Part shown: piece after piece, positions 1-64,000 of the stretch | How positions within the stretch are numbered: the first letter of the stretch is position 1 | How the letters are laid out: the number at the start of each line of letters is the position of its first letter | NCBI GenBank assembly: GCA_040776945.1 | Contig: JAXGZN010000002.1 | Span: forward strand, 768,001 to 832,000 | From: Methanomassiliicoccaceae archaeon | GTDB lineage: Archaea; Thermoplasmatota; Thermoplasmata; Methanomassiliicoccales; Methanomassiliicoccaceae | Direction of reading: 5' to 3' | Length of the DNA: 64,000 nucleotides | The notes under the pieces: generated by a model | The model's input: the letters and a program-made list of their open reading frames with translations, nothing else | What the model was told of the DNA's origin: nothing | The model's database searches: none | Program-made: the position numbers and the translations under genes

Positions 1-6
1 GAGGTC

Positions 7-57
7 GGGAACCCCTTCGTAGTATGACGAGGGGGCCCGTTATCTTCAATATTTTTT
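7..57 (+). terminator. Hairpin plus T-tract, possible terminator of a gene left of the window
   Basis: CCCCTTCGT (12-20) pairs with ACGAGGGGG (27-35), followed by TTTTTT (52-57). The upstream context is outside the window. Confidence 0.3.
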
Positions 58-947
58 CCCTTGGTCTCTGCTTCCACTCTAGGATCGTTCCCGATATTTC
101 TCCAAGAAGATCCGACGAGCTATCGAGACTCCTGATCGCCAATCATTTGATGTTAATCTAACAGCTTATTTATCTAATGTCATATCGTATATAGATAAAA
201 TATTTAATGTATCATCAATACGACTATGATTTGACCGATCATTCAGGGCTTTACATGGTATTCTTAGCCCCGATCTTCCATCTTTTCGTAAACGTCACAA
301 AGCTCATTCAGGAACTGATCATAGGTCCTTCGGAACTTCAAGCGGTACAAGCGGTCCCTCGTTGCCGGGGATATCTGTATGCTCGTCTTCGGCTCAACGG
401 CTTTTTCTTCCATTTTTGACGTTCTCCTTGTAGACGGGCATCAGGGTCCCGCCCGATCATATGTGTTATTGAAATTATAGATATAATTGTTCTTATAGAA
501 ACATACAATATATTCATAACCAATAATATCAATTGAACATTGTTACAATTTATACATTATAGTCAACAACGGTCTCCCGAATATCAAATTGATTTGGACC
601 TTCCATTGTACAATTTTGCGTACTACGCAATTTTTCCTCACTTAATCATTATCTGATATTAGAATAAATAATCTATGAAGATGCCGGGCAATGAGACGCT
701 AATTGCTTTCCGAGGAGTAAAGGAGCTGCACGATCCATGGAAAACAAGGATGAAAAATGGTTAAAAATCCTGGATAAATAGCATATTTATCGGGGATTTT
801 CAAGGTTATTTTTATGTCGCTGCAACCCCACGCCTTGATCGTGATCGAAGAACGAACCTCCGCCTATCAATCAAGGTCGAAAGCTATCCAAGTAGATGAT
901 GTTGTGATTTTTCAAACGATAAGGTCTTTCATTCAAGAAACGAGCAT

Positions 948-968
948 AAAAAGGATTGGAAGGGGTTT
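948..968 (-). terminator. Pyrimidine-rich terminator-like tract
   Basis: Minus strand reads AAACCCCTTCCAATCCTTTTT about 30 nt after the stop of 997..1539. A near-identical tract follows the thermosome gene. Confidence 0.5.
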
Positions 969-996
969 ATTATTGCTCCTTAGGCGCGCAGCGGGA

Positions 997-1539
997 TCAG
1001 GCCTTGATCAGCAGCGGCAGCACCTGCTTTCCCTTGAGGACGAGCATCACGATCGCCGCGGACATGTAGAAGGCAATTAGCGATACGATCATCCATAGGA
1101 CGCCCATGATCTCCTTGGTGCCGTCGGTTCCCCAGAACCATGCGGCAGTGACAAAGAAGCTTATCACTGCAATGCCAAGAAGTATGGGGAGGAGCTTGAC
1201 CGGTTGTGCCAATGAAAGCAGCATGTCGATGAAGACGACTATGCCGATAAGAACGCACAATACGGCGGCGCCCTCTCCAGACGGCGGAGGCATGATCGTA
1301 AAGAAGAATATCGCCAGAGGTCCGAACAATGCTGTTCCGAGCAGGTTCTCGTTAAAGAACATGAGTATGGCGGTGACCAAGGACAAAAGACCGACCCATG
1401 GGCCGATCGCTATTACCAGGCTAATAGTATCCATTCCTAGGCCGAACGTTGCCAGCGGGAAGGTGAACATCGACAATGTCAATATTCCCATAACATCGGC
1501 CATTGCTATCTTCATGTGTGTGTTCGATTCTTCTGCCAT
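997..1539 (-). CDS. Six-TM membrane protein, probable GPR1/FUN34/YaaH (SatP/Ady2) acetate uptake family
   Basis: 180 aa with about 6 hydrophobic helices, an N-terminal 'KIAMADVMGILTL' (degenerate NPAPLGL signature), 'ENLLGTALFG' and a C-terminal 'AFYMSAA...GKQVLP'. GGAGG RBS. Confidence 0.6.
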   Translation of the reverse strand: MAEESNTHMKIAMADVMGILTLSMFTFPLATFGLGMDTISLVIAIGPWVGLLSLVTAILMFFNENLLGTALFGPLAIFFFTIMPPPSGEGAAVLCVLIGIVVFIDMLLSLAQPVKLLPILLGIAVISFFVTAAWFWGTDGTKEIMGVLWMIVSLIAFYMSAAIVMLVLKGKQVLPLLIKA

Positions 1540-1908
1540 TTATTTTCCTCCCTTTCCTTTGGCATGCTAGGGCCGTGACGGTGATGGCATAGAGCTGGGT
1601 CGGGTGCCGTGGTTCCTTATCGTTGTGGACACCAAAGCCTATGCTCCTGCCTTGTCAGGCACCTTGCCGCCAAGGAAATCCCGCTTCCTGAATGTGTTTG
1701 GTATATTAAATTTATTATTATAGGTTAAGTCCGTTAATACTTCTATTCGTCCTATTTGGAATAAGGCCTACAAATATAATTTATAGTGTTAATATGAAAG
1801 GAATCTCGCAGCTCGTTAAAGCCCTCTCTCGTGACTGTCCCTATGATCACTGCCGCCATCCAAATGCCGATCTATTGGCGGTACAAATGAGGGCGGATCA
1901 GGGTCGCA

Positions 1909-2733
1909 TCAAGGCGCTGGAACCCTTCCGATCTCATCCAGTGCTCTGAGGTACGCTTTCCTTCGGGACTCATAACCCTCCCTGTTCGAACCGAACGGAA
2001 CATATTCAGAGACCTTCCATCCACTGGACACCAGGCGGCATTTTGTATCGTCGGCGAGCCCCTTGAGGAAGCTTAGCTCCATCATATCGCGATCATGGAA
2101 CCTGCGCTGGACCCATTCCAGGAGCTCGGGGTCATGGGTCGCTACGCAAAAGGGCACATCCCTGGAAATTATCTGCTCCACAAGGTCCTTGTAAGCCTCG
2201 GATATCAAGGTGAAGTCGCGGATATCCCCTGTGTAGGTGCCCTTGACAAGCCTGATCCTGGCTCCGGCATCGAGCATTCTCTCGATATCACGAGGGGTGC
2301 GGTTCAGGTATGCTTGAAGCGCCACCGTGATCCCCAGGCCTGAAAGGGCGAGATTCTCCGCCATCTCCAGGGTGAGGTCCACCATCCGCTGGCCTTCCAT
2401 GTCCAATTCGAACCCCACATGGAGCTCATTGCTTCTCTCGCAAATAGCTCGAACGAACCTAACGGTATGCTGCCTCCCGACGGTGCCTCCCAGGGTGGAT
2501 GGTTTGACCGCGATCGATGCTCTCAGCTGTCGCCCTTCGATCTCAGCCAACAGCTGCATGTAATCATTGACGGAACGGCGAGCTTTCTCCTCGTCCTGGC
2601 CATAGCGTCCCAGAACGTCCATGATGCAACGGATCCCCTGCTCGTTCCTTCTAAGGCACCATTTGAGCGCGGCATCTTGGTCTGGAAGGGTCCATCTGTC
2701 AGGCATCGGACCTATATTGAGCGCTCGTATCAA
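1909..2733 (-). CDS. Proline dehydrogenase (monofunctional PRODH family)
   Basis: Motifs 'AVKPSTLG', 'LDME', 'ALQAYL.RT', 'IRLVKGTY', 'VATHD' and 'YVPFG...Y..RR'. The true start may be ATG at 2706. Confidence 0.85.
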   Translation of the reverse strand: MIRALNIGPMPDRWTLPDQDAALKWCLRRNEQGIRCIMDVLGRYGQDEEKARRSVNDYMQLLAEIEGRQLRASIAVKPSTLGGTVGRQHTVRFVRAICERSNELHVGFELDMEGQRMVDLTLEMAENLALSGLGITVALQAYLNRTPRDIERMLDAGARIRLVKGTYTGDIRDFTLISEAYKDLVEQIISRDVPFCVATHDPELLEWVQRRFHDRDMMELSFLKGLADDTKCRLVSSGWKVSEYVPFGSNREGYESRRKAYLRALDEIGRVPAP

Positions 2734-2738
2734 AAAGG

Positions 2739-3566
2739 TTAGGAGCCTCCCTCGTTCAGGGTCCTCGCCTTTCGCTTCCTGGGGTCCCTCGTTCTGGAGG
2801 CGGCGAGATGTTGAACGCTGTTGAAATCATCCAATCCGATTATGGATGCGTGGCCGCTCCGCACCAGATATCCGTCCCATCTCCGATAGCCGGCATAGGC
2901 TGGATTATGCAGGATCTGACGTATGGAGTATATCGTCCACAATGACCCTCTCCGAGTGAGAACCCCCCGTCCGTTGAGCGCCTGAGCGATATCGTTCATC
3001 GAACGGCCAGAGAGATAGGATGAAAATATCTCCCGTACCACCTCCGCCTCGCCATCCCTTAGGACAAGGTCATTGCTCTCAATGTCGTAACCGAACGGAG
3101 GGTTGAACCCCAAAAGCCCCCCCGACTCGGCCTTCTGAGCCATGCCCATGTAGGTCCTCTCCCCGATCTGCTCCGACTCCAGCTGGGCTATCCTCTGGAT
3201 CATGTCGACGACGAACCTGCCGATGGAGGTAGAGGTATCCAGTTCTTCCCACATCGAAGTGAACTTCTTGTCCCATCTCTCTAGGTCCTCCATCATGATC
3301 ATGAAGTTCTTCGAGTTACGATGGATGCGGTCCATCTTGAGGACGAGGATATTGTCCCAACGGTCCTTCTCCGCCATCATCCTCTTGTACTCCTCTCTGT
3401 TGGACACCTTCCTGCCAGTATGGCCGCGGTCCACATATATTCCAGCGATCTCCCATCCCTGAGCCTCGCAATATGCGATCAAGCGTTCCTGCTGAGCCTC
3501 AAGGGAGTAACCCTCTTCGGCCTGCTCCTCGGTGGACACCCTGATATAAATTGCGGCCCTAGTCAT
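2739..3566 (-). CDS. Serine recombinase (resolvase catalytic domain plus recombinase DNA-binding domain), paralog B
   Basis: 'AAIYIRVSTEEQ' catalytic Ser motif, 'KMDRIHRN', 'AQLESEQIGER', 'PFGY' and 'IL.NP.Y.G'. 275 aa with no zinc-ribbon/coiled-coil C-terminus. Confidence 0.92.
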   Translation of the reverse strand: MTRAAIYIRVSTEEQAEEGYSLEAQQERLIAYCEAQGWEIAGIYVDRGHTGRKVSNREEYKRMMAEKDRWDNILVLKMDRIHRNSKNFMIMMEDLERWDKKFTSMWEELDTSTSIGRFVVDMIQRIAQLESEQIGERTYMGMAQKAESGGLLGFNPPFGYDIESNDLVLRDGEAEVVREIFSSYLSGRSMNDIAQALNGRGVLTRRGSLWTIYSIRQILHNPAYAGYRRWDGYLVRSGHASIIGLDDFNSVQHLAASRTRDPRKRKARTLNEGGS

Positions 3567-4386
3567 CCGCAGCCACCTCCACCTGGCGATGCGATGCTCC
3601 CTGCCTGTTCCTGCGCCGCTCCTCCATCATGTCCTGCACCAAATTGAACGAGCTGGGAGAGACAAGCTGCGTGTGCCCCAGCGGCACGAGGTGCCCGTCC
3701 CAACGGGCGTACCCGCAATATAGAGGGTTTCGCAGAATGGCACTTACCGTCTGCTTGCTCCACCTGCCTCCCTTTTTCGACGGGATGCCTCGGCCGTTCA
3801 GGTCACGGGCGATCCCATCCAGGGAATGGCCTGAGATGTAGCTATGGTAGATGAACGGAACGACCCCGGCCTCCCGGTCATGGGCCCTGAGGCCGCCGTT
3901 CTCGATGACATAGCCATATGGATCGGGGCTCCCAAGGTATCCGGAGGCCTCCTTCGCCTTTTGGAGCATGCCTATCTTGACCCTCTCCCCGATCTGCTCC
4001 GATTCCAGCTGGGCGATCCTCTGGATTATGTCCATCACGAATCGGCCCATGGCCGAGGTGGTGTCGAACTTCTCCTGCATCGAGCTGAACTGCTTCTTCC
4101 ATTCGTTCAGGTCGTCCATCATCTGGGTGAAGTTCCTCGAGTTGCGATGGATGCGGTCCATCTTGAGGACCAGGAGGACGTCCCAGAGACCTCGTTCGGA
4201 CATCATTCGCTGATACTGGGGGCGGTTCACGTCCCGACCGGAGTACCCCTCGTCGACATACTCTCCGCTGACGCTCCATCCCTTGGCCTTGCAGAAGGCG
4301 TTGAGCCGTTTCAGCTGCGCTGGTATGCTGAACCCTTCCCTGGCCTGATCATCGGTAGAAACCCTGGCATAGATGGCGGCACGCAA
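3559..4386 (-). CDS. Serine recombinase (resolvase catalytic domain plus recombinase DNA-binding domain), paralog A
   Basis: 'AAIYARVSTDDQ', 'KMDRIHRN', 'PYGY' and 'ILRNPLYCG'. A TTG start at 4386, 8 nt after a GAGGTG RBS, gives 275 aa (the ORF track extends to 4449). The stop overlaps the next start. Confidence 0.92.
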   Translation of the reverse strand: MRAAIYARVSTDDQAREGFSIPAQLKRLNAFCKAKGWSVSGEYVDEGYSGRDVNRPQYQRMMSERGLWDVLLVLKMDRIHRNSRNFTQMMDDLNEWKKQFSSMQEKFDTTSAMGRFVMDIIQRIAQLESEQIGERVKIGMLQKAKEASGYLGSPDPYGYVIENGGLRAHDREAGVVPFIYHSYISGHSLDGIARDLNGRGIPSKKGGRWSKQTVSAILRNPLYCGYARWDGHLVPLGHTQLVSPSSFNLVQDMMEERRRNRQGASHRQVEVAADD

Positions 4387-4592
4387 TTGAACGACACCTC
4401 TGCCCGGTGATGGTCCCGGGTGCATCCCAAAATCGTATCGGCTGCTCAAGGTTAAGTTTTCCTATCTGAAAACGGCCGCGTGCATAACATCTTCTTAATT
4501 GATTATTATTTTAGCATGTAACTTTTCTATGTTTTCTATTATATCTATCATCTTACGCAATGATTTAATCTGATATCCACAATCGTTTCATC

Positions 4593-5009
4593 ATGGCAGA
4601 GAGCCCAGAATCCAAGATGGCAAGGCTCCGAGAGGAGTTCGGAGGCTTGGTGGACGACGCCACCATTCGCCGCCTGGTTCTGGAGGACAGAGGGAACAAG
4701 ATGGCAACAAGCAAGTTAGCGGACCTGAAGGACAGGGAAGAGGTCTCTGCAGTGGTCAGAGTAACTAAGATCAACAACGCCAGGACATTCAATAAAAGAG
4801 CTGGCGGACAGGGCAGGGTGAGGAACATCGATATAGAGGACGATTCCGGCAACTGCCGCCTTACGCTATGGGATGAAGATGTTGAGCTTCCAGAGCAGAT
4901 GGAGATAGAGATCGGCACGCAGCTCGTTCTAACGGATTGCTATGTGAAAAAGACCGATTTTGGTACCGACATCTCAAAGGGGAGGAAAGGAAAGATAGAG
5001 AAGCTATAA
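4593..5009 (+). CDS. Single OB-fold ssDNA-binding protein (RPA/SSB-like)
   Basis: RPA-like N-terminus 'EEFGGLVDD...LV' and OB motifs 'RTFNKRAGGQGRV', 'IEDDSGNCRLTLWD' and 'YVK'. Confidence 0.85.
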   Translation: MAESPESKMARLREEFGGLVDDATIRRLVLEDRGNKMATSKLADLKDREEVSAVVRVTKINNARTFNKRAGGQGRVRNIDIEDDSGNCRLTLWDEDVELPEQMEIEIGTQLVLTDCYVKKTDFGTDISKGRKGKIEKL

Positions 5010-5090
5010 TACTTTAGCTTATAACTTTATAACATTATTAACTATAACTGATGACATTATCGGATATATTAGAATTAGATTATAATATAC
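5004..5090. repeat. AT-rich tract with repeated YTATAAY heptamers
   Basis: CTATAAT 5004, TTATAAC 5019 and 5027, TATTAAC 5036 (variant), CTATAAC 5042, TTATAAT 5080, within otherwise GC-rich DNA. Confidence 0.6.
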
Positions 5091-5319
5091 TGGCTGCATA
5101 CAGTCCTCCTCTCCTCAAGCACGGCCTTGTGCAATTGGGCCGGTCATATCGTGGTCACTTACGCCGTTCCCCTAACAAAAGTGATCATGACGGCCCCTTC
5201 GAGTGTTGATGCCTGATGACCTGCACAAGCGGATCGGAATGGTAATGGGAGAAAAAAGGATCGAAAAATGAAAAAGAGGAAGAGGCCGGGAGGCCTCATC
5301 CTGTATTCAGGTTCCAACC

Positions 5320-6675
5320 TCAAGGCTTCCTCGGCCTGGTCATAAAGAACGCCAGGATGCCTATGGAGATCGCTCCCAAGGCTACGAAGAAGAAGCCTAG
5401 GTACGGGGCCTTGAAGAAGAAGTCCTGGATCAGACCGCCGCCTTTGACTTCCGATGTCAACTTGGCAGTATAGGCATCGATGGACTTGATCTTGTCACTG
5501 ACCACCTTCGCGTCCATAGGGTCCATGGAGACCTGGCTGCCAAAGAGGGCGGTGACGTACCCGGCCTCTTCGGGCAGGGCAGGCATGCTGCCGCCCATGT
5601 TCATGTACATTCCGGCAAGGAATCCCTCGTCCTGGGAGTACAGGAACGTGGCGCCGTCATTGACCTGGATCTTCATGTACTTCTTCAGTTCGCCGTTCAC
5701 AGTGTGAGTGACCAGACCGTTCATGCACCGCATCTTGATGGGTTCGACAGTGCTGTTGTACGGCCCGAACTTGCCGTTCTTGATCTCCCCGTCCGGACTG
5801 TTCAGTTTCTCAAAGCTTATGGGGAAGTCCGTGGCCCCGGTAGCGTTCCTCAGCTCTTCGGTGAATATCTGGGCCTTGATATCATCGGTCAGCCCATGGG
5901 CGTTCACGTGGCCGTTGACGCTGCCTGCGACCGTCAACGCGGTCTCGTTGGTCCACCAGGTCTCACCCTGGACCACCGGCGCCTGGAACAGGTCCAGAGC
6001 CGGCGTGAAGTCCATATACAGGTCGACCCCGGCGACGGCCTCGAAGCCCACATCGTAGTCTTTGTACGAGATGATCTGGACGCTTCCGGTGGTATTGATG
6101 TCAGGTATGTTCTTGGCATCGATCTCAACGCTCAGAGCGCCCTTGAAGGACCAAGTGATGTTGGTGATGGCCATGCTGGTTTTCTCAACGGTCGCGGTCC
6201 CGGTCAGCACCACGCCCATCTTCTCTTCCAGGTCGATGCTCACGGTCTTGGCCTCCTTGGCCACGGTCGACTTGGGATCGAAGGGGTTGTCATAGACGCC
6301 GTATGTGCCGGCCACCGGCATTCCTCCAGTGACCTTAAGGTTGGCCGATGTGGCGAACCGGAAGGCCATCTTGGCCGTGATGGAATAGGTCGTCGCCGTT
6401 TCGCCGGTTATCTCGAAAAGCACGTAGTAGGCCACCTTGGAATCGACGCTTAACCGATCGATGGTCACGTTGGCCTGGCTTTTCAACAGGTTGTCGATAT
6501 AGCTTAATTTGGAGGTGACGTTGGCTCCGAGGTCAATCTCCTTGCCCATGCCCCAGCGGTCGCCCACCTTCAGGACCGGATCGGAGGCCGAGGCCGTACC
6601 CAACGGCACCATGACCATGCCGAGGAGGAACAACCCGACGACCATCAACGTGGCCGCAGATGTGATCTTGCTCAT
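5320..6675 (-). CDS. Hypothetical secreted, C-terminally membrane-anchored beta-rich protein
   Basis: 451 aa with an N-terminal signal peptide ending near 'TASA', a C-terminal TM followed by a basic 'RPRKP' tail, and host-like codon usage. Confidence 0.75.
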   Translation of the reverse strand: MSKITSAATLMVVGLFLLGMVMVPLGTASASDPVLKVGDRWGMGKEIDLGANVTSKLSYIDNLLKSQANVTIDRLSVDSKVAYYVLFEITGETATTYSITAKMAFRFATSANLKVTGGMPVAGTYGVYDNPFDPKSTVAKEAKTVSIDLEEKMGVVLTGTATVEKTSMAITNITWSFKGALSVEIDAKNIPDINTTGSVQIISYKDYDVGFEAVAGVDLYMDFTPALDLFQAPVVQGETWWTNETALTVAGSVNGHVNAHGLTDDIKAQIFTEELRNATGATDFPISFEKLNSPDGEIKNGKFGPYNSTVEPIKMRCMNGLVTHTVNGELKKYMKIQVNDGATFLYSQDEGFLAGMYMNMGGSMPALPEEAGYVTALFGSQVSMDPMDAKVVSDKIKSIDAYTAKLTSEVKGGGLIQDFFFKAPYLGFFFVALGAISIGILAFFMTRPRKP

Positions 6676-6779
6676 AGTAACCCAACCACTCGTTTTTCTA
6701 GCCCTAGCGGTCGGGAATATTAGTAAATGACGTGCCCGGATGCGTGAATTGGTAAGCAGAATGATATTATCTTTGGAAG

Positions 6780-6804
6780 AAAAATTGGAAAGGGAAGGGG
6801 TTTT
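6780..6804 (-). terminator. Pyrimidine-rich terminator-like tract after the thermosome gene
   Basis: Minus strand reads AAAACCCCTTCCCTTTCCAATTTTT about 20 nt past the stop codon. Confidence 0.55.
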
Positions 6805-6823
6805 CGAGGATTGTTGTCCCCGA

Positions 6824-8494
6824 TCACATCATCCCGGGCATGCCGCCGCCCATTCCTGGGGGCATTCCGCCGGGCATGCCGCCAGGAGGAGCGCCCGCGC
6901 CTGGGGGCATCTTCTTGGAGGCGATGACGTCATCGATCCTTAGGATCATTCCGGCCACCTCGGTCGCGGACTCGATGGCCTGGCGCTTGACCCTGAGAGG
7001 CTCGATCACGTTGGCCTCCATCATGTTGGCCGTCTCGCCGGTCTCCAGGTCAATCCCCATGTAGGCGGCGTTCTTCTTGCCCTCGTGGGCGGTCTTCAGC
7101 TTGATGACCAGGTCGATGGGGTCCAGGCCTGCGTTCTCGGCGAGGGCCCAGGGTACTATCTCCATCGCTTCAGCAAAGGCCTCGATGGCTAGTTGCTCGC
7201 GGCCGCCGACGGTGGAAGCGTAGTCTGCCAGGCGGAGAGCAAGTTCGATCTCGGGCGCGCCGCCTCCGGCAACGACCTTACCGTCCTCCAGGGCCACCCC
7301 GACGACCCTAAGGGCGTCATGCAGAGCGCGGTCGACCTCGTCGATCACGTGCTCGGTGCCGCCCCTGACGATGATGCTGATGGCCTTGGGGTTCTTGCAC
7401 CCGGTGACGAAGGTCATCATCTCCTCTCCGATCTTGCGCTCCTCGACCATATCGGCGCATCCCAGGTCGGACTTGCTGAGAGAGTCCAGGTTTCCGACGA
7501 CATTACCGCCGGTGGCCTTGGCGAGCTTCTCCATGTCCGACTCCTTGAGCCTCCGGCAGGCGTAGATGTTAGCCTTGGCGAGATAGTGCTGCACGAGGTC
7601 GTCCATGCCCTTCTGGCAGAACACCACGTTGGCGCCCACGGCCTTGATCTTGTCAACCATGCCCTTCAGCTGGGCCTCTTCCTCGTCCAGGAAGCGCTGC
7701 ATGGCCGCAGGGTCCCGGATCTGGATCTTGGCCTCGACCTCGGTCTTCTTGATCTCCAGTGCAGAGGACAGGATGACGACCTTGGCGTTCTTGACGGACT
7801 TGGGCATGCGAGGGTGGACCTTTTCCTTGTCCACGACCAGCCCGTTAATGAGCTCGGTGTCGGCGACCGTCAGGCCGGTCTTCTTCTCGATCTTGATGTT
7901 GTCGACGTTGACCTTGATCTTGCCGTCCGAGTCCTCGGCCACGGTCTTGACGGCCTTGACCGCCAGATCGGCGAGGTACTCAAGCTGGCCAGCCACGGAC
8001 TTGCCGGTCATGGCGGTCATGGCGACCTTCTTCAGGACATCGTTCCCCTTGGCGCTTACAGATATCTTCTCGAGCACCTTGATGGCCTCGGCTGCAGCGA
8101 GCTTGTAGCCGTTGGCGATGATGGTCGGGTGCACGTTGTGGTCGATCAGCCTCTCGGACTGCTTCAGCAGCTCGCCGGCGATGACCACGGAAGTGGTCGT
8201 CCCGTCCCCGCACTCGGAGTCCTGGGTCTTGGCGACCTCCACGACCATCTTGGCCGCGGGGTGCTGAACATCGATCTCCTTCAGGATGGTGACGCCGTCG
8301 TTGGTGATGACGACATCGCCGATGGAATCGACCAGCATCTTGTCCATGCCCTTCGGTCCCAAGGTGGTGCGCACCGCGTCAGCTATGGCGCGGGCCGCGG
8401 CGATGTTGTTGGCCTGAGCTTCCTTGTTCCTGGTCCGCTCAGTGCCCTCTCTTAGCACGATGATAGGTTGGCTTTGTCCTAGAGAATATGCCAT
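6824..8494 (-). CDS. ths: Thermosome (group II chaperonin) subunit
   Basis: '[12 protein letters not shown]', 'ITNDG.TIL', 'GDGTTT', 'GGGAPE' and a GGMP-rich tail. Confidence 0.98.
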
Positions 8495-8622
8495 TATTAT
8501 CCTCCTTTCGTTGGGCCCGATAGTTTATCGCTTCTATATAATTGTTATGGATTCTTTGCCCTCAGGGAGCCGGTATGGCATGTTATGCCGAGCCCGGACA
8601 TCGCCTTTCCGGCCCTCCGATC

Positions 8623-9453
8623 TCAAAAGGCATCGACGACCACAATGCCGCCGTCGGTCAGCGAGCGCTTCAAGAAAGCGATCAGATCGTCATAGAACCT
8701 GTCGTCGTCAACCGATGACAAGAACTCATCGAGGGTGGACGGCGACCGCTCGGCCATGATCGAAGCCATCCTTTCCTTCATGCCGGGCCTCAGGTTCAGC
8801 CGGTCGATCATCACCGAGCGCACCCTGGTCTCGATTAATGAGTTCACAAGCCCGTCTAGATCGTGATCGGTTATGGTCGGGATAACTGGCCCGAGGAACA
8901 CATAGGTGCCTATCCCCGAATCCACCAGCGCACGGACGGCGCGGAGCCTTCGGGAAGGGGGCGGAGAGCCGGGCTCGAAGATCGCCGCCCTCTCGTCGAC
9001 AGAGGTATTCAGTGATATGCCTACCTCTGCGGAGGCCATCCGCAACAACAGATCAATGTCCCTGGTGACCAGGTCGGACTTGGTGAGTATCGATACGCTG
9101 GCGGAGGCATGGACCATCTCCTCCAGGCATTTCCGCGTGAGGTTCATCTCCTCCTCCGCCGGCTGATAGGGGTCGGTGACCGTTCCGAGGCCGATGACCC
9201 CTTTCTTTCGGAGGAGCTCCCGGGACAGCAGCCTCGTGATGTTGACCTTGGCCTGAACGTTGGTGCCCCACAACAAAGGAGGTACCCGCATTATGTAAGG
9301 GGCATAGCAGTAGACGCAGGCGTGAGAGCACTGGACATAAGGGTTCAGGGCCAGGTCCAGTCCGGGCAGGCGGGAAGGGGACAGCGCCGTGGAGCACTCC
9401 TTCCTGATTACCCGGGGGCCGCCGTCCTCTAGGAACGAGTCCAGATCAGACAT
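8623..9453 (-). CDS. Radical SAM protein, spore photoproduct lyase (SPL)-like DNA repair family
   Basis: 'NPYVQCSHACVYCYA' CxxxCxxC, 'TVTDPYQP.E', 'ILTKSDLV.RD.D' and 'FEPG.P....R'. Overlaps the nreA stop. Confidence 0.88.
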   Translation of the reverse strand: MSDLDSFLEDGGPRVIRKECSTALSPSRLPGLDLALNPYVQCSHACVYCYAPYIMRVPPLLWGTNVQAKVNITRLLSRELLRKKGVIGLGTVTDPYQPAEEEMNLTRKCLEEMVHASASVSILTKSDLVTRDIDLLLRMASAEVGISLNTSVDERAAIFEPGSPPPSRRLRAVRALVDSGIGTYVFLGPVIPTITDHDLDGLVNSLIETRVRSVMIDRLNLRPGMKERMASIMAERSPSTLDEFLSSVDDDRFYDDLIAFLKRSLTDGGIVVVDAF

Positions 9454-10741
9454 AATCGTCCAGCCTCCTCTGGGTGAGCATGTCGGTCAGGACCGCAGAA
9501 GCGCCGATCCATCTGGCCAGGGGGATGTCCATCCTGGAGGTCACATGCTGCAGCGCCGCGGACATCGTCTCGAAGCTGTGCGGCCTCGTTCTAAGCGCCG
9601 CCCTCACGTTCTCGCGGACGTTCCATACGCCCACCGGCATGACGTAACCGGGATGGGCCTCCCGGAATATTACCGCCCCGGCCTGGCGCCTTTCGGCGGT
9701 CAGCAGTTCGTTCACCGCCAGTCTTGCCGCGTAATAGCATCCTCCGATCTCAGCGTAATCTCTCCTGCCCTCGTAGAACTCGTGCGAGCTGATGATCTCT
9801 ATGTCATGGCCCATGGGGTTCCAGGTGGTGTTGGGGTACCAGGCCTCGATGAGCTCATATTTCCAAGTGGTTGGCATGAGCAGGACGCTCCACCGGTTAT
9901 CCAGCATCTCCCAGTCATACACCCTCCAGTCCTCGATGACCGGGTTCCTTTTGGTCCCCTTCAAGAGATCCTTACCGAGTATGTCGTCCACCGCAGTGAT
10001 GGACCACCTGGTCGGCACGAAGCGGCGGTTCTTGTCGATGCCGAACGCCCCGACCGAGAACGCCTTCTGGATCTTGGAGATGAGGACCCCGTCCCGATAA
10101 AGGGCCTTCACCGCATCTGTGGCCTTCAGATCGGTATCGTAGAACGCCTTCTCCACATGATGATCGTAACGCGGGTTCCCAATGGACAGGTCCCTTAGCC
10201 TGGCCGACGGGCCGAAAGGCTGCACCTCGTCGTCCAGCACCAGCCGGCCCGAGGGCTTCTTCTGGAACCTGGCCTCGACCTCCAGAGGGTTCACGGCCAG
10301 CGCCAGGTCCCGGGTGTGATCGACAATCCGTCCATACTTCCGAAAGTCAGTGGCGTCGATGCGGTGCTTCCCCCTTACCAGGCTGAACCTGAAGTCGACT
10401 ATCTCGTCAATGGACTTCCCGACCCATCTCTCCGGCGTATCCATGATGGAGGTGTCACCCATCACTGGAGGGACCAGCGGCCCCACGTCCACCTTCGGGT
10501 ACCCGTACCTTCCCACGAAGATGCCGGGAGGGGACATCCCTGCCAGGTCCAGAGTATCGATGAGCGTTTTGGTCCTGGAGCGGGAGTAGAACTTGATCAT
10601 CAGCGGGCAGCGCTCCTTTCCGCACAGATTGCGGGAGCCCTTGCAGATGACGCATGGCGAACCGGCGGGCACCTCCAGTACCCCTGCCGTCGTAAGTGAG
10701 GTGAGGTGGTCCTCAAAGGTGCCGGGGTTGCCCTTGAACAT
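9446..10741 (-). CDS. nreA: Nre family archaeal DNA repair protein
   Basis: N-terminal 'C..CKG.R.LCGK.RCP', 'SPP..FVGRYGYPKV', 'VPTRWSITAVD', 'GGCYYAARL', 'PVGVW.VRE' and a C-terminal PIP box 'QRRLDDY'. Confidence 0.93.
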   Translation of the reverse strand: MFKGNPGTFEDHLTSLTTAGVLEVPAGSPCVICKGSRNLCGKERCPLMIKFYSRSRTKTLIDTLDLAGMSPPGIFVGRYGYPKVDVGPLVPPVMGDTSIMDTPERWVGKSIDEIVDFRFSLVRGKHRIDATDFRKYGRIVDHTRDLALAVNPLEVEARFQKKPSGRLVLDDEVQPFGPSARLRDLSIGNPRYDHHVEKAFYDTDLKATDAVKALYRDGVLISKIQKAFSVGAFGIDKNRRFVPTRWSITAVDDILGKDLLKGTKRNPVIEDWRVYDWEMLDNRWSVLLMPTTWKYELIEAWYPNTTWNPMGHDIEIISSHEFYEGRRDYAEIGGCYYAARLAVNELLTAERRQAGAVIFREAHPGYVMPVGVWNVRENVRAALRTRPHSFETMSAALQHVTSRMDIPLARWIGASAVLTDMLTQRRLDDYV

Positions 10742-10967
10742 CTCGCTTTCCAGCCTCTTCAGGCTATATATCGTTTATGAAATGTTCCCCGGACATCTAT
10801 GAGAGGTGCTCGGCCCGGGCCTCTGTCGCTAGGAAGGAGTTATGGTCTTAAGCGCCCCGGCCGAGCCCGCCGAGACTATAGCGGGGGGGCTTGCAGGCCT
10901 GGAGGCCATAGGCAGCGGGGAGGGCGTTCCCAGAGCGGATGTTGCCCTTTGGCTCCATGCGGACACG

Positions 10968-11933
10968 TCAGCCAGCCCAGGAGGTGATGTTGCACCATCC
11001 TGATTCCCGATAATCGCCGAACTTGACCATCCTGACATTGGCTCCCTTGAGGCTGTAGTGGCGCGCCATCATTACACCATACATCCGGGCATCTGGTGGC
11101 GAGAAGCGCGTGAGGAGCTTGGTCTTGCCCTCCTCGAGCGAACGCGTTTCGCACATGTCCATGAGATGGTCGAACGTCCTCCGGGGGTCCGGGACCCGGG
11201 GATCGATAAGGACCGCCTTCACCGAGGAGTAGGGGGCCTCCTCCCCCCTCTGATAGGTATGGAGCAGGGCGCAGCCCTGGGGTGTTCCCCCGACCTCAAG
11301 GACAAAAACGTTGCCCAGACCGTTCCTGATGATGGAGACGGCCTCGGATGCGTAGTCGAGCTGGGGATCGATCGAGCGGCTCAGCCTGCTCACGATCTCC
11401 GCGCTGCGGACGAGGTCGTCCGCGGTGAGCTCCCTAACGCTTGACAGGTCGGCCTCTTCCCGCCGGACGATCTTTTCCATTATCAACGTGATCGGTCCGG
11501 TCCTGTATCCCGAGGACAGGTAGAAGTGCAGGTTCTTGGCCATGTGGCTCATCGTTTCCAGGCCGACGACCGTGCACCCCCTCTTTAGTAGGTGAGCTTC
11601 GCAAGAGTTCAGCAGCCTCTTGCCGATCCCATGGTCCTGATAGGAAGGAAGGACCTCAAGAGGTCCCGTCCACCCGACCTGTCCCCAGGTATGGCAGAAG
11701 GCCGACCCCACGATCTTGCGCTCCACCTCTGCGACCAAGCATCCCTCGGGATCGGCCGTCATATAGGCGTTGATTATCCGCTCGGAGCGCTTAGGGTACT
11801 TGAACCTCTTACCAGTATCGTGCATGGCCAGGTCGGACCACGCAATCTGCCCGACCTCGCGCACCTCCTCTATGTCATCCGCGCTCATGGGTCTAAGGCG
11901 GACCTCCTTTTCCTTGCGCATCAGCACACCCAT
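10968..11933 (-). CDS. GNAT N-acetyltransferase (tandem GNAT domains)
   Basis: 'LEVLPSYQDHGIGKRLL' acetyl-CoA motif and 'FYLSSGY'. 321 aa fits two GNAT folds. Confidence 0.85.
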   Translation of the reverse strand: MGVLMRKEKEVRLRPMSADDIEEVREVGQIAWSDLAMHDTGKRFKYPKRSERIINAYMTADPEGCLVAEVERKIVGSAFCHTWGQVGWTGPLEVLPSYQDHGIGKRLLNSCEAHLLKRGCTVVGLETMSHMAKNLHFYLSSGYRTGPITLIMEKIVRREEADLSSVRELTADDLVRSAEIVSRLSRSIDPQLDYASEAVSIIRNGLGNVFVLEVGGTPQGCALLHTYQRGEEAPYSSVKAVLIDPRVPDPRRTFDHLMDMCETRSLEEGKTKLLTRFSPPDARMYGVMMARHYSLKGANVRMVKFGDYRESGWCNITSWAG

Positions 11934-11937
11934 CGGC

Positions 11938-13608
11938 TCACTTCCTCCAGGCCCTTCCCTTCAGCTGCTGGGAGGTCAAGGAGTTCAGCACCCTCTCCCG
12001 GCCCAGCAGGGCCTTGCGGGCCATGATCACCGCCCATCTCCAGTTGTCCATCTCATCAGCGAAGGCGGCATCGGTGCCCAGGGAATAGAACGCTCCTGAC
12101 TCATAAACATTGAACGCGTCATTATCGGAAAGGTCCAGCCGATCGGGGGAGGCGTTCATCTCCAGGGCGATCCTCCTCTCCGCGGCCCTCTCCGCCACCC
12201 TGGACAGGTCCATGCCATTGCCCTCCCGCAGGCCGATCACCCTTCCTGTGGGGTGGCCCAGCACATCCATGTTGGGATCCTCCATCGCCCGCATTACCCT
12301 GGCCTCCATCTCCGCAGGCGCCATTTCCAGCTTGGTATTGACCGAGGCCACCACCAGGTCCAGTCCGTCAAGGAGGCCGGAAGGGGCGTCCAGTCGCCCG
12401 TCGGGGGTGATGTCCACCTCGGCCCCCTTGAGGACCGTTGTTCCGAAAGCGTCCTGGACCTCATCGATGAGCGTGTTCCGGCGGTCGAACGCTTCGGCGT
12501 CCATGTGCCGCCCGATGCGGTCGCAGAGGCAGATGTACCGGTGCCCTATCGCCCCGGCCGCCCTGGCCATCTCCCTGACCCTCAGAACGCCGTCGAAGGA
12601 CGAGCATCTAACGTGCAGGTCCCCCTGGAGGTCCTCATCGGACAGGGGGAGGTCGGCGGCCTCACGGCCCTCTCTCATCTCTGGCGGCACGAACGGGAGG
12701 CCCAGGCGCGCATAGATCTCCTCCTCGGTGGCCGCACGCTTCAGCGCCGGAGAGCTCAGGCGCGTACCGGCCCTCTTGGCGGCCTCGGAGAGCTCGCGGA
12801 GGTGGGCATCCGTCCCGGTGGCCTGCAGAAGCTCCCATGCGAAATGGTCGTTCGTCACTCGGCGGACCATGCATGCCGCGCCCGAGCGCGTCTTACCTAT
12901 GGCCTGCTCCCGCTCCACCATGGTAAGGTCGATTATCTCAGGCGATAGCCCGAACTGCGCGACCACCAGGTCCGGGGTGTCCGAGGAGAACAACAGGGTT
13001 ATATTGGCCACAGATGTGACGAGCCTTCTCGCCGGTCCGGCCAGCTCGATCTTGGATAGGCCCGAACCGGCCATCAGCTCCTCCATTATCGCGACCGCTG
13101 AGCGCAGGGCGTATGGTGTCGGGACGTCCGCGGCCTCCTCTCGCCTCCAGACCAACCAATCCATCGTCCTTTGCTGCACGTCCTCGCCGATTTCCGGAAG
13201 ATCGGCCAAACGGCCCTCGCGCAGGGCCCTGAGAAGCTCATCTATGGTGCGCACTCCCAGCAGACGGTCCAGGTCAGCGATCCTGCGGAAGCCCAGAGAG
13301 GGCATGTCACGGAAGGTCTGGAGGTCCTCGGGGAGCAGGTCCTTGACCGCTTCCAGCGCCTCGATCCTGCCGGTTTCGAGAAGTTCTTCCAGCTTCTGCT
13401 CGATGCTATCGCCCACGCCTTCGATCTCCCGGAGACCTCCCCGGTCACGGACCGAGCGGAGCGGTTCGTTCAGGGCCTCTATGCTCCGGGCCGCCTTCAT
13501 GTACGAGTTGGCCCTCCATCTCTCCCCCTGGATCTCCATGGCCAGAGCGAGATCGAAAAATATGTCGGCCGCCCTGCGGTTGTCTGACCTGCCCTTCATG
13601 ACTCGCAT
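11938..13608 (-). CDS. polX: PolX-PHP (family X DNA polymerase/3'-5' exonuclease)-like protein with degenerate catalytic sites
   Basis: 8 kDa/HhH domain 'IEGVGDSI..KL.E..ETG', 'TEEEIYARLGLPFVPPEMRE' and PHP 'GDLH', 'GAEVDI', 'GHPTGR', 'EMNA.P.RLD'. The metal ligands are altered (see findings). Confidence 0.88.
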   Translation of the reverse strand: MRVMKGRSDNRRAADIFFDLALAMEIQGERWRANSYMKAARSIEALNEPLRSVRDRGGLREIEGVGDSIEQKLEELLETGRIEALEAVKDLLPEDLQTFRDMPSLGFRRIADLDRLLGVRTIDELLRALREGRLADLPEIGEDVQQRTMDWLVWRREEAADVPTPYALRSAVAIMEELMAGSGLSKIELAGPARRLVTSVANITLLFSSDTPDLVVAQFGLSPEIIDLTMVEREQAIGKTRSGAACMVRRVTNDHFAWELLQATGTDAHLRELSEAAKRAGTRLSSPALKRAATEEEIYARLGLPFVPPEMREGREAADLPLSDEDLQGDLHVRCSSFDGVLRVREMARAAGAIGHRYICLCDRIGRHMDAEAFDRRNTLIDEVQDAFGTTVLKGAEVDITPDGRLDAPSGLLDGLDLVVASVNTKLEMAPAEMEARVMRAMEDPNMDVLGHPTGRVIGLREGNGMDLSRVAERAAERRIALEMNASPDRLDLSDNDAFNVYESGAFYSLGTDAAFADEMDNWRWAVIMARKALLGRERVLNSLTSQQLKGRAWRK

Positions 13609-13621
13609 TGCCGTCCTTTGA

Positions 13622-14389
13622 TCATTTGCAGCGCCGGCATCTTAAGCTTATGAGCCCGGCGGTCGCTCCCGCTCCCACTCCGTTGTCGATGTTCACCACC
13701 GCCAGTCCGGGGGAGCAGGATTGGAGCATGGTCATGAGCGCTCCTTCACCTCTGCCTCCGGCGCCGTAGCCCACCGAGGTCGGGACCCCTATGATCGGGA
13801 CGTCCGCCAGCGATGACACGACAGAGGCCAGGGCGCCCTCCATCCCCGCGACCACGACCAACGCGTCCACGCCTTTCTCGAGCATGTTCAACAAGGGATC
13901 GAGAAGACGGTGCGGTCCAGCGATCCCTACGTCATATGCGATGGCCACCTCCACCCCCATGGCCTCCGCGACCACTCTGGCCTCCTCGGCCACTTGGATG
14001 TCCGAGGTCCCGGCGGCGAGTATGCCTATCAATCCTTGCGGTTCCCGTTCCGATCGCCGGTCCACAACGATCATGGAGGCCGCCTCCTCATATCGCACTA
14101 TGTCCTCTCCGACCGCCTGGCGCACTGCCTCCAAATGCTCCGGGCCGGCCCGGGAGATGATCAGATGGTTCTTGTCCCTGAGCGCCTGGGAGACTATCTC
14201 GGCCAGAGTCGAAGGCGGCTTGCTCTCGCCGAAGATCACCTCGGGAACGTCCTTCCGTTCCGCGCGGCAGGGGTCGAACAGAGTGTGCTCGCCTATCCTC
14301 CGTATGTAGTCCAGGCGAAGAAGCTTCTCGGCCTCGTCAGCGTCGATCTCTCCGTTCTTGTAGCTCTCCAGCACGTCCCGGGCCCTCAT
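13622..14389 (-). CDS. larB: Nickel-pincer cofactor biosynthesis carboxylase/hydrolase LarB
   Basis: 'R.ER...PEVIFGE.K', 'AGTSDI.VAEEA', 'DVG.AG.HRL', 'AGMEGAL', 'VPTSVGYG' and 'VVNIDNG.GA'. Start chosen at ATG 14389 after an AGGGG RBS (the ORF track gives 14473). Confidence 0.93.
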   Translation of the reverse strand: MRARDVLESYKNGEIDADEAEKLLRLDYIRRIGEHTLFDPCRAERKDVPEVIFGESKPPSTLAEIVSQALRDKNHLIISRAGPEHLEAVRQAVGEDIVRYEEAASMIVVDRRSEREPQGLIGILAAGTSDIQVAEEARVVAEAMGVEVAIAYDVGIAGPHRLLDPLLNMLEKGVDALVVVAGMEGALASVVSSLADVPIIGVPTSVGYGAGGRGEGALMTMLQSCSPGLAVVNIDNGVGAGATAGLISLRCRRCK

Positions 14390-14481
14390 GGTCCCCTTCA
14401 TCGTATGCTCCGCCTTAAATTGTTCCGCCCTTCCCGTGCGACCAAGGTAAACGATTTTAGGGTCTGGGACCATGACCGCGC

Positions 14482-15300
14482 ATGGAACGTCCAGAGCGGC
14501 TAGAGCGGCTGAGGCATATCATCAGGGATATGGGCGAGGCCGCCGTCGCCTATTCCGGAGGGGCTGACAGCACCCTTGTGCTCCGGATCGCAAGGGACGA
14601 GCTGGGGGAAAAGGCCGCGGCGATCATCTGCTCGACCGGTCTAATGGCACAGAGAGAGGTCGAGGAGGCCGTAGCCGCCGCTCGAGGGCTCGGAGCAGAG
14701 GTTAGAGTGGTGGAAGCGGACCTGTTGGCCCGTCCGGATATCGCTCGCAACCCCCCGGACCGGTGCTATCTGTGCAAGCGGGCCATCATCGAGAGCATCG
14801 GGGAGGCGGCGTCGGGAATGGGGCTCCGAATCATTGCTGACGGGACGCATTGTGGCGATGAGGACGGGGACAGGCCGGGGATGAGGGCGCTCCGCGAGCA
14901 TGGCGTCCGATCGCCTTTGGCCGAGGCGGGGATGGACAAGGCGGACGTTCGTGAAGTCTCTCGGGCGCTCGGCCTGTCGACGATGTCAAGGCCGTCATCC
15001 CCCTGCCTCGCTACCAGGATTCCCTTCGGGGAGGCCATCACGAGAGAGAGGCTCAGGCAAGTGGACGAGGCCGAGCGCCTCCTCAGGCAGCTGGGTTATG
15101 GCCAGGTGAGGGTGCGGCATCATGGCCCCATCGCTCGTGTAGAGGTCGAGGAGAGGTTTCTCTCCAGAGCACTTGAGGACCGGGAGATCATCATCTCCGG
15201 GCTGAGGGAACTGGGCTTTACCTACGTGGTGTTGGACCTGGCCGGGTTCCGCTCAGGCAGCATGTCCGAGCCTGTGGCTGGGCCGGTTGCGCGGCCATAG
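14482..15300 (+). CDS. larE: ATP-dependent sulfur transferase LarE
   Basis: PP-loop 'AYSGGADS', 'NPPDRCYLCK', 'RPG..A..E..V.SPL', 'PSSPCLATRIP' and 'GFRSGSM'. Confidence 0.93.
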   Translation: MERPERLERLRHIIRDMGEAAVAYSGGADSTLVLRIARDELGEKAAAIICSTGLMAQREVEEAVAAARGLGAEVRVVEADLLARPDIARNPPDRCYLCKRAIIESIGEAASGMGLRIIADGTHCGDEDGDRPGMRALREHGVRSPLAEAGMDKADVREVSRALGLSTMSRPSSPCLATRIPFGEAITRERLRQVDEAERLLRQLGYGQVRVRHHGPIARVEVEERFLSRALEDREIIISGLRELGFTYVVLDLAGFRSGSMSEPVAGPVARP

Positions 15301-15391
15301 CCGGTCGATGCTTCGTTAGTGTACCTTCAGCATCAGCGATCTCGAACGAGTATAATAAGAGAGAAATACCCTCGCCTCGCCTCTATCGATC

Positions 15392-15955
15392 ATGCGCATC
15401 ATGACCACCTTGCTCTCCTATGACCACGGCATCCTGAGGCAGGTCCTGGATGTGATAAATGATATTGCAGTGGAGGGCACGCTCGAGAGATATCGGGACC
15501 TGATGCCCGAGATATCCGATTTCCTCTTGGACTTCATGGGGCGATATCACCACGGGAGAGAGGAGTTGTTCCTGTTCCCGGCCGCGGAGGGCTCGTCCGA
15601 GAGCATAAGAGCGATGATACCTTGGATGATCGATGAGCATCGGACCGTAAAGGGCTATGCAGAAGCGATAGCGGACAACGTGGCCGAGTGGGAGACCGGA
15701 CCACTGGCCCAGAACATCATCGACCTAGTGGCCCACATGGTGGACCATATAAAGGAAGAGGAGGACGTTCTCTTCCCGGGCCTGCAAAGCTCTATAGGGC
15801 CTGAAGCGGACCTCACGGCGTTCGAGCGATCGCAGGCGTTCATCGCGGATGAGTTCGGGGAGGACGTGATCAAAAGGGGAGAGGAACTTGCCGGTCGGCT
15901 TCAGCGCAGGGTGTGGGGAGATAGGACCATAAGACCTTTGTCGCCGGAGAGGTGA
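15392..15955 (+). CDS. Hemerythrin (HHE) domain protein
   Basis: 'L..DH', 'HH.REE..LFP', 'EH' and 'HI.EEE..LFP'. Confidence 0.88.
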   Translation: MRIMTTLLSYDHGILRQVLDVINDIAVEGTLERYRDLMPEISDFLLDFMGRYHHGREELFLFPAAEGSSESIRAMIPWMIDEHRTVKGYAEAIADNVAEWETGPLAQNIIDLVAHMVDHIKEEEDVLFPGLQSSIGPEADLTAFERSQAFIADEFGEDVIKRGEELAGRLQRRVWGDRTIRPLSPER

Positions 15956-16237
15956 TCGCCTCCAATTGGAGGCGCTGACCAGCGCCTGGTCCTTGAGATC
16001 GGCCGGTTCGCCGCCGCCTTGATCAGGCCCATAAGGTCCTTGGGCGATGCGGCTCCCTGAAGATAACCTCTATACACGTCCCTTAGCTCTTTGGGTCCCG
16101 GGACCGGCAGGCCCATCCGCATAAGGGCAGCATCCGGAGGACATCGGTGCAGACGCGGCCTTGGGCTGATGGTGCGGTTATGGGGCCTCAAGGACCCTTT
16201 CCAACGGGCCGCGGGGAACAGGCAGCAGGGTGAAAAA

Positions 16238-16344
16238 TGGCGCCGAGGGAGAGATTTGAACTCCCGTGGCGGAGACCGCCAGTGGTTCGCTCGGAGATCT
16301 CGTTCTTTCGAGACCACCGCCTTACCGGGCTAGACTACCTCGGC
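16238..16344 (-). tRNA. tRNA-Ser(CGA) with a 19-nt intron at canonical position 37/38 (16288..16306) and encoded CCA
   Basis: The reverse complement folds into a cloverleaf: GCCGAGG/CCTCGGC acceptor, GTGGT-CT-CGA-A[intron]A-ACCAC anticodon arm, long variable arm TGGCGG-TCT-CCGCCA, GTTCAAATC T-loop and GCCA end. Confidence 0.95.
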
Positions 16345-16493
16345 CTTGGGTATGGCAGAATCGTAATCACATATAAGTCATTTCCTAGCTCATGGGCGCC
16401 GATCAGCCTTCGGTAAGGGTCCGATGTCCTCCACCTAGGCGGGGTCGGTTCAGAATGGAAACGATGAAATCCACGAGCGCCTTCCGCTTCCTC

Positions 16494-16694
16494 ATGAGGA
16501 TCAACGTCGAAGGCCGAGGGGGGGCGGAAAGGATCGAGGTGCCGGACGGCTCCTCGCCGATGGACGTTCTCGCCGCCCTTTCCCTGCTGCCGGACGCTCA
16601 CATCATCCTGAGGGACGGCATCCCTATCCCAATAGATGAGCGCTTGAGCGACGGCGACTCCCTTAGGCTCATCAAGGTGGCCTCGGGAGGTTGA
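16494..16694 (+). CDS. MoaD/ThiS/SAMP ubiquitin-like small protein
   Basis: 66 aa with a beta-grasp pattern ('L.DGD.LRLI') and C-terminal 'VASGG'. ATG at 16494 (the ORF track starts at 16392). Confidence 0.85.
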   Translation: MRINVEGRGGAERIEVPDGSSPMDVLAALSLLPDAHIILRDGIPIPIDERLSDGDSLRLIKVASGG

Positions 16695-16751
16695 CCCAGC
16701 TGCCATTAGGGTCCCTGGTCGGGCTCTTTTAGGCCTGTACCGGCCTGGAAA

Positions 16752-16762
16752 GTTTTATAAAT
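16752..16762 (+). promoter_or_regulatory. BRE/TATA promoter candidate for dnaG
   Basis: GGAAAG followed by TTTTATAAATA about 220 nt upstream of the dnaG ATG. Confidence 0.5.
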
Positions 16763-16980
16763 AACATTCGCCCCTATCGGGTCGAAACGACTTCCTCACA
16801 AGATTGATTTCATGCTCACTATCATCATCACCGCTCGCATTGAGGCGAGCCATATGGACCAACTCCCGGTTTCGCCCTTCGATCGGTTCGGGCGACGGGC
16901 CGGGAAAACAAAGCGGATAGAATAGCGTGCGTTCTTGTCGCCGGGACGGTCGTTTTCGAACAAACTGAGGTGTAACCATA

Positions 16981-18393
16981 ATGAACATCGATCCTAGCAC
17001 TACCAAGTACATGATAAGGGCCAAGCTCCAGGCCGACGGAATCGTGGAGAAGCCTGACGTGGTAGGTGCCATATTCGGCCAGACCGAAGGTTTACTGGGC
17101 GACGAGCTCGATCTCCGTGATCTCCAGAAGAGCGGGCGCATCGGCCGCATCGAGGTCGAGGTAAGCTCCAAGCAGGGCAAGTCGGACGGCGAGATCCTCA
17201 TCCCTTCGAGCCTGGATCAGGTGGAGACGGTCATACTGGCCTCTGCCCTGGAGACCATAGACAGGGTTGGTCCCTGCAAGGCCAAGATCTCCGTGATAAG
17301 CATAGAGGACGTGAGGATCACCAAGAGGTCCAAGATCATCGAGAGGGCGAGGGAACTGCTCACCGAGCTCATCAAGCAGTCCAAGACCTCCGGCATCGAC
17401 CTGACCGAGAGCGTTCGACAGAGCGTTCAGACCGAGGAGATCGTCTCCTACGGGAAGGACCACCTGCCGGCCGGTCCCAATGTCCAAGACAGTGATGCCA
17501 TAATCGTAGTGGAGGGCCGCTCGGACGTCCTCAACCTGCTCAAGTCGGGCATCAAGAACGCCATAGCTGTAGAGGGAACGAACGTTCCCAAGACGGTCAT
17601 GGACCTGAGCAAGGAGAGGGTGATCACCGCGTTCGTGGACGGCGACCGGGGAGGGGAGCTCATACTCCGCGAACTGTTCCAGGTGGCCGAGGTCGACTTC
17701 GTGGCCCGCGCGCCGCGAGGCATGGAGGTCGAGGAGCTCACCCAGAAGCAGATCATGAAGTGCCTACGGAACAAGATCCCTGGCGAGCAGTTCATGGAGA
17801 TGTACGGCATGACCTCTGACAACGGCAAGACCGCCGAGGCCCGCGAAGAGCGCGCCCCCCGGGAGCAAGCCAGGGAGCGCGAGGCACGGGAGGAGCCGGT
17901 CCAGGAGGTAAAACCACATGAGCGGCCGCAAGAGAGGGAGCGCCCTCACCGCGAGCCCCGCGAGCGCAGGCCAAGGGAGCATAGGGAGCCCCGGGAGCCG
18001 GTCAAGGAACTGCCGGTAGTAGAGCCCATGGCCGAGCTTCCCGAGAGGACCGAGGGGCCGCACGCGGCAGAGGCCGAGCCCACCAAGGGACTGTCCGAGG
18101 CACAGGTGCTCTACAAGACAATGATCAACGAACTGGCCACTACATCCAAGGCCAAGATACTGGACGCCTCCGGGAGCATCATAAAGGAGGTCCCGGTGAG
18201 GGATTTGGTAAACACCTTGAAGACCAATGTCAAGGGAGTCAACGCGGTCGTGTTCGACGGCATCATTACCCAGCGCATTATGGACATAGCTGCGGACAAC
18301 AAGATCGTCACCATAGTGGGCACTAAGATGGGCAACATCACCAAACAGCCCGCCTCGGTGGAGGTCTGGACCAGGGATGACCTGAACGAATGA
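16981..18393 (+). CDS. dnaG: Archaeal DnaG (TOPRIM, exosome-associated primase homolog)
   Basis: '[19 protein letters not shown]', '[10 protein letters not shown]', TOPRIM 'VVEGRSDV', 'DGDRGG' and C-terminal 'FDGIITQR'. Confidence 0.97.
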
Positions 18394-19925
18394 GCGAAAA
18401 GGTGGACATACGGAAGGAGGTGGACCTCCGGTCCATCTCCACGACCGCCGACATCCTGATCCCCAAGGACCCCTTGGCCCGGGTCATAGGGCAGGAAGAG
18501 GCGGTGGAGCTGGCGAGGATAGCCGCAAGGCAGAGGAGGAACCTCCTGCTGGTCGGCCCTCCCGGCACCGGAAAATCGATGATAGCTCAGGCCCTCGCCC
18601 TGCACCTCCCCAAGCCCAAAGAGGAGGTCCGCGTCGTCCACAATCCCGAGAGCCCCGAACGGCCGATGGTGGAGATCAAGCGGGAAGAGGAGGTTCTTAG
18701 GGAGCGGGAGACCCGGGGGTCCGCGGTCGGCGAGCTCGTCGAGCCCGAGAAGGCCCCGGCGAGCGTCGCTGAGCGCCTTGGGTACCGCTGCCGTTCCTGC
18801 GGAGCTTATTCCAATGCAACGGAGCGCACCTGTCCCCGGTGCGAAAAGGCCAAGATGGATATGGGCATGCAGGCCAACAACCCCTTCGGGGACCTGCTGG
18901 GGAACCTCATGGAATCGATGGCCAGCGCCGCTCCCGGCCTCGCCTCTCCGGGGAAGGAGAAGGTCACCACCACCCGCAGGAGGGGCGATCAGGAAGAGGT
19001 CGTGGTCTTCGAGCGCGCGGGGGACAAGATAAGGGTGCTAGACCAGGACGCTCTGGAGAAAAGGAGGGCGTTGGAAAGGCTGCGCCCGCACAAGGTCATC
19101 GTCCCGCTTGACCGCAGCCCCTTCGTGCTGGCGACCGGGGCCTCGGAGACCGAGCTCCTGGGGGACGTGCGCCATGACCCATTCGGAGGGCATTCCCAGC
19201 TCGGCACCCAGCCATATGAGCGGGTCATCCCCGGAGCGGTCCATGAGGCGCACGAGGGCGTTCTGTTCCTCGATGAGATATCCCATCTCGGGCAGCTCCA
19301 GAGGTTCATCCTTACCGCCATGCAGGAGAAGCGCGCGCCGATCTCAGGACGCAATCCCCAGTCCTCCGGGGCGTCGGTCCGGGTGGACTCCGTTCCAGCG
19401 AACTTCATCCTGGTCGCAGCGTGCAACATCCAGGACCTGGAGCAAGTGCTATCTCCGCTGCGGTCTAGGATCAACGGCGATGGATATGAGGTGCTGGTGG
19501 AGACCTACATGCCCGATACGGAGGCCAACAGGGCAAGCTTGGCCCAGTTCGTGGCCCAGGAGATCGCCTCCGACGGGCGGATACCTCCGGCCTCGAGGCC
19601 GGCCATAGAGGCTATCATCAAGGAGGCCCGCGCCCGAGCCAGGACCATGGACGGGAAGGACGGGTCGCTAACGCTGAGACTGAGGGAACTGGGCGGCCTC
19701 ATCCGCTCATCGGGGGACCTCGCCGTTGCAGCGGGAGACCCTGTGATCGAGGCGGGCCATGTGAACACGGCCCTGAAGCGGAGCCGCACTGCGGAAGAGC
19801 AGATCAAGGAGCGGTACGGGACCTACATGAAGGGCCTCGGTACGGACATCTCGTCGGCGCAGAAGGAAAAGTCACCGTACTACTTCTGGAACGAGCAGAT
19901 GCGGGACGACCAGGCATACCAATGA
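18390..19925 (+). CDS. LonB-like AAA+ ATPase lacking the protease domain
   Basis: 'VIGQEEAV', Walker A 'GPPGTGKS', 'LLGDVRHDP', '[15 protein letters not shown]', 'SPLRSRI.G.GYEV' and '[11 protein letters not shown]'. It ends before any Lon Ser-Lys protease domain. Confidence 0.88.
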
Positions 19926-20360
19926 TCATATGAAAAGCTGCATCTGGTATGCGTCCTCGCCATCGTTGTAGTAACCGCGTATGACGTCCACCGGCTCGAG
20001 GTTGAACCGCCTGTAGAACTCCATGGCCGCGTAGTTGCCCTTCCTCACCTCTAATGTTATGACCCTGGCACCCTTTCGGCGGCTCTCCTCCAGGTACCGT
20101 TCCATCAGCATGGTCCCGATGCCCTTGCGGCGCAATTCGGGGGCAACTGTAAGCATCAGCACGCGGGAGTGCACAGAGGAGGTCATCACTCCCAACAGAA
20201 AGGCCCTGATGCCATTCTGGTTCTCCACCACCATGAATCCTTCAGGCCATGAGGCAGATATGGTGGTGAAAAGATGGGGGTCATAGCGTTCGCTCAAGGT
20301 GGAGCAAGCTAGATCATAGACCCCTGGAAGGTCACCGATGGAAAAGCCTCTTAGGCGCAA
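19926..20360 (-). CDS. rimI: RimI/Ard1-like N-acetyltransferase
   Basis: 'LTVAPELRRKGIG', 'LEVRKGN..A..FY' and 'YYNDGEDA'. The start is uncertain (TTG at 20360 or 20426). Confidence 0.85.
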   Translation of the reverse strand: MRLRGFSIGDLPGVYDLACSTLSERYDPHLFTTISASWPEGFMVVENQNGIRAFLLGVMTSSVHSRVLMLTVAPELRRKGIGTMLMERYLEESRRKGARVITLEVRKGNYAAMEFYRRFNLEPVDVIRGYYNDGEDAYQMQLFI

Positions 20361-20702
20361 CGTCCCAACAAAGATTCTTTCCCGGATTAATCCTTTTGCC
20401 CGACAGGCCTTTGCGTGAGGAACCAAGGGCTGTGGAACTGACCGTACAGCTGACCATCATCGCTCGAAGGCTCCTTTCCTGACGTCGCGGCTCGGGAACA
20501 TGCATCGCTCACTATATGGTTCAAGCGTGCCGTCCTGCGGTAAATGCCCTTCCATCTGCATCTTGAGCTCGATCTTGCCCGTCCAGGAAGAGGATCGATC
20601 CGGCGGGGCATCGTTGGGGCATATGGCCGGTTCGGGACTTTGATGGCCATGAGCCCTTTGAGGCCTAAGGACGGGGTCCCGCCTCGAAGTGGCAAGGTAC
20701 TA

Positions 20703-21023
20703 TCAGAGCGAGATCACCTTGTCGCTGTCAGCTATGATCCGATATAGGTCCTCCATCTTTGACAGGGGACAGGCCTCTGTTTCCCCCTTCTGCCTGATCC
20801 TCATGCAAGAGGTGCAGGAGTATGTCTTGCCGCCCAGATCGATGTAGCTGCGGATCTGCTCAGTGATGTTGAACTTTTCATTGTCCAGGTCCTCGCACTC
20901 AACGCCCTTCGCCAGCAGGAACATCCTGACCTCGTCGCCTTGACCCAAGCTGTAGATGCCGAGCCTGAACGCCTGATACACTGTCTCGGGGTCGTTTGAG
21001 GTGAGCACGATGCCGAACTTCAT
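20703..21023 (-). CDS. DsrE/DsrF-like family protein
   Basis: 'MKFGIVLTSNDPE...AFR', 'FLLAKGVE', 'SCTSC..R' and 'SDKVI'. ATG at 21023. Confidence 0.85.
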   Translation of the reverse strand: MKFGIVLTSNDPETVYQAFRLGIYSLGQGDEVRMFLLAKGVECEDLDNEKFNITEQIRSYIDLGGKTYSCTSCMRIRQKGETEACPLSKMEDLYRIIADSDKVISL

Positions 21024-21769
21024 GCGCTTTGGTAGAGAGAAAGCTGTAGATAAATCCACATGTGGGCCTGTTCGTCCATCCAAATGGACCTCACGGCCTC
21101 CACGCCTCACCGGCTCCTGTGAACTGCGATCGCCGTCCTTATGCCTATTCTGCCCGGACCCAGAAGGAACGATGATTGTAGACAGCACTTGTTCCGCAGC
21201 TCTGCAACCTCAGCTCAACACCAGCCTTGGGTCTTCTTGACATTGTTGGCCTCGTGACGCAGGGAGCAGTGGCCATTCTTATAAAAGGCGGCAGGGGGGC
21301 GTTAGACAGCAGCATCGATGCCCCGACCATCGCTTTTCATATTTGTTCATGGATCTGTCGTATAGTTCATGAAGAGCTGCGGGGGATCACGGCCGCCAGG
21401 CGAAGAAAATCACGATAGCGAGATCGGGACCACTTCGGAATAGGAACGAAGCGGGTTGAAAACGTCAAGCTGCATGACCGTGTACCGGGCCGTGCCGCCA
21501 TGAACGAGGGCCCATAGGCGCGGGCCGCGAGGATGGCCGGCCAGAACGTCCTCGGTTATCCTTCTTGCTCGGCCTCATGGCCATGTGGTTGGGTCCGTGC
21601 GCCATGACCAGCTGGCGGGGCCACCCCCTGCCGTCACAATTTCAGGAGCGTGGCCCAACGAAGCTTTATTACCAGGACCAGCGGCGCTTTCATTAAAGGT
21701 CCATTCGTCCAGCGCATGACGTTCAAGGCTTCATTTGGGACCAACTAAGAACGTATCTAGAAAAAAGCT

Positions 21770-22417
21770 TCAGAACGTTCTCGGCTTTCCTTCTTGACAA
21801 TTATTGATCGCCGATATCACAACGAACGCCCCCTTGCCGTGCCCGGGCAGGGCGAAGTCCTGAGCGATCATCTCGCTAGGATCACGGAAGATCGTCTGAA
21901 ATACCGCGGATGGCGACCAGTCCGCCTCCTTCAACATTCCAAGCACATTATCGGCCGATAGGAACCGGGCATCTTGATAGAACGAGCTGCCCTTCACCCT
22001 CTCCAAATACCCATGGCCGACCGCGCTTCCATCATCTAACATGCCGATAACCAGGCGGCCTCCAGCATGGGTGACCCGCCTAGCCTCTGCGATCGCCCTG
22101 AGCGGATCGCTGATGAAGCAGAGCGTGGTGACCATTAGAACCTGAGCAAAGGAGCCGTCCCTGAACGGCAGTTTCTCTGCTATGCCTCGAACTACCTCCA
22201 AGCCCTTTCCCCGAGCGATCTGAAGCATGGGCCGTGAGGGGTCAAGGCCTACCGCGGTCCCCAGCGGCAGAGCGAATCGGCCGGTCCCTACGCCGATCTC
22301 CAGACCGCCCTTCGATGCTACCCTCCTCAGAGCCTCCAGCTCAGAGAGATATATCGCGGGATGTTCATCGAACCAAGCATCGTAGTCCTTGGCCCGCTTA
22401 TCGAAAACGCACGTCAT
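21770..22417 (-). CDS. Class I SAM-dependent methyltransferase
   Basis: 'FD..A..YD.WF', 'LEIGVGTGRF', 'AEKLPF.DGSF' and 'TTLCF'. Confidence 0.9.
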   Translation of the reverse strand: MTCVFDKRAKDYDAWFDEHPAIYLSELEALRRVASKGGLEIGVGTGRFALPLGTAVGLDPSRPMLQIARGKGLEVVRGIAEKLPFRDGSFAQVLMVTTLCFISDPLRAIAEARRVTHAGGRLVIGMLDDGSAVGHGYLERVKGSSFYQDARFLSADNVLGMLKEADWSPSAVFQTIFRDPSEMIAQDFALPGHGKGAFVVISAINNCQEGKPRTF

Positions 22418-23015
22418 GGTAAGAGGGCATATGTCATTTAGTGCCTCGGTGCTCCTTTTTCCGCCGCCGATGCTTTTTCAGCTTTGAAAGCACGTCCTTC
22501 GTCAGCGACATGCCTGAGGTCCGCGCGGGCGCAGCGGGCCGATGGAACGATGCATATCCGGGCGAGGCCAGAGAGCGCCTTGGCCAAAGGATGGAGGTAA
22601 ACCCACAATATTGGGATATTTGGCCAGGATGATGCTTCGTAATAACTGCAGGTGTCCCAATGCCTGTCCGGCAACCTCAATGCCGTCCCTTCCTTCAATC
22701 GCCCGAAAGGCCCGTCCTTCTTTCCGGGGGCAACCACATCATGCTCCAGAATGTCCTTCTTCATCGGCCTCCGATACAAGATGGTGGTCCGAGCTAAAAA
22801 CCGCTTCGTGCCCTTTGTGGCGGACGGAACAGCGATTATGAAAGAAGGTCGATCACCTCGGCGATGTTGGACCGGCTAGGACCGCGACGTGCCTTCTTCC
22901 CCCCAAGCCTCGACCGCACGGACGCCATTCGTTATTTCAAGCGGACCATATGTGAGCTGTGATCACCTGCTCATCGGAACATGACGCGCCGGATGACAGC
23001 GTACTAAGCGTTGGT

Positions 23016-25022
23016 TCACTGCGCTCGCCGGGAAATGGTCCTTTTCCAAAATAGGACAAGGACGAGGGCCACGGCCGGCAGGACTATCAGGGCCGTCCAC
23101 GCGGACCCGACCATGCCGCTCTCGGCCGGACACACCTTGATCCAGCATATCGCCACGGCCGTGTTGTTCCCCTTGTCCCGTAACGTAAGGACTATGGTGT
23201 GGTTCCCCACCGGCAGCTTCACCGCCCAGGATTCGGCGGTGCTATCTATGGTCCCGTCCCCGTCGATGTCCCATTCGAACACCATCCCGGGAGCGTTGTC
23301 CGATGATCTTCCGGCATCGAGAAGTACGGGCCGGCCTTCGGATACCTCCATGTATGTCCAGGGCAAACAGGCCACCGGAGGCATCGGATCTATCTCCCAA
23401 TCCATCCAGAACAGGGAGGAGAAGAAGGCTGCTACCGGTCCTGAGCGCACCGCCGCACCGACCTCTCGGTTCTCGAAAAGCGCGCTGTCGCCCCAGTTGA
23501 TGGATGACACTATCGCCAGGTCATCGATCACCAGACCCTTGTTGTGCATCACTGAAAGACCATGGTAAGGGGATATGACCCGTGCCTCGAGGTCGTACCC
23601 ATGCTTCTTGGCGAGTGAGTTGAGCTTGTCGGCAACTGCCTGATTGTCCGCCCGGCCCCAGGATGAATCGAGGAGGACCCTAACCTTCGTTCCTCTCTTG
23701 GCCGCATCGATCAGCGAGGTCAACAGGCTGGGTTCCGAGGTCCATCGAGGCTCGATCGACATCTGTTCCACGAGGACGGTCTCCCTCGCACTGTCGATGA
23801 ACCCCTTGAGCGAGGCCATGGAATGGTCCGGAGAGAGCACCGGAACCACCTTGCATCGGTAACGGACGGTCTCGTCCGTTCCGTCGGGCGCATCGACCAG
23901 TTGCATAAGCTTGCCCCCGCTCCGTGGCGGCGCCACATCGATGCGCCCGTTGAAATCCCGGTCGAAGACACCATCATAGTAAGATCCCAGGTCCCAGGCG
24001 TCCATGGTCACTCCCCATCCGCGGTTGGAGTACAGCCCTGAGCCCCAGTTCTCTGACATGACCGTCACCCGGCGGCCGTCCACCACCAGGTACTTGGAGT
24101 GCAGGTAATCGTACCGCTTGTAGGAATCGAACGAGCGTAGCTCAAGGATGCGCACGCCAGCAGCGGCAAGGGTCACGGCGGCATCCTTGGACCGGCCTGA
24201 CAGTCCGCCTACAGGCTGGCCCTCGATGAGCACGTTCACCTCCACGCCGCGGCGGACGCACCTCACCAGTTGTTCCACTATGAAGGGGTCCGATATCTCA
24301 TAGACCGAGCAGTTGGCCGTCCTGGAAGCCAGAGATAGTTCCCGAGCGATGCGCCAGGCAGCTGTCTCCGGGGCCGAGAACGGCTCGACCACTGCATCGA
24401 AGACCGGCTGGGGATGATCTGACCGTCCGGGAGGTTCCACCTTCCAGTCCGAGGACGTGTTGGTGTCGCCCCCCCGTCTAACCATGGCATGGCCTTTGGT
24501 GACGCCCACTACCGGGGGGCCGCTCCATCCATCCCCTCGGTACGCTGATGCTCCATAGACCGCCGCATCGATGACCGAACGGTCACCGGCGCGCAAGAGT
24601 ACCTCATCCCCGCCATCAGCCAGGGCGAACCTTCCGCTCCATCCGAGCGAGGCGTTGCCCTTTTCGATGCACCGTATCCCTGGCCTGAGGTCAGCGAAAG
24701 CCTTTCCATCGGCGGTGAATGCTACCGAGGCCCCACTGCCCAAGACCATGCCGGGCGGGAGAATGATGGTCCCTTCCCCGTCATCGATGGTCATCCCGTC
24801 GAGGACCAGCTCATCTCCGAAATTGGTGATGATCACATACTCGACGGGCCGGCCAGGGCACACCTCGGTGATGAGAGGCCCGCGCACCGGGGCGGCCGGA
24901 GAATGATCGTAAGCGGCGAGCATGCTCTGCTCCGAGGATGTGGATGAGGGGCCAGGCTGGGCGGTGGGGAGAACTAGCACCAGCAGGACCAAGATATGCA
25001 GGCCCCTCATCGAGCCTGTCAA
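23016..25022 (-). CDS. Secreted, membrane-anchored phospholipase D family protein (lamin-tail-like, two PLD domains, PKD-like)
   Basis: Two HKD motifs, 'HSKYLVVD' and 'HNKGLVID'. Signal peptide, 'WDIDGDG' PKD-like module and a C-terminal TM. Confidence 0.88.
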   Translation of the reverse strand: MTGSMRGLHILVLLVLVLPTAQPGPSSTSSEQSMLAAYDHSPAAPVRGPLITEVCPGRPVEYVIITNFGDELVLDGMTIDDGEGTIILPPGMVLGSGASVAFTADGKAFADLRPGIRCIEKGNASLGWSGRFALADGGDEVLLRAGDRSVIDAAVYGASAYRGDGWSGPPVVGVTKGHAMVRRGGDTNTSSDWKVEPPGRSDHPQPVFDAVVEPFSAPETAAWRIARELSLASRTANCSVYEISDPFIVEQLVRCVRRGVEVNVLIEGQPVGGLSGRSKDAAVTLAAAGVRILELRSFDSYKRYDYLHSKYLVVDGRRVTVMSENWGSGLYSNRGWGVTMDAWDLGSYYDGVFDRDFNGRIDVAPPRSGGKLMQLVDAPDGTDETVRYRCKVVPVLSPDHSMASLKGFIDSARETVLVEQMSIEPRWTSEPSLLTSLIDAAKRGTKVRVLLDSSWGRADNQAVADKLNSLAKKHGYDLEARVISPYHGLSVMHNKGLVIDDLAIVSSINWGDSALFENREVGAAVRSGPVAAFFSSLFWMDWEIDPMPPVACLPWTYMEVSEGRPVLLDAGRSSDNAPGMVFEWDIDGDGTIDSTAESWAVKLPVGNHTIVLTLRDKGNNTAVAICWIKVCPAESGMVGSAWTALIVLPAVALVLVLFWKRTISRRAQ

Positions 25023-25069
25023 TCCCAGGGCGGAAGATATGCGTGACCGCTACACTTATCCTAAAGGCC

Positions 25070-25738
25070 TTAGAGGAACTGGACCAGGTCGGCCAGGACC
25101 TTGCGGGGCTCCTTGTTCTTTACAACCCCTGATGCCAGCAGCACCCCCGCTGCCCCCAGCTCTATGGCCTTCTTGACGTCCCGGCCGGTCTTGATCCCCG
25201 CGCCGCAAAGGACCTGTATGTCCTCGTCGACACGATGCACGGCGGTCACCGTTTCACTTACGATCGCCGGGTTCGCGTCCGTCACCGAGACATCGCCTCC
25301 GATAAGCTCGGGCGGCTCCACGGCGATCATGTTCGGCTCCAGGGACGCCGCGGCGGCGGAGGTGGCTCGAGTATCGGTGCACACGCAGGTGATGAGACCT
25401 GCCTCCTTGCACAGCTGCACCGCCACCCCGAGGTCTGCGAGGACCATGCGCCTTTCCGAATGGTTCAAAAGGGTCCCCCGCGCGCCGGCAGCCTTCGCCA
25501 GTTCAGGTGTGATATGTCCAGTGGCCGCGCCTGGACGCTTGGCATCCACATGCTGCGCAAGGACCGGGAGGGTGACCGCCCGCGCCACCGCGGACAGTTC
25601 GGTGACCGGGGGGCAGACCGATATGATCACCCCGGTCTCGTCGGATACTTCCTGGCACGCTTCGGCCAGAGAGACCGCGCGCTCTCCCTGGACCTCGACA
25701 TAGGCCTTGAAGTTGATCATGACGACCGGGGCTCTCAT
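25070..25738 (-). CDS. tpiA: Triosephosphate isomerase (short archaeal type)
   Basis: 'INFKAY', 'AQH', 'LNHSE', 'AVEPPELIG', 'CGAGI' and 'LLASG'. Confidence 0.97.
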   Translation of the reverse strand: MRAPVVMINFKAYVEVQGERAVSLAEACQEVSDETGVIISVCPPVTELSAVARAVTLPVLAQHVDAKRPGAATGHITPELAKAAGARGTLLNHSERRMVLADLGVAVQLCKEAGLITCVCTDTRATSAAAASLEPNMIAVEPPELIGGDVSVTDANPAIVSETVTAVHRVDEDIQVLCGAGIKTGRDVKKAIELGAAGVLLASGVVKNKEPRKVLADLVQFL

Positions 25739-25739
25739 C

Positions 25740-26882
25740 TCAATCCAATTTTTCCATGCGTTCCTTAAGTTTGCCGAGGACCGCCGGGCGGGTGGTGTAC
25801 TCCATCTCCTCCGGACCGAGGACCGCGGGCATGAACGGACCGTGGCGGCGCATGTATATCGAGGCCTTGACCGCGCCCCTGCGGGCCTCGTCCCAGCAGC
25901 TTCCGGCGAAGTAGTCTATAGGCTCATGATGACCGGGCGGAGAGCCGGGGTCCTCGAGCCCCTGGAACTTGCCGTTGCTGACATGCAGGCCTACCGCGCA
26001 TATGCGTGGCGGGCCGTCGAAGAACACAGGGTCAGAGTCGGCGACCGAGCAGGGATACCAGCCGCCGTAGTGAGAGCCTCTCATCCACCCGGAGACCAGG
26101 GCGGGGAACATGTAGGGCTGCAGGATCTCCCCGACCGCGGGAAGGCCGCTCTGGGCCCTGCAGATGCAGACTGGGTCGTCCTTACCAACGTACTTGCCGG
26201 CCGTGATGTTGAGCTTCTCGGTTGACACCACGGCACCGATCCCGATCTCGGGGATCTTGGACCAGATCCTCTTGATGGCATACCGGGTGGTGTCGCCCAG
26301 GAGGGTCAGGATATCATAGGTCTCGTCAGGGGTGGACATAACAACGCGCTTGGAATCGCAAACGTCCACTATCTCGAACTTGAACCCCTCATGGGCCCTA
26401 GGGTCGATGACCAGACCGGTCGTGGTGAACGGGTCCATATAGGTCTTGCACAATGGCAGGGAGTAGGAGGACGGCTCGGTCTTGTCGGCCATGAAGAATA
26501 CGAGGGGTTCCGCCCCGCGCTCCTTGAACTCCATCTCGGCCGCTCCCGGCCCGGCCCCTCGGACATTGCCTGAGAAGGCATCGGTGAGGAGGTCTTGCCC
26601 GGCAGCGTAGAGCTTCATCCTCTTGGCCTCCCTGGTGGCATCCATGAACGCCTCCCAGCAAAGGCCGTGGACATCCCTGTTGTTCTCCCCGCGGGTATGG
26701 GTGAGGAAGAGGTTGATATCATCGCCCACCCTGGTGACATAGAAGTCATCGATGGTGCCGGCCCTTAGGCCGTCAGCGAGCCTCTCTTCCGCCCTCTTCA
26801 TCATCAGCGGATGAGGTCTTGCGTGACCGCCGACAGAACCCACATCGGCCTTTATGACTGAGACTGTAACCCTGTCTGACAT
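25740..26882 (-). CDS. fbp: Bifunctional fructose-1,6-bisphosphate aldolase/phosphatase
   Basis: 'IKADVG', 'GDD', 'YAAGQDLL.DAFSGNV', 'ADKTEP', 'GKYVGKDDP' and 'GWMRGSH'. Confidence 0.96.
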   Translation of the reverse strand: MSDRVTVSVIKADVGSVGGHARPHPLMMKRAEERLADGLRAGTIDDFYVTRVGDDINLFLTHTRGENNRDVHGLCWEAFMDATREAKRMKLYAAGQDLLTDAFSGNVRGAGPGAAEMEFKERGAEPLVFFMADKTEPSSYSLPLCKTYMDPFTTTGLVIDPRAHEGFKFEIVDVCDSKRVVMSTPDETYDILTLLGDTTRYAIKRIWSKIPEIGIGAVVSTEKLNITAGKYVGKDDPVCICRAQSGLPAVGEILQPYMFPALVSGWMRGSHYGGWYPCSVADSDPVFFDGPPRICAVGLHVSNGKFQGLEDPGSPPGHHEPIDYFAGSCWDEARRGAVKASIYMRRHGPFMPAVLGPEEMEYTTRPAVLGKLKERMEKLD

Positions 26883-26996
26883 TTACTTTCCCCTTAATAC
26901 TGCTCGAATATTGCTCTCTATATAAATAGTTAGTAGGGCTGACCGAACGACCAGAAAACGAGTGGCCATTTCAAGTTCGATGCCCTGTCCTCACTA

Positions 26997-27227
26997 TCAA
27001 GATTGGCTGACGGTTATGACGGTGACCGGGCAGGCGTCTTCAGCTCTTTTCGCGCAGTCGAGCAGGTCATCGGGTACCTTTCCCTTGGCGGAGCTCCCAT
27101 CACGGTATTGTTCCACTATCTCGGAAGTGCCATCTTCTCCTTCCATGAATATCTCGGGACACTCGTCCATATAACAGCGACCGCACTGGATGCACCCTTC
27201 TTGATCGATCTCGATGTTTACTGCCAT
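26997..27227 (-). CDS. Ferredoxin (monocluster type)
   Basis: 'CIQCGRC...CP' and 'A..ACPV..I'. ATG at 27227 after an AGGGG RBS. Confidence 0.9.
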   Translation of the reverse strand: MAVNIEIDQEGCIQCGRCYMDECPEIFMEGEDGTSEIVEQYRDGSSAKGKVPDDLLDCAKRAEDACPVTVITVSQS

Positions 27228-27343
27228 GGTTCCCCTTATTCTCACCTATCCAATTATTAATTTTTGGTCGTGATCGGATGCTGCGGCGTGCCCGCTGAAC
27301 ATCACATTTATACCTGATTGGAGCATGCACGCCCGGTATTGTA

Positions 27344-28660
27344 ATGAGCGAGGCGACTCCGCGGAACTCCAAGACCCTGTCCCCTGCCGACTCGGGGAGG
27401 GATGTCTCAGTGAAAGGCTGGGCCCAGGAGATCAGGAACCTGGGAGGAATATCCTTCTTGATCATCAGGGACCGTCATGGCATCGTCCAAGTCACCGCGC
27501 CTAAGAAGAAGGTCGCCCCTGAGGTCATGACCGTCCTCGGCGGCCTGTCCCGCGAGTCCGTGGTCAAGGTCACCGGCGTGGCCAAAGCTGCAGAGCAGGC
27601 CAAGGGCGGCGTGGAGGTCGTTCCCTCGTCGATCGAGGTCCTCAGCGCGGCCGCTTCGCCTTTGCCCATGGGAGTGGTAGATAAGGTAAACGTGGAGGCG
27701 GACACCAGGTTCGACAACCGGTTCATGGACCTTCGGAGGCCTGAGGCCCGTGCGGTGTTCGAGATCAAATCTATGGTGCTGGACCTTATCGGGGATTTCC
27801 TGACCGGCGAGGGTTTCCTGGAGGTGTTCACTCCCAAGATCGTGGCCTCGGGAGCGGAGGGGGGCGCGACCTTGTTCCAGCTCAAGTACTTCGAACAGAT
27901 GGCATATCTGGCGCAATCGCCTCAGCTATACAAGCAGATGCTCATGTCCACCGGCTTGGACCGGGTCTTCGAGATAGGCCCGGCCTTCCGCGCGGAGCAT
28001 TCGGACACCGTGAGGCACGTTTCAGAGTTCATCTCCTTTGATGGCGAACTTGCTTTCATCGATTCTATGAACGATGTGCTGGACGTTGTGGAGCGGTGCT
28101 GCCAATCGGTGATCGGAGGCATCGTGAAGAACGCCGCCCCGCAGCTGGAGACGCTCAATGCCTCGGTCACCGTGCCCCGGGCCCCCTATCCGGTGATCGA
28201 GTACTGCGACGCCGTGGAGATGGTTCAGGGAACCGGCATGCACATTGATCTCGGCGATGACCTGGGCACCGAGGGCGAGAAGGCGCTCGGTGAGATAATG
28301 AAGGAGAAGGGGCACGACATGTACTGGATCGTGGAGTACCCCGAGGAGGCGAAGCCCTTCTACATCATGGAAAAGGACGGCACCCCGTATTCCTACTCGT
28401 TCGATCTGGACTATAAAGGGCAGGAGATATCCTCCGGCGGGCAGAGGGAGCACCGGTACGATCGTTTGGTCCAGCGGATGCAGGGGAAGGGGCTGGACCC
28501 AAGCGCCTTCAACTTCTACCTCGACGCGTTCAGGTTCGGCATGCCCCCGCATGGGGGATGGGGGCTGGGAGTGGAGAGGCTCGTGCAAAAGATGCTGGAC
28601 CTTCCGAACATCAGGGAGACCATCTTGTTCCCCCGGGACCGCATCCGCTTGGTCCCTTGA
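27344..28660 (+). CDS. aspS: Aspartyl-tRNA synthetase (archaeal type)
   Basis: OB anticodon domain, 'LAQSPQLYKQ', 'FRAE', 'EISSGGQREH', 'PPHGG.GLG.ER' and 'FPRD'. Confidence 0.97.
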   Translation: MSEATPRNSKTLSPADSGRDVSVKGWAQEIRNLGGISFLIIRDRHGIVQVTAPKKKVAPEVMTVLGGLSRESVVKVTGVAKAAEQAKGGVEVVPSSIEVLSAAASPLPMGVVDKVNVEADTRFDNRFMDLRRPEARAVFEIKSMVLDLIGDFLTGEGFLEVFTPKIVASGAEGGATLFQLKYFEQMAYLAQSPQLYKQMLMSTGLDRVFEIGPAFRAEHSDTVRHVSEFISFDGELAFIDSMNDVLDVVERCCQSVIGGIVKNAAPQLETLNASVTVPRAPYPVIEYCDAVEMVQGTGMHIDLGDDLGTEGEKALGEIMKEKGHDMYWIVEYPEEAKPFYIMEKDGTPYSYSFDLDYKGQEISSGGQREHRYDRLVQRMQGKGLDPSAFNFYLDAFRFGMPPHGGWGLGVERLVQKMLDLPNIRETILFPRDRIRLVP

Positions 28661-28753
28661 AGGCACTGTCCGAGACATGGGCCCTCGCCATTATCGTCGG
28701 TCCCGGGCCGCCGGGCCGGCAATGTCTTAACCATCGGAGAGCCTTTCGCTCCT

Positions 28754-29206
28754 TTGATGTCCATACCTGAATCGTTGAACAAGGAGCATCTTCATCTGCA
28801 CGAGGTTCTGAAGAGAGCGGTGAAGGAGGAGGGGGCCCTCGGAGAGGCGGCCCGAGCGCTTATGGATGTGCTTCACCCTCACTTCGAGAAGGAGCAGGAG
28901 ATCGCGCTGCCTCCATTGGGCATGCTCACTCTTTCCGATGATGTGCCAAAGGGCGATATCGAAGGGGTCATCGCCCTCACCGATCGTTTCCGCCAGGAAC
29001 TGCCACGGATGCTAGAAGAGCATGTGGCCATCACTGAAAGGCTTGAAGCCTTGTCGCGGGAGGCGAGGAAGGTGGAGAAGGCCGAATACTCCGACTTCGC
29101 CGAGAGCCTGCGCCACCATGCCAAGATCGAAGAGGAGGTAATGTACCCCGCCTCGCTGCTCGTCGGATCGTACCTGCGGCTTTGGAGATCGGGCAAGAAG
29201 AGCTAA
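28754..29206 (+). CDS. Hemerythrin (HHE) domain protein
   Basis: 'L..EH', 'HF.KE...ALP', 'EH' and 'HA..EEEV.YP'. Confidence 0.82.
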   Translation: MMSIPESLNKEHLHLHEVLKRAVKEEGALGEAARALMDVLHPHFEKEQEIALPPLGMLTLSDDVPKGDIEGVIALTDRFRQELPRMLEEHVAITERLEALSREARKVEKAEYSDFAESLRHHAKIEEEVMYPASLLVGSYLRLWRSGKKS

Positions 29207-29733
29207 TCCCGAGGGTCCTCGACCGGTAGGTCCTCAGCGTTCTCCATGGCCTTCTTGCGGGCCCTCTTTGGCCGCTCGGAGGTGTTTGGGAACCTGGACA
29301 CCACAATATAGGCCCCTGCCCTCCTCTCATCACTGTAGTCCTTTGACATGGTCATCGAGATGACCTGACAATCATCAGTGAACAGAATTCCGGTCAGAGC
29401 ATCGTTGACCGCCCGGACCAGCTTGTCTATGTCCGGCTTGACCGTGGGGCGCTTGCGCCGGTGCTCGGGGACCGAGGGCGGGCGGGATAGCACGAAGTCC
29501 ACCTCTACCGAATAGGCCGAACCGCTGTCGCACTTCCAATCCCGGCCTTCAAGCGCCCTCTGAGCCTCGGTGGCCACTCGGCTTCGCCAGGCCTGCAGCC
29601 CCTTCTTGTTCTGATGAGTGGTCACCGTCCGGTCCAGGGCCTTGATGTAGTACGCCCTAGTGCTCCCCTCTGGAGTGGGCTCTCCCAGGACGGTGAACGC
29701 AATTATCTCCGCCGGATTGTCCAAATTCCTCAC
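29203..29733 (-). CDS. rusA: RusA family Holliday junction resolvase
   Basis: 'KPDIDKL.RAV.DAL.G..F.DD.QV' signature and N-terminal 'FTV.GEP.P.GS.R'. The start may be TTG at 29724. Confidence 0.85.
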   Translation of the reverse strand: MRNLDNPAEIIAFTVLGEPTPEGSTRAYYIKALDRTVTTHQNKKGLQAWRSRVATEAQRALEGRDWKCDSGSAYSVEVDFVLSRPPSVPEHRRKRPTVKPDIDKLVRAVNDALTGILFTDDCQVISMTMSKDYSDERRAGAYIVVSRFPNTSERPKRARKKAMENAEDLPVEDPRD

Positions 29734-29947
29734 CTGATCATCTTCCTGGGCATGGATACCGAGCTAGGCTCATGGCAGAACTGACGCAATATATGGTCCG
29801 ATGCGTCGCCCGGCCGAAAGTGCAAGGCCCATCCTGGCCCGGTGCATGGACCTATCGGCCATAATAGTTCTTCCCCGGGTTCGATAAAAGTGAAATATCC
29901 CGGCCGGCTATGGCCTGAGGAAACGGGAGGATAGGGCAGGAGGGAAA

Positions 29948-31156
29948 ATGACCAGCGATGGTGATCGTAATGACAAACGGTCTTTCCTGCACTCCGCAGA
30001 CCACCGCCAAAGGCTGGTCGCAATAGCTCTCGTGGCCATGCTGGCCTATGGTTCAATGATCGCGATCGATGGCCTGGTGATGAGGGAATGGCTGGACACG
30101 TCGTTCGGCCCGACCCCGGACCTGCATATCTATCAGGAGAGGGCCGGCCTCATCCTGAACGGCGGTATCATCTACCGCGACCTGGACATCGAGTCGCCCC
30201 CCTTGATCAACTATCTCCTGCTTCCACCCCAGATGATAGGAGGAGAATGGTGGGCCTATGAGGCGTACTTCTCGTTCTTTGTGCTCCTGACCGCCATTTC
30301 GATGTACCTTGTGATGCGCAGGTGGGACGGATACCGGGCAACCTTGGCCTCGCTTCTCGTCCTACTCTGTCCGTTCGCTCTGCAGGATGCCACATGGGGG
30401 GTCCAGGACGAGCCCATGGTGGCGTTCTTCTACCTACTGCCGGTGCTCCTCTTCCTCAGCGGCAAGAAGGGAGCGGCCGCCGTGGCCGCGGCCACAGGGT
30501 TCTGGACCAAGTTCCTTCCGGTGATCGTCTACCCTGACATCCTGCTTATGCTGAGGGGTCGCCGCGATGCCATGATGAACGTTATCATCGCCGTCGTCAC
30601 CTCGGCCCTCATAGCCCTTCCGTTCCTTCTCCTGTGCCCCATCGAGTTCCTCGGATTTCCGTCCTATTATCTGCTGGGACGCAGCGGAGAGGGGAGCGCC
30701 GGAATGTCGTTGATCAATCTCCTCGGGCAGGGCGGGTTCCAGCTTCCCGGGACGGTCGGGGCCGCGCTCACCGTGGGGGCGCTGCTGCTCTCCTACTACC
30801 TAATCCACCGGTGGGAGCTGGACATCTGGCGGGGAGCTATGCTCACCACCGTGATGTTCCTGTCCGTATACCCCATGATCCGTCTGGGCTACTTCATCTT
30901 CCCTTTTGCCTTCTTCGCGGTGTGGGCGGTGAACGACCGCGGCATACTGCTCCGCCTGGCCCCCATGTACGTCACCCTGTTGTTGGGCCAAGGACTGGAG
31001 TCCAACGAGCAGTGGCTGGGCCCCGCGTACTCGTGGGCTTTGGGAGCTGTGCTGGTGCTCGCCGGCACCCTGATCATGCTTGACATCGCCCGCCTGTGCC
31101 TGAAAAGAAGATGCTTCTTGGACGGCGCTGCGCGAGAGGGGCCCTCATCAGCCTAG
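29948..31156 (+). CDS. Polytopic membrane glycosyltransferase (GT-C fold, GT87-like)
   Basis: 'DL.IY', 'YRD...ESPP' loop, 'QDE' and 'K.LP', with about 10 TM helices. Confidence 0.7.
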   Translation: MTSDGDRNDKRSFLHSADHRQRLVAIALVAMLAYGSMIAIDGLVMREWLDTSFGPTPDLHIYQERAGLILNGGIIYRDLDIESPPLINYLLLPPQMIGGEWWAYEAYFSFFVLLTAISMYLVMRRWDGYRATLASLLVLLCPFALQDATWGVQDEPMVAFFYLLPVLLFLSGKKGAAAVAAATGFWTKFLPVIVYPDILLMLRGRRDAMMNVIIAVVTSALIALPFLLLCPIEFLGFPSYYLLGRSGEGSAGMSLINLLGQGGFQLPGTVGAALTVGALLLSYYLIHRWELDIWRGAMLTTVMFLSVYPMIRLGYFIFPFAFFAVWAVNDRGILLRLAPMYVTLLLGQGLESNEQWLGPAYSWALGAVLVLAGTLIMLDIARLCLKRRCFLDGAAREGPSSA

Positions 31157-31290
31157 AAGGTCTCATCATCTCCAGGCGGATCTGCTGACCCTCTTGTCAT
31201 CACCAGGGCCCCTCCCGCCAACGGTTACGCCTTGGCCCTATATCTCGATGATGGGAAACTTGAACTACTTTTAGAGCGCAAATCAGAGCG

Positions 31291-31536
31291 ATGCCGAGCG
31301 CCATCGTGCTCATCAACTGCGAGGTGGGCAAGGAAGGGGACATCATCAACAGCCTATGCGCTGTTGAAGGCGTGGAGAGGGCCTACCTCGTCTATGGCGT
31401 GTATGATATCGTCGTCCTGATCACCTCGCCCACGATGGAGGGGCTGGAGAGCACCCTCATGGCCAAGGTGAGGGCCCTCCCGGGGGTGAGGAGCACCATG
31501 ACCCTCATGATCAGCCGTGACTGCACCATAGGCTGA
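31291..31536 (+). CDS. Stand-alone Lrp/AsnC ligand-binding (RAM) domain protein
   Basis: 'A.VLI....GKE', 'V.G.YDIV' and 'R.LPGV.ST.T'. Confidence 0.88.
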   Translation: MPSAIVLINCEVGKEGDIINSLCAVEGVERAYLVYGVYDIVVLITSPTMEGLESTLMAKVRALPGVRSTMTLMISRDCTIG

Positions 31537-31564
31537 CAACGTTTTTTTCCACAATATACATGAA

Positions 31565-32125
31565 GTGAACGTGGACGGTCCCGGGGATGAGCGTAAGGGG
31601 AAGCTTGCCGGAGGGTTCCGCGAGAAGTTCCTGAGCGACCGCTCGGTCCAGTTCAGGCTCGCCGGGACCCTCGTCGGCCTGCTGTCCGTGGCCCTGCCGT
31701 GGGGGAGCATCATCGTCAGGGATCACTCCACTCATGCCACCGTGTCCCTCACCAGCGTCTGGTTCCCCGACCTGATCATGTCGTCTGCCCTGCTGGTCAG
31801 CGCGGCATCCCTACTTTTCATCGCCGCGACCGTCGCGGCGCTCCTGGATGCGAGGGCGGTGATCGTCCAGATGCTCGCCCTGGCGACCATGTTCATCACC
31901 ATGCCGGGACCGCTGGGTGATATCGCTGCCGCGCTGGCGCCGTCGCTGCCCGAGGGGACCCTGTCGACGACGATCGCTATGGGCTTCTACCTCGGAGCGT
32001 TCTCCGCCGCCATCCTGCTGGTCTCCCTCATCCCGTTCAGGGAGGTGGGCCATGACGCCAGGACCGGGCTGATCGGCTCCGAGCGCCTCAGGCCGGAGGA
32101 GAACGTTTACCACAAGTGGAGGTAA
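31565..32125 (+). CDS. Hypothetical 4-TM membrane protein
   Basis: Hydrophobic helices, 'LPW' motif, host-like codon usage, and it fills the gap between neighbours. Confidence 0.6.
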   Translation: MNVDGPGDERKGKLAGGFREKFLSDRSVQFRLAGTLVGLLSVALPWGSIIVRDHSTHATVSLTSVWFPDLIMSSALLVSAASLLFIAATVAALLDARAVIVQMLALATMFITMPGPLGDIAAALAPSLPEGTLSTTIAMGFYLGAFSAAILLVSLIPFREVGHDARTGLIGSERLRPEENVYHKWR

Positions 32126-32176
32126 CGGGAAGCAAAAACCAATTCGCATAAATATCCCGCTTCCCTTCGACGGTCC

Positions 32177-32803
32177 ATGGACGGCCTGAGCGATCCCTTG
32201 CTGTTCCTCGGTCTGGTGGCGTTCATCTCCCTGTCCGGCGCGCTGATGCCCGGTCCGATATTCGCGACCGCCGTGGCCAAGGGATTCAGGGACAAGCACG
32301 CGGGGATGAAGATCGCTGCCGGGCATGCGGTCATCGAGATACCTTTGGTCGCAGCCATCTTCTTTGGGTTCGAGGCCGTCCTCAAGGATGACGCGGTCTT
32401 CGCCGCCATCGGGCTGGTGGGGGGCGCGTTCCTGTTCTACATGGGCCTGTCCATGATGCGGACCAAGATTGAGGATGGTCAGTACCAGGGCTCGAAGCTT
32501 GGCCCTTTCACCGCCGGCGTGGCCCTGACCGCCGCGAACCCATACTTCCTGCTGTGGTGGGCCACCGTGGGTGCGTCCCTCATCGGGACCGCGTTGGGCT
32601 ACGGCCTGATCATACTGCCTTTGTTCGTCATGGTCCACCTGGCCTGCGACCTTGGCTGGCTGGAGTTCGTCTCCTTCTCGGTGAACCGGTCCGAACGGTT
32701 CCTCACCGGACGAAGATATCGGTACCTGTTCATCGGCTGCGGCGCATTTCTCATGGTGTTCGCGCTGTACTTCGTGGTCAGCTCCTTTCAGATCCTTTTT
32801 TGA
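32177..32803 (+). CDS. LysE family transporter
   Basis: 'SGAL.PGP', 'G.....GH...E' and 'NPYF..WW'. Confidence 0.9.
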   Translation: MDGLSDPLLFLGLVAFISLSGALMPGPIFATAVAKGFRDKHAGMKIAAGHAVIEIPLVAAIFFGFEAVLKDDAVFAAIGLVGGAFLFYMGLSMMRTKIEDGQYQGSKLGPFTAGVALTAANPYFLLWWATVGASLIGTALGYGLIILPLFVMVHLACDLGWLEFVSFSVNRSERFLTGRRYRYLFIGCGAFLMVFALYFVVSSFQILF

Positions 32804-34196
32804 CCGAGGGTGTCGCCGACCTTGCCTCCTCCTCGGTACCCTTTTGATACTTCAACGGTAAGGCGCGGGGGACCAGCTCAAGATCGGCCTGTACGGCGAG
32901 CCTTCCGCAGCATGTCGAGATATCGATGCCGATCATCTTCAGGTCGAAGGGGGACCTCTCGGACGGTATGGGGACCTCGGACAATACCTTCGGCAGCCTG
33001 GACGATACTATCTCCCGGCCCATGCTTTCAGCTATCTTCCCGAGGGTTTCGGTGGGGAGGGGCCAGGGGAGGTCTAGTTCGATATCGAGATCAGTGAGCT
33101 CCAACCTCGGCAGTGATCCTTCTGTCCTCTTTACGGTGATCTCAGCTCGCTCGAGGACGAAATCGCCGTCGATATCCCAGGATCTGACCGTGGTCCTCTC
33201 GGTCCTGGGCGCGTCCTTCTCTGGCGCCCGCCGCACGAACGCCATCAGGCGATCGATGGTTCCTCCCTTGAACCGCTCCAGCACCAGGTCCGCACGTGCA
33301 TGGATGCGGGCCGGTATCTTGCACAATATTATCTTCCCGCCCTCACCGAAGGACAGGTTCGGCCGACCAGCGCATGCGATATAGCTCACCTCGATGGTCG
33401 ATGCGTTCTTGATGGCCCTCTTGCCCAGGCCTCGCCGGCCGAGGGTCGTCAAGGTCTCGGCCGACGCCAACATTAGGTCCGCTACCGTCCTTGCGTCGGG
33501 AATGGCGAACGACAGCCTGCCTTCTATGTCGCCGATCTCCTCCACCGCCCGGGCCGCTATGTCCTCGGCCGTTCCCTCGCATACCGCTACGGTCAGGTCC
33601 CATGGTCCGGGGTCCGGCAGCGGGGCCGGGGGGAAAGGATCGTCCTCCATCCCGATCAGCATTATCACGCCCTCCGGGACTATTCTGATGTCCCTCACCC
33701 TCAGCTCGAGGGGCGGCGTGCCGGGCTTGGCCGACGACAAGGGCGCCCTTATCGGCGGCAATCGCAGCTGATGCCCATCGCTCACTCCCAGGCCCCGGAA
33801 CAGAAAGCTTTGGACGAAGGGACCGAGAACGGCCAGTAGGCCTTTCGGGAAAGAGCAGCCCAGGTTAAGACGGAGGTCCTCTATGTCCAGGCCGGCCACC
33901 GAGATCAACGTCCGATCGCCCTCCGCTCTCGCTCGTACATCGGCCCTGGCTTCCGCCAGATACCTCACTCCCATCCCCCATGGTATGGACACGGTCCCCT
34001 CGATCGGCGCGCGAAGGGTGAGGGTTCCATCGGACGTCTCTATGCGGGGAAGGGAGACCAAGGATGCCGTGTAGCAAGCATGTAACAGTTCTGAACGTCC
34101 GATGCGGCCTTCGATGCTGGGTAAGATACCGGCCTCCTCGGCCTGACGCATAAGGCGGTTGATGGCTCCGGTAGCAAGGAAGACCGCGATCGGCAT
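32778..34196 (-). CDS. Hypothetical protein, possibly tandem TULIP (BPI/LBP-like) fold
   Basis: 472 aa ORF that fills the gap, with an internal two-fold repeat joined by a Pro-rich linker. The fold is inferred. Confidence 0.6.
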   Translation of the reverse strand: MPIAVFLATGAINRLMRQAEEAGILPSIEGRIGRSELLHACYTASLVSLPRIETSDGTLTLRAPIEGTVSIPWGMGVRYLAEARADVRARAEGDRTLISVAGLDIEDLRLNLGCSFPKGLLAVLGPFVQSFLFRGLGVSDGHQLRLPPIRAPLSSAKPGTPPLELRVRDIRIVPEGVIMLIGMEDDPFPPAPLPDPGPWDLTVAVCEGTAEDIAARAVEEIGDIEGRLSFAIPDARTVADLMLASAETLTTLGRRGLGKRAIKNASTIEVSYIACAGRPNLSFGEGGKIILCKIPARIHARADLVLERFKGGTIDRLMAFVRRAPEKDAPRTERTTVRSWDIDGDFVLERAEITVKRTEGSLPRLELTDLDIELDLPWPLPTETLGKIAESMGREIVSSRLPKVLSEVPIPSERSPFDLKMIGIDISTCCGRLAVQADLELVPRALPLKYQKGTEEEARSATPSVKKGSERS

Positions 34197-34298
34197 GTGC
34201 GGTGCTATCTTCCACTGCGCTGTTATTATAATCCACGTTGCGGCGAGGTCCGGGCCGCTGTCCGCGCAAGGGGGCCGATGGCCGGGTCCATCGCTGTC

Positions 34299-35204
34299 TC
34301 AATCCCCTCTTCCTATGTCCATCATCCTCTGGAGCGGACGCCTCGCTCTCTCCATCAGCTCATCGTTCAAGGTCATCTCAGGACCCATGGATTCCAGTGA
34401 GGAGAGGATGTTGTGCAGGGTGATGAGCTTCATCGTCGGACATACTGCGCCGGGGACCGCATAGAAGGTCTTGCCAGGGTTCTCCTTGGCCAGGCGGTAG
34501 ATCATCTCCTGCTCCGTCCCGATGATGAACTCGATCTTCGGTGATTCCCGAACGAACCTCAGCATGCCTTCTGTGGAGAACACCGCGTCGGCCATGTCGA
34601 TGACCTCAGGCCGGCATTCCGGATGGACGACGATGGCGGCGCGGGGATGCTCCTCCTTGAGCTTTGAGATCTTCTCCACGGTGATCGATTCATGGGTGGG
34701 GCAATATCCCGGCCAAGGGATTATGTCCTTATCCGTCGACCGCTGCACGAAGGAGGCGAGGTTCTCATCGGGAATGAATATCACGAGATCGGCCTCCAGG
34801 CTGTTGACTACCTTAACGGCGTTCGACGAGGTGCAGCATATATCGGCCTCAGCCTTGCACTCCGCCGAGGTGTTTACGTAGGCGACCACGTCGGCCCGGG
34901 GGAAGTCCTTCTTAAGCATCCTCACGCCCTTGGGATCGCACATGGCGGCCATTGGGCAGCGGGCTTTCGGTTCTGGATGGATCACGATCTTCGAAGGGTT
35001 GAGGATCTTGGCGCTCTCGGCCATAAAGTCCACCCCGCAGAACACGATCACATCGGCGGAGGTCTTGGCCGCGGCCATGGCCAGGCCCAGGGAGTCCCCC
35101 ACGAAGTCCGCGATGTCCTGCACTTCCGGGGCCTGATAGTTGTGCGCGAGGATCACGGCGTTACGTTCCCTCTTCAGTTCCATTATTCGGTCCTGGGGCC
35201 GCAT
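34299..35204 (-). CDS. nadA: Quinolinate synthase
   Basis: 'ILAHNYQ', 'GDSL', 'FCGV.FMAE', 'CPMA', 'YVN', 'CTSSNA', 'HPEC' and 'C..MK'. ATG at 35204. Confidence 0.96.
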   Translation of the reverse strand: MRPQDRIMELKRERNAVILAHNYQAPEVQDIADFVGDSLGLAMAAAKTSADVIVFCGVDFMAESAKILNPSKIVIHPEPKARCPMAAMCDPKGVRMLKKDFPRADVVAYVNTSAECKAEADICCTSSNAVKVVNSLEADLVIFIPDENLASFVQRSTDKDIIPWPGYCPTHESITVEKISKLKEEHPRAAIVVHPECRPEVIDMADAVFSTEGMLRFVRESPKIEFIIGTEQEMIYRLAKENPGKTFYAVPGAVCPTMKLITLHNILSSLESMGPEMTLNDELMERARRPLQRMMDIGRGD

Positions 35205-35332
35205 TAGTTTCGTGATAAAGAGGTCGATATAAATAATTGATTCTTGAGATGAGCGCGGGTCGACCATCCAGAGAGGGGCGGGGACGCCTGGTTTCATCAT
35301 ATTTATAATTCCCGAGCATATGATGCCCCGAG

Positions 35333-35773
35333 GTGAGCGACGAGATGAGGTCATCACGCGAGGCGCAGGCGGCCAGTTACTTCCGCTGCACCAACAGGGA
35401 CAGGGCCGCATTTGAGGCCGGTATCAAGCTGGCCGCGGTCTACCACCAGTTCATCGGCACTCCGGTGAGCTCATCCAGCGTGGAGAGCCTGGAGCGGGCC
35501 ATCGAAGAAGGGGTGAAGGTGCAGCCGTTCGTCGAGTCGGTGTCGGTGCGGATCCTCAGGGAAAGCCTCCGCTGCAAGAGGAACGAGTATGACTATCAGT
35601 CATTGACGGGAGATATGCTCGACGTTTCCGTGAGCATAAGGATCGAGGGCATCAGGGTGCTTGGGCGGATGAGGTATATCGATGAGATCAAGTATCCCTT
35701 GATGTACATCGAGGGGATCGAGCACCTTGGCCATCCACGATCCAATGAAGATGGGAGCAAGGCCCCTCAATGA
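35333..35773 (+). CDS. mptD: Archaeal dihydroneopterin aldolase (DUF372/MptD)
   Basis: 'RAAFEAGIKL...YHQF.GTPV', 'QPFV' and 'YPLM'. Confidence 0.88.
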   Translation: MSDEMRSSREAQAASYFRCTNRDRAAFEAGIKLAAVYHQFIGTPVSSSSVESLERAIEEGVKVQPFVESVSVRILRESLRCKRNEYDYQSLTGDMLDVSVSIRIEGIRVLGRMRYIDEIKYPLMYIEGIEHLGHPRSNEDGSKAPQ

Positions 35774-35972
35774 TATTTGGCGTGGGTATCGCGATGGCCA
35801 TCATGGACCTCGCAGGACCAGTGCCTCCCCTCATATCATGATGGTCAGAGAACCTAGGCGCGAGCGTTGAGGCATTAACGCCCAGAAAAGATATTAATCA
35901 ACGGACGCCCTTACGGGCTGGCACCAGTTCCCTTTGGAGTTTCGAGGGGCACGAGTTCGCTTCGGTGACAAA

Positions 35973-36518
35973 ATGAACACCACCATCAAGATCGGCATAA
36001 CGGGATTGCCTGGAGCGGGGAAGACCCATGCATTGCTCAAGGTCATAGAGATGCTGGAGGCCGAAGGATATAAGGTCGGAGGGATGGTGACCGAACCGAT
36101 CATCGAAGATAATAAGCGGACCGGTTTCGCCATCGTTGACTGGTCGAGCAAGGAGAAGGGGATCTTCGCTCATGTGAGCATTCACTCAAAGTTCATGGTC
36201 GGCAAGTTCGGCGTTGACCTTGATGTCTTGGAGGAGGTGGGCGTGAAGGCACTGCTGAAGGCGTGCGAGGACGCCGATGTTATCGTGATCGATGAGGTGG
36301 GACGGATGGAGGTCGAGTCCCAGACGTTCATTGACACGGTGAAATATGCTTTGGACATAGAGAAGCCGCTTCTCCTTACATTGCATAAGAAATCCCGCAA
36401 TCCCCTTCTTCAGGACATCAGGCGGCGGGACGATGTCCGCATCCTTGAGGTCACTCCGATAAACCGCAATCTTCTGCCGTACAAGATAATGAAGCTCATG
36501 AAGGGCGAGCTCCTGTGA
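35973..36518 (+). CDS. Nucleoside-triphosphatase (THEP1/NTPase_1)
   Basis: 'ITGLPGAGKT', 'VGK.GVD', 'IDEVG.ME' and 'T..NRN'. Confidence 0.92.
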   Translation: MNTTIKIGITGLPGAGKTHALLKVIEMLEAEGYKVGGMVTEPIIEDNKRTGFAIVDWSSKEKGIFAHVSIHSKFMVGKFGVDLDVLEEVGVKALLKACEDADVIVIDEVGRMEVESQTFIDTVKYALDIEKPLLLTLHKKSRNPLLQDIRRRDDVRILEVTPINRNLLPYKIMKLMKGELL

Positions 36519-37624
36519 GCCGCCCTCCCGATTCTGTTCTGGTCCGAGAGGGAACGACCGACCTGCTCGTGCCATCGACACGCTCCGTGAAGGGGCCCGG
36601 TAAGCGGGTCGGCCGAGTGTTCTTCAATGATCAAATGGCGTTCAACCGCGATGTCACGATAATGCTTCTGAAGGCCTGCCCTCGGACCAGGACCGCCCTG
36701 GACGCGATGGCCGGAACTGGTGCGAGAGCGGTCCGCCTCGCCCGCGAGGCCAGACCGGACATGGACATCGTGGCCAACGATCGCGATGCCGAGGCCTGCG
36801 AATACATAAAGGCCAACATCGAGCTCGCAGGAAGCGGCAACATCAAGGCGTCCAATGATGACCTGAGGTGCCTTCTCGCGCGGAGGGCGTTCGACTATAT
36901 CGATCTCGACCCTTTCGGCACCCCGGTCCATTTCATTCCGGCGATCATGCAGGGCCTTCGCCGGCACGGGGTCGCTGGGATAACCGCTACGGACACCGCC
37001 CCCTTGGCTGGTACCTACCCGAAGAAATGCCTCCGACGCTACGGCGCGCTGTCCATGCGCTCCCCCTTCGGGCATGAGAGCGGCCTGAGGATACTCATCG
37101 GTCATATCGCGCGGGAGGCGGCCAAAGAAGATAAGGGCCTGGAATGCCTGCTCTCGTTCTACGCGGACCATTACATGCGGGCCTACGTGAGGGTGGTGGA
37201 TGGGGGCGCAGCAGCAGACCGGACCATCGCCGCCCTCGGCTTCATCGACTTCGATCGGGCGACCGGCGAGAGATCGGTCTCTCTCGAGAGAACCTCCTCA
37301 AGGTCAATAGGCCCGCTGTGGCTGGGACCTCTTCACGACCATGACCTTCTCACGTCGATGGAGGCGGGCGAGAACCTGCAGACCATGAAAAGATGCGCCA
37401 AATACCTGGATGTCTGGAGAAAGGAGCTGGACGTCCCGTTCTTCTATGACAACGATGAGCTGGCCTCGCTGGTGCGGACCTCGCCCCGACGCCTGGATGC
37501 GGTGTTGGAGGCCCTGGGAACGGAGGGCAGGGTCTCCAAGACCCACTTTTCGCCCACGGGGGTCAGGACCGACCTTCCGCTCGAGGACGTGCTCGAGATC
37601 TACGCGTCACTGGAGGAACGCTGA
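36515..37624 (+). CDS. trm1: tRNA (guanine26-N2)-dimethyltransferase
   Basis: 'VFFN..M.FNRD', 'AGTG.RA.R', 'IDLDPFGTP', 'TATD', 'E.GLRIL' and 'THF.P.G..TD'. Confidence 0.95.
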   Translation: MSRPPDSVLVREGTTDLLVPSTRSVKGPGKRVGRVFFNDQMAFNRDVTIMLLKACPRTRTALDAMAGTGARAVRLAREARPDMDIVANDRDAEACEYIKANIELAGSGNIKASNDDLRCLLARRAFDYIDLDPFGTPVHFIPAIMQGLRRHGVAGITATDTAPLAGTYPKKCLRRYGALSMRSPFGHESGLRILIGHIAREAAKEDKGLECLLSFYADHYMRAYVRVVDGGAAADRTIAALGFIDFDRATGERSVSLERTSSRSIGPLWLGPLHDHDLLTSMEAGENLQTMKRCAKYLDVWRKELDVPFFYDNDELASLVRTSPRRLDAVLEALGTEGRVSKTHFSPTGVRTDLPLEDVLEIYASLEER

Positions 37625-37668
37625 TAAAATCATTCAAATAACGGGATTATATGATGGAAGTTGATTAG

Positions 37669-38970
37669 ATGCCTACCTTAGCAGTGATCGGTTCGCAGTG
37701 GGGTGACGAGGGCAAGGGAAAGATCACCGACTACTTGGCGGAGGATGCGGACCTCGTGGTAAGATGCCAGGGCGGAGCTAACGCCGGCCACACCATCAAG
37801 GTGGGCAACGAGGTCTTCGCCCTCCATCTGCTTCCATCGGGCATCATCCGCGAAAACGTCCTCTCGGTCATCGGAAATGGCCTGGTCATAGACTGCGAGG
37901 AGCTCCGGTCCGAGCTGGATATGCTGCGCAGGACCGGCCGCACGGCGGACATGCTCAGGATATCGGACCGCGCCAACGTCGTTCTGCCATACCACCGATT
38001 GCTGGACGGTGCCGAGGAGCGGGCCAGGGGTGCCAAGGGAGTGGGGACCACCGGCCGGGGCATAGGCCCATGCTACGCCGACAAGGTGGCTAGGGCCGGC
38101 ATCCGCATGGGCGACCTTCTCGACGAGGTCTATCTATGGGAGAGGCTGGACACCATTTATCCGCAGAAGGAGAAGTTCGCTCAATCGCTGGGCATCCGAC
38201 TGGAGCAGGAGAAGGCGTCCTTGCTGAGGACCCTGCTGGAGTACGGAAACCTGTTCCGTCCGTACATCACCGATACGTCGGTCCTGGTCAACGACGCCAT
38301 CAGGGACGGCAAGAAGGTCTTGTTCGAAGGGGCCCAGGGAACCATGCTCGATATCGACTACGGGACCTATCCATACGTCACGTCGTCCAACTGCACTTCC
38401 TCCGGCATATGCACCGGCGCGGGGGTGCCGCCCTCCGCGGTGCAGGAGGTCGTCGGAGTGACCAAGGCCTACACCACCAGGGTGGGGGCCGGCCCGTTCG
38501 TCACCGAGCTCCATGACGCCGTCGGACTGCATCTCCAGAACGTCGGCGGTGAGTTCGGGACCACCACTGGACGGCCTCGCCGCTGCGGGTGGCTGGACAT
38601 GGTTGTGGTGAGGCATGCGGTCCGCCTTAACGGCGTCACATCTATGGCCATGACCAAACTGGACGTTCTCGGTGATCTGCCGAGCCTAAAGGTATGCGTA
38701 GCATACGACATAGACGGACAGGTGGTCAGCGAGTTCCCCGGCAGCATTTCCCGCCTCTCACGGGCCAAGCCCATCTATGAGGAGCTGGATGGCTGGGCCG
38801 CCGCATCCTGCCGGTCCGCCGACATAGTCCGAAAGGGATATGCAGCGCTGCCCAAGAACATGCGCAAATATCTGGACTTCATCACCACGAACTCAGGGGT
38901 GCCGATAGGCATAATCTCCTTCGGCAAGGGCAGGGAGGAGACCATAGACCTCCGCAGAAGGAAATGGTGA
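37669..38970 (+). CDS. purA: Adenylosuccinate synthetase
   Basis: 'QWGDEGKGK', 'GGANAGHT', 'GTT.RGIGP.Y.DK', 'EGAQG', 'YPYVTSS' and 'TTGRPRRCGWLD'. Confidence 0.98.
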   Translation: MPTLAVIGSQWGDEGKGKITDYLAEDADLVVRCQGGANAGHTIKVGNEVFALHLLPSGIIRENVLSVIGNGLVIDCEELRSELDMLRRTGRTADMLRISDRANVVLPYHRLLDGAEERARGAKGVGTTGRGIGPCYADKVARAGIRMGDLLDEVYLWERLDTIYPQKEKFAQSLGIRLEQEKASLLRTLLEYGNLFRPYITDTSVLVNDAIRDGKKVLFEGAQGTMLDIDYGTYPYVTSSNCTSSGICTGAGVPPSAVQEVVGVTKAYTTRVGAGPFVTELHDAVGLHLQNVGGEFGTTTGRPRRCGWLDMVVVRHAVRLNGVTSMAMTKLDVLGDLPSLKVCVAYDIDGQVVSEFPGSISRLSRAKPIYEELDGWAAASCRSADIVRKGYAALPKNMRKYLDFITTNSGVPIGIISFGKGREETIDLRRRKW

Positions 38971-39047
38971 TCCCTAAGGGGGTCGGCAGGTCTGACACCG
39001 TCGAAGGTTATTATTAGTCAGAGCGCGGAACAATATCCGGGACATCG

Positions 39048-39527
39048 GTGCACGTCGAGATCTTTCACGCATCAAAGTTCGGGAACGGAGAACAGGTGGC
39101 CAAGGAGCTCCAGAAGGTTCTGGTTAGCAGGGGTGCGGAGGCCGAGGTGCATCATATCCGCGATGTGAACCCGAAGAAGCTCCCGTCTGCCGACCTATAT
39201 GTGTTCAGCTCTCCGACGAGGATAGGCAAGCCTTTGCGAGGGGCGCGCCGGTTCGCTGCCAAGGTCCGTCTTCCCGCTGAGACCAAATATGCTTTCTTCG
39301 CCACCCACGGCGCCCCGCGGCCTGACAAGAGGACCGGCAGAATGCCGACCTCGGAGGAGATGGCGAAGTGGCAGCGGACGACCTCCGTCATGGAGGAGAC
39401 CTTTGATTCCATCGGCCTGATCAAGATGGCCGACATGACCTTTTACGTCACTGGCATCAGGGGGCCGCTGGAAGAGGGTTGGCGGTCAAAGGTGGCATCC
39501 TTCGCGGACCGCATCCTGCCCCCATAG
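39048..39527 (+). CDS. Flavodoxin family protein
   Basis: 'ASKFGNG..VA', 'FSSPT' and 'GPLEEG'. Confidence 0.8.
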   Translation: MHVEIFHASKFGNGEQVAKELQKVLVSRGAEAEVHHIRDVNPKKLPSADLYVFSSPTRIGKPLRGARRFAAKVRLPAETKYAFFATHGAPRPDKRTGRMPTSEEMAKWQRTTSVMEETFDSIGLIKMADMTFYVTGIRGPLEEGWRSKVASFADRILPP

Positions 39528-39609
39528 GACCCGATCGGCCCATCCTCCGGACCTGACACCGGCCCCCCAAGGGATTTATTCTCTTGGCTCAAATCTTGTT
39601 CTGAGAACG

Positions 39610-40815
39610 ATGCAGTACATTGACAACATGGAAATCGGGGGCAAGAGGCTCCTGTTGCGAGTGGACCTGAACGTTCCTTTGTCCCTTGGTAAGGTTGCGG
39701 ACGACTCCCGCATACGTGCCGTCCTCCCTACGATCCGTTACGCCCTGGACAGCGGATCCCGGCTGATCATCGTCTCCCACCTAGACCGCCCCGGGGGAAA
39801 GGTGGACCCCCGCTATAGCCTGGAGCCGGCGTGCGAGCGGCTATCCGAACTGTTGGGGTCGCAGGTTCGCTTCGTCCCGCATGTGAAAGGGAAGGAGGTG
39901 CAAGAGGCGGTGAGAAAGATGGCTCCAGGGACGGCGATCATGCTGGAGAACGTACGGTTCGACCCCGGCGAGGAGAGCGACGACCCCGCATTTGCCAAGG
40001 ACCTTGCATCCCTGGCGGACGTCTACATCGATGATGCTTTCGCTGACGCCCACCGCAGCCACGCCTCCAACGTGGGCGTGGTGGAGCACGTCCCCGCCAG
40101 CGGAGGAGGGATGCTGATGAGGAGGGAACTGTCCACGCTGGGGCGGGCCCTCGACGACCCCCAGAGGCCCCTCATAGTGGTGATCGGTGGCGCCAAGGTC
40201 AAGAGCAAGCTTGGGGTCATAGAGAACCTCTCCAGGCGTGCCGACAAGTTGGTCCTGGGGGGCCTTATGGCCCTCCCCTTCCTGATGGCCCAAGGAAGGT
40301 ATGCGGGGAAGCATGATTTCAGCGAGGAGATAATCATCGGGGCAAAGCGGATCATGGATAGGGGCGGGGAAGGGAAGTTCGTGCTCCCCATCGACCTGGT
40401 GGCCGTTGATGAGAAAGGTGAGGACTTCCACATCCTGGCGGCCGAGGACGTACGGCCGAGCATGAAGGTGATGGACATAGGCCCAAGGACCATAGAGGAG
40501 TTCTCGATGGTCCTCCGCTCAGCGCTGACCATCGTATGGAACGGACCCATGGGCGCGTTCGAGGACGATGCGTTCAGACAGGGCACGAAGGCAGTGGCCG
40601 AGGTCATCGCCGGGACCCGCGCCTTCAGCCTGGTGGGGGGAGGGGACACCGGACGAGCGCTGGAGCGCTTCGGCCTGCAGAACAGCTATTCCTATGTCTC
40701 CACGGGCGGAGGCGCCTTCCTCGAGGTCATGGGCGGACGGGAGCTTCCGGCGGTGAGAGCGCTCCAGAACGCGGACCGGACGGCCGAGGGGACCGCGTCC
40801 CCGCTGCGGACCTAA
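39610..40815 (+). CDS. pgk: Phosphoglycerate kinase (bacterial-like)
   Basis: 'RVDLNVP', 'SHL.RP', 'LENVRF', 'DAF..AHR.HAS', 'GGAKV..K', 'WNGP.G.FE', 'GGGDT' and 'STGGGA'. Confidence 0.97.
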   Translation: MQYIDNMEIGGKRLLLRVDLNVPLSLGKVADDSRIRAVLPTIRYALDSGSRLIIVSHLDRPGGKVDPRYSLEPACERLSELLGSQVRFVPHVKGKEVQEAVRKMAPGTAIMLENVRFDPGEESDDPAFAKDLASLADVYIDDAFADAHRSHASNVGVVEHVPASGGGMLMRRELSTLGRALDDPQRPLIVVIGGAKVKSKLGVIENLSRRADKLVLGGLMALPFLMAQGRYAGKHDFSEEIIIGAKRIMDRGGEGKFVLPIDLVAVDEKGEDFHILAAEDVRPSMKVMDIGPRTIEEFSMVLRSALTIVWNGPMGAFEDDAFRQGTKAVAEVIAGTRAFSLVGGGDTGRALERFGLQNSYSYVSTGGGAFLEVMGGRELPAVRALQNADRTAEGTASPLRT

Positions 40816-41546
40816 CGTACCCCGGCTGCCTTCAGGGTCTCCCTCTCCAGCTCATCTTCGGACGCGAGATAGCGGCGGCCTAAGACCTCGCTCCCCTCCA
40901 TCTCATAGACAAGGGGGATCCCCGTGGGTATGTTGAGATCGGCTATCTTATCATCAGATATGCCGTCCAGATGCTTCACCAGAGCCCTCAGGCTGTTCCC
41001 GTGGGCCGACACGAGAACGTTCCTCCCTTCCATGACCTCCGGCAATATCTCCTTTGTCCAGCAGGGCAAGACCCTTTCCAAGGTGTCCTTGAGGGACTCC
41101 CCGAACGGGAGGTCCGCGGGATCCACATCCTTATAGCGGGGATCGATGATGAGCTGCGACCGCTCGCCCGCATCCAGCGGAGGGGGACGGACCTCGTAGC
41201 TGCGCCGCCAGGCATGGACGGCCTCCTTCCCATGGACCTTGGCCGTCTCCTCCTTGCTCAGGCCCTGCAGGGCGCCGTAGTGCCTCTCATTGAGCCTCCA
41301 GGAGAGCTGGACTGGCAGATACATGAGGTCCATCCTATCGAGGACGAGCCAGGTGGTGCGAATGGCCCTCTTCAGGACCGAGGTGTGGACCAGGTCGAAG
41401 GTGATGCCTCCTCCCCGCAGACGGTCCCCGGCATCGCAGGCCTCCCGGCGTCCCTCCGGCGAAAGGTCCACGTCCGTCCAGCCGGTGAAGACGCCCAGCT
41501 TGTTCCACTCGCTCTGTCCGTGCCTCAGAAGGACCAGATGGGTCAT
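40812..41546 (-). CDS. gpmA: 2,3-bisphosphoglycerate-dependent phosphoglycerate mutase
   Basis: 'LLRHGQSEWN...FTGW', 'LNERHYGALQG', 'WRRS', 'AHGNSLR' and 'NIPTG.P'. Confidence 0.97.
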   Translation of the reverse strand: MTHLVLLRHGQSEWNKLGVFTGWTDVDLSPEGRREACDAGDRLRGGGITFDLVHTSVLKRAIRTTWLVLDRMDLMYLPVQLSWRLNERHYGALQGLSKEETAKVHGKEAVHAWRRSYEVRPPPLDAGERSQLIIDPRYKDVDPADLPFGESLKDTLERVLPCWTKEILPEVMEGRNVLVSAHGNSLRALVKHLDGISDDKIADLNIPTGIPLVYEMEGSEVLGRRYLASEDELERETLKAAGVR

Positions 41547-42463
41547 GCTTCAAGGTCACCCCAATATATGCTCATCGCCTCGCTGACGCTGGCGCCTTCG
41601 ACGGTCACGGCATAGACCGCATTGGAGAACCGCACCGCCTCGTCAAGCGATTTCTGGTGTATGTTCCTTCCGGTGGCGGAGCCTGAGGCCCCCGAGATGT
41701 TTATCTGCTCATGCAGCCGCTTGAGGAACTGTTCCGCCTTCATTCTGCTCCCGCCGGAGCATATAACCTTGGTCCGGCCGGCAGCACGGACCACATCCCC
41801 AAGGCGGGCCGCGGCCTCCGGCCCCTCGGGATAGTTCACCTTGGCGAAGTCCGCGCCGAGGCAGGCCGCGACCCCCGCCGCGCCGGCGATGATCCGGGGG
41901 TCCTTCTCATTGGGCACCGCCCTTCCCCGGGCATAGGACCATAGTATGACCGGCAGGCCGAAGTGATGGGCGCGATGCACGATCTGCGCCGCTTCCCGCA
42001 GCATTTGCGCCTCATGCTCGCTGCCGATATAGAACGTATAGCCGACCCCCACGACCCTCAGGTCGTTCTCCTTCCTCAGCGCCTCGACGTCGTCGACCGA
42101 CAGCCACTGGCCGCTAAGAGGCTCCGCCTGGACGGTCCTCACGAGGTTGGTCTTGGAATTGAGCTTCACGATATATGGTACATCGGGGTAGCTCATGCCA
42201 TAACGACAGACCAGACCGAACTGGGTGGCAAAGGCGCCTATCTTGGCCCTGCTTGCGATCCGGAACAGGTGCTCGGGGTCGCTGTCATCAGGGGAGATGC
42301 CTTCACCCAGGAAATCGGTGTTGAGGTGCTCGACCTTCTGGTCCCCCGCGAACAGCATCAGTCGGCCCTTGCCGGAGGTCATGACATCATAGTTGCTCTT
42401 GAACGTCCTGCGCATCACCACCGGTACGTCCAGAGGTATCACCGCGTCATCTAGCTCTGACAT
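41543..42463 (-). CDS. Class I fructose-bisphosphate aldolase (DhnA/FbaB family)
   Basis: 'FAGDQKVEH', 'VKLNSKT', 'W.Y.RG', Schiff-base 'LGADFAKV.YP', 'SGG' and 'GRNI.Q'. Confidence 0.9.
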   Translation of the reverse strand: MSELDDAVIPLDVPVVMRRTFKSNYDVMTSGKGRLMLFAGDQKVEHLNTDFLGEGISPDDSDPEHLFRIASRAKIGAFATQFGLVCRYGMSYPDVPYIVKLNSKTNLVRTVQAEPLSGQWLSVDDVEALRKENDLRVVGVGYTFYIGSEHEAQMLREAAQIVHRAHHFGLPVILWSYARGRAVPNEKDPRIIAGAAGVAACLGADFAKVNYPEGPEAAARLGDVVRAAGRTKVICSGGSRMKAEQFLKRLHEQINISGASGSATGRNIHQKSLDEAVRFSNAVYAVTVEGASVSEAMSIYWGDLEA

Positions 42464-43427
42464 ATCCCTCCTTCGTAAGGTCCTTGACCGTTATCTTCGG
42501 CAGCATCGCCAGCACATCGTCCTTGCCGGCCCTCGCGGTACCCGGCTTCAGCACCGTGGCCGTTCCCGCAGCGGTGCCGTACCTCAGGCTCTCCAACGGT
42601 CCCAGCCCGTTGACCAGGCCGTAAATGAAGCCGGCGACCGCGGAATCCCCCACACCGATGGTGTTCACCACCTCCACCTTAGGTGTCCTGGCCCACAGGG
42701 CCCGTTCTTCGCCAATCAGGACCATTCCGTCGGCGTCCAACGATGCCAGGACCGTTCCTGCGCCGGAGGAGCGGAGCGAGCTCGCGGCCTCCACCACATC
42801 GTCGATGCCATGAAGCTCCCGGCCCGCCAGCTCCCCCAGCTCATAGCGGTTCGGCTTGATGTAGTCCGGTCCGGCCTCGATGCCCAGCCTGAGAGCCTCG
42901 CCTTCGGCGTCGAGGAACGTGGTGATGCCTTTCTTTCGGAGCATGCTGATGATGCGGCCATAGGTGTCTTCTCCCGCTCCGGGGGGCATGCTGCCGCCAA
43001 TGGAGAAGACGCTGGCGTCCTCCAAGCCGCTGAGCTTGTCGAATAGCGTGTCCATCTCTCTGGAGGTGACCTTCGGGCCGCTCGCTGTGATGAGCAAATG
43101 ACGTCCTGTCCGGTCCTCATGAACTATGATGTTGGTCCGGGTCTCCCCTTCCACCTCGATCAGGTCGGTCATCACCCCTTCGCATGCTAGCCGCGCTTCC
43201 AGCTCCTGCCCGGTATACCCTCCGTAGAAGCCCATGGCGACGTTGGGCAGGCCGAGGTTGGTGAGCACTCGTGAGACGTCGATCCCTTTTCCTCCCGGAT
43301 AGCGGCACTCCCTCTTCACCCGGTTCGACTCATTGAAGTCCAGACGGTCGATCCAGAAGGTACGGTCGATGGCGGGGTTAAGGGCGAGGGTGTAGACCTT
43401 CCTCTCACCTCCGGACATGGAGGTCAT
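42447..43427 (-). CDS. pfkB: 1-phosphofructokinase family hexose kinase (PfkB/FruK/LacC)
   Basis: 'TL.LNPAID', 'GGKGI.VS', 'ETRTN', 'GSMPPG', 'IKPN..E' and 'NTIGVGDS'. Confidence 0.92.
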   Translation of the reverse strand: MTSMSGGERKVYTLALNPAIDRTFWIDRLDFNESNRVKRECRYPGGKGIDVSRVLTNLGLPNVAMGFYGGYTGQELEARLACEGVMTDLIEVEGETRTNIIVHEDRTGRHLLITASGPKVTSREMDTLFDKLSGLEDASVFSIGGSMPPGAGEDTYGRIISMLRKKGITTFLDAEGEALRLGIEAGPDYIKPNRYELGELAGRELHGIDDVVEAASSLRSSGAGTVLASLDADGMVLIGEERALWARTPKVEVVNTIGVGDSAVAGFIYGLVNGLGPLESLRYGTAAGTATVLKPGTARAGKDDVLAMLPKITVKDLTKEGYVRAR

Positions 43428-45880
43428 CTCCCTTCCTTTTCGAGCTTCTTTTCCATGTCCATCACCTTCACGGTGATCGCCAGGAGGGAGTCCGGGTTCA
43501 CCGATATGGAATCGATCCCCTGTTCCACCAGGAACTCGGCGATCTCCGGATAGTCGCTCGGCGCCTGACCGCAGATGCCGCTGTGCCTGCCGTTCCTCTT
43601 CGCTCCCTTGACGGCCATGGCCAAGGCCCTCATCACCCCCGGGTCCCTTTCATCGAACTCCTCGGCCAGGATCTCCGAGTCGCGGTCTATGCCCAGCGTG
43701 AGCTGTGTAAGATCGTTGGAGCCGATGGAGAAACCGTCGAAGTGTTCGCTGAACTCGTCGATAAGGAAGATGTTGTTTGGTATCTCGCACATTATGTACA
43801 CCCGCAGCCCGTTCTCTCCGCGCCTTAGGCCGTTCCTCTCCATTTCCTTGATGACCTTCTCCGCCTCTTCCACTCTACGGCAGAAGGGGATCATGGGGAC
43901 GACGTTGGTAAGCCCCATCTCGTCCCTGACCATCTTGAGCGCTTGGCATTCCATGCCATAGGCCTCGCGGTAGCGGTCAGAGTAGTAGCGGGACGCTCCC
44001 CTGAGCCCCAGCATGGGGTTCCTCTCGTCTGGCTCGAAGTACTTCCCGCCCAGGAGGTCGGCGTACTCATTGGACTTGAAATCGCTCATCCGCACCACCA
44101 CGTCCTTGGGATAGAACGCTGCGGCGATCGTGGCCACGCCGCGGGCGAGGGTCTCGATGAAATAGCTCCTGTTGTCTGGGAACGCGGAGGTCAGACGTTC
44201 GATGGCCTTTCTTTCCTCAGGGTCCGAGATCCTGCCTGGGTGCAGGAGGGCCATGGGATGGGCGCGGATGTAGCTGCTGATGATGAACTCCGTCCTTGCC
44301 AGGCCGATGCCGTCGTTCGGAACGAAGGACAGGGACAGGGCGTCCTCGGGATTGCCCAGGTTCATCATCATCTCCGTCTTTGGCCGCTTGAGGTCCTTAA
44401 GCGATGTCCTCTCCACCCTGAACGGTACCTTGCCCTCGTACACGAAACCCTGGTCCCCATCGGCGCAGCTAACTGTGACCTCGATCCCTCCCTCTATCTT
44501 CTGGGTGGCATCGTCCGTGCCAACCACCGCGGGGATCCCCAGTTCACGGCTGACGATGGCTGCATGCGACGTCCTCCCTCCCAGATTGGTCACGATGGCC
44601 GAGGCTGCCTTCATGACCGGTTCCCAGTCAGGCGTGGTGCTGTTCGAGATGAGCACCTCTCCCTTCTGGAAACCAGGCAGCTCGGAGATGTCCTTGATCA
44701 CCCTGGCCTTCCCTGAGGCGATCTTGGAGCCGACGCTCCTGCCCTTGCTCAGCACCTTCCCCCGTTCCTCCAGGATGTAGGTCTCCAGCACGTCCCTCGA
44801 TCTCTGCGACTGCACCGTCTCCGGCCTTGATTGGACGATGAACAGCTCTCCGCTCTTCCCATCCTTGGCCCACTCTATGTCCATGGGCATGTCGCGGCCG
44901 AGCTTTTCCGAATAATGGTCCTCTATGGTGACGGCATTGGAGGCCAGTTCCAGGATCTCCTCGTCCGTGAGGCAGAACCTCTGACGGTCCTCGTCCGGCA
45001 CCTCGACATTGCGGGTCAGCTCATGGGAGCCGCCCAGCCCGTAGATGAGCTTCTTCTCCTTGTCCCCTCTGTCCTTCCTGATTATCGGTCTGAAGCCCTT
45101 CTTGAAGGTCGGCTTGAAGACATAGTACTCATCGGGGTTGACCGCTCCCTGGACGATGTTCTCCCCTAGCCCATAGGAGGCTGTGATGAACACCACCTCA
45201 CGGAAACCGGTCTCGGTATCGAGGGTGAACATGACCCCGCTGGAGGCCAGGTCGGAACGGACCATCTTCATTATGCCTACGGACAAGGCGACGTCGAACT
45301 GATCGAACCCCTGGTCGATCCTGTAGGATATTGCCCGGTCAGTGAACAGGGAGGCGAAGCACTTGCCGCACGCCTCCTTGAGCGCCGGATAGCCCTGAAC
45401 GTTCAGGTAGGTCTCCTGCTGCCCGGCGAAGGATGCCGTGGGAAGGTCCTCTGCGGTCGCTGAGGACCTGACCGCGACGTCGGCGTTCTCGCCGTATTGC
45501 AAGCATAGCTCATCATAAGCGGCCTTAATCTCCGACCAGAGACCGTCCGGCATCCGGGCGCCCAGGATCAGGTCCCTGACCTTCTTCCCCCGGACCGCCA
45601 GGTCAGAGATGTCCTCCTTGTTGACGCCTGTGAGCACCTCCCTCATCTGCGCCTCGATCCCTGACGTGGTGATGAAGTGACGATATCCATCGGCGGTGAT
45701 GACGAACCCGTTGGGTATCCTGACCCCTTTAGGAGTGAGCTCTCGGTACATCTCCCCCAGCGAGGCGTTCTTGCCGCCTACCGATGGAACGTCCCCGATG
45801 CCGATGTCCTTGAACCATCGTATGTATCTCGGTCCTGCGGACCTCTCTTCCGCGGCTGTGACCTGCCTCATCCTTACCAC
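43424..45880 (-). CDS. ppsA: Phosphoenolpyruvate synthase
   Basis: 'VGGKNASLGEM', 'AVRSSATAEDL', 'SFAGQQ', 'DIEWA', phospho-His 'GGRTSHAAI', 'DFKSNEY' and 'SIGSNDL'. Confidence 0.98.
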   Translation of the reverse strand: MVRMRQVTAAEERSAGPRYIRWFKDIGIGDVPSVGGKNASLGEMYRELTPKGVRIPNGFVITADGYRHFITTSGIEAQMREVLTGVNKEDISDLAVRGKKVRDLILGARMPDGLWSEIKAAYDELCLQYGENADVAVRSSATAEDLPTASFAGQQETYLNVQGYPALKEACGKCFASLFTDRAISYRIDQGFDQFDVALSVGIMKMVRSDLASSGVMFTLDTETGFREVVFITASYGLGENIVQGAVNPDEYYVFKPTFKKGFRPIIRKDRGDKEKKLIYGLGGSHELTRNVEVPDEDRQRFCLTDEEILELASNAVTIEDHYSEKLGRDMPMDIEWAKDGKSGELFIVQSRPETVQSQRSRDVLETYILEERGKVLSKGRSVGSKIASGKARVIKDISELPGFQKGEVLISNSTTPDWEPVMKAASAIVTNLGGRTSHAAIVSRELGIPAVVGTDDATQKIEGGIEVTVSCADGDQGFVYEGKVPFRVERTSLKDLKRPKTEMMMNLGNPEDALSLSFVPNDGIGLARTEFIISSYIRAHPMALLHPGRISDPEERKAIERLTSAFPDNRSYFIETLARGVATIAAAFYPKDVVVRMSDFKSNEYADLLGGKYFEPDERNPMLGLRGASRYYSDRYREAYGMECQALKMVRDEMGLTNVVPMIPFCRRVEEAEKVIKEMERNGLRRGENGLRVYIMCEIPNNIFLIDEFSEHFDGFSIGSNDLTQLTLGIDRDSEILAEEFDERDPGVMRALAMAVKGAKRNGRHSGICGQAPSDYPEIAEFLVEQGIDSISVNPDSLLAITVKVMDMEKKLEKEGR

Positions 45881-46034
45881 CTCGTTCTCAGACCGAACGG
45901 CGCGATAGGCCGCGAGGCTGTAGAGCCCTTAATGCCTCCCCATCATTCAGAGCGGGCATGGCGGTTCTCTATGCCTCACGCTGTGAGACCATGGAAGGGT
46001 TGCGTTTAAAAACATTGTGCGTCGGCGGACTAAT

Positions 46035-46058
46035 TGGCATATTCCTTGCCATATGCCA
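46035..46058. promoter_or_regulatory. Operator-like inverted repeat upstream of the ppsA operon
   Basis: Perfect TGGCATAT-N8-ATATGCCA next to an AT-rich TATA region (about 46075-46110). Confidence 0.45.
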
Positions 46059-46262
46059 GATTGTTCAAACATCCATATATGTAATATAAATATATCAATA
46101 TTTATTATAGTCCGGGTACGTCCGATGCCGCCTCTGCCAGGATCAGGGGCCCATGGAGCGCTCTGTTCTTTCCTCACAGTTCCGCTCAGCTGCTCAAGAG
46201 CGCCGCGCCTCTCGAGGACCGGTGCTTCGGAGATCCTGTTGATGCGGGCCGAAGCGAATGGC

Positions 46263-47249
46263 TCAGTCCTGGGGATGGGTGTGCATCTTGATCTTTCTGA
46301 GGTACTCCAGAGGGATCTCGTCCTCCAGTTTTCCTGACCTGAAGGCGTCGATGGTCTGTACCGCGTGCTCGAATATCCTGTTGATCGATTCCTTGGTATA
46401 GAACCCGATGTGGGGAGTGATCACCGTCCTGTGCGAACCGATAAGGGGATCGTTCTCCGGATGGCCCTCATCATCGATCACGTCCAACCCGGCAGCGGCC
46501 AGCCGGCCGCTGTCCAGAGCCTCGCGGAGCGCGGTCTCGTCAACTATCTTGCCTCTGGCGGTGTTGATCAGGATGCTGCCTTCCTTCATTGACCGAAGCG
46601 CCTCATGGCCTATCAGGTTCTCCGTGCTAGGGGTCAGGGGCAGATGGAGGGTCACCACGTCGCTCCTCTTCAGGAGATCCTCCAGGGAGAGATAAGGGAA
46701 GTTGTGCTCGCTGGCTAGCTTCTCGTTCTGGTATAGGTCGAAGGCAACTATCTTCATCCCGAATCCGCGAGCGATCCTTATCATCTCGGCCCCTATCTTC
46801 CCGGTCCCGACCACTCCAAGCACCTTGCCCTTGAGCTCGGTGCCGATGAACGGTCCGAAGTCGAACCTTTTCTCCTCCTTGACCGACCTGTCCGCGGCCA
46901 CAAGGTTCCGTGCGCAGGCGAGGAGCAGGCAGAAGGCATGTTCGGCCACCACGTGCGGCCCATAGCTCGGCACATGTGTCACGGCGATGCCCTTCTCTAC
47001 TGCGTGCTTGGCGGCGATGTGGTCGAACCCCGCGCTCCTTGTATTTATCATGCGCAGGTCGGGGAGGCTGTCGATCACCTTCTCGCTGACCGGCGTTCTG
47101 ATGAACACCGAGATCAGGGAGCATCCTTCCGCCTCATGGACCAGTTCGTCCTCCTCGAGCGGTCCGTCGAACAATCTCAGCTCATCATCAGGAAAGGCCG
47201 CCCTCAGCATCTCCTGATGCCCCATTGCCTCAGTGAACAGCATCTTCAT
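46263..47249 (-). CDS. D-isomer specific 2-hydroxyacid dehydrogenase (D-lactate dehydrogenase-like)
   Basis: 'TRSAGFDHI', 'VP.Y.P..VAEH', 'G.G.IG', 'LHLPLT', 'INTARG', 'LDV..E' and 'TPHI.FYT'. Confidence 0.92.
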   Translation of the reverse strand: MKMLFTEAMGHQEMLRAAFPDDELRLFDGPLEEDELVHEAEGCSLISVFIRTPVSEKVIDSLPDLRMINTRSAGFDHIAAKHAVEKGIAVTHVPSYGPHVVAEHAFCLLLACARNLVAADRSVKEEKRFDFGPFIGTELKGKVLGVVGTGKIGAEMIRIARGFGMKIVAFDLYQNEKLASEHNFPYLSLEDLLKRSDVVTLHLPLTPSTENLIGHEALRSMKEGSILINTARGKIVDETALREALDSGRLAAAGLDVIDDEGHPENDPLIGSHRTVITPHIGFYTKESINRIFEHAVQTIDAFRSGKLEDEIPLEYLRKIKMHTHPQD

Positions 47250-47602
47250 CCTTATCGCCCCTGGTCGTCAGGCGACCGGTCGAACGGTTTGGCCTGGCGT
47301 GCATGTTGTTCGCGCCTTGCCGATATAATCTTATTTAATGTCCTGGGTAGCCTTCGGTCAAGGCCTGGGGGCAGTTGTGAGCTGTAGACCCGCTGCGCTG
47401 CCGAAGCTTGTCTTTCTCCGACCTAGCGTAGCTTGTGCGCATATCGCGCTCTTCCCGTGCCGACATCTGGTGGAGGGCCCTTCTTATTGCGGCACGTCCT
47501 AACGAGGGACCGGGCCGAGGACCGTCCGTGCCATTCCCAGGGGCGCTCCGAACAGTTCAATAAGGCATCGATCGCACGTGGGGCGTAAAGGAGCGCATCG
47601 GG

Positions 47603-49309
47603 ATGAAAGAGGATATTGGCCTTAACCTGGGAAAATGCGGCCGAAGGGTCGACCTTCGGCTTGAGCATTGGAAAGAGATCGGATTTGCGGACAGGCTTCG
47701 GGAGCAGGACCCCACGCTGTGGGCCGAGGGGCCGGTCCCGGAACTGGCGGACCGTCTGGGATGGATCGCCCTGGGGACGACCATGCGGCCCAAGTTGGAC
47801 GAGATGGTCGAGCTCGCCATGGAGGTCAGGGATGAAGGGGTGGATTCCGTGGTGCTGATGGGGATGGGGGGCTCCAGCCAAGCTCCGCGGGTCTTCCAGG
47901 AGGTTTTCGGAAACAAAACCGGGTTCCCTTCGCTGACCGTCCTGGACACCACCCACCCCGATGCGGTAAGGGATGTGAGGGGAGGGATCGAACCGACGAC
48001 GACCTTGTTCATCGTCTCCAGCAGATCGGGCACTACCTTGGAGACGATTTCCCTTTTCAAGTTCTTTTGGAACGAGATGGAGGTGGTGGGAGAGGGGAAG
48101 GGGCACCGGTTCATTGCCATAACCGACCATGGCACCCCTCTCGCTAGGCTTGCATCGGAAAAGGGCTTCCGGAGAACCTTCGAGGCCGATCCCAACGTCG
48201 GAGGCCGTTATTCCGCGCTGACGGCGTTCGGCCTGGTGCCGGCGGCGATCATTGGTGTCGATGTGCACCATTTGCTCGACCTCGCCTTCGAGCATATCGC
48301 GGCCGATGCCGCCCATGATCAGGGCGGGCTTCGCCGCGGGCTACGCCTCGGAGCGGCGCTCGGCGAGCTGGCCAATGAAGGGAGGGATAAGCTAACCATC
48401 ATTTCTTCGAGCTCCTTGCAGGCCTTTCCTTTTTGGATCGAGCAGCTCGTCGCCGAGAGCACCGGAAAGGACGGAAAGGGGATAGTGCCGGTCATCGACG
48501 AGCCTCAGGTCGACCCGTCGTCCTACTCCCGGGACCGGTCCTTCATCGGCATCACCGTCCAGGGAGAGGAGAGGGAGGTCGAGGACCGCCTTGATCGGCT
48601 TGCTGATGCAGGGCACCCTACCGTCCATATGTGCATGCGGAGCAAGATGGGGCTGGGAAGGGAGATCCTGGACTGGGAGGTGGCGGTGGCGGCCGCCGGA
48701 GCTGTCCTGGGCATCAATCCCTTCGACCAGCCCGATGTGCAGTCCTCCAAGGACCTGGCGAGAAAGATGATGGCCGCCGGAGGAATGGACGAGAGCGCTC
48801 TGAAGGGCGTAAGGACCGTCGGCGTCGAGGACCGGGAAGCGCTGATGGATGCTTTGAGGGAGTGGTCGTCACTGGCGCGGCGCGGGGATTATATCTCCAT
48901 CCAGGCGTACCTATCTCCCAGCTCCATAACCTGTAGCGGACTGGAGGCTGTGCGGCGGGGCATCCTGGAGCGCTTGCGGTCCGCCACCACCCTGGGCTTT
49001 GGGCCTGGTCTCCTGCATTCCACAGGGCAGCTCCATAAGGGGGGCCCCAATACCGGGCTGTTCCTGCAGCTGAACGGTCCCATCTTGAACGATCTGGGCG
49101 TGCCGGAGACCGACCACACCTTTGGGGACCTGATACGTTCATCCTCATTAGGTGATTGCTTGGCGCTGGTGCATCGGGGCAGGCGGGTGCTCCGGATCGA
49201 CCTGGGCGAGGATGCCTTAACGGCAATTCGGCTTCTTGAAAGGGGCATCTTCGAACTGAGCGGCCCTGAGGAAGGGAGCTTGACCCTGGTCAGAACGGTC
49301 CATGGATAA
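47603..49309 (+). CDS. pgi: Glucose-6-phosphate isomerase (type seen in Tal-Pgi fusions, without the transaldolase)
   Basis: 'GMGGSS', 'SSRSGTT.ET', 'VGGRYSAL', 'EQL.AESTGK', 'NPFDQP.V..SK' and 'HSTGQLHKGG'. Confidence 0.88.
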   Translation: MKEDIGLNLGKCGRRVDLRLEHWKEIGFADRLREQDPTLWAEGPVPELADRLGWIALGTTMRPKLDEMVELAMEVRDEGVDSVVLMGMGGSSQAPRVFQEVFGNKTGFPSLTVLDTTHPDAVRDVRGGIEPTTTLFIVSSRSGTTLETISLFKFFWNEMEVVGEGKGHRFIAITDHGTPLARLASEKGFRRTFEADPNVGGRYSALTAFGLVPAAIIGVDVHHLLDLAFEHIAADAAHDQGGLRRGLRLGAALGELANEGRDKLTIISSSSLQAFPFWIEQLVAESTGKDGKGIVPVIDEPQVDPSSYSRDRSFIGITVQGEEREVEDRLDRLADAGHPTVHMCMRSKMGLGREILDWEVAVAAAGAVLGINPFDQPDVQSSKDLARKMMAAGGMDESALKGVRTVGVEDREALMDALREWSSLARRGDYISIQAYLSPSSITCSGLEAVRRGILERLRSATTLGFGPGLLHSTGQLHKGGPNTGLFLQLNGPILNDLGVPETDHTFGDLIRSSSLGDCLALVHRGRRVLRIDLGEDALTAIRLLERGIFELSGPEEGSLTLVRTVHG

Positions 49310-49496
49310 GAGGCGGGTCGGAAGCGGCACGCTCGACCGGTCGAGCCGCCGCCCGCCCTGCTGGGACGCTTTCCACCGAGCCTATGCCTGAATGAGGGCC
49401 TTGGCCCTAATGGAGGTAAGAAGGAGCGAAGGGGGCCTTGTACTGAGGGCGGTCCCTTGCCCCCGCCCTCTCTGTTAAGCCTTGAACGGTATGGCC

Positions 49497-50546
49497 TCAG
49501 GCCCTCACCATCTCCGCCTTGCGCTCCCTCCTCATCCCTCCCTTGCCGGCCATATAGGAGGCGAGGTCAAGCATGCGGCAGGAGAAGCCATATTCGTTGT
49601 CGTACCAAGCGAGCACCTTGACCATGCGGTCCCCTACGACCTTTGTCGACGGCGCATCGATGATCGATGATGCGGGATTGGTGATTATGTCCGCGGACAC
49701 CAGCTCATCCTCGCTGACCTCGAGGAAGCCTTTCATCGTGCCCCCGGCCGCGGTCCTCAGCGCATCGTTTACCATCTCCGCGGTCACGTCCTGCTTCAGC
49801 ACGGCGGTCACGTCGGTTATCGCTCCGTCCGGGATCGGCGCACGTATAGCGGTGGCGAACATCTTTCCTGCAAGCTCGGGGATCGCCCTCACCGTGGCGT
49901 TCGCCGCTCCGGTGGTGGTGGGGACCAAAGAGACCGCCGCCGCTCGCCCTCTCCTCAGTTTCCTGGCGGGGCCGTCGACCAGTTTCTGGCTGGCTGTGTA
50001 CGCATGCACAGTGGTGGCCATCAGCATCTCGATGCCGAAAGCGTCGTTGAGCACCTTGGCCACCGGGGCCAAGGAGTTGGTGGTGCAGGAGGTGTTGGAT
50101 ACCACGTCGTGCTTGTCCGGATCATACTTGCCTTCGTTGACACCCATGACTATGCTGAGGTCCACGTTGTCCGATGGCGCGCTCACTATGACCTTCGATG
50201 CCCCGGCCTCAAGGTGCATGGCCGCCTTTTCCCTGCTGCGGAACAGCCCGGTGCACTCCAGGACCAGGTCCACCTCCTCGTCCTTCCAGGGCAGCTTGGA
50301 AGGGTCCCTTTCATGATGGACCGCGATCTCCCTGGAGCCTATACGGAGCGAGCCTACAGAGCTCTCTACGTCAAACGGCGCTCTCCCATGCACTGAATCA
50401 TATCGCATCAGGTAGGCGATGTCCTCGGTCGGGAACAGGTCGTTCGCCGCGACCAGCTCGATCCCTGCCGTCGGATTGGTGGCGTAGCGCCTAGCGATCA
50501 ACCTTCCTATGCGTCCCATGCCATTGATTGCGATCCTTGTTGACAT
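49497..50546 (-). CDS. gap: Type I (bacterial-type) glyceraldehyde-3-phosphate dehydrogenase
   Basis: 'INGMGRIGR', 'YDSVHG', 'ECTG.F', 'SN.SCTTN', 'TVHAYT', 'RRGRAA...VPTTTGAA' and 'WYDNE.G'. ATG at 50546. Confidence 0.97.
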   Translation of the reverse strand: MSTRIAINGMGRIGRLIARRYATNPTAGIELVAANDLFPTEDIAYLMRYDSVHGRAPFDVESSVGSLRIGSREIAVHHERDPSKLPWKDEEVDLVLECTGLFRSREKAAMHLEAGASKVIVSAPSDNVDLSIVMGVNEGKYDPDKHDVVSNTSCTTNSLAPVAKVLNDAFGIEMLMATTVHAYTASQKLVDGPARKLRRGRAAAVSLVPTTTGAANATVRAIPELAGKMFATAIRAPIPDGAITDVTAVLKQDVTAEMVNDALRTAAGGTMKGFLEVSEDELVSADIITNPASSIIDAPSTKVVGDRMVKVLAWYDNEYGFSCRMLDLASYMAGKGGMRRERKAEMVRA

Positions 50547-50685
50547 GTCATCCCTCTGGTTCGATGGCATGAACATGGAACGGGATGTTTTAAAATACTT
50601 TCTGAAATATAAAAATAGGTGGCAATAGATTATTCTGAAGAGGATAAATGATTAGGGACGGCCGCCGGTCCGGCGGCCTTTGGTC

Positions 50686-51948
50686 TCAGAGCTTGGCTCG
50701 CTCGAAGCCCTTGGCGCCGAACGGTCTGGTGGCGTCGATGGCCACCTTGGAGGTCGTCCCTTTCGAGCTGGGGTCCAGCGAGGATCCGGCGGCGTTGTTC
50801 ACCACCAAGAGCGAACGGCCGGCCTGGAACCGGGTGGCCTCGGCCCACTCCACGTCCCTGTCGTTGTAGATGTCGATGTCCTCGTCCACGATGGTGACCT
50901 TCTTCATAGAGGGGTGCCCGGAGAAGGCGGCCATGGCCGCATTTATGCCATCGCCCTCCTTGATCTTGGTTATGGACACTATTCCGTGGAGCCAGCAGCA
51001 TCCGCCCTCGGTCAGCCTGACGCCGTTCACTCGAGGCACGACCTGGTTGACGGTGCGATATATTATCGGCTCCCGGGGAAGGCCCATCATCATGTAGTGC
51101 TCATAGCCCCCAGGAAGTAGCAGGTGAAATATCGGGTCCTTGCGCATGTAAAGCCTGTCGACCTCGAAGACCGGGGCCGGACGCACCGAATCATAGGTGC
51201 CAGTTATATCCATGAACGGCCCCTCGTCCACCATCTTAGAGGTGATGCGCCCCTCGAACACTATCTCCGCCTGCGCCGGGACCGTGATGCCGCTCTGGAG
51301 CTTCGCCACCTCCAACGGGGAGCCCAGCGTCCTCTCCTTGAGGGAGGAGGCGATATGCATCTCATCGGTGGCGTAATCGGTGGACATTGCTCCCGCCAGC
51401 AGTACCGGCGGGCACAGTCCCATGGCGAAGGCGGTCGGCAGGTCCTTGCCCTTGGAGCGTGCGCTCTTCCACATCGTATATAGGTGCCTGGGCACCAAGC
51501 GGATGGCGAATGACCGCTTGTCGCGAAGATGCATACGGTGGAACGAGACGTTGCTCTTACCCTCGTGCTCCGCGACCGCCACCGCCGAGGTGATGTACCT
51601 GCCCTGGTCCCCTGGGAAGTACTTAGGTATGGGGAGCTGGGTAAGATCGAACTCCGTCCGCACATCGTCCATGAAAGGGGCGTCACCAACCAGCTTCGGC
51701 GGGGATGGGGAAGCCATCGCCTCCATCAGCTTCGGCATGAGCTCGTCCTTGCGGACCCTCATGGCTCCAGCGATGCGTTCCCTAGTGGACCACAGATTTC
51801 CCGCAGCACGCATCCCGTGGAGGCGGGAGAACATCACTGGACGGGTCTGGTCCTTCATCAGGATCTTCGACACCTCCAGTTCCAAGGGGACGTCCTCGTC
51901 CACCGTGATCGCGTCCTTCATGCTGTCTAGGAGATTGCGCAGGGCCAT
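50686..51948 (-). CDS. UbiD family prFMN-dependent decarboxylase (probable anhydromevalonate phosphate decarboxylase)
   Basis: 'D.G.YIT', 'N.S.HR', 'EGPF.DITGTYD', 'GGC.WLH', 'HPS.K', 'D.DI' and 'GSSLDPS'. Confidence 0.9.
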   Translation of the reverse strand: MALRNLLDSMKDAITVDEDVPLELEVSKILMKDQTRPVMFSRLHGMRAAGNLWSTRERIAGAMRVRKDELMPKLMEAMASPSPPKLVGDAPFMDDVRTEFDLTQLPIPKYFPGDQGRYITSAVAVAEHEGKSNVSFHRMHLRDKRSFAIRLVPRHLYTMWKSARSKGKDLPTAFAMGLCPPVLLAGAMSTDYATDEMHIASSLKERTLGSPLEVAKLQSGITVPAQAEIVFEGRITSKMVDEGPFMDITGTYDSVRPAPVFEVDRLYMRKDPIFHLLLPGGYEHYMMMGLPREPIIYRTVNQVVPRVNGVRLTEGGCCWLHGIVSITKIKEGDGINAAMAAFSGHPSMKKVTIVDEDIDIYNDRDVEWAEATRFQAGRSLLVVNNAAGSSLDPSSKGTTSKVAIDATRPFGAKGFERAKL

Positions 51949-52069
51949 GGCCGATAATCGACCATGTTGTTAATAATGGATTGGCAATCGATAACCAATG
52001 CGATTGAGCGCGGCGAGGTGGCGCGAGGATAAATGAACGTCCGGTCCATTACCCGGCAGGTCGGTTTGG

Positions 52070-52744
52070 ATGAGGACCTTCAGGCTTGAAATCGGGGCCG
52101 CCGGAACGGCGGTGCCCGCGGTCATGATGATGCCCGAGGCCCCGCGAGGGGCGGCGGTCATCGTACATGGATACGGCGGATGCAAGGAGGAGCAGCTCGG
52201 GCTGGCCTTGAGGGTTGCGGAGAACGGTCTGGCCGCCTGCACGATCGACCTGCGGGGCCATGGGCAGAACCCCCTTCCTCTCGATGGCGATGTTTCCGAA
52301 GATGTCGAGGCGGCGATCGCGATCGCTCGCAGATATGGTAGGGTGGTCGCCATCGGCCATTCCCTGGGAGGCCGCCTGGCACTGATCAGCACGGCCGATT
52401 TCGCCATAGGGCTATCACCGCCGCTGGACCCTGGCTACTGTGCTCGGACCCAGGATCTTTTGCAAAAGCTCCGCGCTTACCGCGTGCGACCGGACGATGG
52501 GTCTACCGTGTTCGAGATCCTTAGGCACCTGCCGCCCGTCCGCGAGGGCGATCTGGAACGAGCGATGGTCATCTACGGCTCCCGGGACGTGCCGGAGATC
52601 GTGGAGGCCGGCGATGCCTTGAGGGCCAGTGGCCGCAACGCGGTCAAGCTGGACAAGGCCATCCATGGAGATACATACCTCTTGGAGAACGCGTTCGCCG
52701 CTCTCACCGGCCAATTGGAGCTTTGGTTCCCCCGTCGATCATGA
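52070..52744 (+). CDS. Alpha/beta hydrolase
   Basis: 'HGYGG', 'DLRGHG' and nucleophile 'GHSLGG'. Confidence 0.88.
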   Translation: MRTFRLEIGAAGTAVPAVMMMPEAPRGAAVIVHGYGGCKEEQLGLALRVAENGLAACTIDLRGHGQNPLPLDGDVSEDVEAAIAIARRYGRVVAIGHSLGGRLALISTADFAIGLSPPLDPGYCARTQDLLQKLRAYRVRPDDGSTVFEILRHLPPVREGDLERAMVIYGSRDVPEIVEAGDALRASGRNAVKLDKAIHGDTYLLENAFAALTGQLELWFPRRS

Positions 52745-53194
52745 GCGGCCCGGGGACCGCCCGGGACCATGATGACGGCCTCTCCTCCTCCAAGCGTCGG
52801 GTCCTTTCCCCCGGTCCTTTGCGTCGGCATCCCCGCGGCGTTGGTATGCCGATCGCCCTATAGGTTTTTTCTTGACCTAGCAAGCGCGCCTCCTCTGCAA
52901 TGCGGTCCTAAGATGAAAGGGCATGGCCGAGTACCTCGCTCGGCCTCGGATGGTCCTGCCAATAAGGTTGTGTTTTATCCGCATACCCCGCAGCCCTGGT
53001 GCCAAAAAAACGATCGCGCGCTGCCAAACGTCACCTCGCCCCTTCCTTCCATCGTTGCGGCCATCATGATCCTCCGGAGGCTCGGTCTTCATCCGCAGTA
53101 CCTTCAGGTCCGATCGGGGGAACGGAAGTGCTCCAACGCCGAACCGTAGCGCTTAATACTGACAACAGATATCGATAGCACGAATTCAAAATAG

Positions 53195-54028
53195 GTGATA
53201 TTTACGCAAGCATGCTCAGGTGTCGATTGGTCGTCGGTGTGGAGCGAGCGGTTCGGAAGAGCCATGGAGGTCCAGGTTACAAAGGACTATTATCAGGACG
53301 AGGAGCGGGCGCGCAAGTACAGCCAAATGGAACATCTTTGGATGGACGGCGAGGATAGGGTGGCGGGGTTCGACCTCGATCCTTCGTGGACGGTCATAGA
53401 CGTGGGGTCCGGTCCCGGGATAATGACCGTGCCGCTTGCCAAGAGATGCGCCAAGGTGACAGCGGTAGAACCGTCCCCTCACATGGTCAAGTTCCTTCAG
53501 GCTAGGGCCGCGGCCGAAGGCCTGACCAACATCGACATCATCAAGGCCAAGTGGGAAGAGGCGGAGGGGTTAAAACCGCATGATGTGGTCGTTGCCTCCT
53601 ATTGCCTCCTCATGCCCGACATCAAGGCCGCTCTGCTCAAGATGAACGGCCTGGCAAGGGAGAGGGTATACATCTATTGGTTCGCTGGGACAACGTATTG
53701 GGAAAGGACCCGCATCGACCTGTATCCCATGATCCACGGACGCCCATATCATCCCGGGCCCAAGGTGGACGTGATCTATAATGTGCTATACCAACTGGGC
53801 ATCTATCCTGACATCGAGGTTCTCGGTCAGGGCCGGGTCAGGGAGAAGGGCATGTCGATGGAGGAGGCCCTTAGCGACCTCCGAGACCTGTTGATGCTGT
53901 CCGATCGGTCCCATGATCGGTTGCTCAGGGAGTACATAGAGAAGGAGTACAAACTTAGCGGGGATGCTCTCTTCCGGCCTGACTGCACGGTAAGGGTCAG
54001 GCTCAGCTGGAAGCCTTTTCAGAAATGA
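53195..54028 (+). CDS. Class I SAM-dependent methyltransferase
   Basis: 'VIDVGSGPG', 'VTAVEPS..M', 'KWEE' and 'DVVVAS'. Confidence 0.9.
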   Translation: MIFTQACSGVDWSSVWSERFGRAMEVQVTKDYYQDEERARKYSQMEHLWMDGEDRVAGFDLDPSWTVIDVGSGPGIMTVPLAKRCAKVTAVEPSPHMVKFLQARAAAEGLTNIDIIKAKWEEAEGLKPHDVVVASYCLLMPDIKAALLKMNGLARERVYIYWFAGTTYWERTRIDLYPMIHGRPYHPGPKVDVIYNVLYQLGIYPDIEVLGQGRVREKGMSMEEALSDLRDLLMLSDRSHDRLLREYIEKEYKLSGDALFRPDCTVRVRLSWKPFQK

Positions 54029-54740
54029 TGGCGGGCGCGGGGGATCGTGCGCCCGACCCTACGCCGGACGCTTCCATGAGCACCACCCGCTCGCTCATCC
54101 ACTCGACCACCTTATGATCATGGGATATGAACAGATAGCTGACACCGGTCTCTGCCTGGACCCGTTTTAGCAGCCTGAGGATCTGAGCCTGCACAAGGAC
54201 GTCCAGCATTGAGGTCGGTTCATCGGCCACGATGAGCGAGGGGTTTAAGGCCAGCGCCCTGGCGATGGCGACCCTCTGCATCTGTCCGCCGGAGAGCTGA
54301 TGAGGATACCTTCCAGACAGCGACAGGTCCAGACCGACAAGGGACATCAGTTCCTCGACCTTTTGCCTCCTCTGTCCGGGCTTCATATCAGAATGCAATA
54401 CCAATGGCTCGGCGATGCTCCTCTCGACCCGATAGAGGGGGTCAAGCGACCCTTCGGGGGACTGCGCGATAAGCGCCATTTCCTTGCCCAGGGCCTTCAA
54501 CCTCCTTGTCGGCGCGTGGGTGATATCCTCTCCTTTGAACATAATGCGGCCGCCGTCGGGCTCTATCAGCCGCAGGACGCACCTGGCCGCGGTGCTCTTC
54601 CCGCAGCCGCTCGGTCCGACAAGGCCGACCGTCTCTCCCTCTCCGATCTTCAGGTCCAAGGCCCCCACTGCCGTCACCTTCCGGCGGTTGAGCAGCCCAG
54701 CGGTAAACTCCTTCCTAAGCCCAGTGACCTCCAACAGCAT
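54003..54740 (-). CDS. Nickel/peptide ABC transporter ATP-binding subunit (NikE/DppF-like)
   Basis: 'GPSGCGKS', 'YPHQLSGGQ' and 'ADEPTS'. Confidence 0.93.
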   Translation of the reverse strand: MLLEVTGLRKEFTAGLLNRRKVTAVGALDLKIGEGETVGLVGPSGCGKSTAARCVLRLIEPDGGRIMFKGEDITHAPTRRLKALGKEMALIAQSPEGSLDPLYRVERSIAEPLVLHSDMKPGQRRQKVEELMSLVGLDLSLSGRYPHQLSGGQMQRVAIARALALNPSLIVADEPTSMLDVLVQAQILRLLKRVQAETGVSYLFISHDHKVVEWMSERVVLMEASGVGSGARSPAPAIISEKASS

Positions 54741-54741
54741 C

Positions 54742-55671
54742 CTAATCCCTCACTTTCAACCAGCAATAGCATGTTCTCTCTTCGCTCAGGCGCACCGGCG
54801 GCGGCTCCTCTGCGCAGCGGTCATGGGCATGCTCGCAGCGGTGGGAATAGCAGCAACCTCTTAGAGGTGCCGGACGGTTGAGGTCACGGTCCCGGCCGAA
54901 GCCTTTCTCAGGCGTCGAGGATACCAGGTCAGCGGTGTAAGGGTGCTCCGGCCGGCCCAACAGGTCCTTGGTCCGCCCGCACTCCACCACCCGCCCCCCG
55001 AACATCACCGCCATCCGCGACGACAATGCCTTGGCCACGTCCAGGTCATGAGTGATAATAATGCCGCTCCGGTCTCCCTGCAGGACCGAGCGCAATATCT
55101 CCATCGTGCGGTCCTTTGATCCAGGGTCGAGGCCTTTGGTAGGCTCATCGGCCAAGAGCAGCGTTGGTCCCAAGGACAGGGCGATGGCGATGGCGACCCT
55201 CTGCCTCATTCCTCCAGATAGCTCATGCGGGTAGGCGCCCGCCTTCTCAGGCGGCAGTCCGACATTGACCAGCGCATCTCGGGCCTTCTCCTCTGCCTCC
55301 TTGTTCAGCATGGACAGGCGGAGGCGGTAGGGCTCAGAGACCTGCCGAACGATGCGCATGGTGGGGTCCAGGGCAGAAGAGGGGTTCTGCATGAGCATGG
55401 CTATCTCCAGTCCGCGCAGCGTTCTCATCTCCGCCTCACTAAGAGCGGTCAGCTCGGTGCCCTTCCACATGATGCTTCCCCTCACCTCAGCGGTGCGCGG
55501 AAGAAGGCGCATTATCGCTCTGGCAAGAACGGTTTTTCCGCAGCCGGTCTCTCCCACCACAGCGAGGTTCTCTCCTTCCTCGACATCAAGGTCGACAGAG
55601 CGGAGCACCTCTACCTTTCCCGTGCGGGTCTGGAACTCGACGCTGAGGCCGCGCACCTCCAAGATGCTCAC
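54742..55671 (-). CDS. Nickel/peptide ABC transporter ATP-binding subunit (NikD/DppD-like)
   Basis: 'GETGCGKT', 'YPHELSGGM', 'ADEPT', 'HPYT' and a C-terminal Cys cluster. Confidence 0.93.
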   Translation of the reverse strand: MSILEVRGLSVEFQTRTGKVEVLRSVDLDVEEGENLAVVGETGCGKTVLARAIMRLLPRTAEVRGSIMWKGTELTALSEAEMRTLRGLEIAMLMQNPSSALDPTMRIVRQVSEPYRLRLSMLNKEAEEKARDALVNVGLPPEKAGAYPHELSGGMRQRVAIAIALSLGPTLLLADEPTKGLDPGSKDRTMEILRSVLQGDRSGIIITHDLDVAKALSSRMAVMFGGRVVECGRTKDLLGRPEHPYTADLVSSTPEKGFGRDRDLNRPAPLRGCCYSHRCEHAHDRCAEEPPPVRLSEERTCYCWLKVRD

Positions 55672-56531
55672 GCGCTCACCTCCAGCAGGCGGTCCTCTCT
55701 CGGGTCAAGGTTCTCTCGAACGCTTTCCCCGAGGAAGTTGAAGGCGAGCACCGCGATCACTATCATGATCCCTGGGATCACGGTCAGGTGTGGTGCGGTG
55801 GTCATGTACGGCACGCCTGACCGCAGCATCGCTCCCCATTCCGGCGTCGGCGACTGGACCCCCAGGCCGAGGAAGCTGATAGCGGCGGCATATATGATGA
55901 CCTGGGCAAGGTCAACGCTGACAAGTGCGAGGAGCGGGCCCCTCGCGTTGGGCAGGATGTGCCGGAGAAGGATGTGCCGGGCCGGCGCCCGCATGACCCT
56001 GGCCGCCTCCACGTAACCCCGCTCCCTCAAGGTGAGGGAGGATGCCCTTGCTAGACGTGTGTAGGCCGGCCAGCCTGTCAGAGCGAGGGCGAAGGCAAGG
56101 TTCGTTGGGCTGGAGCCCATCAGGCCGGCAATGACCAGGGCGAGAAGTATCCCGGGGAAGGCGAGCATTACGTCCACCACCCTCATGAGGATGATATCGA
56201 CCGCTCCTCCGTAGTAACCGGAGATCAGGCCCGTGATCGTGCCGATCAAACTTGCCAGCGCGACCGCGAGCAGCGCAATGCCCAAGGTGTACACTCCTCC
56301 GAAGAGTACCCTGGACAGTATGTCCCGGCCAAGCTCGTCCGTACCCAGTGGATGGTCCCCTCCCGGCCCTTTCAGGCGGGAGCTGAGATCGACGGCATAG
56401 GGGTCGAACGGAGCCAAAAAAGGGGCAAGGACCGAGATGGTGACGAGTGTGATGATGATGACCGCGCTGGCCAAGGCGACAGGGTCTTCCTTGGCTATGC
56501 GGACCAGAGCGCGCCGCAGGTCATCCTTCAT
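55668..56531 (-). CDS. Nickel/peptide ABC transporter permease (NikC/DppC-like)
   Basis: 'HPLGTDELGRD', 'YVEAA', 'RHILPN' and 'LGLG.Q.P.PEWG'. Confidence 0.93.
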   Translation of the reverse strand: MKDDLRRALVRIAKEDPVALASAVIIITLVTISVLAPFLAPFDPYAVDLSSRLKGPGGDHPLGTDELGRDILSRVLFGGVYTLGIALLAVALASLIGTITGLISGYYGGAVDIILMRVVDVMLAFPGILLALVIAGLMGSSPTNLAFALALTGWPAYTRLARASSLTLRERGYVEAARVMRAPARHILLRHILPNARGPLLALVSVDLAQVIIYAAAISFLGLGVQSPTPEWGAMLRSGVPYMTTAPHLTVIPGIMIVIAVLAFNFLGESVRENLDPREDRLLEVSA

Positions 56532-57456
56532 AGCGGACCCTCGGATCGATGACAGCATATAGGACGTCTATGAGCAGCGTTATCAAGCAGAAGAGGACCG
56601 CGATCACAAGGACGCATCCTTGGACCATGGAGAAGTCCTTGAGCATGATCGAATCCACTAGGAGCTTGCCTACCCCAGGCCATGAGAACACGGTTTCCAC
56701 GACCATTGCGCCCCCGATGAGGAAACCCATCTGGAGGCCCGCGAAGGTGAGGACCGGGAGCATCGCGTTGCGCAGGGCATGGTGCCTCAGAACTTGGCGC
56801 TCGTCCAAACCGTTGGCCCTCGCCATCAGGACATAGTCCTCGTTCAGAACCTCCAAGAGAGAGGAACGGACCAGCCGGGTGGTTATTGCGCTCATGCCCA
56901 AGGCCAGGGCTATCGAGGGCAGGACGATGTGCTCCAGACCACCGGCCCCGTACGATGGGAGAAGGTCCAGCCATACCGAGAACACAAGTATCAAGATCAG
57001 GCCGAGCCAGAATGAAGGGACCGACTTTGCGAGCAGGATCAGGGTGAGGCCCATCCTATCCTTCCATGTCCGATGGCGCAACGCGCACCATGTGCCTAGC
57101 CCGAGGGAGATAGAGAGGGACAGGGCCAGGCTGGTGGTGGCCAGCGAAAGGGTGGCGGGGAGACGGTCGGTGATCTCCTGGGTTACCGCTTTGCCCGTGA
57201 TGAGCGAACGGCCCAGGTCCAAGCTGACGATATGCTCGGCCCACCGGTAGTATTGGACGTACCATGGCTGGTCGAAACCCTCCGCCTTTTTTATCATCTC
57301 CACCTGTTCGGGGGTCAGGTCGGTCCCGTACCGGGCCTCTGCTATAAGGAGAGCAGGGTCTCCCGGAGATACCTGCATCAGGAAAAAAGTGAGCAGCGTG
57401 ACCCCGAAAAGGATAATGCCTATCAGGGAAACGCGCTTGGCGATATACCTCCTCAT
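56521..57456 (-). CDS. Nickel/peptide ABC transporter permease (NikB/DppB-like)
   Basis: 'PGDP', 'DLG.S', 'P.FW', 'YV..ARA.G', 'HALRNA', 'E.VF.WPG.G' and 'DPR'. Confidence 0.93.
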   Translation of the reverse strand: MRRYIAKRVSLIGIILFGVTLLTFFLMQVSPGDPALLIAEARYGTDLTPEQVEMIKKAEGFDQPWYVQYYRWAEHIVSLDLGRSLITGKAVTQEITDRLPATLSLATTSLALSLSISLGLGTWCALRHRTWKDRMGLTLILLAKSVPSFWLGLILILVFSVWLDLLPSYGAGGLEHIVLPSIALALGMSAITTRLVRSSLLEVLNEDYVLMARANGLDERQVLRHHALRNAMLPVLTFAGLQMGFLIGGAMVVETVFSWPGVGKLLVDSIMLKDFSMVQGCVLVIAVLFCLITLLIDVLYAVIDPRVRYEG

Positions 57457-57506
57457 CTACCCCACCGGCAGACCGTTGGGAAAATATGGGGGGCAAGCCC
57501 CTGTGA

Positions 57507-59090
57507 TCAACGCACCACGCTCACGCCCTCTAGATTGAGCCAGGGGTCCTCCGCGCTTATCCAATAGCCTTTCACGTTCATGCGGTAGGCCACGATCTTC
57601 TTCTCATGAACGAGGTAGAACCCGGGCAGCTCGTCGATGACCCATTCCTGTAGGTCACGGTATAGTTGGGCCTGCTGGGTCAGATTGGAGGTGGCATCGG
57701 CCGACCTAGCCATCTGATCGAAGGTGGCATTATTGTAGTGGGACCAAAGACCGCTGGAGTCGTGCAGGAAATAGTGTCGAGGGTATGGGCCCCATACGAA
57801 ATAGCCAGTGCGCAGGATCATCCCAAAGTCCCCCGAGGCCTCCTTGGCATTGAACGTCGAGGTGGGGAGCTTCTCCACCTGCACGCTCATGCCCGCCTCG
57901 CGCAACATGGCGGCGATAGCGTCGGACATCTCGCTGAACCGGGCCGCCCAGGCATCCTCAGTGGTCATTATCAAGGAAGTGCTGAACTTGATGCCGTCCT
58001 TGTAGTAGTAGCCATCGCTCTCCTTGGTCCATCCCGCCTCCTCCATGAGCTCGTTGGAGCGGGTCAAGTTCTTTGTGTACAGGTTGATGCTGTCATTGCC
58101 GTACATCATGGCGGGGGAGGTTGCCCGGCCCTGGGCCGCCATTCCCTGGCCGCTCAGTAGCTCCCTCACGATCTCCTCGGTATCGATGGCCCATGCCACC
58201 GCTTGACGGACCCGCACGTCGGTGAACGGACTTACCGAGGCGTTGTGGGCATCGTCCTTGGTATTGAACTGCAGGAAGTCGGTGAAGGTGGACAGTCTGG
58301 CCTGGACTCTGATCCCGGCACTGTTGTTCAGATCGACCACGTCGCCCTCTGATACCTTCAGTATCATGTCGACGTCCCCTGCCTTGAGGGCTAGCTTCCG
58401 GGTATTGGGGTCCTTGATGACCTTGAACACCACCTTGTCCAAGGCCGGCCTTTCGCCATAATAGTTTTCGTTCCGGACCAGCACGATCTCCTGATCGGTG
58501 GTCTGGGACTCGAACTTGAACGGTCCGGTGCCGATTATCTTGCCGTTCCACTTTCCATCTTGGGCGGCCATGTTCGGCGACATGACCGGCCAAGCGATGT
58601 GGGTCAGATAATAGGGAAGAGCGCCCATTGGCGCCTTCATCACAAACCGGACCGTATGGTCATTGACCTTCTCCACGTAGTTGACCCTGGCCAGGACCCC
58701 GAAGTTCTTAACATAGGTGCTGTTGCCATATGAGAATATCACCGCATCGGCGTTGAAGTCCGAGCCGTCATGGAACTTTACACCCTTGGTGAGATTGAAC
58801 TGCCAGCTCATCCCGTTGTCAGGGGTGTACCAAGAGGATGCCAGCCCCGGTATGAGTTTGAGGTTGGTGTCAAGCCTGGCCAGAGTGCCATAGACCTGGG
58901 CCCATACGAACCTAGTGTCGCCGTCCGCAAACTTCTCCAAATACCAGTTGTTCACGTCCGAGCTGATCGCCACTAGGAGCTTGCTCTCTTTGTTTTCCTC
59001 CTGCGGCGGCGCCATGACGATGAGCGCCGAGATGATTACTATCGCTACGACCGCAATGCTAGCTACGGCTATCCATGATCTCTTCAACAT
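57507..59090 (-). CDS. ABC transporter substrate-binding protein, family 5 (NikA/DppA/OppA)
   Basis: N-terminal TM anchor, 'PGLA.SW', 'GVKFHDG', 'IGTGPF' and 'PF.D.RVRQA'. ATG at 59090 after a GAGGGG RBS. Confidence 0.93.
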   Translation of the reverse strand: MLKRSWIAVASIAVVAIVIISALIVMAPPQEENKESKLLVAISSDVNNWYLEKFADGDTRFVWAQVYGTLARLDTNLKLIPGLASSWYTPDNGMSWQFNLTKGVKFHDGSDFNADAVIFSYGNSTYVKNFGVLARVNYVEKVNDHTVRFVMKAPMGALPYYLTHIAWPVMSPNMAAQDGKWNGKIIGTGPFKFESQTTDQEIVLVRNENYYGERPALDKVVFKVIKDPNTRKLALKAGDVDMILKVSEGDVVDLNNSAGIRVQARLSTFTDFLQFNTKDDAHNASVSPFTDVRVRQAVAWAIDTEEIVRELLSGQGMAAQGRATSPAMMYGNDSINLYTKNLTRSNELMEEAGWTKESDGYYYKDGIKFSTSLIMTTEDAWAARFSEMSDAIAAMLREAGMSVQVEKLPTSTFNAKEASGDFGMILRTGYFVWGPYPRHYFLHDSSGLWSHYNNATFDQMARSADATSNLTQQAQLYRDLQEWVIDELPGFYLVHEKKIVAYRMNVKGYWISAEDPWLNLEGVSVVR

Positions 59091-59181
59091 ATCCCCTCTC
59101 CTTCCCTCGCCCTGGAATGCGAGATATTTTAATCCCTGGGCCAGGCTCGACGGCTCGGCCGAGCGCGGCCAAAGCCATTTA

Positions 59182-59208
59182 GTAACACTAATTCCAAATA
59201 TGTGATAC
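59182..59208. promoter_or_regulatory. NikR-like operator candidate
   Basis: GTAACAC-N13-GTGATAC (6/7 dyad) in the divergent promoter between the ABC operon and the methyltransferase. Confidence 0.45.
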
Positions 59209-59257
59209 CGTATATAACCGTTCGCAGAAGGCAGAGAAAGGCACAGGACAGGATACC

Positions 59258-59881
59258 ATAGCTTCGGCAAGGAGAGAGGTCAACCCCAAGCAGAGGGAGT
59301 TTTTCAACGGCAGGGCGAGCGAGTGGGACAGCACGGTCGCCCATGATCTGGAGAAGGTCAGGACCATAGTCGAGAGCATGGGTCTCAAGCACGGAGCGGG
59401 GATCCTTGACGTGGGGACAGGGACGGGCGTCACCATCCCATTCCTGGAGAAGAAAGTAGGGTCTGACGGAAGGATCGTCTGTGTCGATTATGCCGAGAAC
59501 ATGATCGCGATCGCCAAGTCCAAGCACCCCGTGGACCGGTTCCCCAACGTTGCCTTTATCGTGAGCGACGTCAACGACCTGGCGATGGAGGGGGACTTCG
59601 ATGCCATACTCTGCTATTCCTGCTTCCCTCACTTCATCGACCAGGAGGGTACCCTTAAGCACCTGACCAACGGCTTGAGGAGGGGCGGGAGGCTCATGGT
59701 CGCCCATTCCCAGTCCCGCGCCGACATCAACAAGGTCCATATGGAGAGCGGCGAGGTCGTGGAGAAGGATTACCTTCCCGCCATGGAGGAGCTGAGGGGG
59801 ATGATGGAGAGGGCCGGCCTTGCCGTGGCGAGCAGCGTCGACAATGATGACATGTTCTATATAATCGGGATAAGGCGCTGA
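59258..59881 (+). CDS. Class I SAM-dependent methyltransferase (start uncertain, first ATG at 59378)
   Basis: 'ILDVGTGTG', 'VDYA..M', 'FDAI..YS.FPHF' and 'GG.L.VAH'. Conserved-looking 'FFN..A.EWD' lies upstream of the first ATG. Confidence 0.85.
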   Translation: MASARREVNPKQREFFNGRASEWDSTVAHDLEKVRTIVESMGLKHGAGILDVGTGTGVTIPFLEKKVGSDGRIVCVDYAENMIAIAKSKHPVDRFPNVAFIVSDVNDLAMEGDFDAILCYSCFPHFIDQEGTLKHLTNGLRRGGRLMVAHSQSRADINKVHMESGEVVEKDYLPAMEELRGMMERAGLAVASSVDNDDMFYIIGIRR

Positions 59882-60266
59882 ACGAATTGCGCCGCCGCCT
59901 CACAAGCGTTTACCTTGGCCGATGCATCCCTCTCTGGCCCAGAAGGTCCCCCAAACGAACCCGGCATCGTCCCCGGCCACCGTTGGCGCTCCGCTCATCC
60001 TCGACGCACTTCCGCGCTCAGTCCTTCCGCACCATAACCCTCGGACGGCCAGAAGTTCGATGCCATCGCGGCCCTGCCTCTTCACATCGGCGCTGTCGGA
60101 GTCCCAAGGACCCATGCCCCGCGGGCGCCTGCCCCCTCAGCACCCCAAAACTGCTGTTGAGGGGCAGCGGCGGGGTGCGTCACGGCAGAGAGAGGACGTC
60201 CCTCCTCAATGCTCGCTTCCTCCTTCCGACTGGAAGGCCCCGGGAGAGGAAAGGTAGAAAAGAAGG

Positions 60267-61967
60267 ATGGTCGATAGCCGCGTGATGTCCGCCGAGCTGA
60301 AGGAAGCTATCAGGAAGTATGCGCTGCAGAACGCCTGCCTGTTCGGAGGCAAGGCCAACCCCAAGGCGGTCATGGGGAAGGTCCTGGCCGAGCGGCCGGA
60401 CCTGCGCTCCAAGGCCAAGGAGGTCTCCGCGGCGGCCGAGGAGGTCTGCCGCGAGGTCGAAGGAATGCCGTTCGAGGACATCCAGAGGGCCGTAGAGGCC
60501 ATTGACCCCAACCTGCTTAAGCGGACCAAGACGGAGAGGAGGAACGTTCTGCCCGATCTCCCGGGTGCGGTCGAAGGGAAGGTCGTCATGCGGATGGCCC
60601 CCGGCCCGTCAGGTCCGCTGCACATCGGCCACACCCGGGTCGCTTTGCTCAACGATGAGTACGTGAAGCGGTACAAGGGAAAGTACATCGACCGGCTGGA
60701 GGACACCAACCCCGAGAAGATCGACCCAGAAGCCTATAGGATGATCCCTGAGGATCTCGCATGGCTCGGCGTGCACGTGGACGAGACGGTGGTCCAGTCG
60801 GACCGGTTCGAGATCTACTATGACATAGCGCGCCAGCTCATCGACATGGGCAAGGCGTATGTGTGCACCTGTCCTCCCGAGCCGTGGAGGCAGATGAAGG
60901 AGGAAGGGAAGGCATGCCCGCATCGCTCACAGAGCAGCGAGGAGGCCAACGAACAGTTCGACAGGATGCTATCACACGGGTTCGGCGAAGAGGAGGCGGT
61001 CCTGGTGGTGAAGACCGATCTCAAGCACCCGAACCCCGCCGTCCGGGACTTTGTCGGGCTAAGGGTGGTGGACTCGGTGCCCCATCCGAGGACCGGCGAC
61101 CGTTACACGGTGTACCCGATGATGAACCTCTCAGTGGCGGCGGACGACCACCTGCTGGGGCTGACCCACGTCATAAGGGGGAAGGACCATCTTAACAACA
61201 CCCTGCGGCAGGAGTACATCTTCAACTATTTCGGTTGGAGGAAGCCTTCTTATCATCACTACGGCCTCGTTCACATCCCTGAGGCGATCCTCAAGACCTC
61301 GACCATCCATAAGGGCATCCTCGGCGGCGAGTACTCAGGCTGGGACGATGTCCGCCTTGGCACGGTCAGGGCGCTTGCTAAACGCGGCATCAGAGCAGAG
61401 GCGATCCGCAGTTACTGGCTCGACGTAGGCATGAAGGACGTGGACATCGAGTTCTCCTGGGAGAACCTGTACGCGTTCAACAAGCAGATCATCGATCCAG
61501 TGGCCGACCGTTACTTCTTCGTGTGGGACCCGGAGCCCCTGGAGATCGTAGGCGTGGACGTCCTGGAGGCCCGCTCGCCCCTGCATCCCGATCATCCAGA
61601 GAGAGGCACCAGGGACCACGTCCTTCGCCAGCCCATAACGGTCCTGATGACCAGAGAGGACCTTGAGGGGTTACGCGAGCGCGGCACCGTTCGGCTCAAG
61701 GACCTATGCAATCTCCGTTGGGAGAACGGCAAGGGGGTGTACACCGGCAACGACCACGGCGTGCTGAAGGAAGGGGTTAAGATATCCCACTGGGCCCCCG
61801 CCGATGGCGTGGAGGCAGAGGTCCATATGCCCGACGGATCGGTCAGGAAGGGGATCGCTGAACGGTTGCCTGTCCAAGAGAAGGACAAGGTCGTGCAGTT
61901 CGAGCGGTTCGGGTTCGCCCGAGTCGAGACCACGTCCCCGCGGTTGGAGGCATATTTCACTCAGTGA
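60267..61967 (+). CDS. gltX: Glutamyl-tRNA synthetase (archaeal type)
   Basis: 'R.APGPSGPLHIGH', 'EDTNP', 'QSDR', 'THVIRGKDH', 'GWDD.R' and 'QFERFGF'. Confidence 0.97.
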   Translation: MVDSRVMSAELKEAIRKYALQNACLFGGKANPKAVMGKVLAERPDLRSKAKEVSAAAEEVCREVEGMPFEDIQRAVEAIDPNLLKRTKTERRNVLPDLPGAVEGKVVMRMAPGPSGPLHIGHTRVALLNDEYVKRYKGKYIDRLEDTNPEKIDPEAYRMIPEDLAWLGVHVDETVVQSDRFEIYYDIARQLIDMGKAYVCTCPPEPWRQMKEEGKACPHRSQSSEEANEQFDRMLSHGFGEEEAVLVVKTDLKHPNPAVRDFVGLRVVDSVPHPRTGDRYTVYPMMNLSVAADDHLLGLTHVIRGKDHLNNTLRQEYIFNYFGWRKPSYHHYGLVHIPEAILKTSTIHKGILGGEYSGWDDVRLGTVRALAKRGIRAEAIRSYWLDVGMKDVDIEFSWENLYAFNKQIIDPVADRYFFVWDPEPLEIVGVDVLEARSPLHPDHPERGTRDHVLRQPITVLMTREDLEGLRERGTVRLKDLCNLRWENGKGVYTGNDHGVLKEGVKISHWAPADGVEAEVHMPDGSVRKGIAERLPVQEKDKVVQFERFGFARVETTSPRLEAYFTQ

Positions 61968-62100
61968 AACGGGCACGGCGGTCCCATCGGCGCAGGCCGC
62001 CGGAGCGCCAGCGCATCGCACGCATCCGCTCCGGGGAAGCCCTTCGGAACGAGTGAACGACGTTGAGAAGGGCGGCACAGGCCTTTCGGAAGCCCGGTGA

Positions 62101-62736
62101 CTAGAGCAGGCCCACGGAGGAGAGGGTGGACCACAGGAGGCTGATGCTGACATATATGAGAAAAATGCCGCAGACCAGTTGGATGGCACGGAAGGTGCGG
62201 TCGGTGATGTACCGCCGCCCCACGCTGACGACGTAGGCGAACAGGGGGCACCACAGGAGGCCGGCGGCGATGAACCCGAACATGAAAACCGCGTAATGCT
62301 CGGCCGCAGGATGGGGGGCGATGGCCGCGATGGTCGTGGCCCCGATGCCCAGCCAGAACGCCAATTGGAACGGGTTGCTGGTAGAGAGCACGATCCCGGT
62401 CATGATGTCCCCGCGGTCGGTCACGGAGGCCCCCTCCGGAATCCCCCCGCTCTTCGCTTCCGCCAATGCCTTGATCGCCAGATAGAACAGGAAAAGGCAG
62501 CCGATGAGTCCCAGGCCGAGCCTCACCGGCACGCTCTCGAACACCACCGCCAGGCCGACCAAGGCGATGAATGCCCACACGAGGTCGCCGACGAGGGAGC
62601 CGAACTGGACCCAAAGGGCCGGACGGTACCCTCTGCTGATGCCCCTCCTCAGTGCTTCGGCCGTGACCGACCCCGGGATCGCGCAATATACGAACTCGAG
62701 CACGAAGGCAGTGGCGAATATAAGCTCCAGTTCCAC
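62101..62736 (-). CDS. LysE family transporter
   Basis: 'IPG.V', 'GSLVGD' and 'SNP....FW', with 6 TM. Confidence 0.88.
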   Translation of the reverse strand: MELELIFATAFVLEFVYCAIPGSVTAEALRRGISRGYRPALWVQFGSLVGDLVWAFIALVGLAVVFESVPVRLGLGLIGCLFLFYLAIKALAEAKSGGIPEGASVTDRGDIMTGIVLSTSNPFQLAFWLGIGATTIAAIAPHPAAEHYAVFMFGFIAAGLLWCPLFAYVVSVGRRYITDRTFRAIQLVCGIFLIYVSISLLWSTLSSVGLL

Positions 62737-62777
62737 GCCACCGAGAACGCCCGGGCCGATTTAAATGTAGCCGGTCC

Positions 62778-63230
62778 TCAGCTCCTCAGGGAAACAAGGG
62801 CCTTCTTCTCCTCTTCTAAGAACCTCTTGTCCAGCTCTTCCTTCTTGGCTTCGTCGAACGACCGCTGCACCAGCTCCAGGACGTTGCCTTCCTCGATCTG
62901 GAAATGCAGGGAGATCATGTTGTTGGCCACCACCAGGCGGGGTATCCATACCTCCTCGGTTATCTCCACGTCGGCAAGGTCCCTCAGCATGCTCCTTATG
63001 ATCTTATGCTCCTCCATCGCCTGAAGGGCGATCGGCCTCACCTGGATGTCTGAGAGCAGTTCCCGGTATATCGTGCTCTTTTCTCCCCGCTCATGGGCCT
63101 CAACCCTCGATATCAGCTCGATGTACGACCTCCCGTACCTCTCAGCATCATCTATGGGGCCCCGAAGGAGGTCGTTCAACATTTTCTGAAGCTCCGAATG
63201 TTCCTCTTTCAGACGATCGACGATGTTCAT
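62778..63230 (-). CDS. Hemerythrin (HHE) domain protein
   Basis: 'L..EH', 'H...E...Y', 'EEH' and 'H...EE..V'. ATG at 63230. Confidence 0.82.
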   Translation of the reverse strand: MNIVDRLKEEHSELQKMLNDLLRGPIDDAERYGRSYIELISRVEAHERGEKSTIYRELLSDIQVRPIALQAMEEHKIIRSMLRDLADVEITEEVWIPRLVVANNMISLHFQIEEGNVLELVQRSFDEAKKEELDKRFLEEEKKALVSLRS

Positions 63231-63291
63231 TCCCACACCTCGTTCCAACACCTCCTGGGAGCCCAGCTGTATAAGTGGATTGCGGAGGCCC

Positions 63292-64000
63292 CTACAGGGA
63301 CAGCAGGAAGTTCGCCGTCCCGCCCAGCAGGAAGGCCATGGCGATGGAGGCCATGGAGACCGCCACCGCCTCCTTCAGCCCGAACTCCTTGGTCAACGCG
63401 GAGAAGACCCCGATGCACGGCATATATGTGGCCATGACCAGGGCGAACACGAAAAGCTGCTGAGGTGTGAGCACCTGCCCCAGGTCCGCGGAGGCGGTGA
63501 GAGAGAAGATGACGAACAGGATCTGCAGCGCCATCTCCTTTCGCAGGACCCCGAATATCAGCGCTACGATGATCGCCGGAGGTAGGCCCAGCAGCCCTAC
63601 GGTAATGAAGCTGAGGGGGTCCACCAGCGCGTCGAGTATGTTGTACGCCATCAGCAGCTCCAGCAGCAGGCTACCTGCCAGGAGCAATGGGAAAGCGATG
63701 ATGAAGAAATCGTTTATCCTCAGCCAGGTCTTCGAAAGGATATTGCTGGGAGAGGGCATCGAGAGCTCAGGGATCTCGATCACCAGGCTGGCCGGCTCCG
63801 CCCGCAGCACTACATGGAGCACCCTGCCGAGGACTAGCGCCAGGGCGAGAAGCACAAGGTAGATCAATCCCGCCCACAGTAACCCGGATTGCTGGCCGAC
63901 CGTTCCTATGATTATGACGGTCTGGGCAGAGCAAGGCACCGCCATGACGATGATGGTCGCCAGGATCAATCTCTCCCTCTTCGATTCCAGAGTGCGGGTG
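63292..64000 (-). CDS. feoB: Ferrous iron transporter FeoB, C-terminal part (truncated by the window edge)
   Basis: 'TR.LES.RER', 'VPCSAQ', 'EIP....P', 'G.LRKE' and 'Y.PC'. Confidence 0.9.
   Translation of the reverse strand, partial: TRTLESKRERLILATIIVMAVPCSAQTVIIIGTVGQQSGLLWAGLIYLVLLALALVLGRVLHVVLRAEPASLVIEIPELSMPSPSNILSKTWLRINDFFIIAFPLLLAGSLLLELLMAYNILDALVDPLSFITVGLLGLPPAIIVALIFGVLRKEMALQILFVIFSLTASADLGQVLTPQQLFVFALVMATYMPCIGVFSALTKEFGLKEAVAVSMASIAMAFLLGGTANFLLSL

Follow-up and report, generated by a model that had tools for sequence, protein, structure and literature searches.

The window analysed here is a 64,000-nt stretch of DNA from a Methanomassiliicoccaceae archaeon (assembly GCA_040776945.1, contig JAXGZN010000002.1, positions 768,001 to 832,000 of the forward strand; order Methanomassiliicoccales, phylum Thermoplasmatota), and all coordinates below refer to it. 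It contains two overlapping minus-strand genes for short serine recombinases, which we call SrA and SrB, and a 28-bp candidate recombination site located 2.2 kb downstream of SrB. The features of the locus are the following:

420..996, no strand: AT-rich non-coding stretch around the candidate site (GC 37-43%), with a hairpin and T-run at about 620-650
561..588, no strand: candidate recombination site, 28 bp, non-coding, reading AGTCAACAACGGT CT CCCGAATATCAAA on the plus strand; left arm 561-573, central dinucleotide 574-575, right arm 576-588
1909..2733, minus strand: Pro_dh-like gene, 5 bp after SrB, context only
2739..3566, minus strand: SrB, the downstream serine recombinase, 275 aa from ATG 3566, with the same two domains as SrA; helix motif WTIYSI
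3319..3344, minus strand: SrB copy of a 26-bp identical block, encoding part of VLKMDRIHR (catalytic D-R..R motif)
3559..3566, minus strand: 8-bp overlap between the end of SrA and the beginning of SrB (ATGACTAG)
3559..4386, minus strand: SrA, the upstream serine recombinase, 275 aa from TTG 4386, with a catalytic and a recombinase domain; helix motif WSKQTVS; A clade in trees
4145..4170, minus strand: SrA copy of the 26-bp block, partner of 3319-3344
4387..4450, minus strand: SrA leader and promoter, with an SD-like element at 4395-4401, a covarying hairpin, a conserved GGGATGCAC at 4420-4428 and a TATA-like AAAACTTAACC at 4440-4450
4593..5009, plus strand: single-OB-fold RPA-like gene, divergent from SrA, context only

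An earlier note on this DNA had described two overlapping paralogs of 275 aa, both with the RVST motif and a shared 26-bp block, with different recognition helices and no zinc-ribbon or coiled-coil C-terminus, and each of these points was borne out. SrA and SrB are 55% identical (142 of 260 residues, E 9e-104), the 26-bp match is exact, and RVST, KMDRIHRNS and IQRIAQLESEQIGER are common to both. The recognition-helix segment reads WSKQTVSAIL in SrA versus WTIYSIRQIL in SrB. The TAG of SrA (3561-3559) overlaps the ATG of SrB (3566-3564) by 8 bp, reading GATGACTAG on the minus strand, an arrangement consistent with translational coupling. The SrA frame is open over 3559-4449 on the minus strand and could encode 296 aa if translation begins at the first TTG, or 275 aa if it begins at TTG 4386; we favour the latter because AGAGGTG (4395-4401), which resembles an SD sequence, lies 8 nt ahead of it. 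We also considered the conserved GGGATGCAC upstream of SrA as a start codon and rejected it, since in a close relative it does not lie in frame with the gene. It is more likely a transcription-start or leader element.

Both proteins belong to the serine recombinase superfamily, matching Pfam Resolvase (PF00239) at E 1.6e-34 and 1e-33 with 116.9 and 119.5 bits against a curated cut-off of 23.3, and they are the only PF00239 matches in the 2.17-Mb genome. After the E-helix both match Recombinase (PF07508) at E 5e-19 and 9e-20, with 71.3 and 68.9 bits against a cut-off of 21.1. Neither contains a zinc-ribbon Pfam family at E<=0.01, and both end about 15-20 residues past the recombinase domain. 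No C-terminal helix-turn-helix (HTH) family of small resolvases or invertases is reported in either protein, the C-terminal half being PF07508, and the Pfam search returned no match to any tyrosine recombinase family. The AlphaFold2 model of SrB, with a recombinase-domain pLDDT of 86-97, resembles DNA-bound large serine integrases in a Foldseek comparison (E 7e-15 to 2e-6 to the Bxb1, PhiC31 and 4KIS complexes). The WTIYSI motif lies on predicted helix 212-219. Residues R9, S11, D79, R80 and R83 (SrB numbering), which we take to be catalytic by analogy with gamma-delta resolvase, are invariant among 14 diverse members. Conservation is 90% or higher for the catalytic R-S, the D-R..R motif and the E-helix segment IQRIAQLESEQIGER in each of three sequence sets, namely A (44), B (45) and the single-copy outgroup (21).

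The neighbours had been given as PRODH and an SSB. The first of these stands (Pro_dh, E 3.9e-24); the second holds only as an RPA/SSB-like OB fold with replication factor A/SSB likeness below the curated cut-offs. The Pro_dh-like gene adjoins SrB in the two same-genus loci and in G065 and is elsewhere displaced or unmatched (cluster 8 in 7 of 21 loci), while the RPA-like gene is syntenic in 11 of the 21 order loci, taken with 6-kb flanks. We saw no mobile-element genes in the 14 kb before the window or in its first 9 kb, in agreement with the claim that the pair has no mobile cargo.

To describe how widely the pair occurs, we turn to the order as a whole, where it is present in 139 of 151 sampled genomes (114 of the 119 high-quality ones), most of them with exactly two matches. 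Gene order is A then B in all 43 loci holding both genes; the 8-bp offset recurs in 24 of these, and in 36 the overlap or gap is at most 30 nt. The two clades, B with 45 rows (SH-aLRT 99) and A with 44 (SH-aLRT 93), mirror each other in family subclades. Phylum-wide, the neighbours are housekeeping genes (thermosome, Nre, S8e, SRP19, proteasome, FttA, RFC, TruD), and other Thermoplasmatota lineages carry one Sr copy in housekeeping surroundings. SrA/SrB is an ancient, chromosomally inherited pair, and the recombinase is a conserved, vertically inherited host gene, as in dif-type systems. The patchy presence with att repeats that the earlier note had set against its own idea was not found. Conservation of the pair and its synteny across the order, which it had proposed to check, was observed, and the A and B clades are mirrored.

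The two arms of the candidate site are unlike, with only 5 of 13 positions symmetric. Its 19-base core occurs once in the window (0 expected) and once in the genome. Allowing up to 2 mismatches, the core is found in 86 of the 151 order genomes, almost always once, while a reversed-pattern control gave 0 matches across all 151. In the remaining genomes the core is absent at this threshold, and versions there may be diverged, unassembled or missing; the one genus that lacked it has a version with 2-3 mismatches in 5 of 5 genomes (control 0). The count is 1 in the window's genome and about 1 per genome across the 86. The second copy in G084 belongs to a second strain at 79-91% identity, and the two hits in G095 are a chance match in a coding region and what is probably a diverged site. 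Elsewhere, G331, whose tandem pair has a hybrid site, has 1 copy and the five f45 genomes have one place each; G273 has two copies, both at contig ends.

SrB coordinates were available for 81 of the 86 genomes, and in 71 of those the site and SrB share a contig. The site lies downstream of SrB in the same relative orientation in 70 of these 71 cases, at less than 10 kb in 65 and at a median distance of 2.4 kb. Across the order it stands 0.1-10 kb downstream of the operon, with other genes between. The centre of the site varies (CT, TC, AC, GT) while the arms stay constant, as expected for a crossover dinucleotide. We regard 561-588 as very probably the cognate site of SrA and SrB.

Repeats of TGTCAGACA/TGTCTGACA upstream of SrA in other families were also considered as a crossover site and were rejected by genome-wide scans. 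The composite motif also occurs upstream of smc in other genomes and, in the window's genome, upstream of smc and of a PCNA operon. We now read it as a putative promoter or operator motif shared by the Sr operon and smc in other families of the order.

Single-copy relatives outside the order offer a second view of the site. A palindrome with 12-13-bp arms, a 2-bp centre and the inner core CGGT-AG-ACCG lies beside the single gene in 30 of 40 outgroup loci, and 31 of 32 palindrome hits fall within 1 kb of the gene, with 2.2 hits expected per shuffled set. Inverted arms of 12-13 bp around a 2-bp centre are the geometry of hix and gix sites. The order's site has the same inner core with unlike outer arms and is homologous to the outgroup palindromes. 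The inner core is kept across classes, and the outer arms change together with the helix motif of the protein. Depending on the lineage, the palindrome is upstream or downstream of the gene.

The four outgroup loci with a tandem Sr pair have no such palindrome by the same criteria (0 of 4). One of them, L083, has instead a site, unique in its genome, in which a TCAAC-type arm is joined to a GGTAACC-type arm. The two L083 proteins fall in two different clades (support 99/97 and 98/94), where the palindromes of the single-copy members are of the one and the other arm type, and their helix motifs, WGSET and WAKKT, match accordingly. In the L079 pair the second copy is divergent, and of the f47 tandem pairs L092 has an asymmetric candidate and L093 nothing clear. 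Site asymmetry tracks gene number, and L083 represents an independent natural control. The proposal of a heterodimer acting on an asymmetric site gains support from the unique asymmetric 28-bp site linked to the operon, from the homologous palindromes and from the L083 hybrid site.

We examined where the site lies relative to replication. Plain GC skew is flat in the window's genome and gives no terminus; it was dropped and replaced by oligomer strand asymmetry, which was applied to two genomes, the window's own and G034. In the former, the 5-mer strand asymmetry of contig 1 shows a break at the main orc1/cdc6 gene, and with weights trained on contig 1 the profile of contig 2 peaks at about 716 kb with a plateau at 650-730 kb. 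This maximum is broad, and the site, at 768.6 kb, is 40-50 kb beyond the peak. In G034 the site (466,155) is 0.31 of the chromosome from orc1/cdc6, yet an unsupervised bipartition does best with breakpoints at about 0 kb and between 466.6 and 483.8 kb (chi 11256 versus a median of 2413, with the genome sampled at 54%), which puts the site at most 18 kb from the skew switch. Oligomer skew appears to place the site near the terminus in both genomes. In a hand calculation over 13 complete genomes, 12 have a distance of 0.38-0.50 of the circle between the site and the main orc1/cdc6 gene. These genomes are kin, and conserved architecture alone could keep the locus opposite the origin.

The earlier note also raised the question of xerA in the same genomes. 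Our XerA model at E<=1e-30 matches all 29 sampled genomes of the sister orders in the same class versus 37 of the 151 order genomes, 3 of them over the model's cut-off, and 4 of 10 in the window's genus. XerA is not conserved in Methanomassiliicoccales and is patchy there. The best hit in the window's genome reaches 182 bits against a cut-off of 220; we rejected this gene as XerA because a tRNA-Leu lies only 125 bp away and the island around it also encodes a DDE transposase, an HNH nuclease and a methylase and carries a HerA-like gene. Judged by these surroundings, it is the integrase of an integrated element. Among the 114 phylum genomes with a strong Sr match, 46 also have a XerA hit at E<=1e-30 and 6 one over the cut-off (hand tally), and eight genomes of family f27 carry both Sr and Xer. 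The complementarity of Sr and Xer is not clean.

We hypothesize that SrA and SrB are domesticated, vertically inherited short serine recombinases, co-expressed from one operon, which would bind as an A-B heterodimer to the two unlike 13-bp arms of the single chromosomal site at 561-588. A tetramer on two site copies would exchange strands at the central dinucleotide and so resolve chromosome dimers into monomers near the replication terminus, making the pair functionally analogous to XerCD/dif and to the XerS and XerH modules found beside their site. Because there is one site per chromosome, two direct copies would exist only on a dimer or multimer, and dimer resolution is the expected job. 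Programmed inversion, which had been suggested alongside dimer resolution as a chromosomal job, does not fit since it needs two sites; dimer resolution agrees with the single site, its place near the skew-inferred terminus and the lack of a conserved XerA. Nothing that would tilt the reaction toward resolution came to light, be it accessory sites, a directionality factor or a translocase partner. It is likely that SrA and SrB form a heterodimer, and we hold with moderate confidence that the module serves dimer resolution. The locus as a whole is probably a heterodimeric serine recombinase/dif-like chromosome dimer resolution module.

It is conceivable that the recombinase and its site are a real pair with another job, for example a landing pad where the host enzyme integrates and excises plasmids or viruses that lack an integrase, or some other terminus-linked transaction. 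Some Sr-bearing genomes do also have Xer-like genes. Insertion of such plasmids or viruses would agree just as well with our main reading, since the elements known to exploit XerCD/dif rely on a host system whose purpose is dimer resolution. We looked for traces of such traffic and found no inserted element and no split or duplicated site in six order loci with a gene-to-site distance of 4.7-15 kb, nor in G084. That nearly all genomes of the order have kept the pair by vertical descent speaks for a housekeeping benefit, and we consider this explanation unlikely.

SrA and SrB might alternatively work without a heteromer, each as a homodimer or homotetramer on its own site, or with one of them as a non-catalytic accessory or regulatory subunit. 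Both proteins keep all catalytic residues and either might therefore work by itself; our search found one site, and another that is less conserved may have escaped it. However, the arms of the site we found are unlike, and neither has a palindromic version nearby. The conserved E-helix and catalytic core have the same consensus in A and B, and the main dimer or tetramer interface would thus not be expected to keep the co-expressed proteins apart. The fixed gene order, the overlapping or abutting genes across the order and the hybrid site of the independent L083 pair also point to a heteromer. Altogether, a pair acting without one seems quite unlikely.

Resolvases such as that of Tn3 are known autorepressors, and SrA and SrB could be mainly DNA-binding regulators, of their own operon or of a replication/segregation regulon, with the element as an operator rather than a crossover site. 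In two outgroup families the palindrome is indeed 2-9 bp from, or inside, the gene start region, which suggests that autoregulation is at least part of the role there. The strict conservation of the catalytic Ser, Arg and D-R..R across the phylum would, however, be unexpected in a pure binder. The order's site, separated from the operon by other genes on its downstream side, is poorly placed for an operator, and its centre varies while its arms hold. We find a purely regulatory role improbable.

The conserved element could also be a small RNA gene, a promoter or a terminator travelling with the locus. Its surroundings are AT-rich, TATA-like boxes occur upstream, and in many genomes a hairpin and T-run follow 20-50 nt downstream, so that a short transcript is possible in the order; some outgroup palindromes just past a gene could likewise fold as hairpins. 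Against this, there is no tRNA at the site and no Rfam match at E<=1, and RNAalifold gives 3 invariant pairs without covariation. Neither the order's site nor the L083 site is able to pair with itself, the element is up- or downstream of the gene by lineage, and its inner core is kept across classes while the outer arms shift together with the protein's helix motif. This explanation is very unlikely. Finally, a remnant of an integrative or conjugative element is hardly credible and we reject it: the closest named families (CcrB, CcrA, CcrC and XisF) are cassette or phage recombinases, but all score far below their cut-offs, and the near-universal presence, mirrored clades and housekeeping synteny come with no flanking repeats or element genes.

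Returning to dimer resolution by SrA and SrB, we lean somewhat toward a wider scenario. In Methanomassiliicoccales, and in several Thermoplasmatota lineages with a single homodimeric enzyme, chromosome dimers would be resolved by a serine recombinase at a gene-adjacent dif-like site, a system that would have displaced XerA/dif. In the order, gene duplication and arm divergence would then have produced an obligate A-B heterodimer on an asymmetric site. We know of chromosome-dimer separation so far only by an unrelated enzyme family. Our literature search, with subscription journals mostly outside its coverage, returned no description of a serine recombinase/dif-like system on a chromosome and none of Xer in Methanomassiliicoccales. 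If the scenario is true, this would be the first case of chromosome segregation that relies on a serine recombinase, and the serine counterpart of XerCD.

The locus provides a concrete, testable candidate that consists of two genes and a 28-bp site, with a prediction for either arm: SrA would bind the TCAAC-type left arm and SrB the GATAT-type right arm. Single-copy enzymes with palindromes and two independent tandem pairs with hybrid or asymmetric sites form a natural series for the study of DNA reading and of the coevolution of heteromer and site. Enzymes of 275 aa with short, programmable-looking half-sites may be of interest for recombinase tools. For annotation, genes labelled 'recombinase family protein' in these archaea should not be taken for markers of mobile elements.

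Among serine recombinases, the enzymes of Hin/Gin and Tn3/gamma-delta are alike in site geometry: hix, gix and res site I, 26-28 bp in all, consist of a 2-bp crossover centre between inverted arms of 12-13 bp, as do the outgroup palindromes (13+2+13 in 30 of 40 loci). The Hin, Gin and Tn3 enzymes read DNA with a C-terminal HTH and need two sites plus an enhancer or accessory sites, whereas the Sr reader is the recombinase domain, each genome has one site and no accessory sites were identified. The Sr proteins also differ from this class in lacking its length of about 180-210 aa and its HTH. CcrA and CcrB of SCCmec are, like SrA and SrB, serine recombinase paralogs encoded side by side, and CcrB is the best NCBIfam match. 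The Sr pair has no cassette and is not mobile; its CcrB equivalog scores are 159 and 142 bits against a cut-off of 900, the match covering only model positions 7-238 of 542, and its CcrA scores are 104 and 89 against 700.

Large serine integrases (TP901-1, A118/LI, Bxb1, PhiC31) have the catalytic and recombinase domains in common with Sr by sequence and fold, TP901-1 matching at E 7e-22. These integrases are about 400-700 aa long with a zinc ribbon and an embedded coiled coil, whereas the Sr proteins are about half that size and have neither zinc ribbon nor coiled coil, and thus none of the att-site directionality machinery. The Sr genes are chromosomal core genes without cargo. Nothing at the locus indicates a phage, ICE or cassette origin with attP/attB or attL/attR; we found housekeeping surroundings, one site per genome and vertical inheritance.

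The archaeal XerA/dif system addresses the same presumed problem as Sr, with the contrasting distribution in the sister orders and Methanomassiliicoccales described above. The XerS and XerH modules use a single recombinase and are taken as chromosome dimer resolution systems. Serine recombinases work by double-strand breaks and subunit rotation at a 2-bp centre. XerS and XerH are tyrosine recombinases, unlike the Sr pair. As proposed for the Sr case, XerS/difSL (streptococci, lactococci) and XerH/difH (Helicobacter, Campylobacter), systems named in PMC5357621 and PMC8987985, combine a chromosomal recombinase with a single nearby site near the terminus. According to PMC2958812, XerA is a tyrosine recombinase whose dif has 11-bp arms and a 6-bp spacer, and xerC and xerD, which FtsK controls, adjoin neither each other nor dif. 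XerC and XerD belong to a superfamily unrelated to the Sr pair, for which no control factor is known, but like SrA and SrB they are two paralogs, and in both pairs the expectation is that each member recognizes one of the two unlike arms of a terminus site.

The upstream and downstream serine recombinase genes, SrA and SrB, lie together on the minus strand, and a candidate 28-bp recombination site, two 13-bp arms around a central dinucleotide, follows them:

3559-4386, minus strand: SrA, 275 aa from the TTG at 4386, in a frame open to 4449
2739-3566, minus strand: SrB, 275 aa
561-588: candidate site, in AT-rich non-coding DNA, 2.2 kb past SrB on its downstream side

We favour the TTG at 4386 as the start of SrA because an AGAGGTG Shine-Dalgarno-like box stands 8 nt before it. 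The SrA stop and the SrB start share an 8-bp overlap and the proteins are 55% identical, which bears out the two overlapping 275-aa paralogs claimed in the earlier note; the protein motifs quoted there and the 26-bp DNA block reported in both genes are exact. That stretch (3319-3344 and 4145-4170), in paralogs otherwise 55% identical as proteins, could stem from gene conversion or from an extreme constraint acting where the D-R..R motif is encoded. In the SrA leader (4402-4419, minus strand), a short hairpin follows a conserved GGGATGCAC, and paired substitutions among species of the genus (CCCGG/CCGGG vs CGAGG/CCTCG) suggest a structured 5' leader. Also on the minus strand, 5320-6675 encodes a 451-aa protein that begins with a signal-like segment, ends in a membrane anchor and is without a Pfam match; it is syntenic, adjoining the thermosome gene, in 11/21 loci of the order Methanomassiliicoccales.

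SrA and SrB each match Pfam Resolvase and Recombinase (PF07508), and the Pfam search reported no zinc-ribbon family for either. The best NCBIfam match of the pair is CcrB, over the N-terminal 238 of 542 positions and far under the cut-off, and among solved structures the catalytic domain of the TP901-1 integrase is the closest in sequence. An AlphaFold2 model, with a mean pLDDT of 79 and values of 86-97 in the recombinase domain, matches large serine integrases bound to DNA, and does so in the catalytic and recombinase domains only. These are the sole resolvase-type genes in the window's genome, and no mobile-element genes were found near them.

The earlier note had proposed to look for conservation of the pair and its synteny across Methanomassiliicoccales, for A and B clades that follow the species tree, and for xerA in the same genomes; we ran all three checks. 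SrB matches (E ≤ 1e-10) occur in 139/151 sampled genomes of the order (114/119 high-quality ones) and 33/34 genera, mostly exactly two per genome. At each of the 43 distinct loci holding both genes the A-like one precedes its partner; 24 of these keep the same 8-bp overlap, and 36 show either an overlap or a gap of no more than 30 nt. In a 112-row tree, from which duplicate loci (L010, L015, L016, L023) and fragments under 240 aa were omitted, every downstream gene falls in one clade (45 rows, SH-aLRT 99) and every upstream gene in another (44 rows, SH-aLRT 93), and both repeat the same family subclades. Conservation of the catalytic motifs and of the entire E-helix is 90% or more in A, in B and in the outgroup (other Thermoplasmatota lineages), and the recombinase-domain helix shows fixed differences between A and B.

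Across the phylum, recombinases of this type (Sr) match in 146/301 sampled genomes. Outside the order there is mostly one copy, at 50-57% identity. Most genomes from sister orders within the class are without one, and 6/29 sampled there match only weakly (E ≥ 2.5e-27). Housekeeping genes surround the locus (thermosome, Nre, radical SAM, S8e, SRP19, proteasome, FttA, RFC, TruD, RpoL), in a synteny partly common to the order and the outgroup. SrA-SrB is a core, vertically inherited feature and not an element remnant.

The candidate site was found by k-mer comparison of the non-coding DNA around the pair at 21 loci from seven families, which gave this one shared element. Its 19-mer core is unique in the window's genome and, at ≤2 mismatches, present in 86/151 genomes of the order (69/119 high-quality), nearly always as a single copy; the reversed control pattern had 0 matches in the 151 genomes. 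The sole genus without a ≤2-mismatch site carries a 2-3-mismatch version in 5/5 genomes, with 0 control matches. SrB coordinates were available for 81 of the 86 site-bearing genomes, 71 with both on one contig, and in 70 of these 71 the site is on the downstream side of SrB and keeps the same orientation relative to it. The median distance is 2.4 kb, with 58 sites at ≤5 kb, 65 at ≤10 kb and the nearest at 111-136 bp. In the genomes of loci L195 and L196, giant ORFs (1,599-3,233 aa; L195 3790-15961, L196 1404-11105) lie between the recombinase genes and the site, some 15 kb apart. No inserted element was found at the site in six loci of the order whose gene-to-site distances run from 4.7 to 15 kb, and the second copy of the site in G084 belongs to a second strain. 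The element matched no Rfam family, is not a tRNA, and yielded no conserved RNA fold (3 invariant pairs, no covariation). Its two central bases vary among lineages (CT, TC, AC, GT), and the ACGG and CCCGAA flanking the centre are fixed.

We searched both strands of 40 outgroup loci for palindromes of 13+2+13 (≤4 arm mismatches) with the core CGGTAGACCG (≤2 mismatches). A palindrome lies within 1 kb of the recombinase gene at 30/40 loci, and 31 of 32 matches are that close, against a shuffled expectation of 2.2 matches per shuffled set of all 375 kb; among the palindromes are two with perfect 13-bp arms, at L081 and L095. The inner core of the order's site, TCGGG AG ACCGT when read on the minus strand, is that of these palindromes, and its outer arms are unlike (5/13 arm positions symmetric). 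Sequence comparison thus identifies it as a homologue of the palindromes beside single-copy relatives. Among the outgroup loci, arm type tracks the helix motif of the protein.

Palindrome arms and protein helix motifs at outgroup loci
GGTTACC arms: WAKKT
TCAAC arms: WG(T/S/K)QT; WASQT in 2/5
GTGGC arms: WD.KT..RILSNP; WNKKT in 1/9

The asymmetry of the site follows Sr gene number: by the same criteria, 0/4 outgroup loci with a tandem Sr pair have a palindrome (at one, L079, the second copy is divergent), and at the tandem locus L092 an asymmetric candidate site was seen. At L083, from genome G331, the site joins one TCAAC arm to one GGTAACC arm and is unique in that genome at ≤3 mismatches; of its two proteins, with helix motifs WGSET and WAKKT, one falls in the TCAAC-arm clade (UFBoot/SH-aLRT 99/97) and the other in the GGTTACC-arm clade (98/94). 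Asymmetry with gene number, arm-helix pairing and this hybrid are the strongest evidence that the elements are binding sites of the enzymes and that tandem pairs act as heterodimers. They lend support to the idea in the earlier note of a heterodimer on an asymmetric site; we consider it very likely that the element is the cognate site of SrA and SrB, and the two proteins probably act as a heterodimer. Because arms pair with helices in the outgroup and the SrA motif WSKQT is close to the TCAAC type, we predict that the left arm (AGTCAAC...) is recognized by SrA and the right arm by SrB.

Three outgroup loci (L095 3265-4023, L096 4261-5001, L097 2753-3511) have a second, divergent serine recombinase-like ORF (27-41% identity to SrB) directly after the conserved one, and their genomes still keep a palindromic site. 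In one outgroup family a small ORF (IGNSQGIILPK...), which from its motif we take to be AbrB/SpoVT-like, lies directly upstream of the tandem pair (L092 ~560-720, L093 ~520-680).

Judged by oligomer strand asymmetry, the site probably lies near the replication terminus. In the window's genome, GC skew is flat. Strand asymmetry of 4-mers and 5-mers shows a break at 750-770 kb of contig 1, and since this coincides with the best orc1/cdc6 match (751 kb) we regard the method as validated; contig 1-trained weights on contig 2 gave a cumulative maximum at ~716 kb (plateau 650-730 kb), with the site at 768.6 kb. In 13 complete genomes with a site call, the distance between the main orc1/cdc6 gene and the site is 0.31-0.50 of the circle, by hand calculation with rounded sizes for five, and at least 0.38 in 12/13, a count weakened by kinship and conserved architecture. 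For the outlier G034 (0.31), the best unsupervised bipartition of 5-mer strand bias in 40 evenly spaced 20-kb samples (chi = 11256 vs median 2413) placed one breakpoint at ~0 kb, close to orc1/cdc6 at 140 bp, and the other in the interval 466.6-483.8 kb. The site is at 466,155, beside the breakpoint, and therefore follows the skew switch and not the geometric antipode. Of genes and site, the site is the nearer to the antipode in 4/4 complete genomes with over 40 kb between the two, a small hand-calculated sample in which two sites are 3-mismatch calls. Complete genomes of the largest family have their second orc1/cdc6 paralog at 40-240 kb from the Sr locus, across the circle from the half with the main copy. 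In the window's family and in a third, this paralog and the main copy are 50-90 kb apart. G034 strand-bias scores gave no clear second switch at the paralog.

A promoter-proximal composite motif (TATA, then GTCnGAC N4 GTCnGAC, then GGGATGGGATGC) occurs in the SrA-SrB operon promoter of other families of the order; the SrA promoter in the window keeps only its last part. The motif precedes smc in four genomes (at ~position 3,000 in L086, L087 and L088), including the window's, where it lies at contig 1 516,660-516,741 upstream of smc (513,750-516,650). There it also stands at contig 1 ~1,009,534, upstream of a 327-aa ORF, TFS and PCNA (the TFS-PCNA operon), and at contig 2 ~103,017. It may mark a replication/segregation, perhaps cell-cycle, regulon.

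The archaeal tyrosine recombinase Xer is not conserved in the order. The curated XerA model matches 37/151 genomes at E ≤ 1e-30 (32/119 high-quality) and 3/151 over the cut-off, patchily (4/10 in the window's genus, 8/64 in the largest family), and a first look gave no candidates in several complete genomes; the model matches 29/29 genomes from sister orders within the class. The best match in the window's genome (182 bits vs a cut-off of 220) lies 125 bp from tRNA-Leu, among genes for a DDE transposase, an HNH nuclease, a DNA methylase and a HerA-like ATPase. Its position and neighbours identify it as the integrase of an integrated element, and on these grounds we reject it as XerA. That element, at tRNA-Leu(CAG), lies at contig 1 ~454,000-464,400 (L192 1-10,402) and holds the tyrosine integrase, DDE transposase, HNH endonuclease, a DNA methylase fragment and a HerA/DUF87 ATPase. 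By hand tally of 301 phylum genomes, in which transcription slips are possible, a strong Sr match (E ≤ 1e-60) is present in 114 and XerA over the cut-off in 59, with both in 6; any Xer match at E ≤ 1e-30 occurs in 46/114 Sr-positive and 142/187 Sr-negative genomes. Sr and Xer are complementary in part only.

Taken together, these results support and extend the earlier interpretation of the pair. We lean towards a role of pair and site in chromosome dimer resolution. Co-translated A and B would form a heterodimer on the two arms. Two copies of the site in direct repeat would exist only on a dimeric or multimeric chromosome, where they would synapse as an A2B2 tetramer, and cleavage and rotation at the non-palindromic centre would release two monomers, the asymmetry of the centre forbidding antiparallel joining. 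We found no accessory sites or partner protein biasing the reaction toward resolution.

One review states that archaeal serine recombinases have never been investigated (PMC8371274), and another that no serine resolvase is known to act in chromosome segregation (PMC8987985); Cortez et al. expected that archaea without Xer had taken on 'another tyrosine recombinase' (PMC2958812). A full-text literature search, with subscription journals and supplements outside its coverage, found nothing on a system of the SrA/SrB type. By domains the two proteins are a truncated form of the large serine recombinases, from which they are set apart by being without zinc ribbon or coiled coil and not mobile. They are not CcrAB, nor, being without an HTH, small resolvases. 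The geometry of the candidate site resembles that of Hin/Gin-type sites. The system would share the logic of XerCD/dif (dif being the chromosomal site), with two paralogs and an asymmetric site, and that of XerS and XerH, whose gene likewise adjoins its site.
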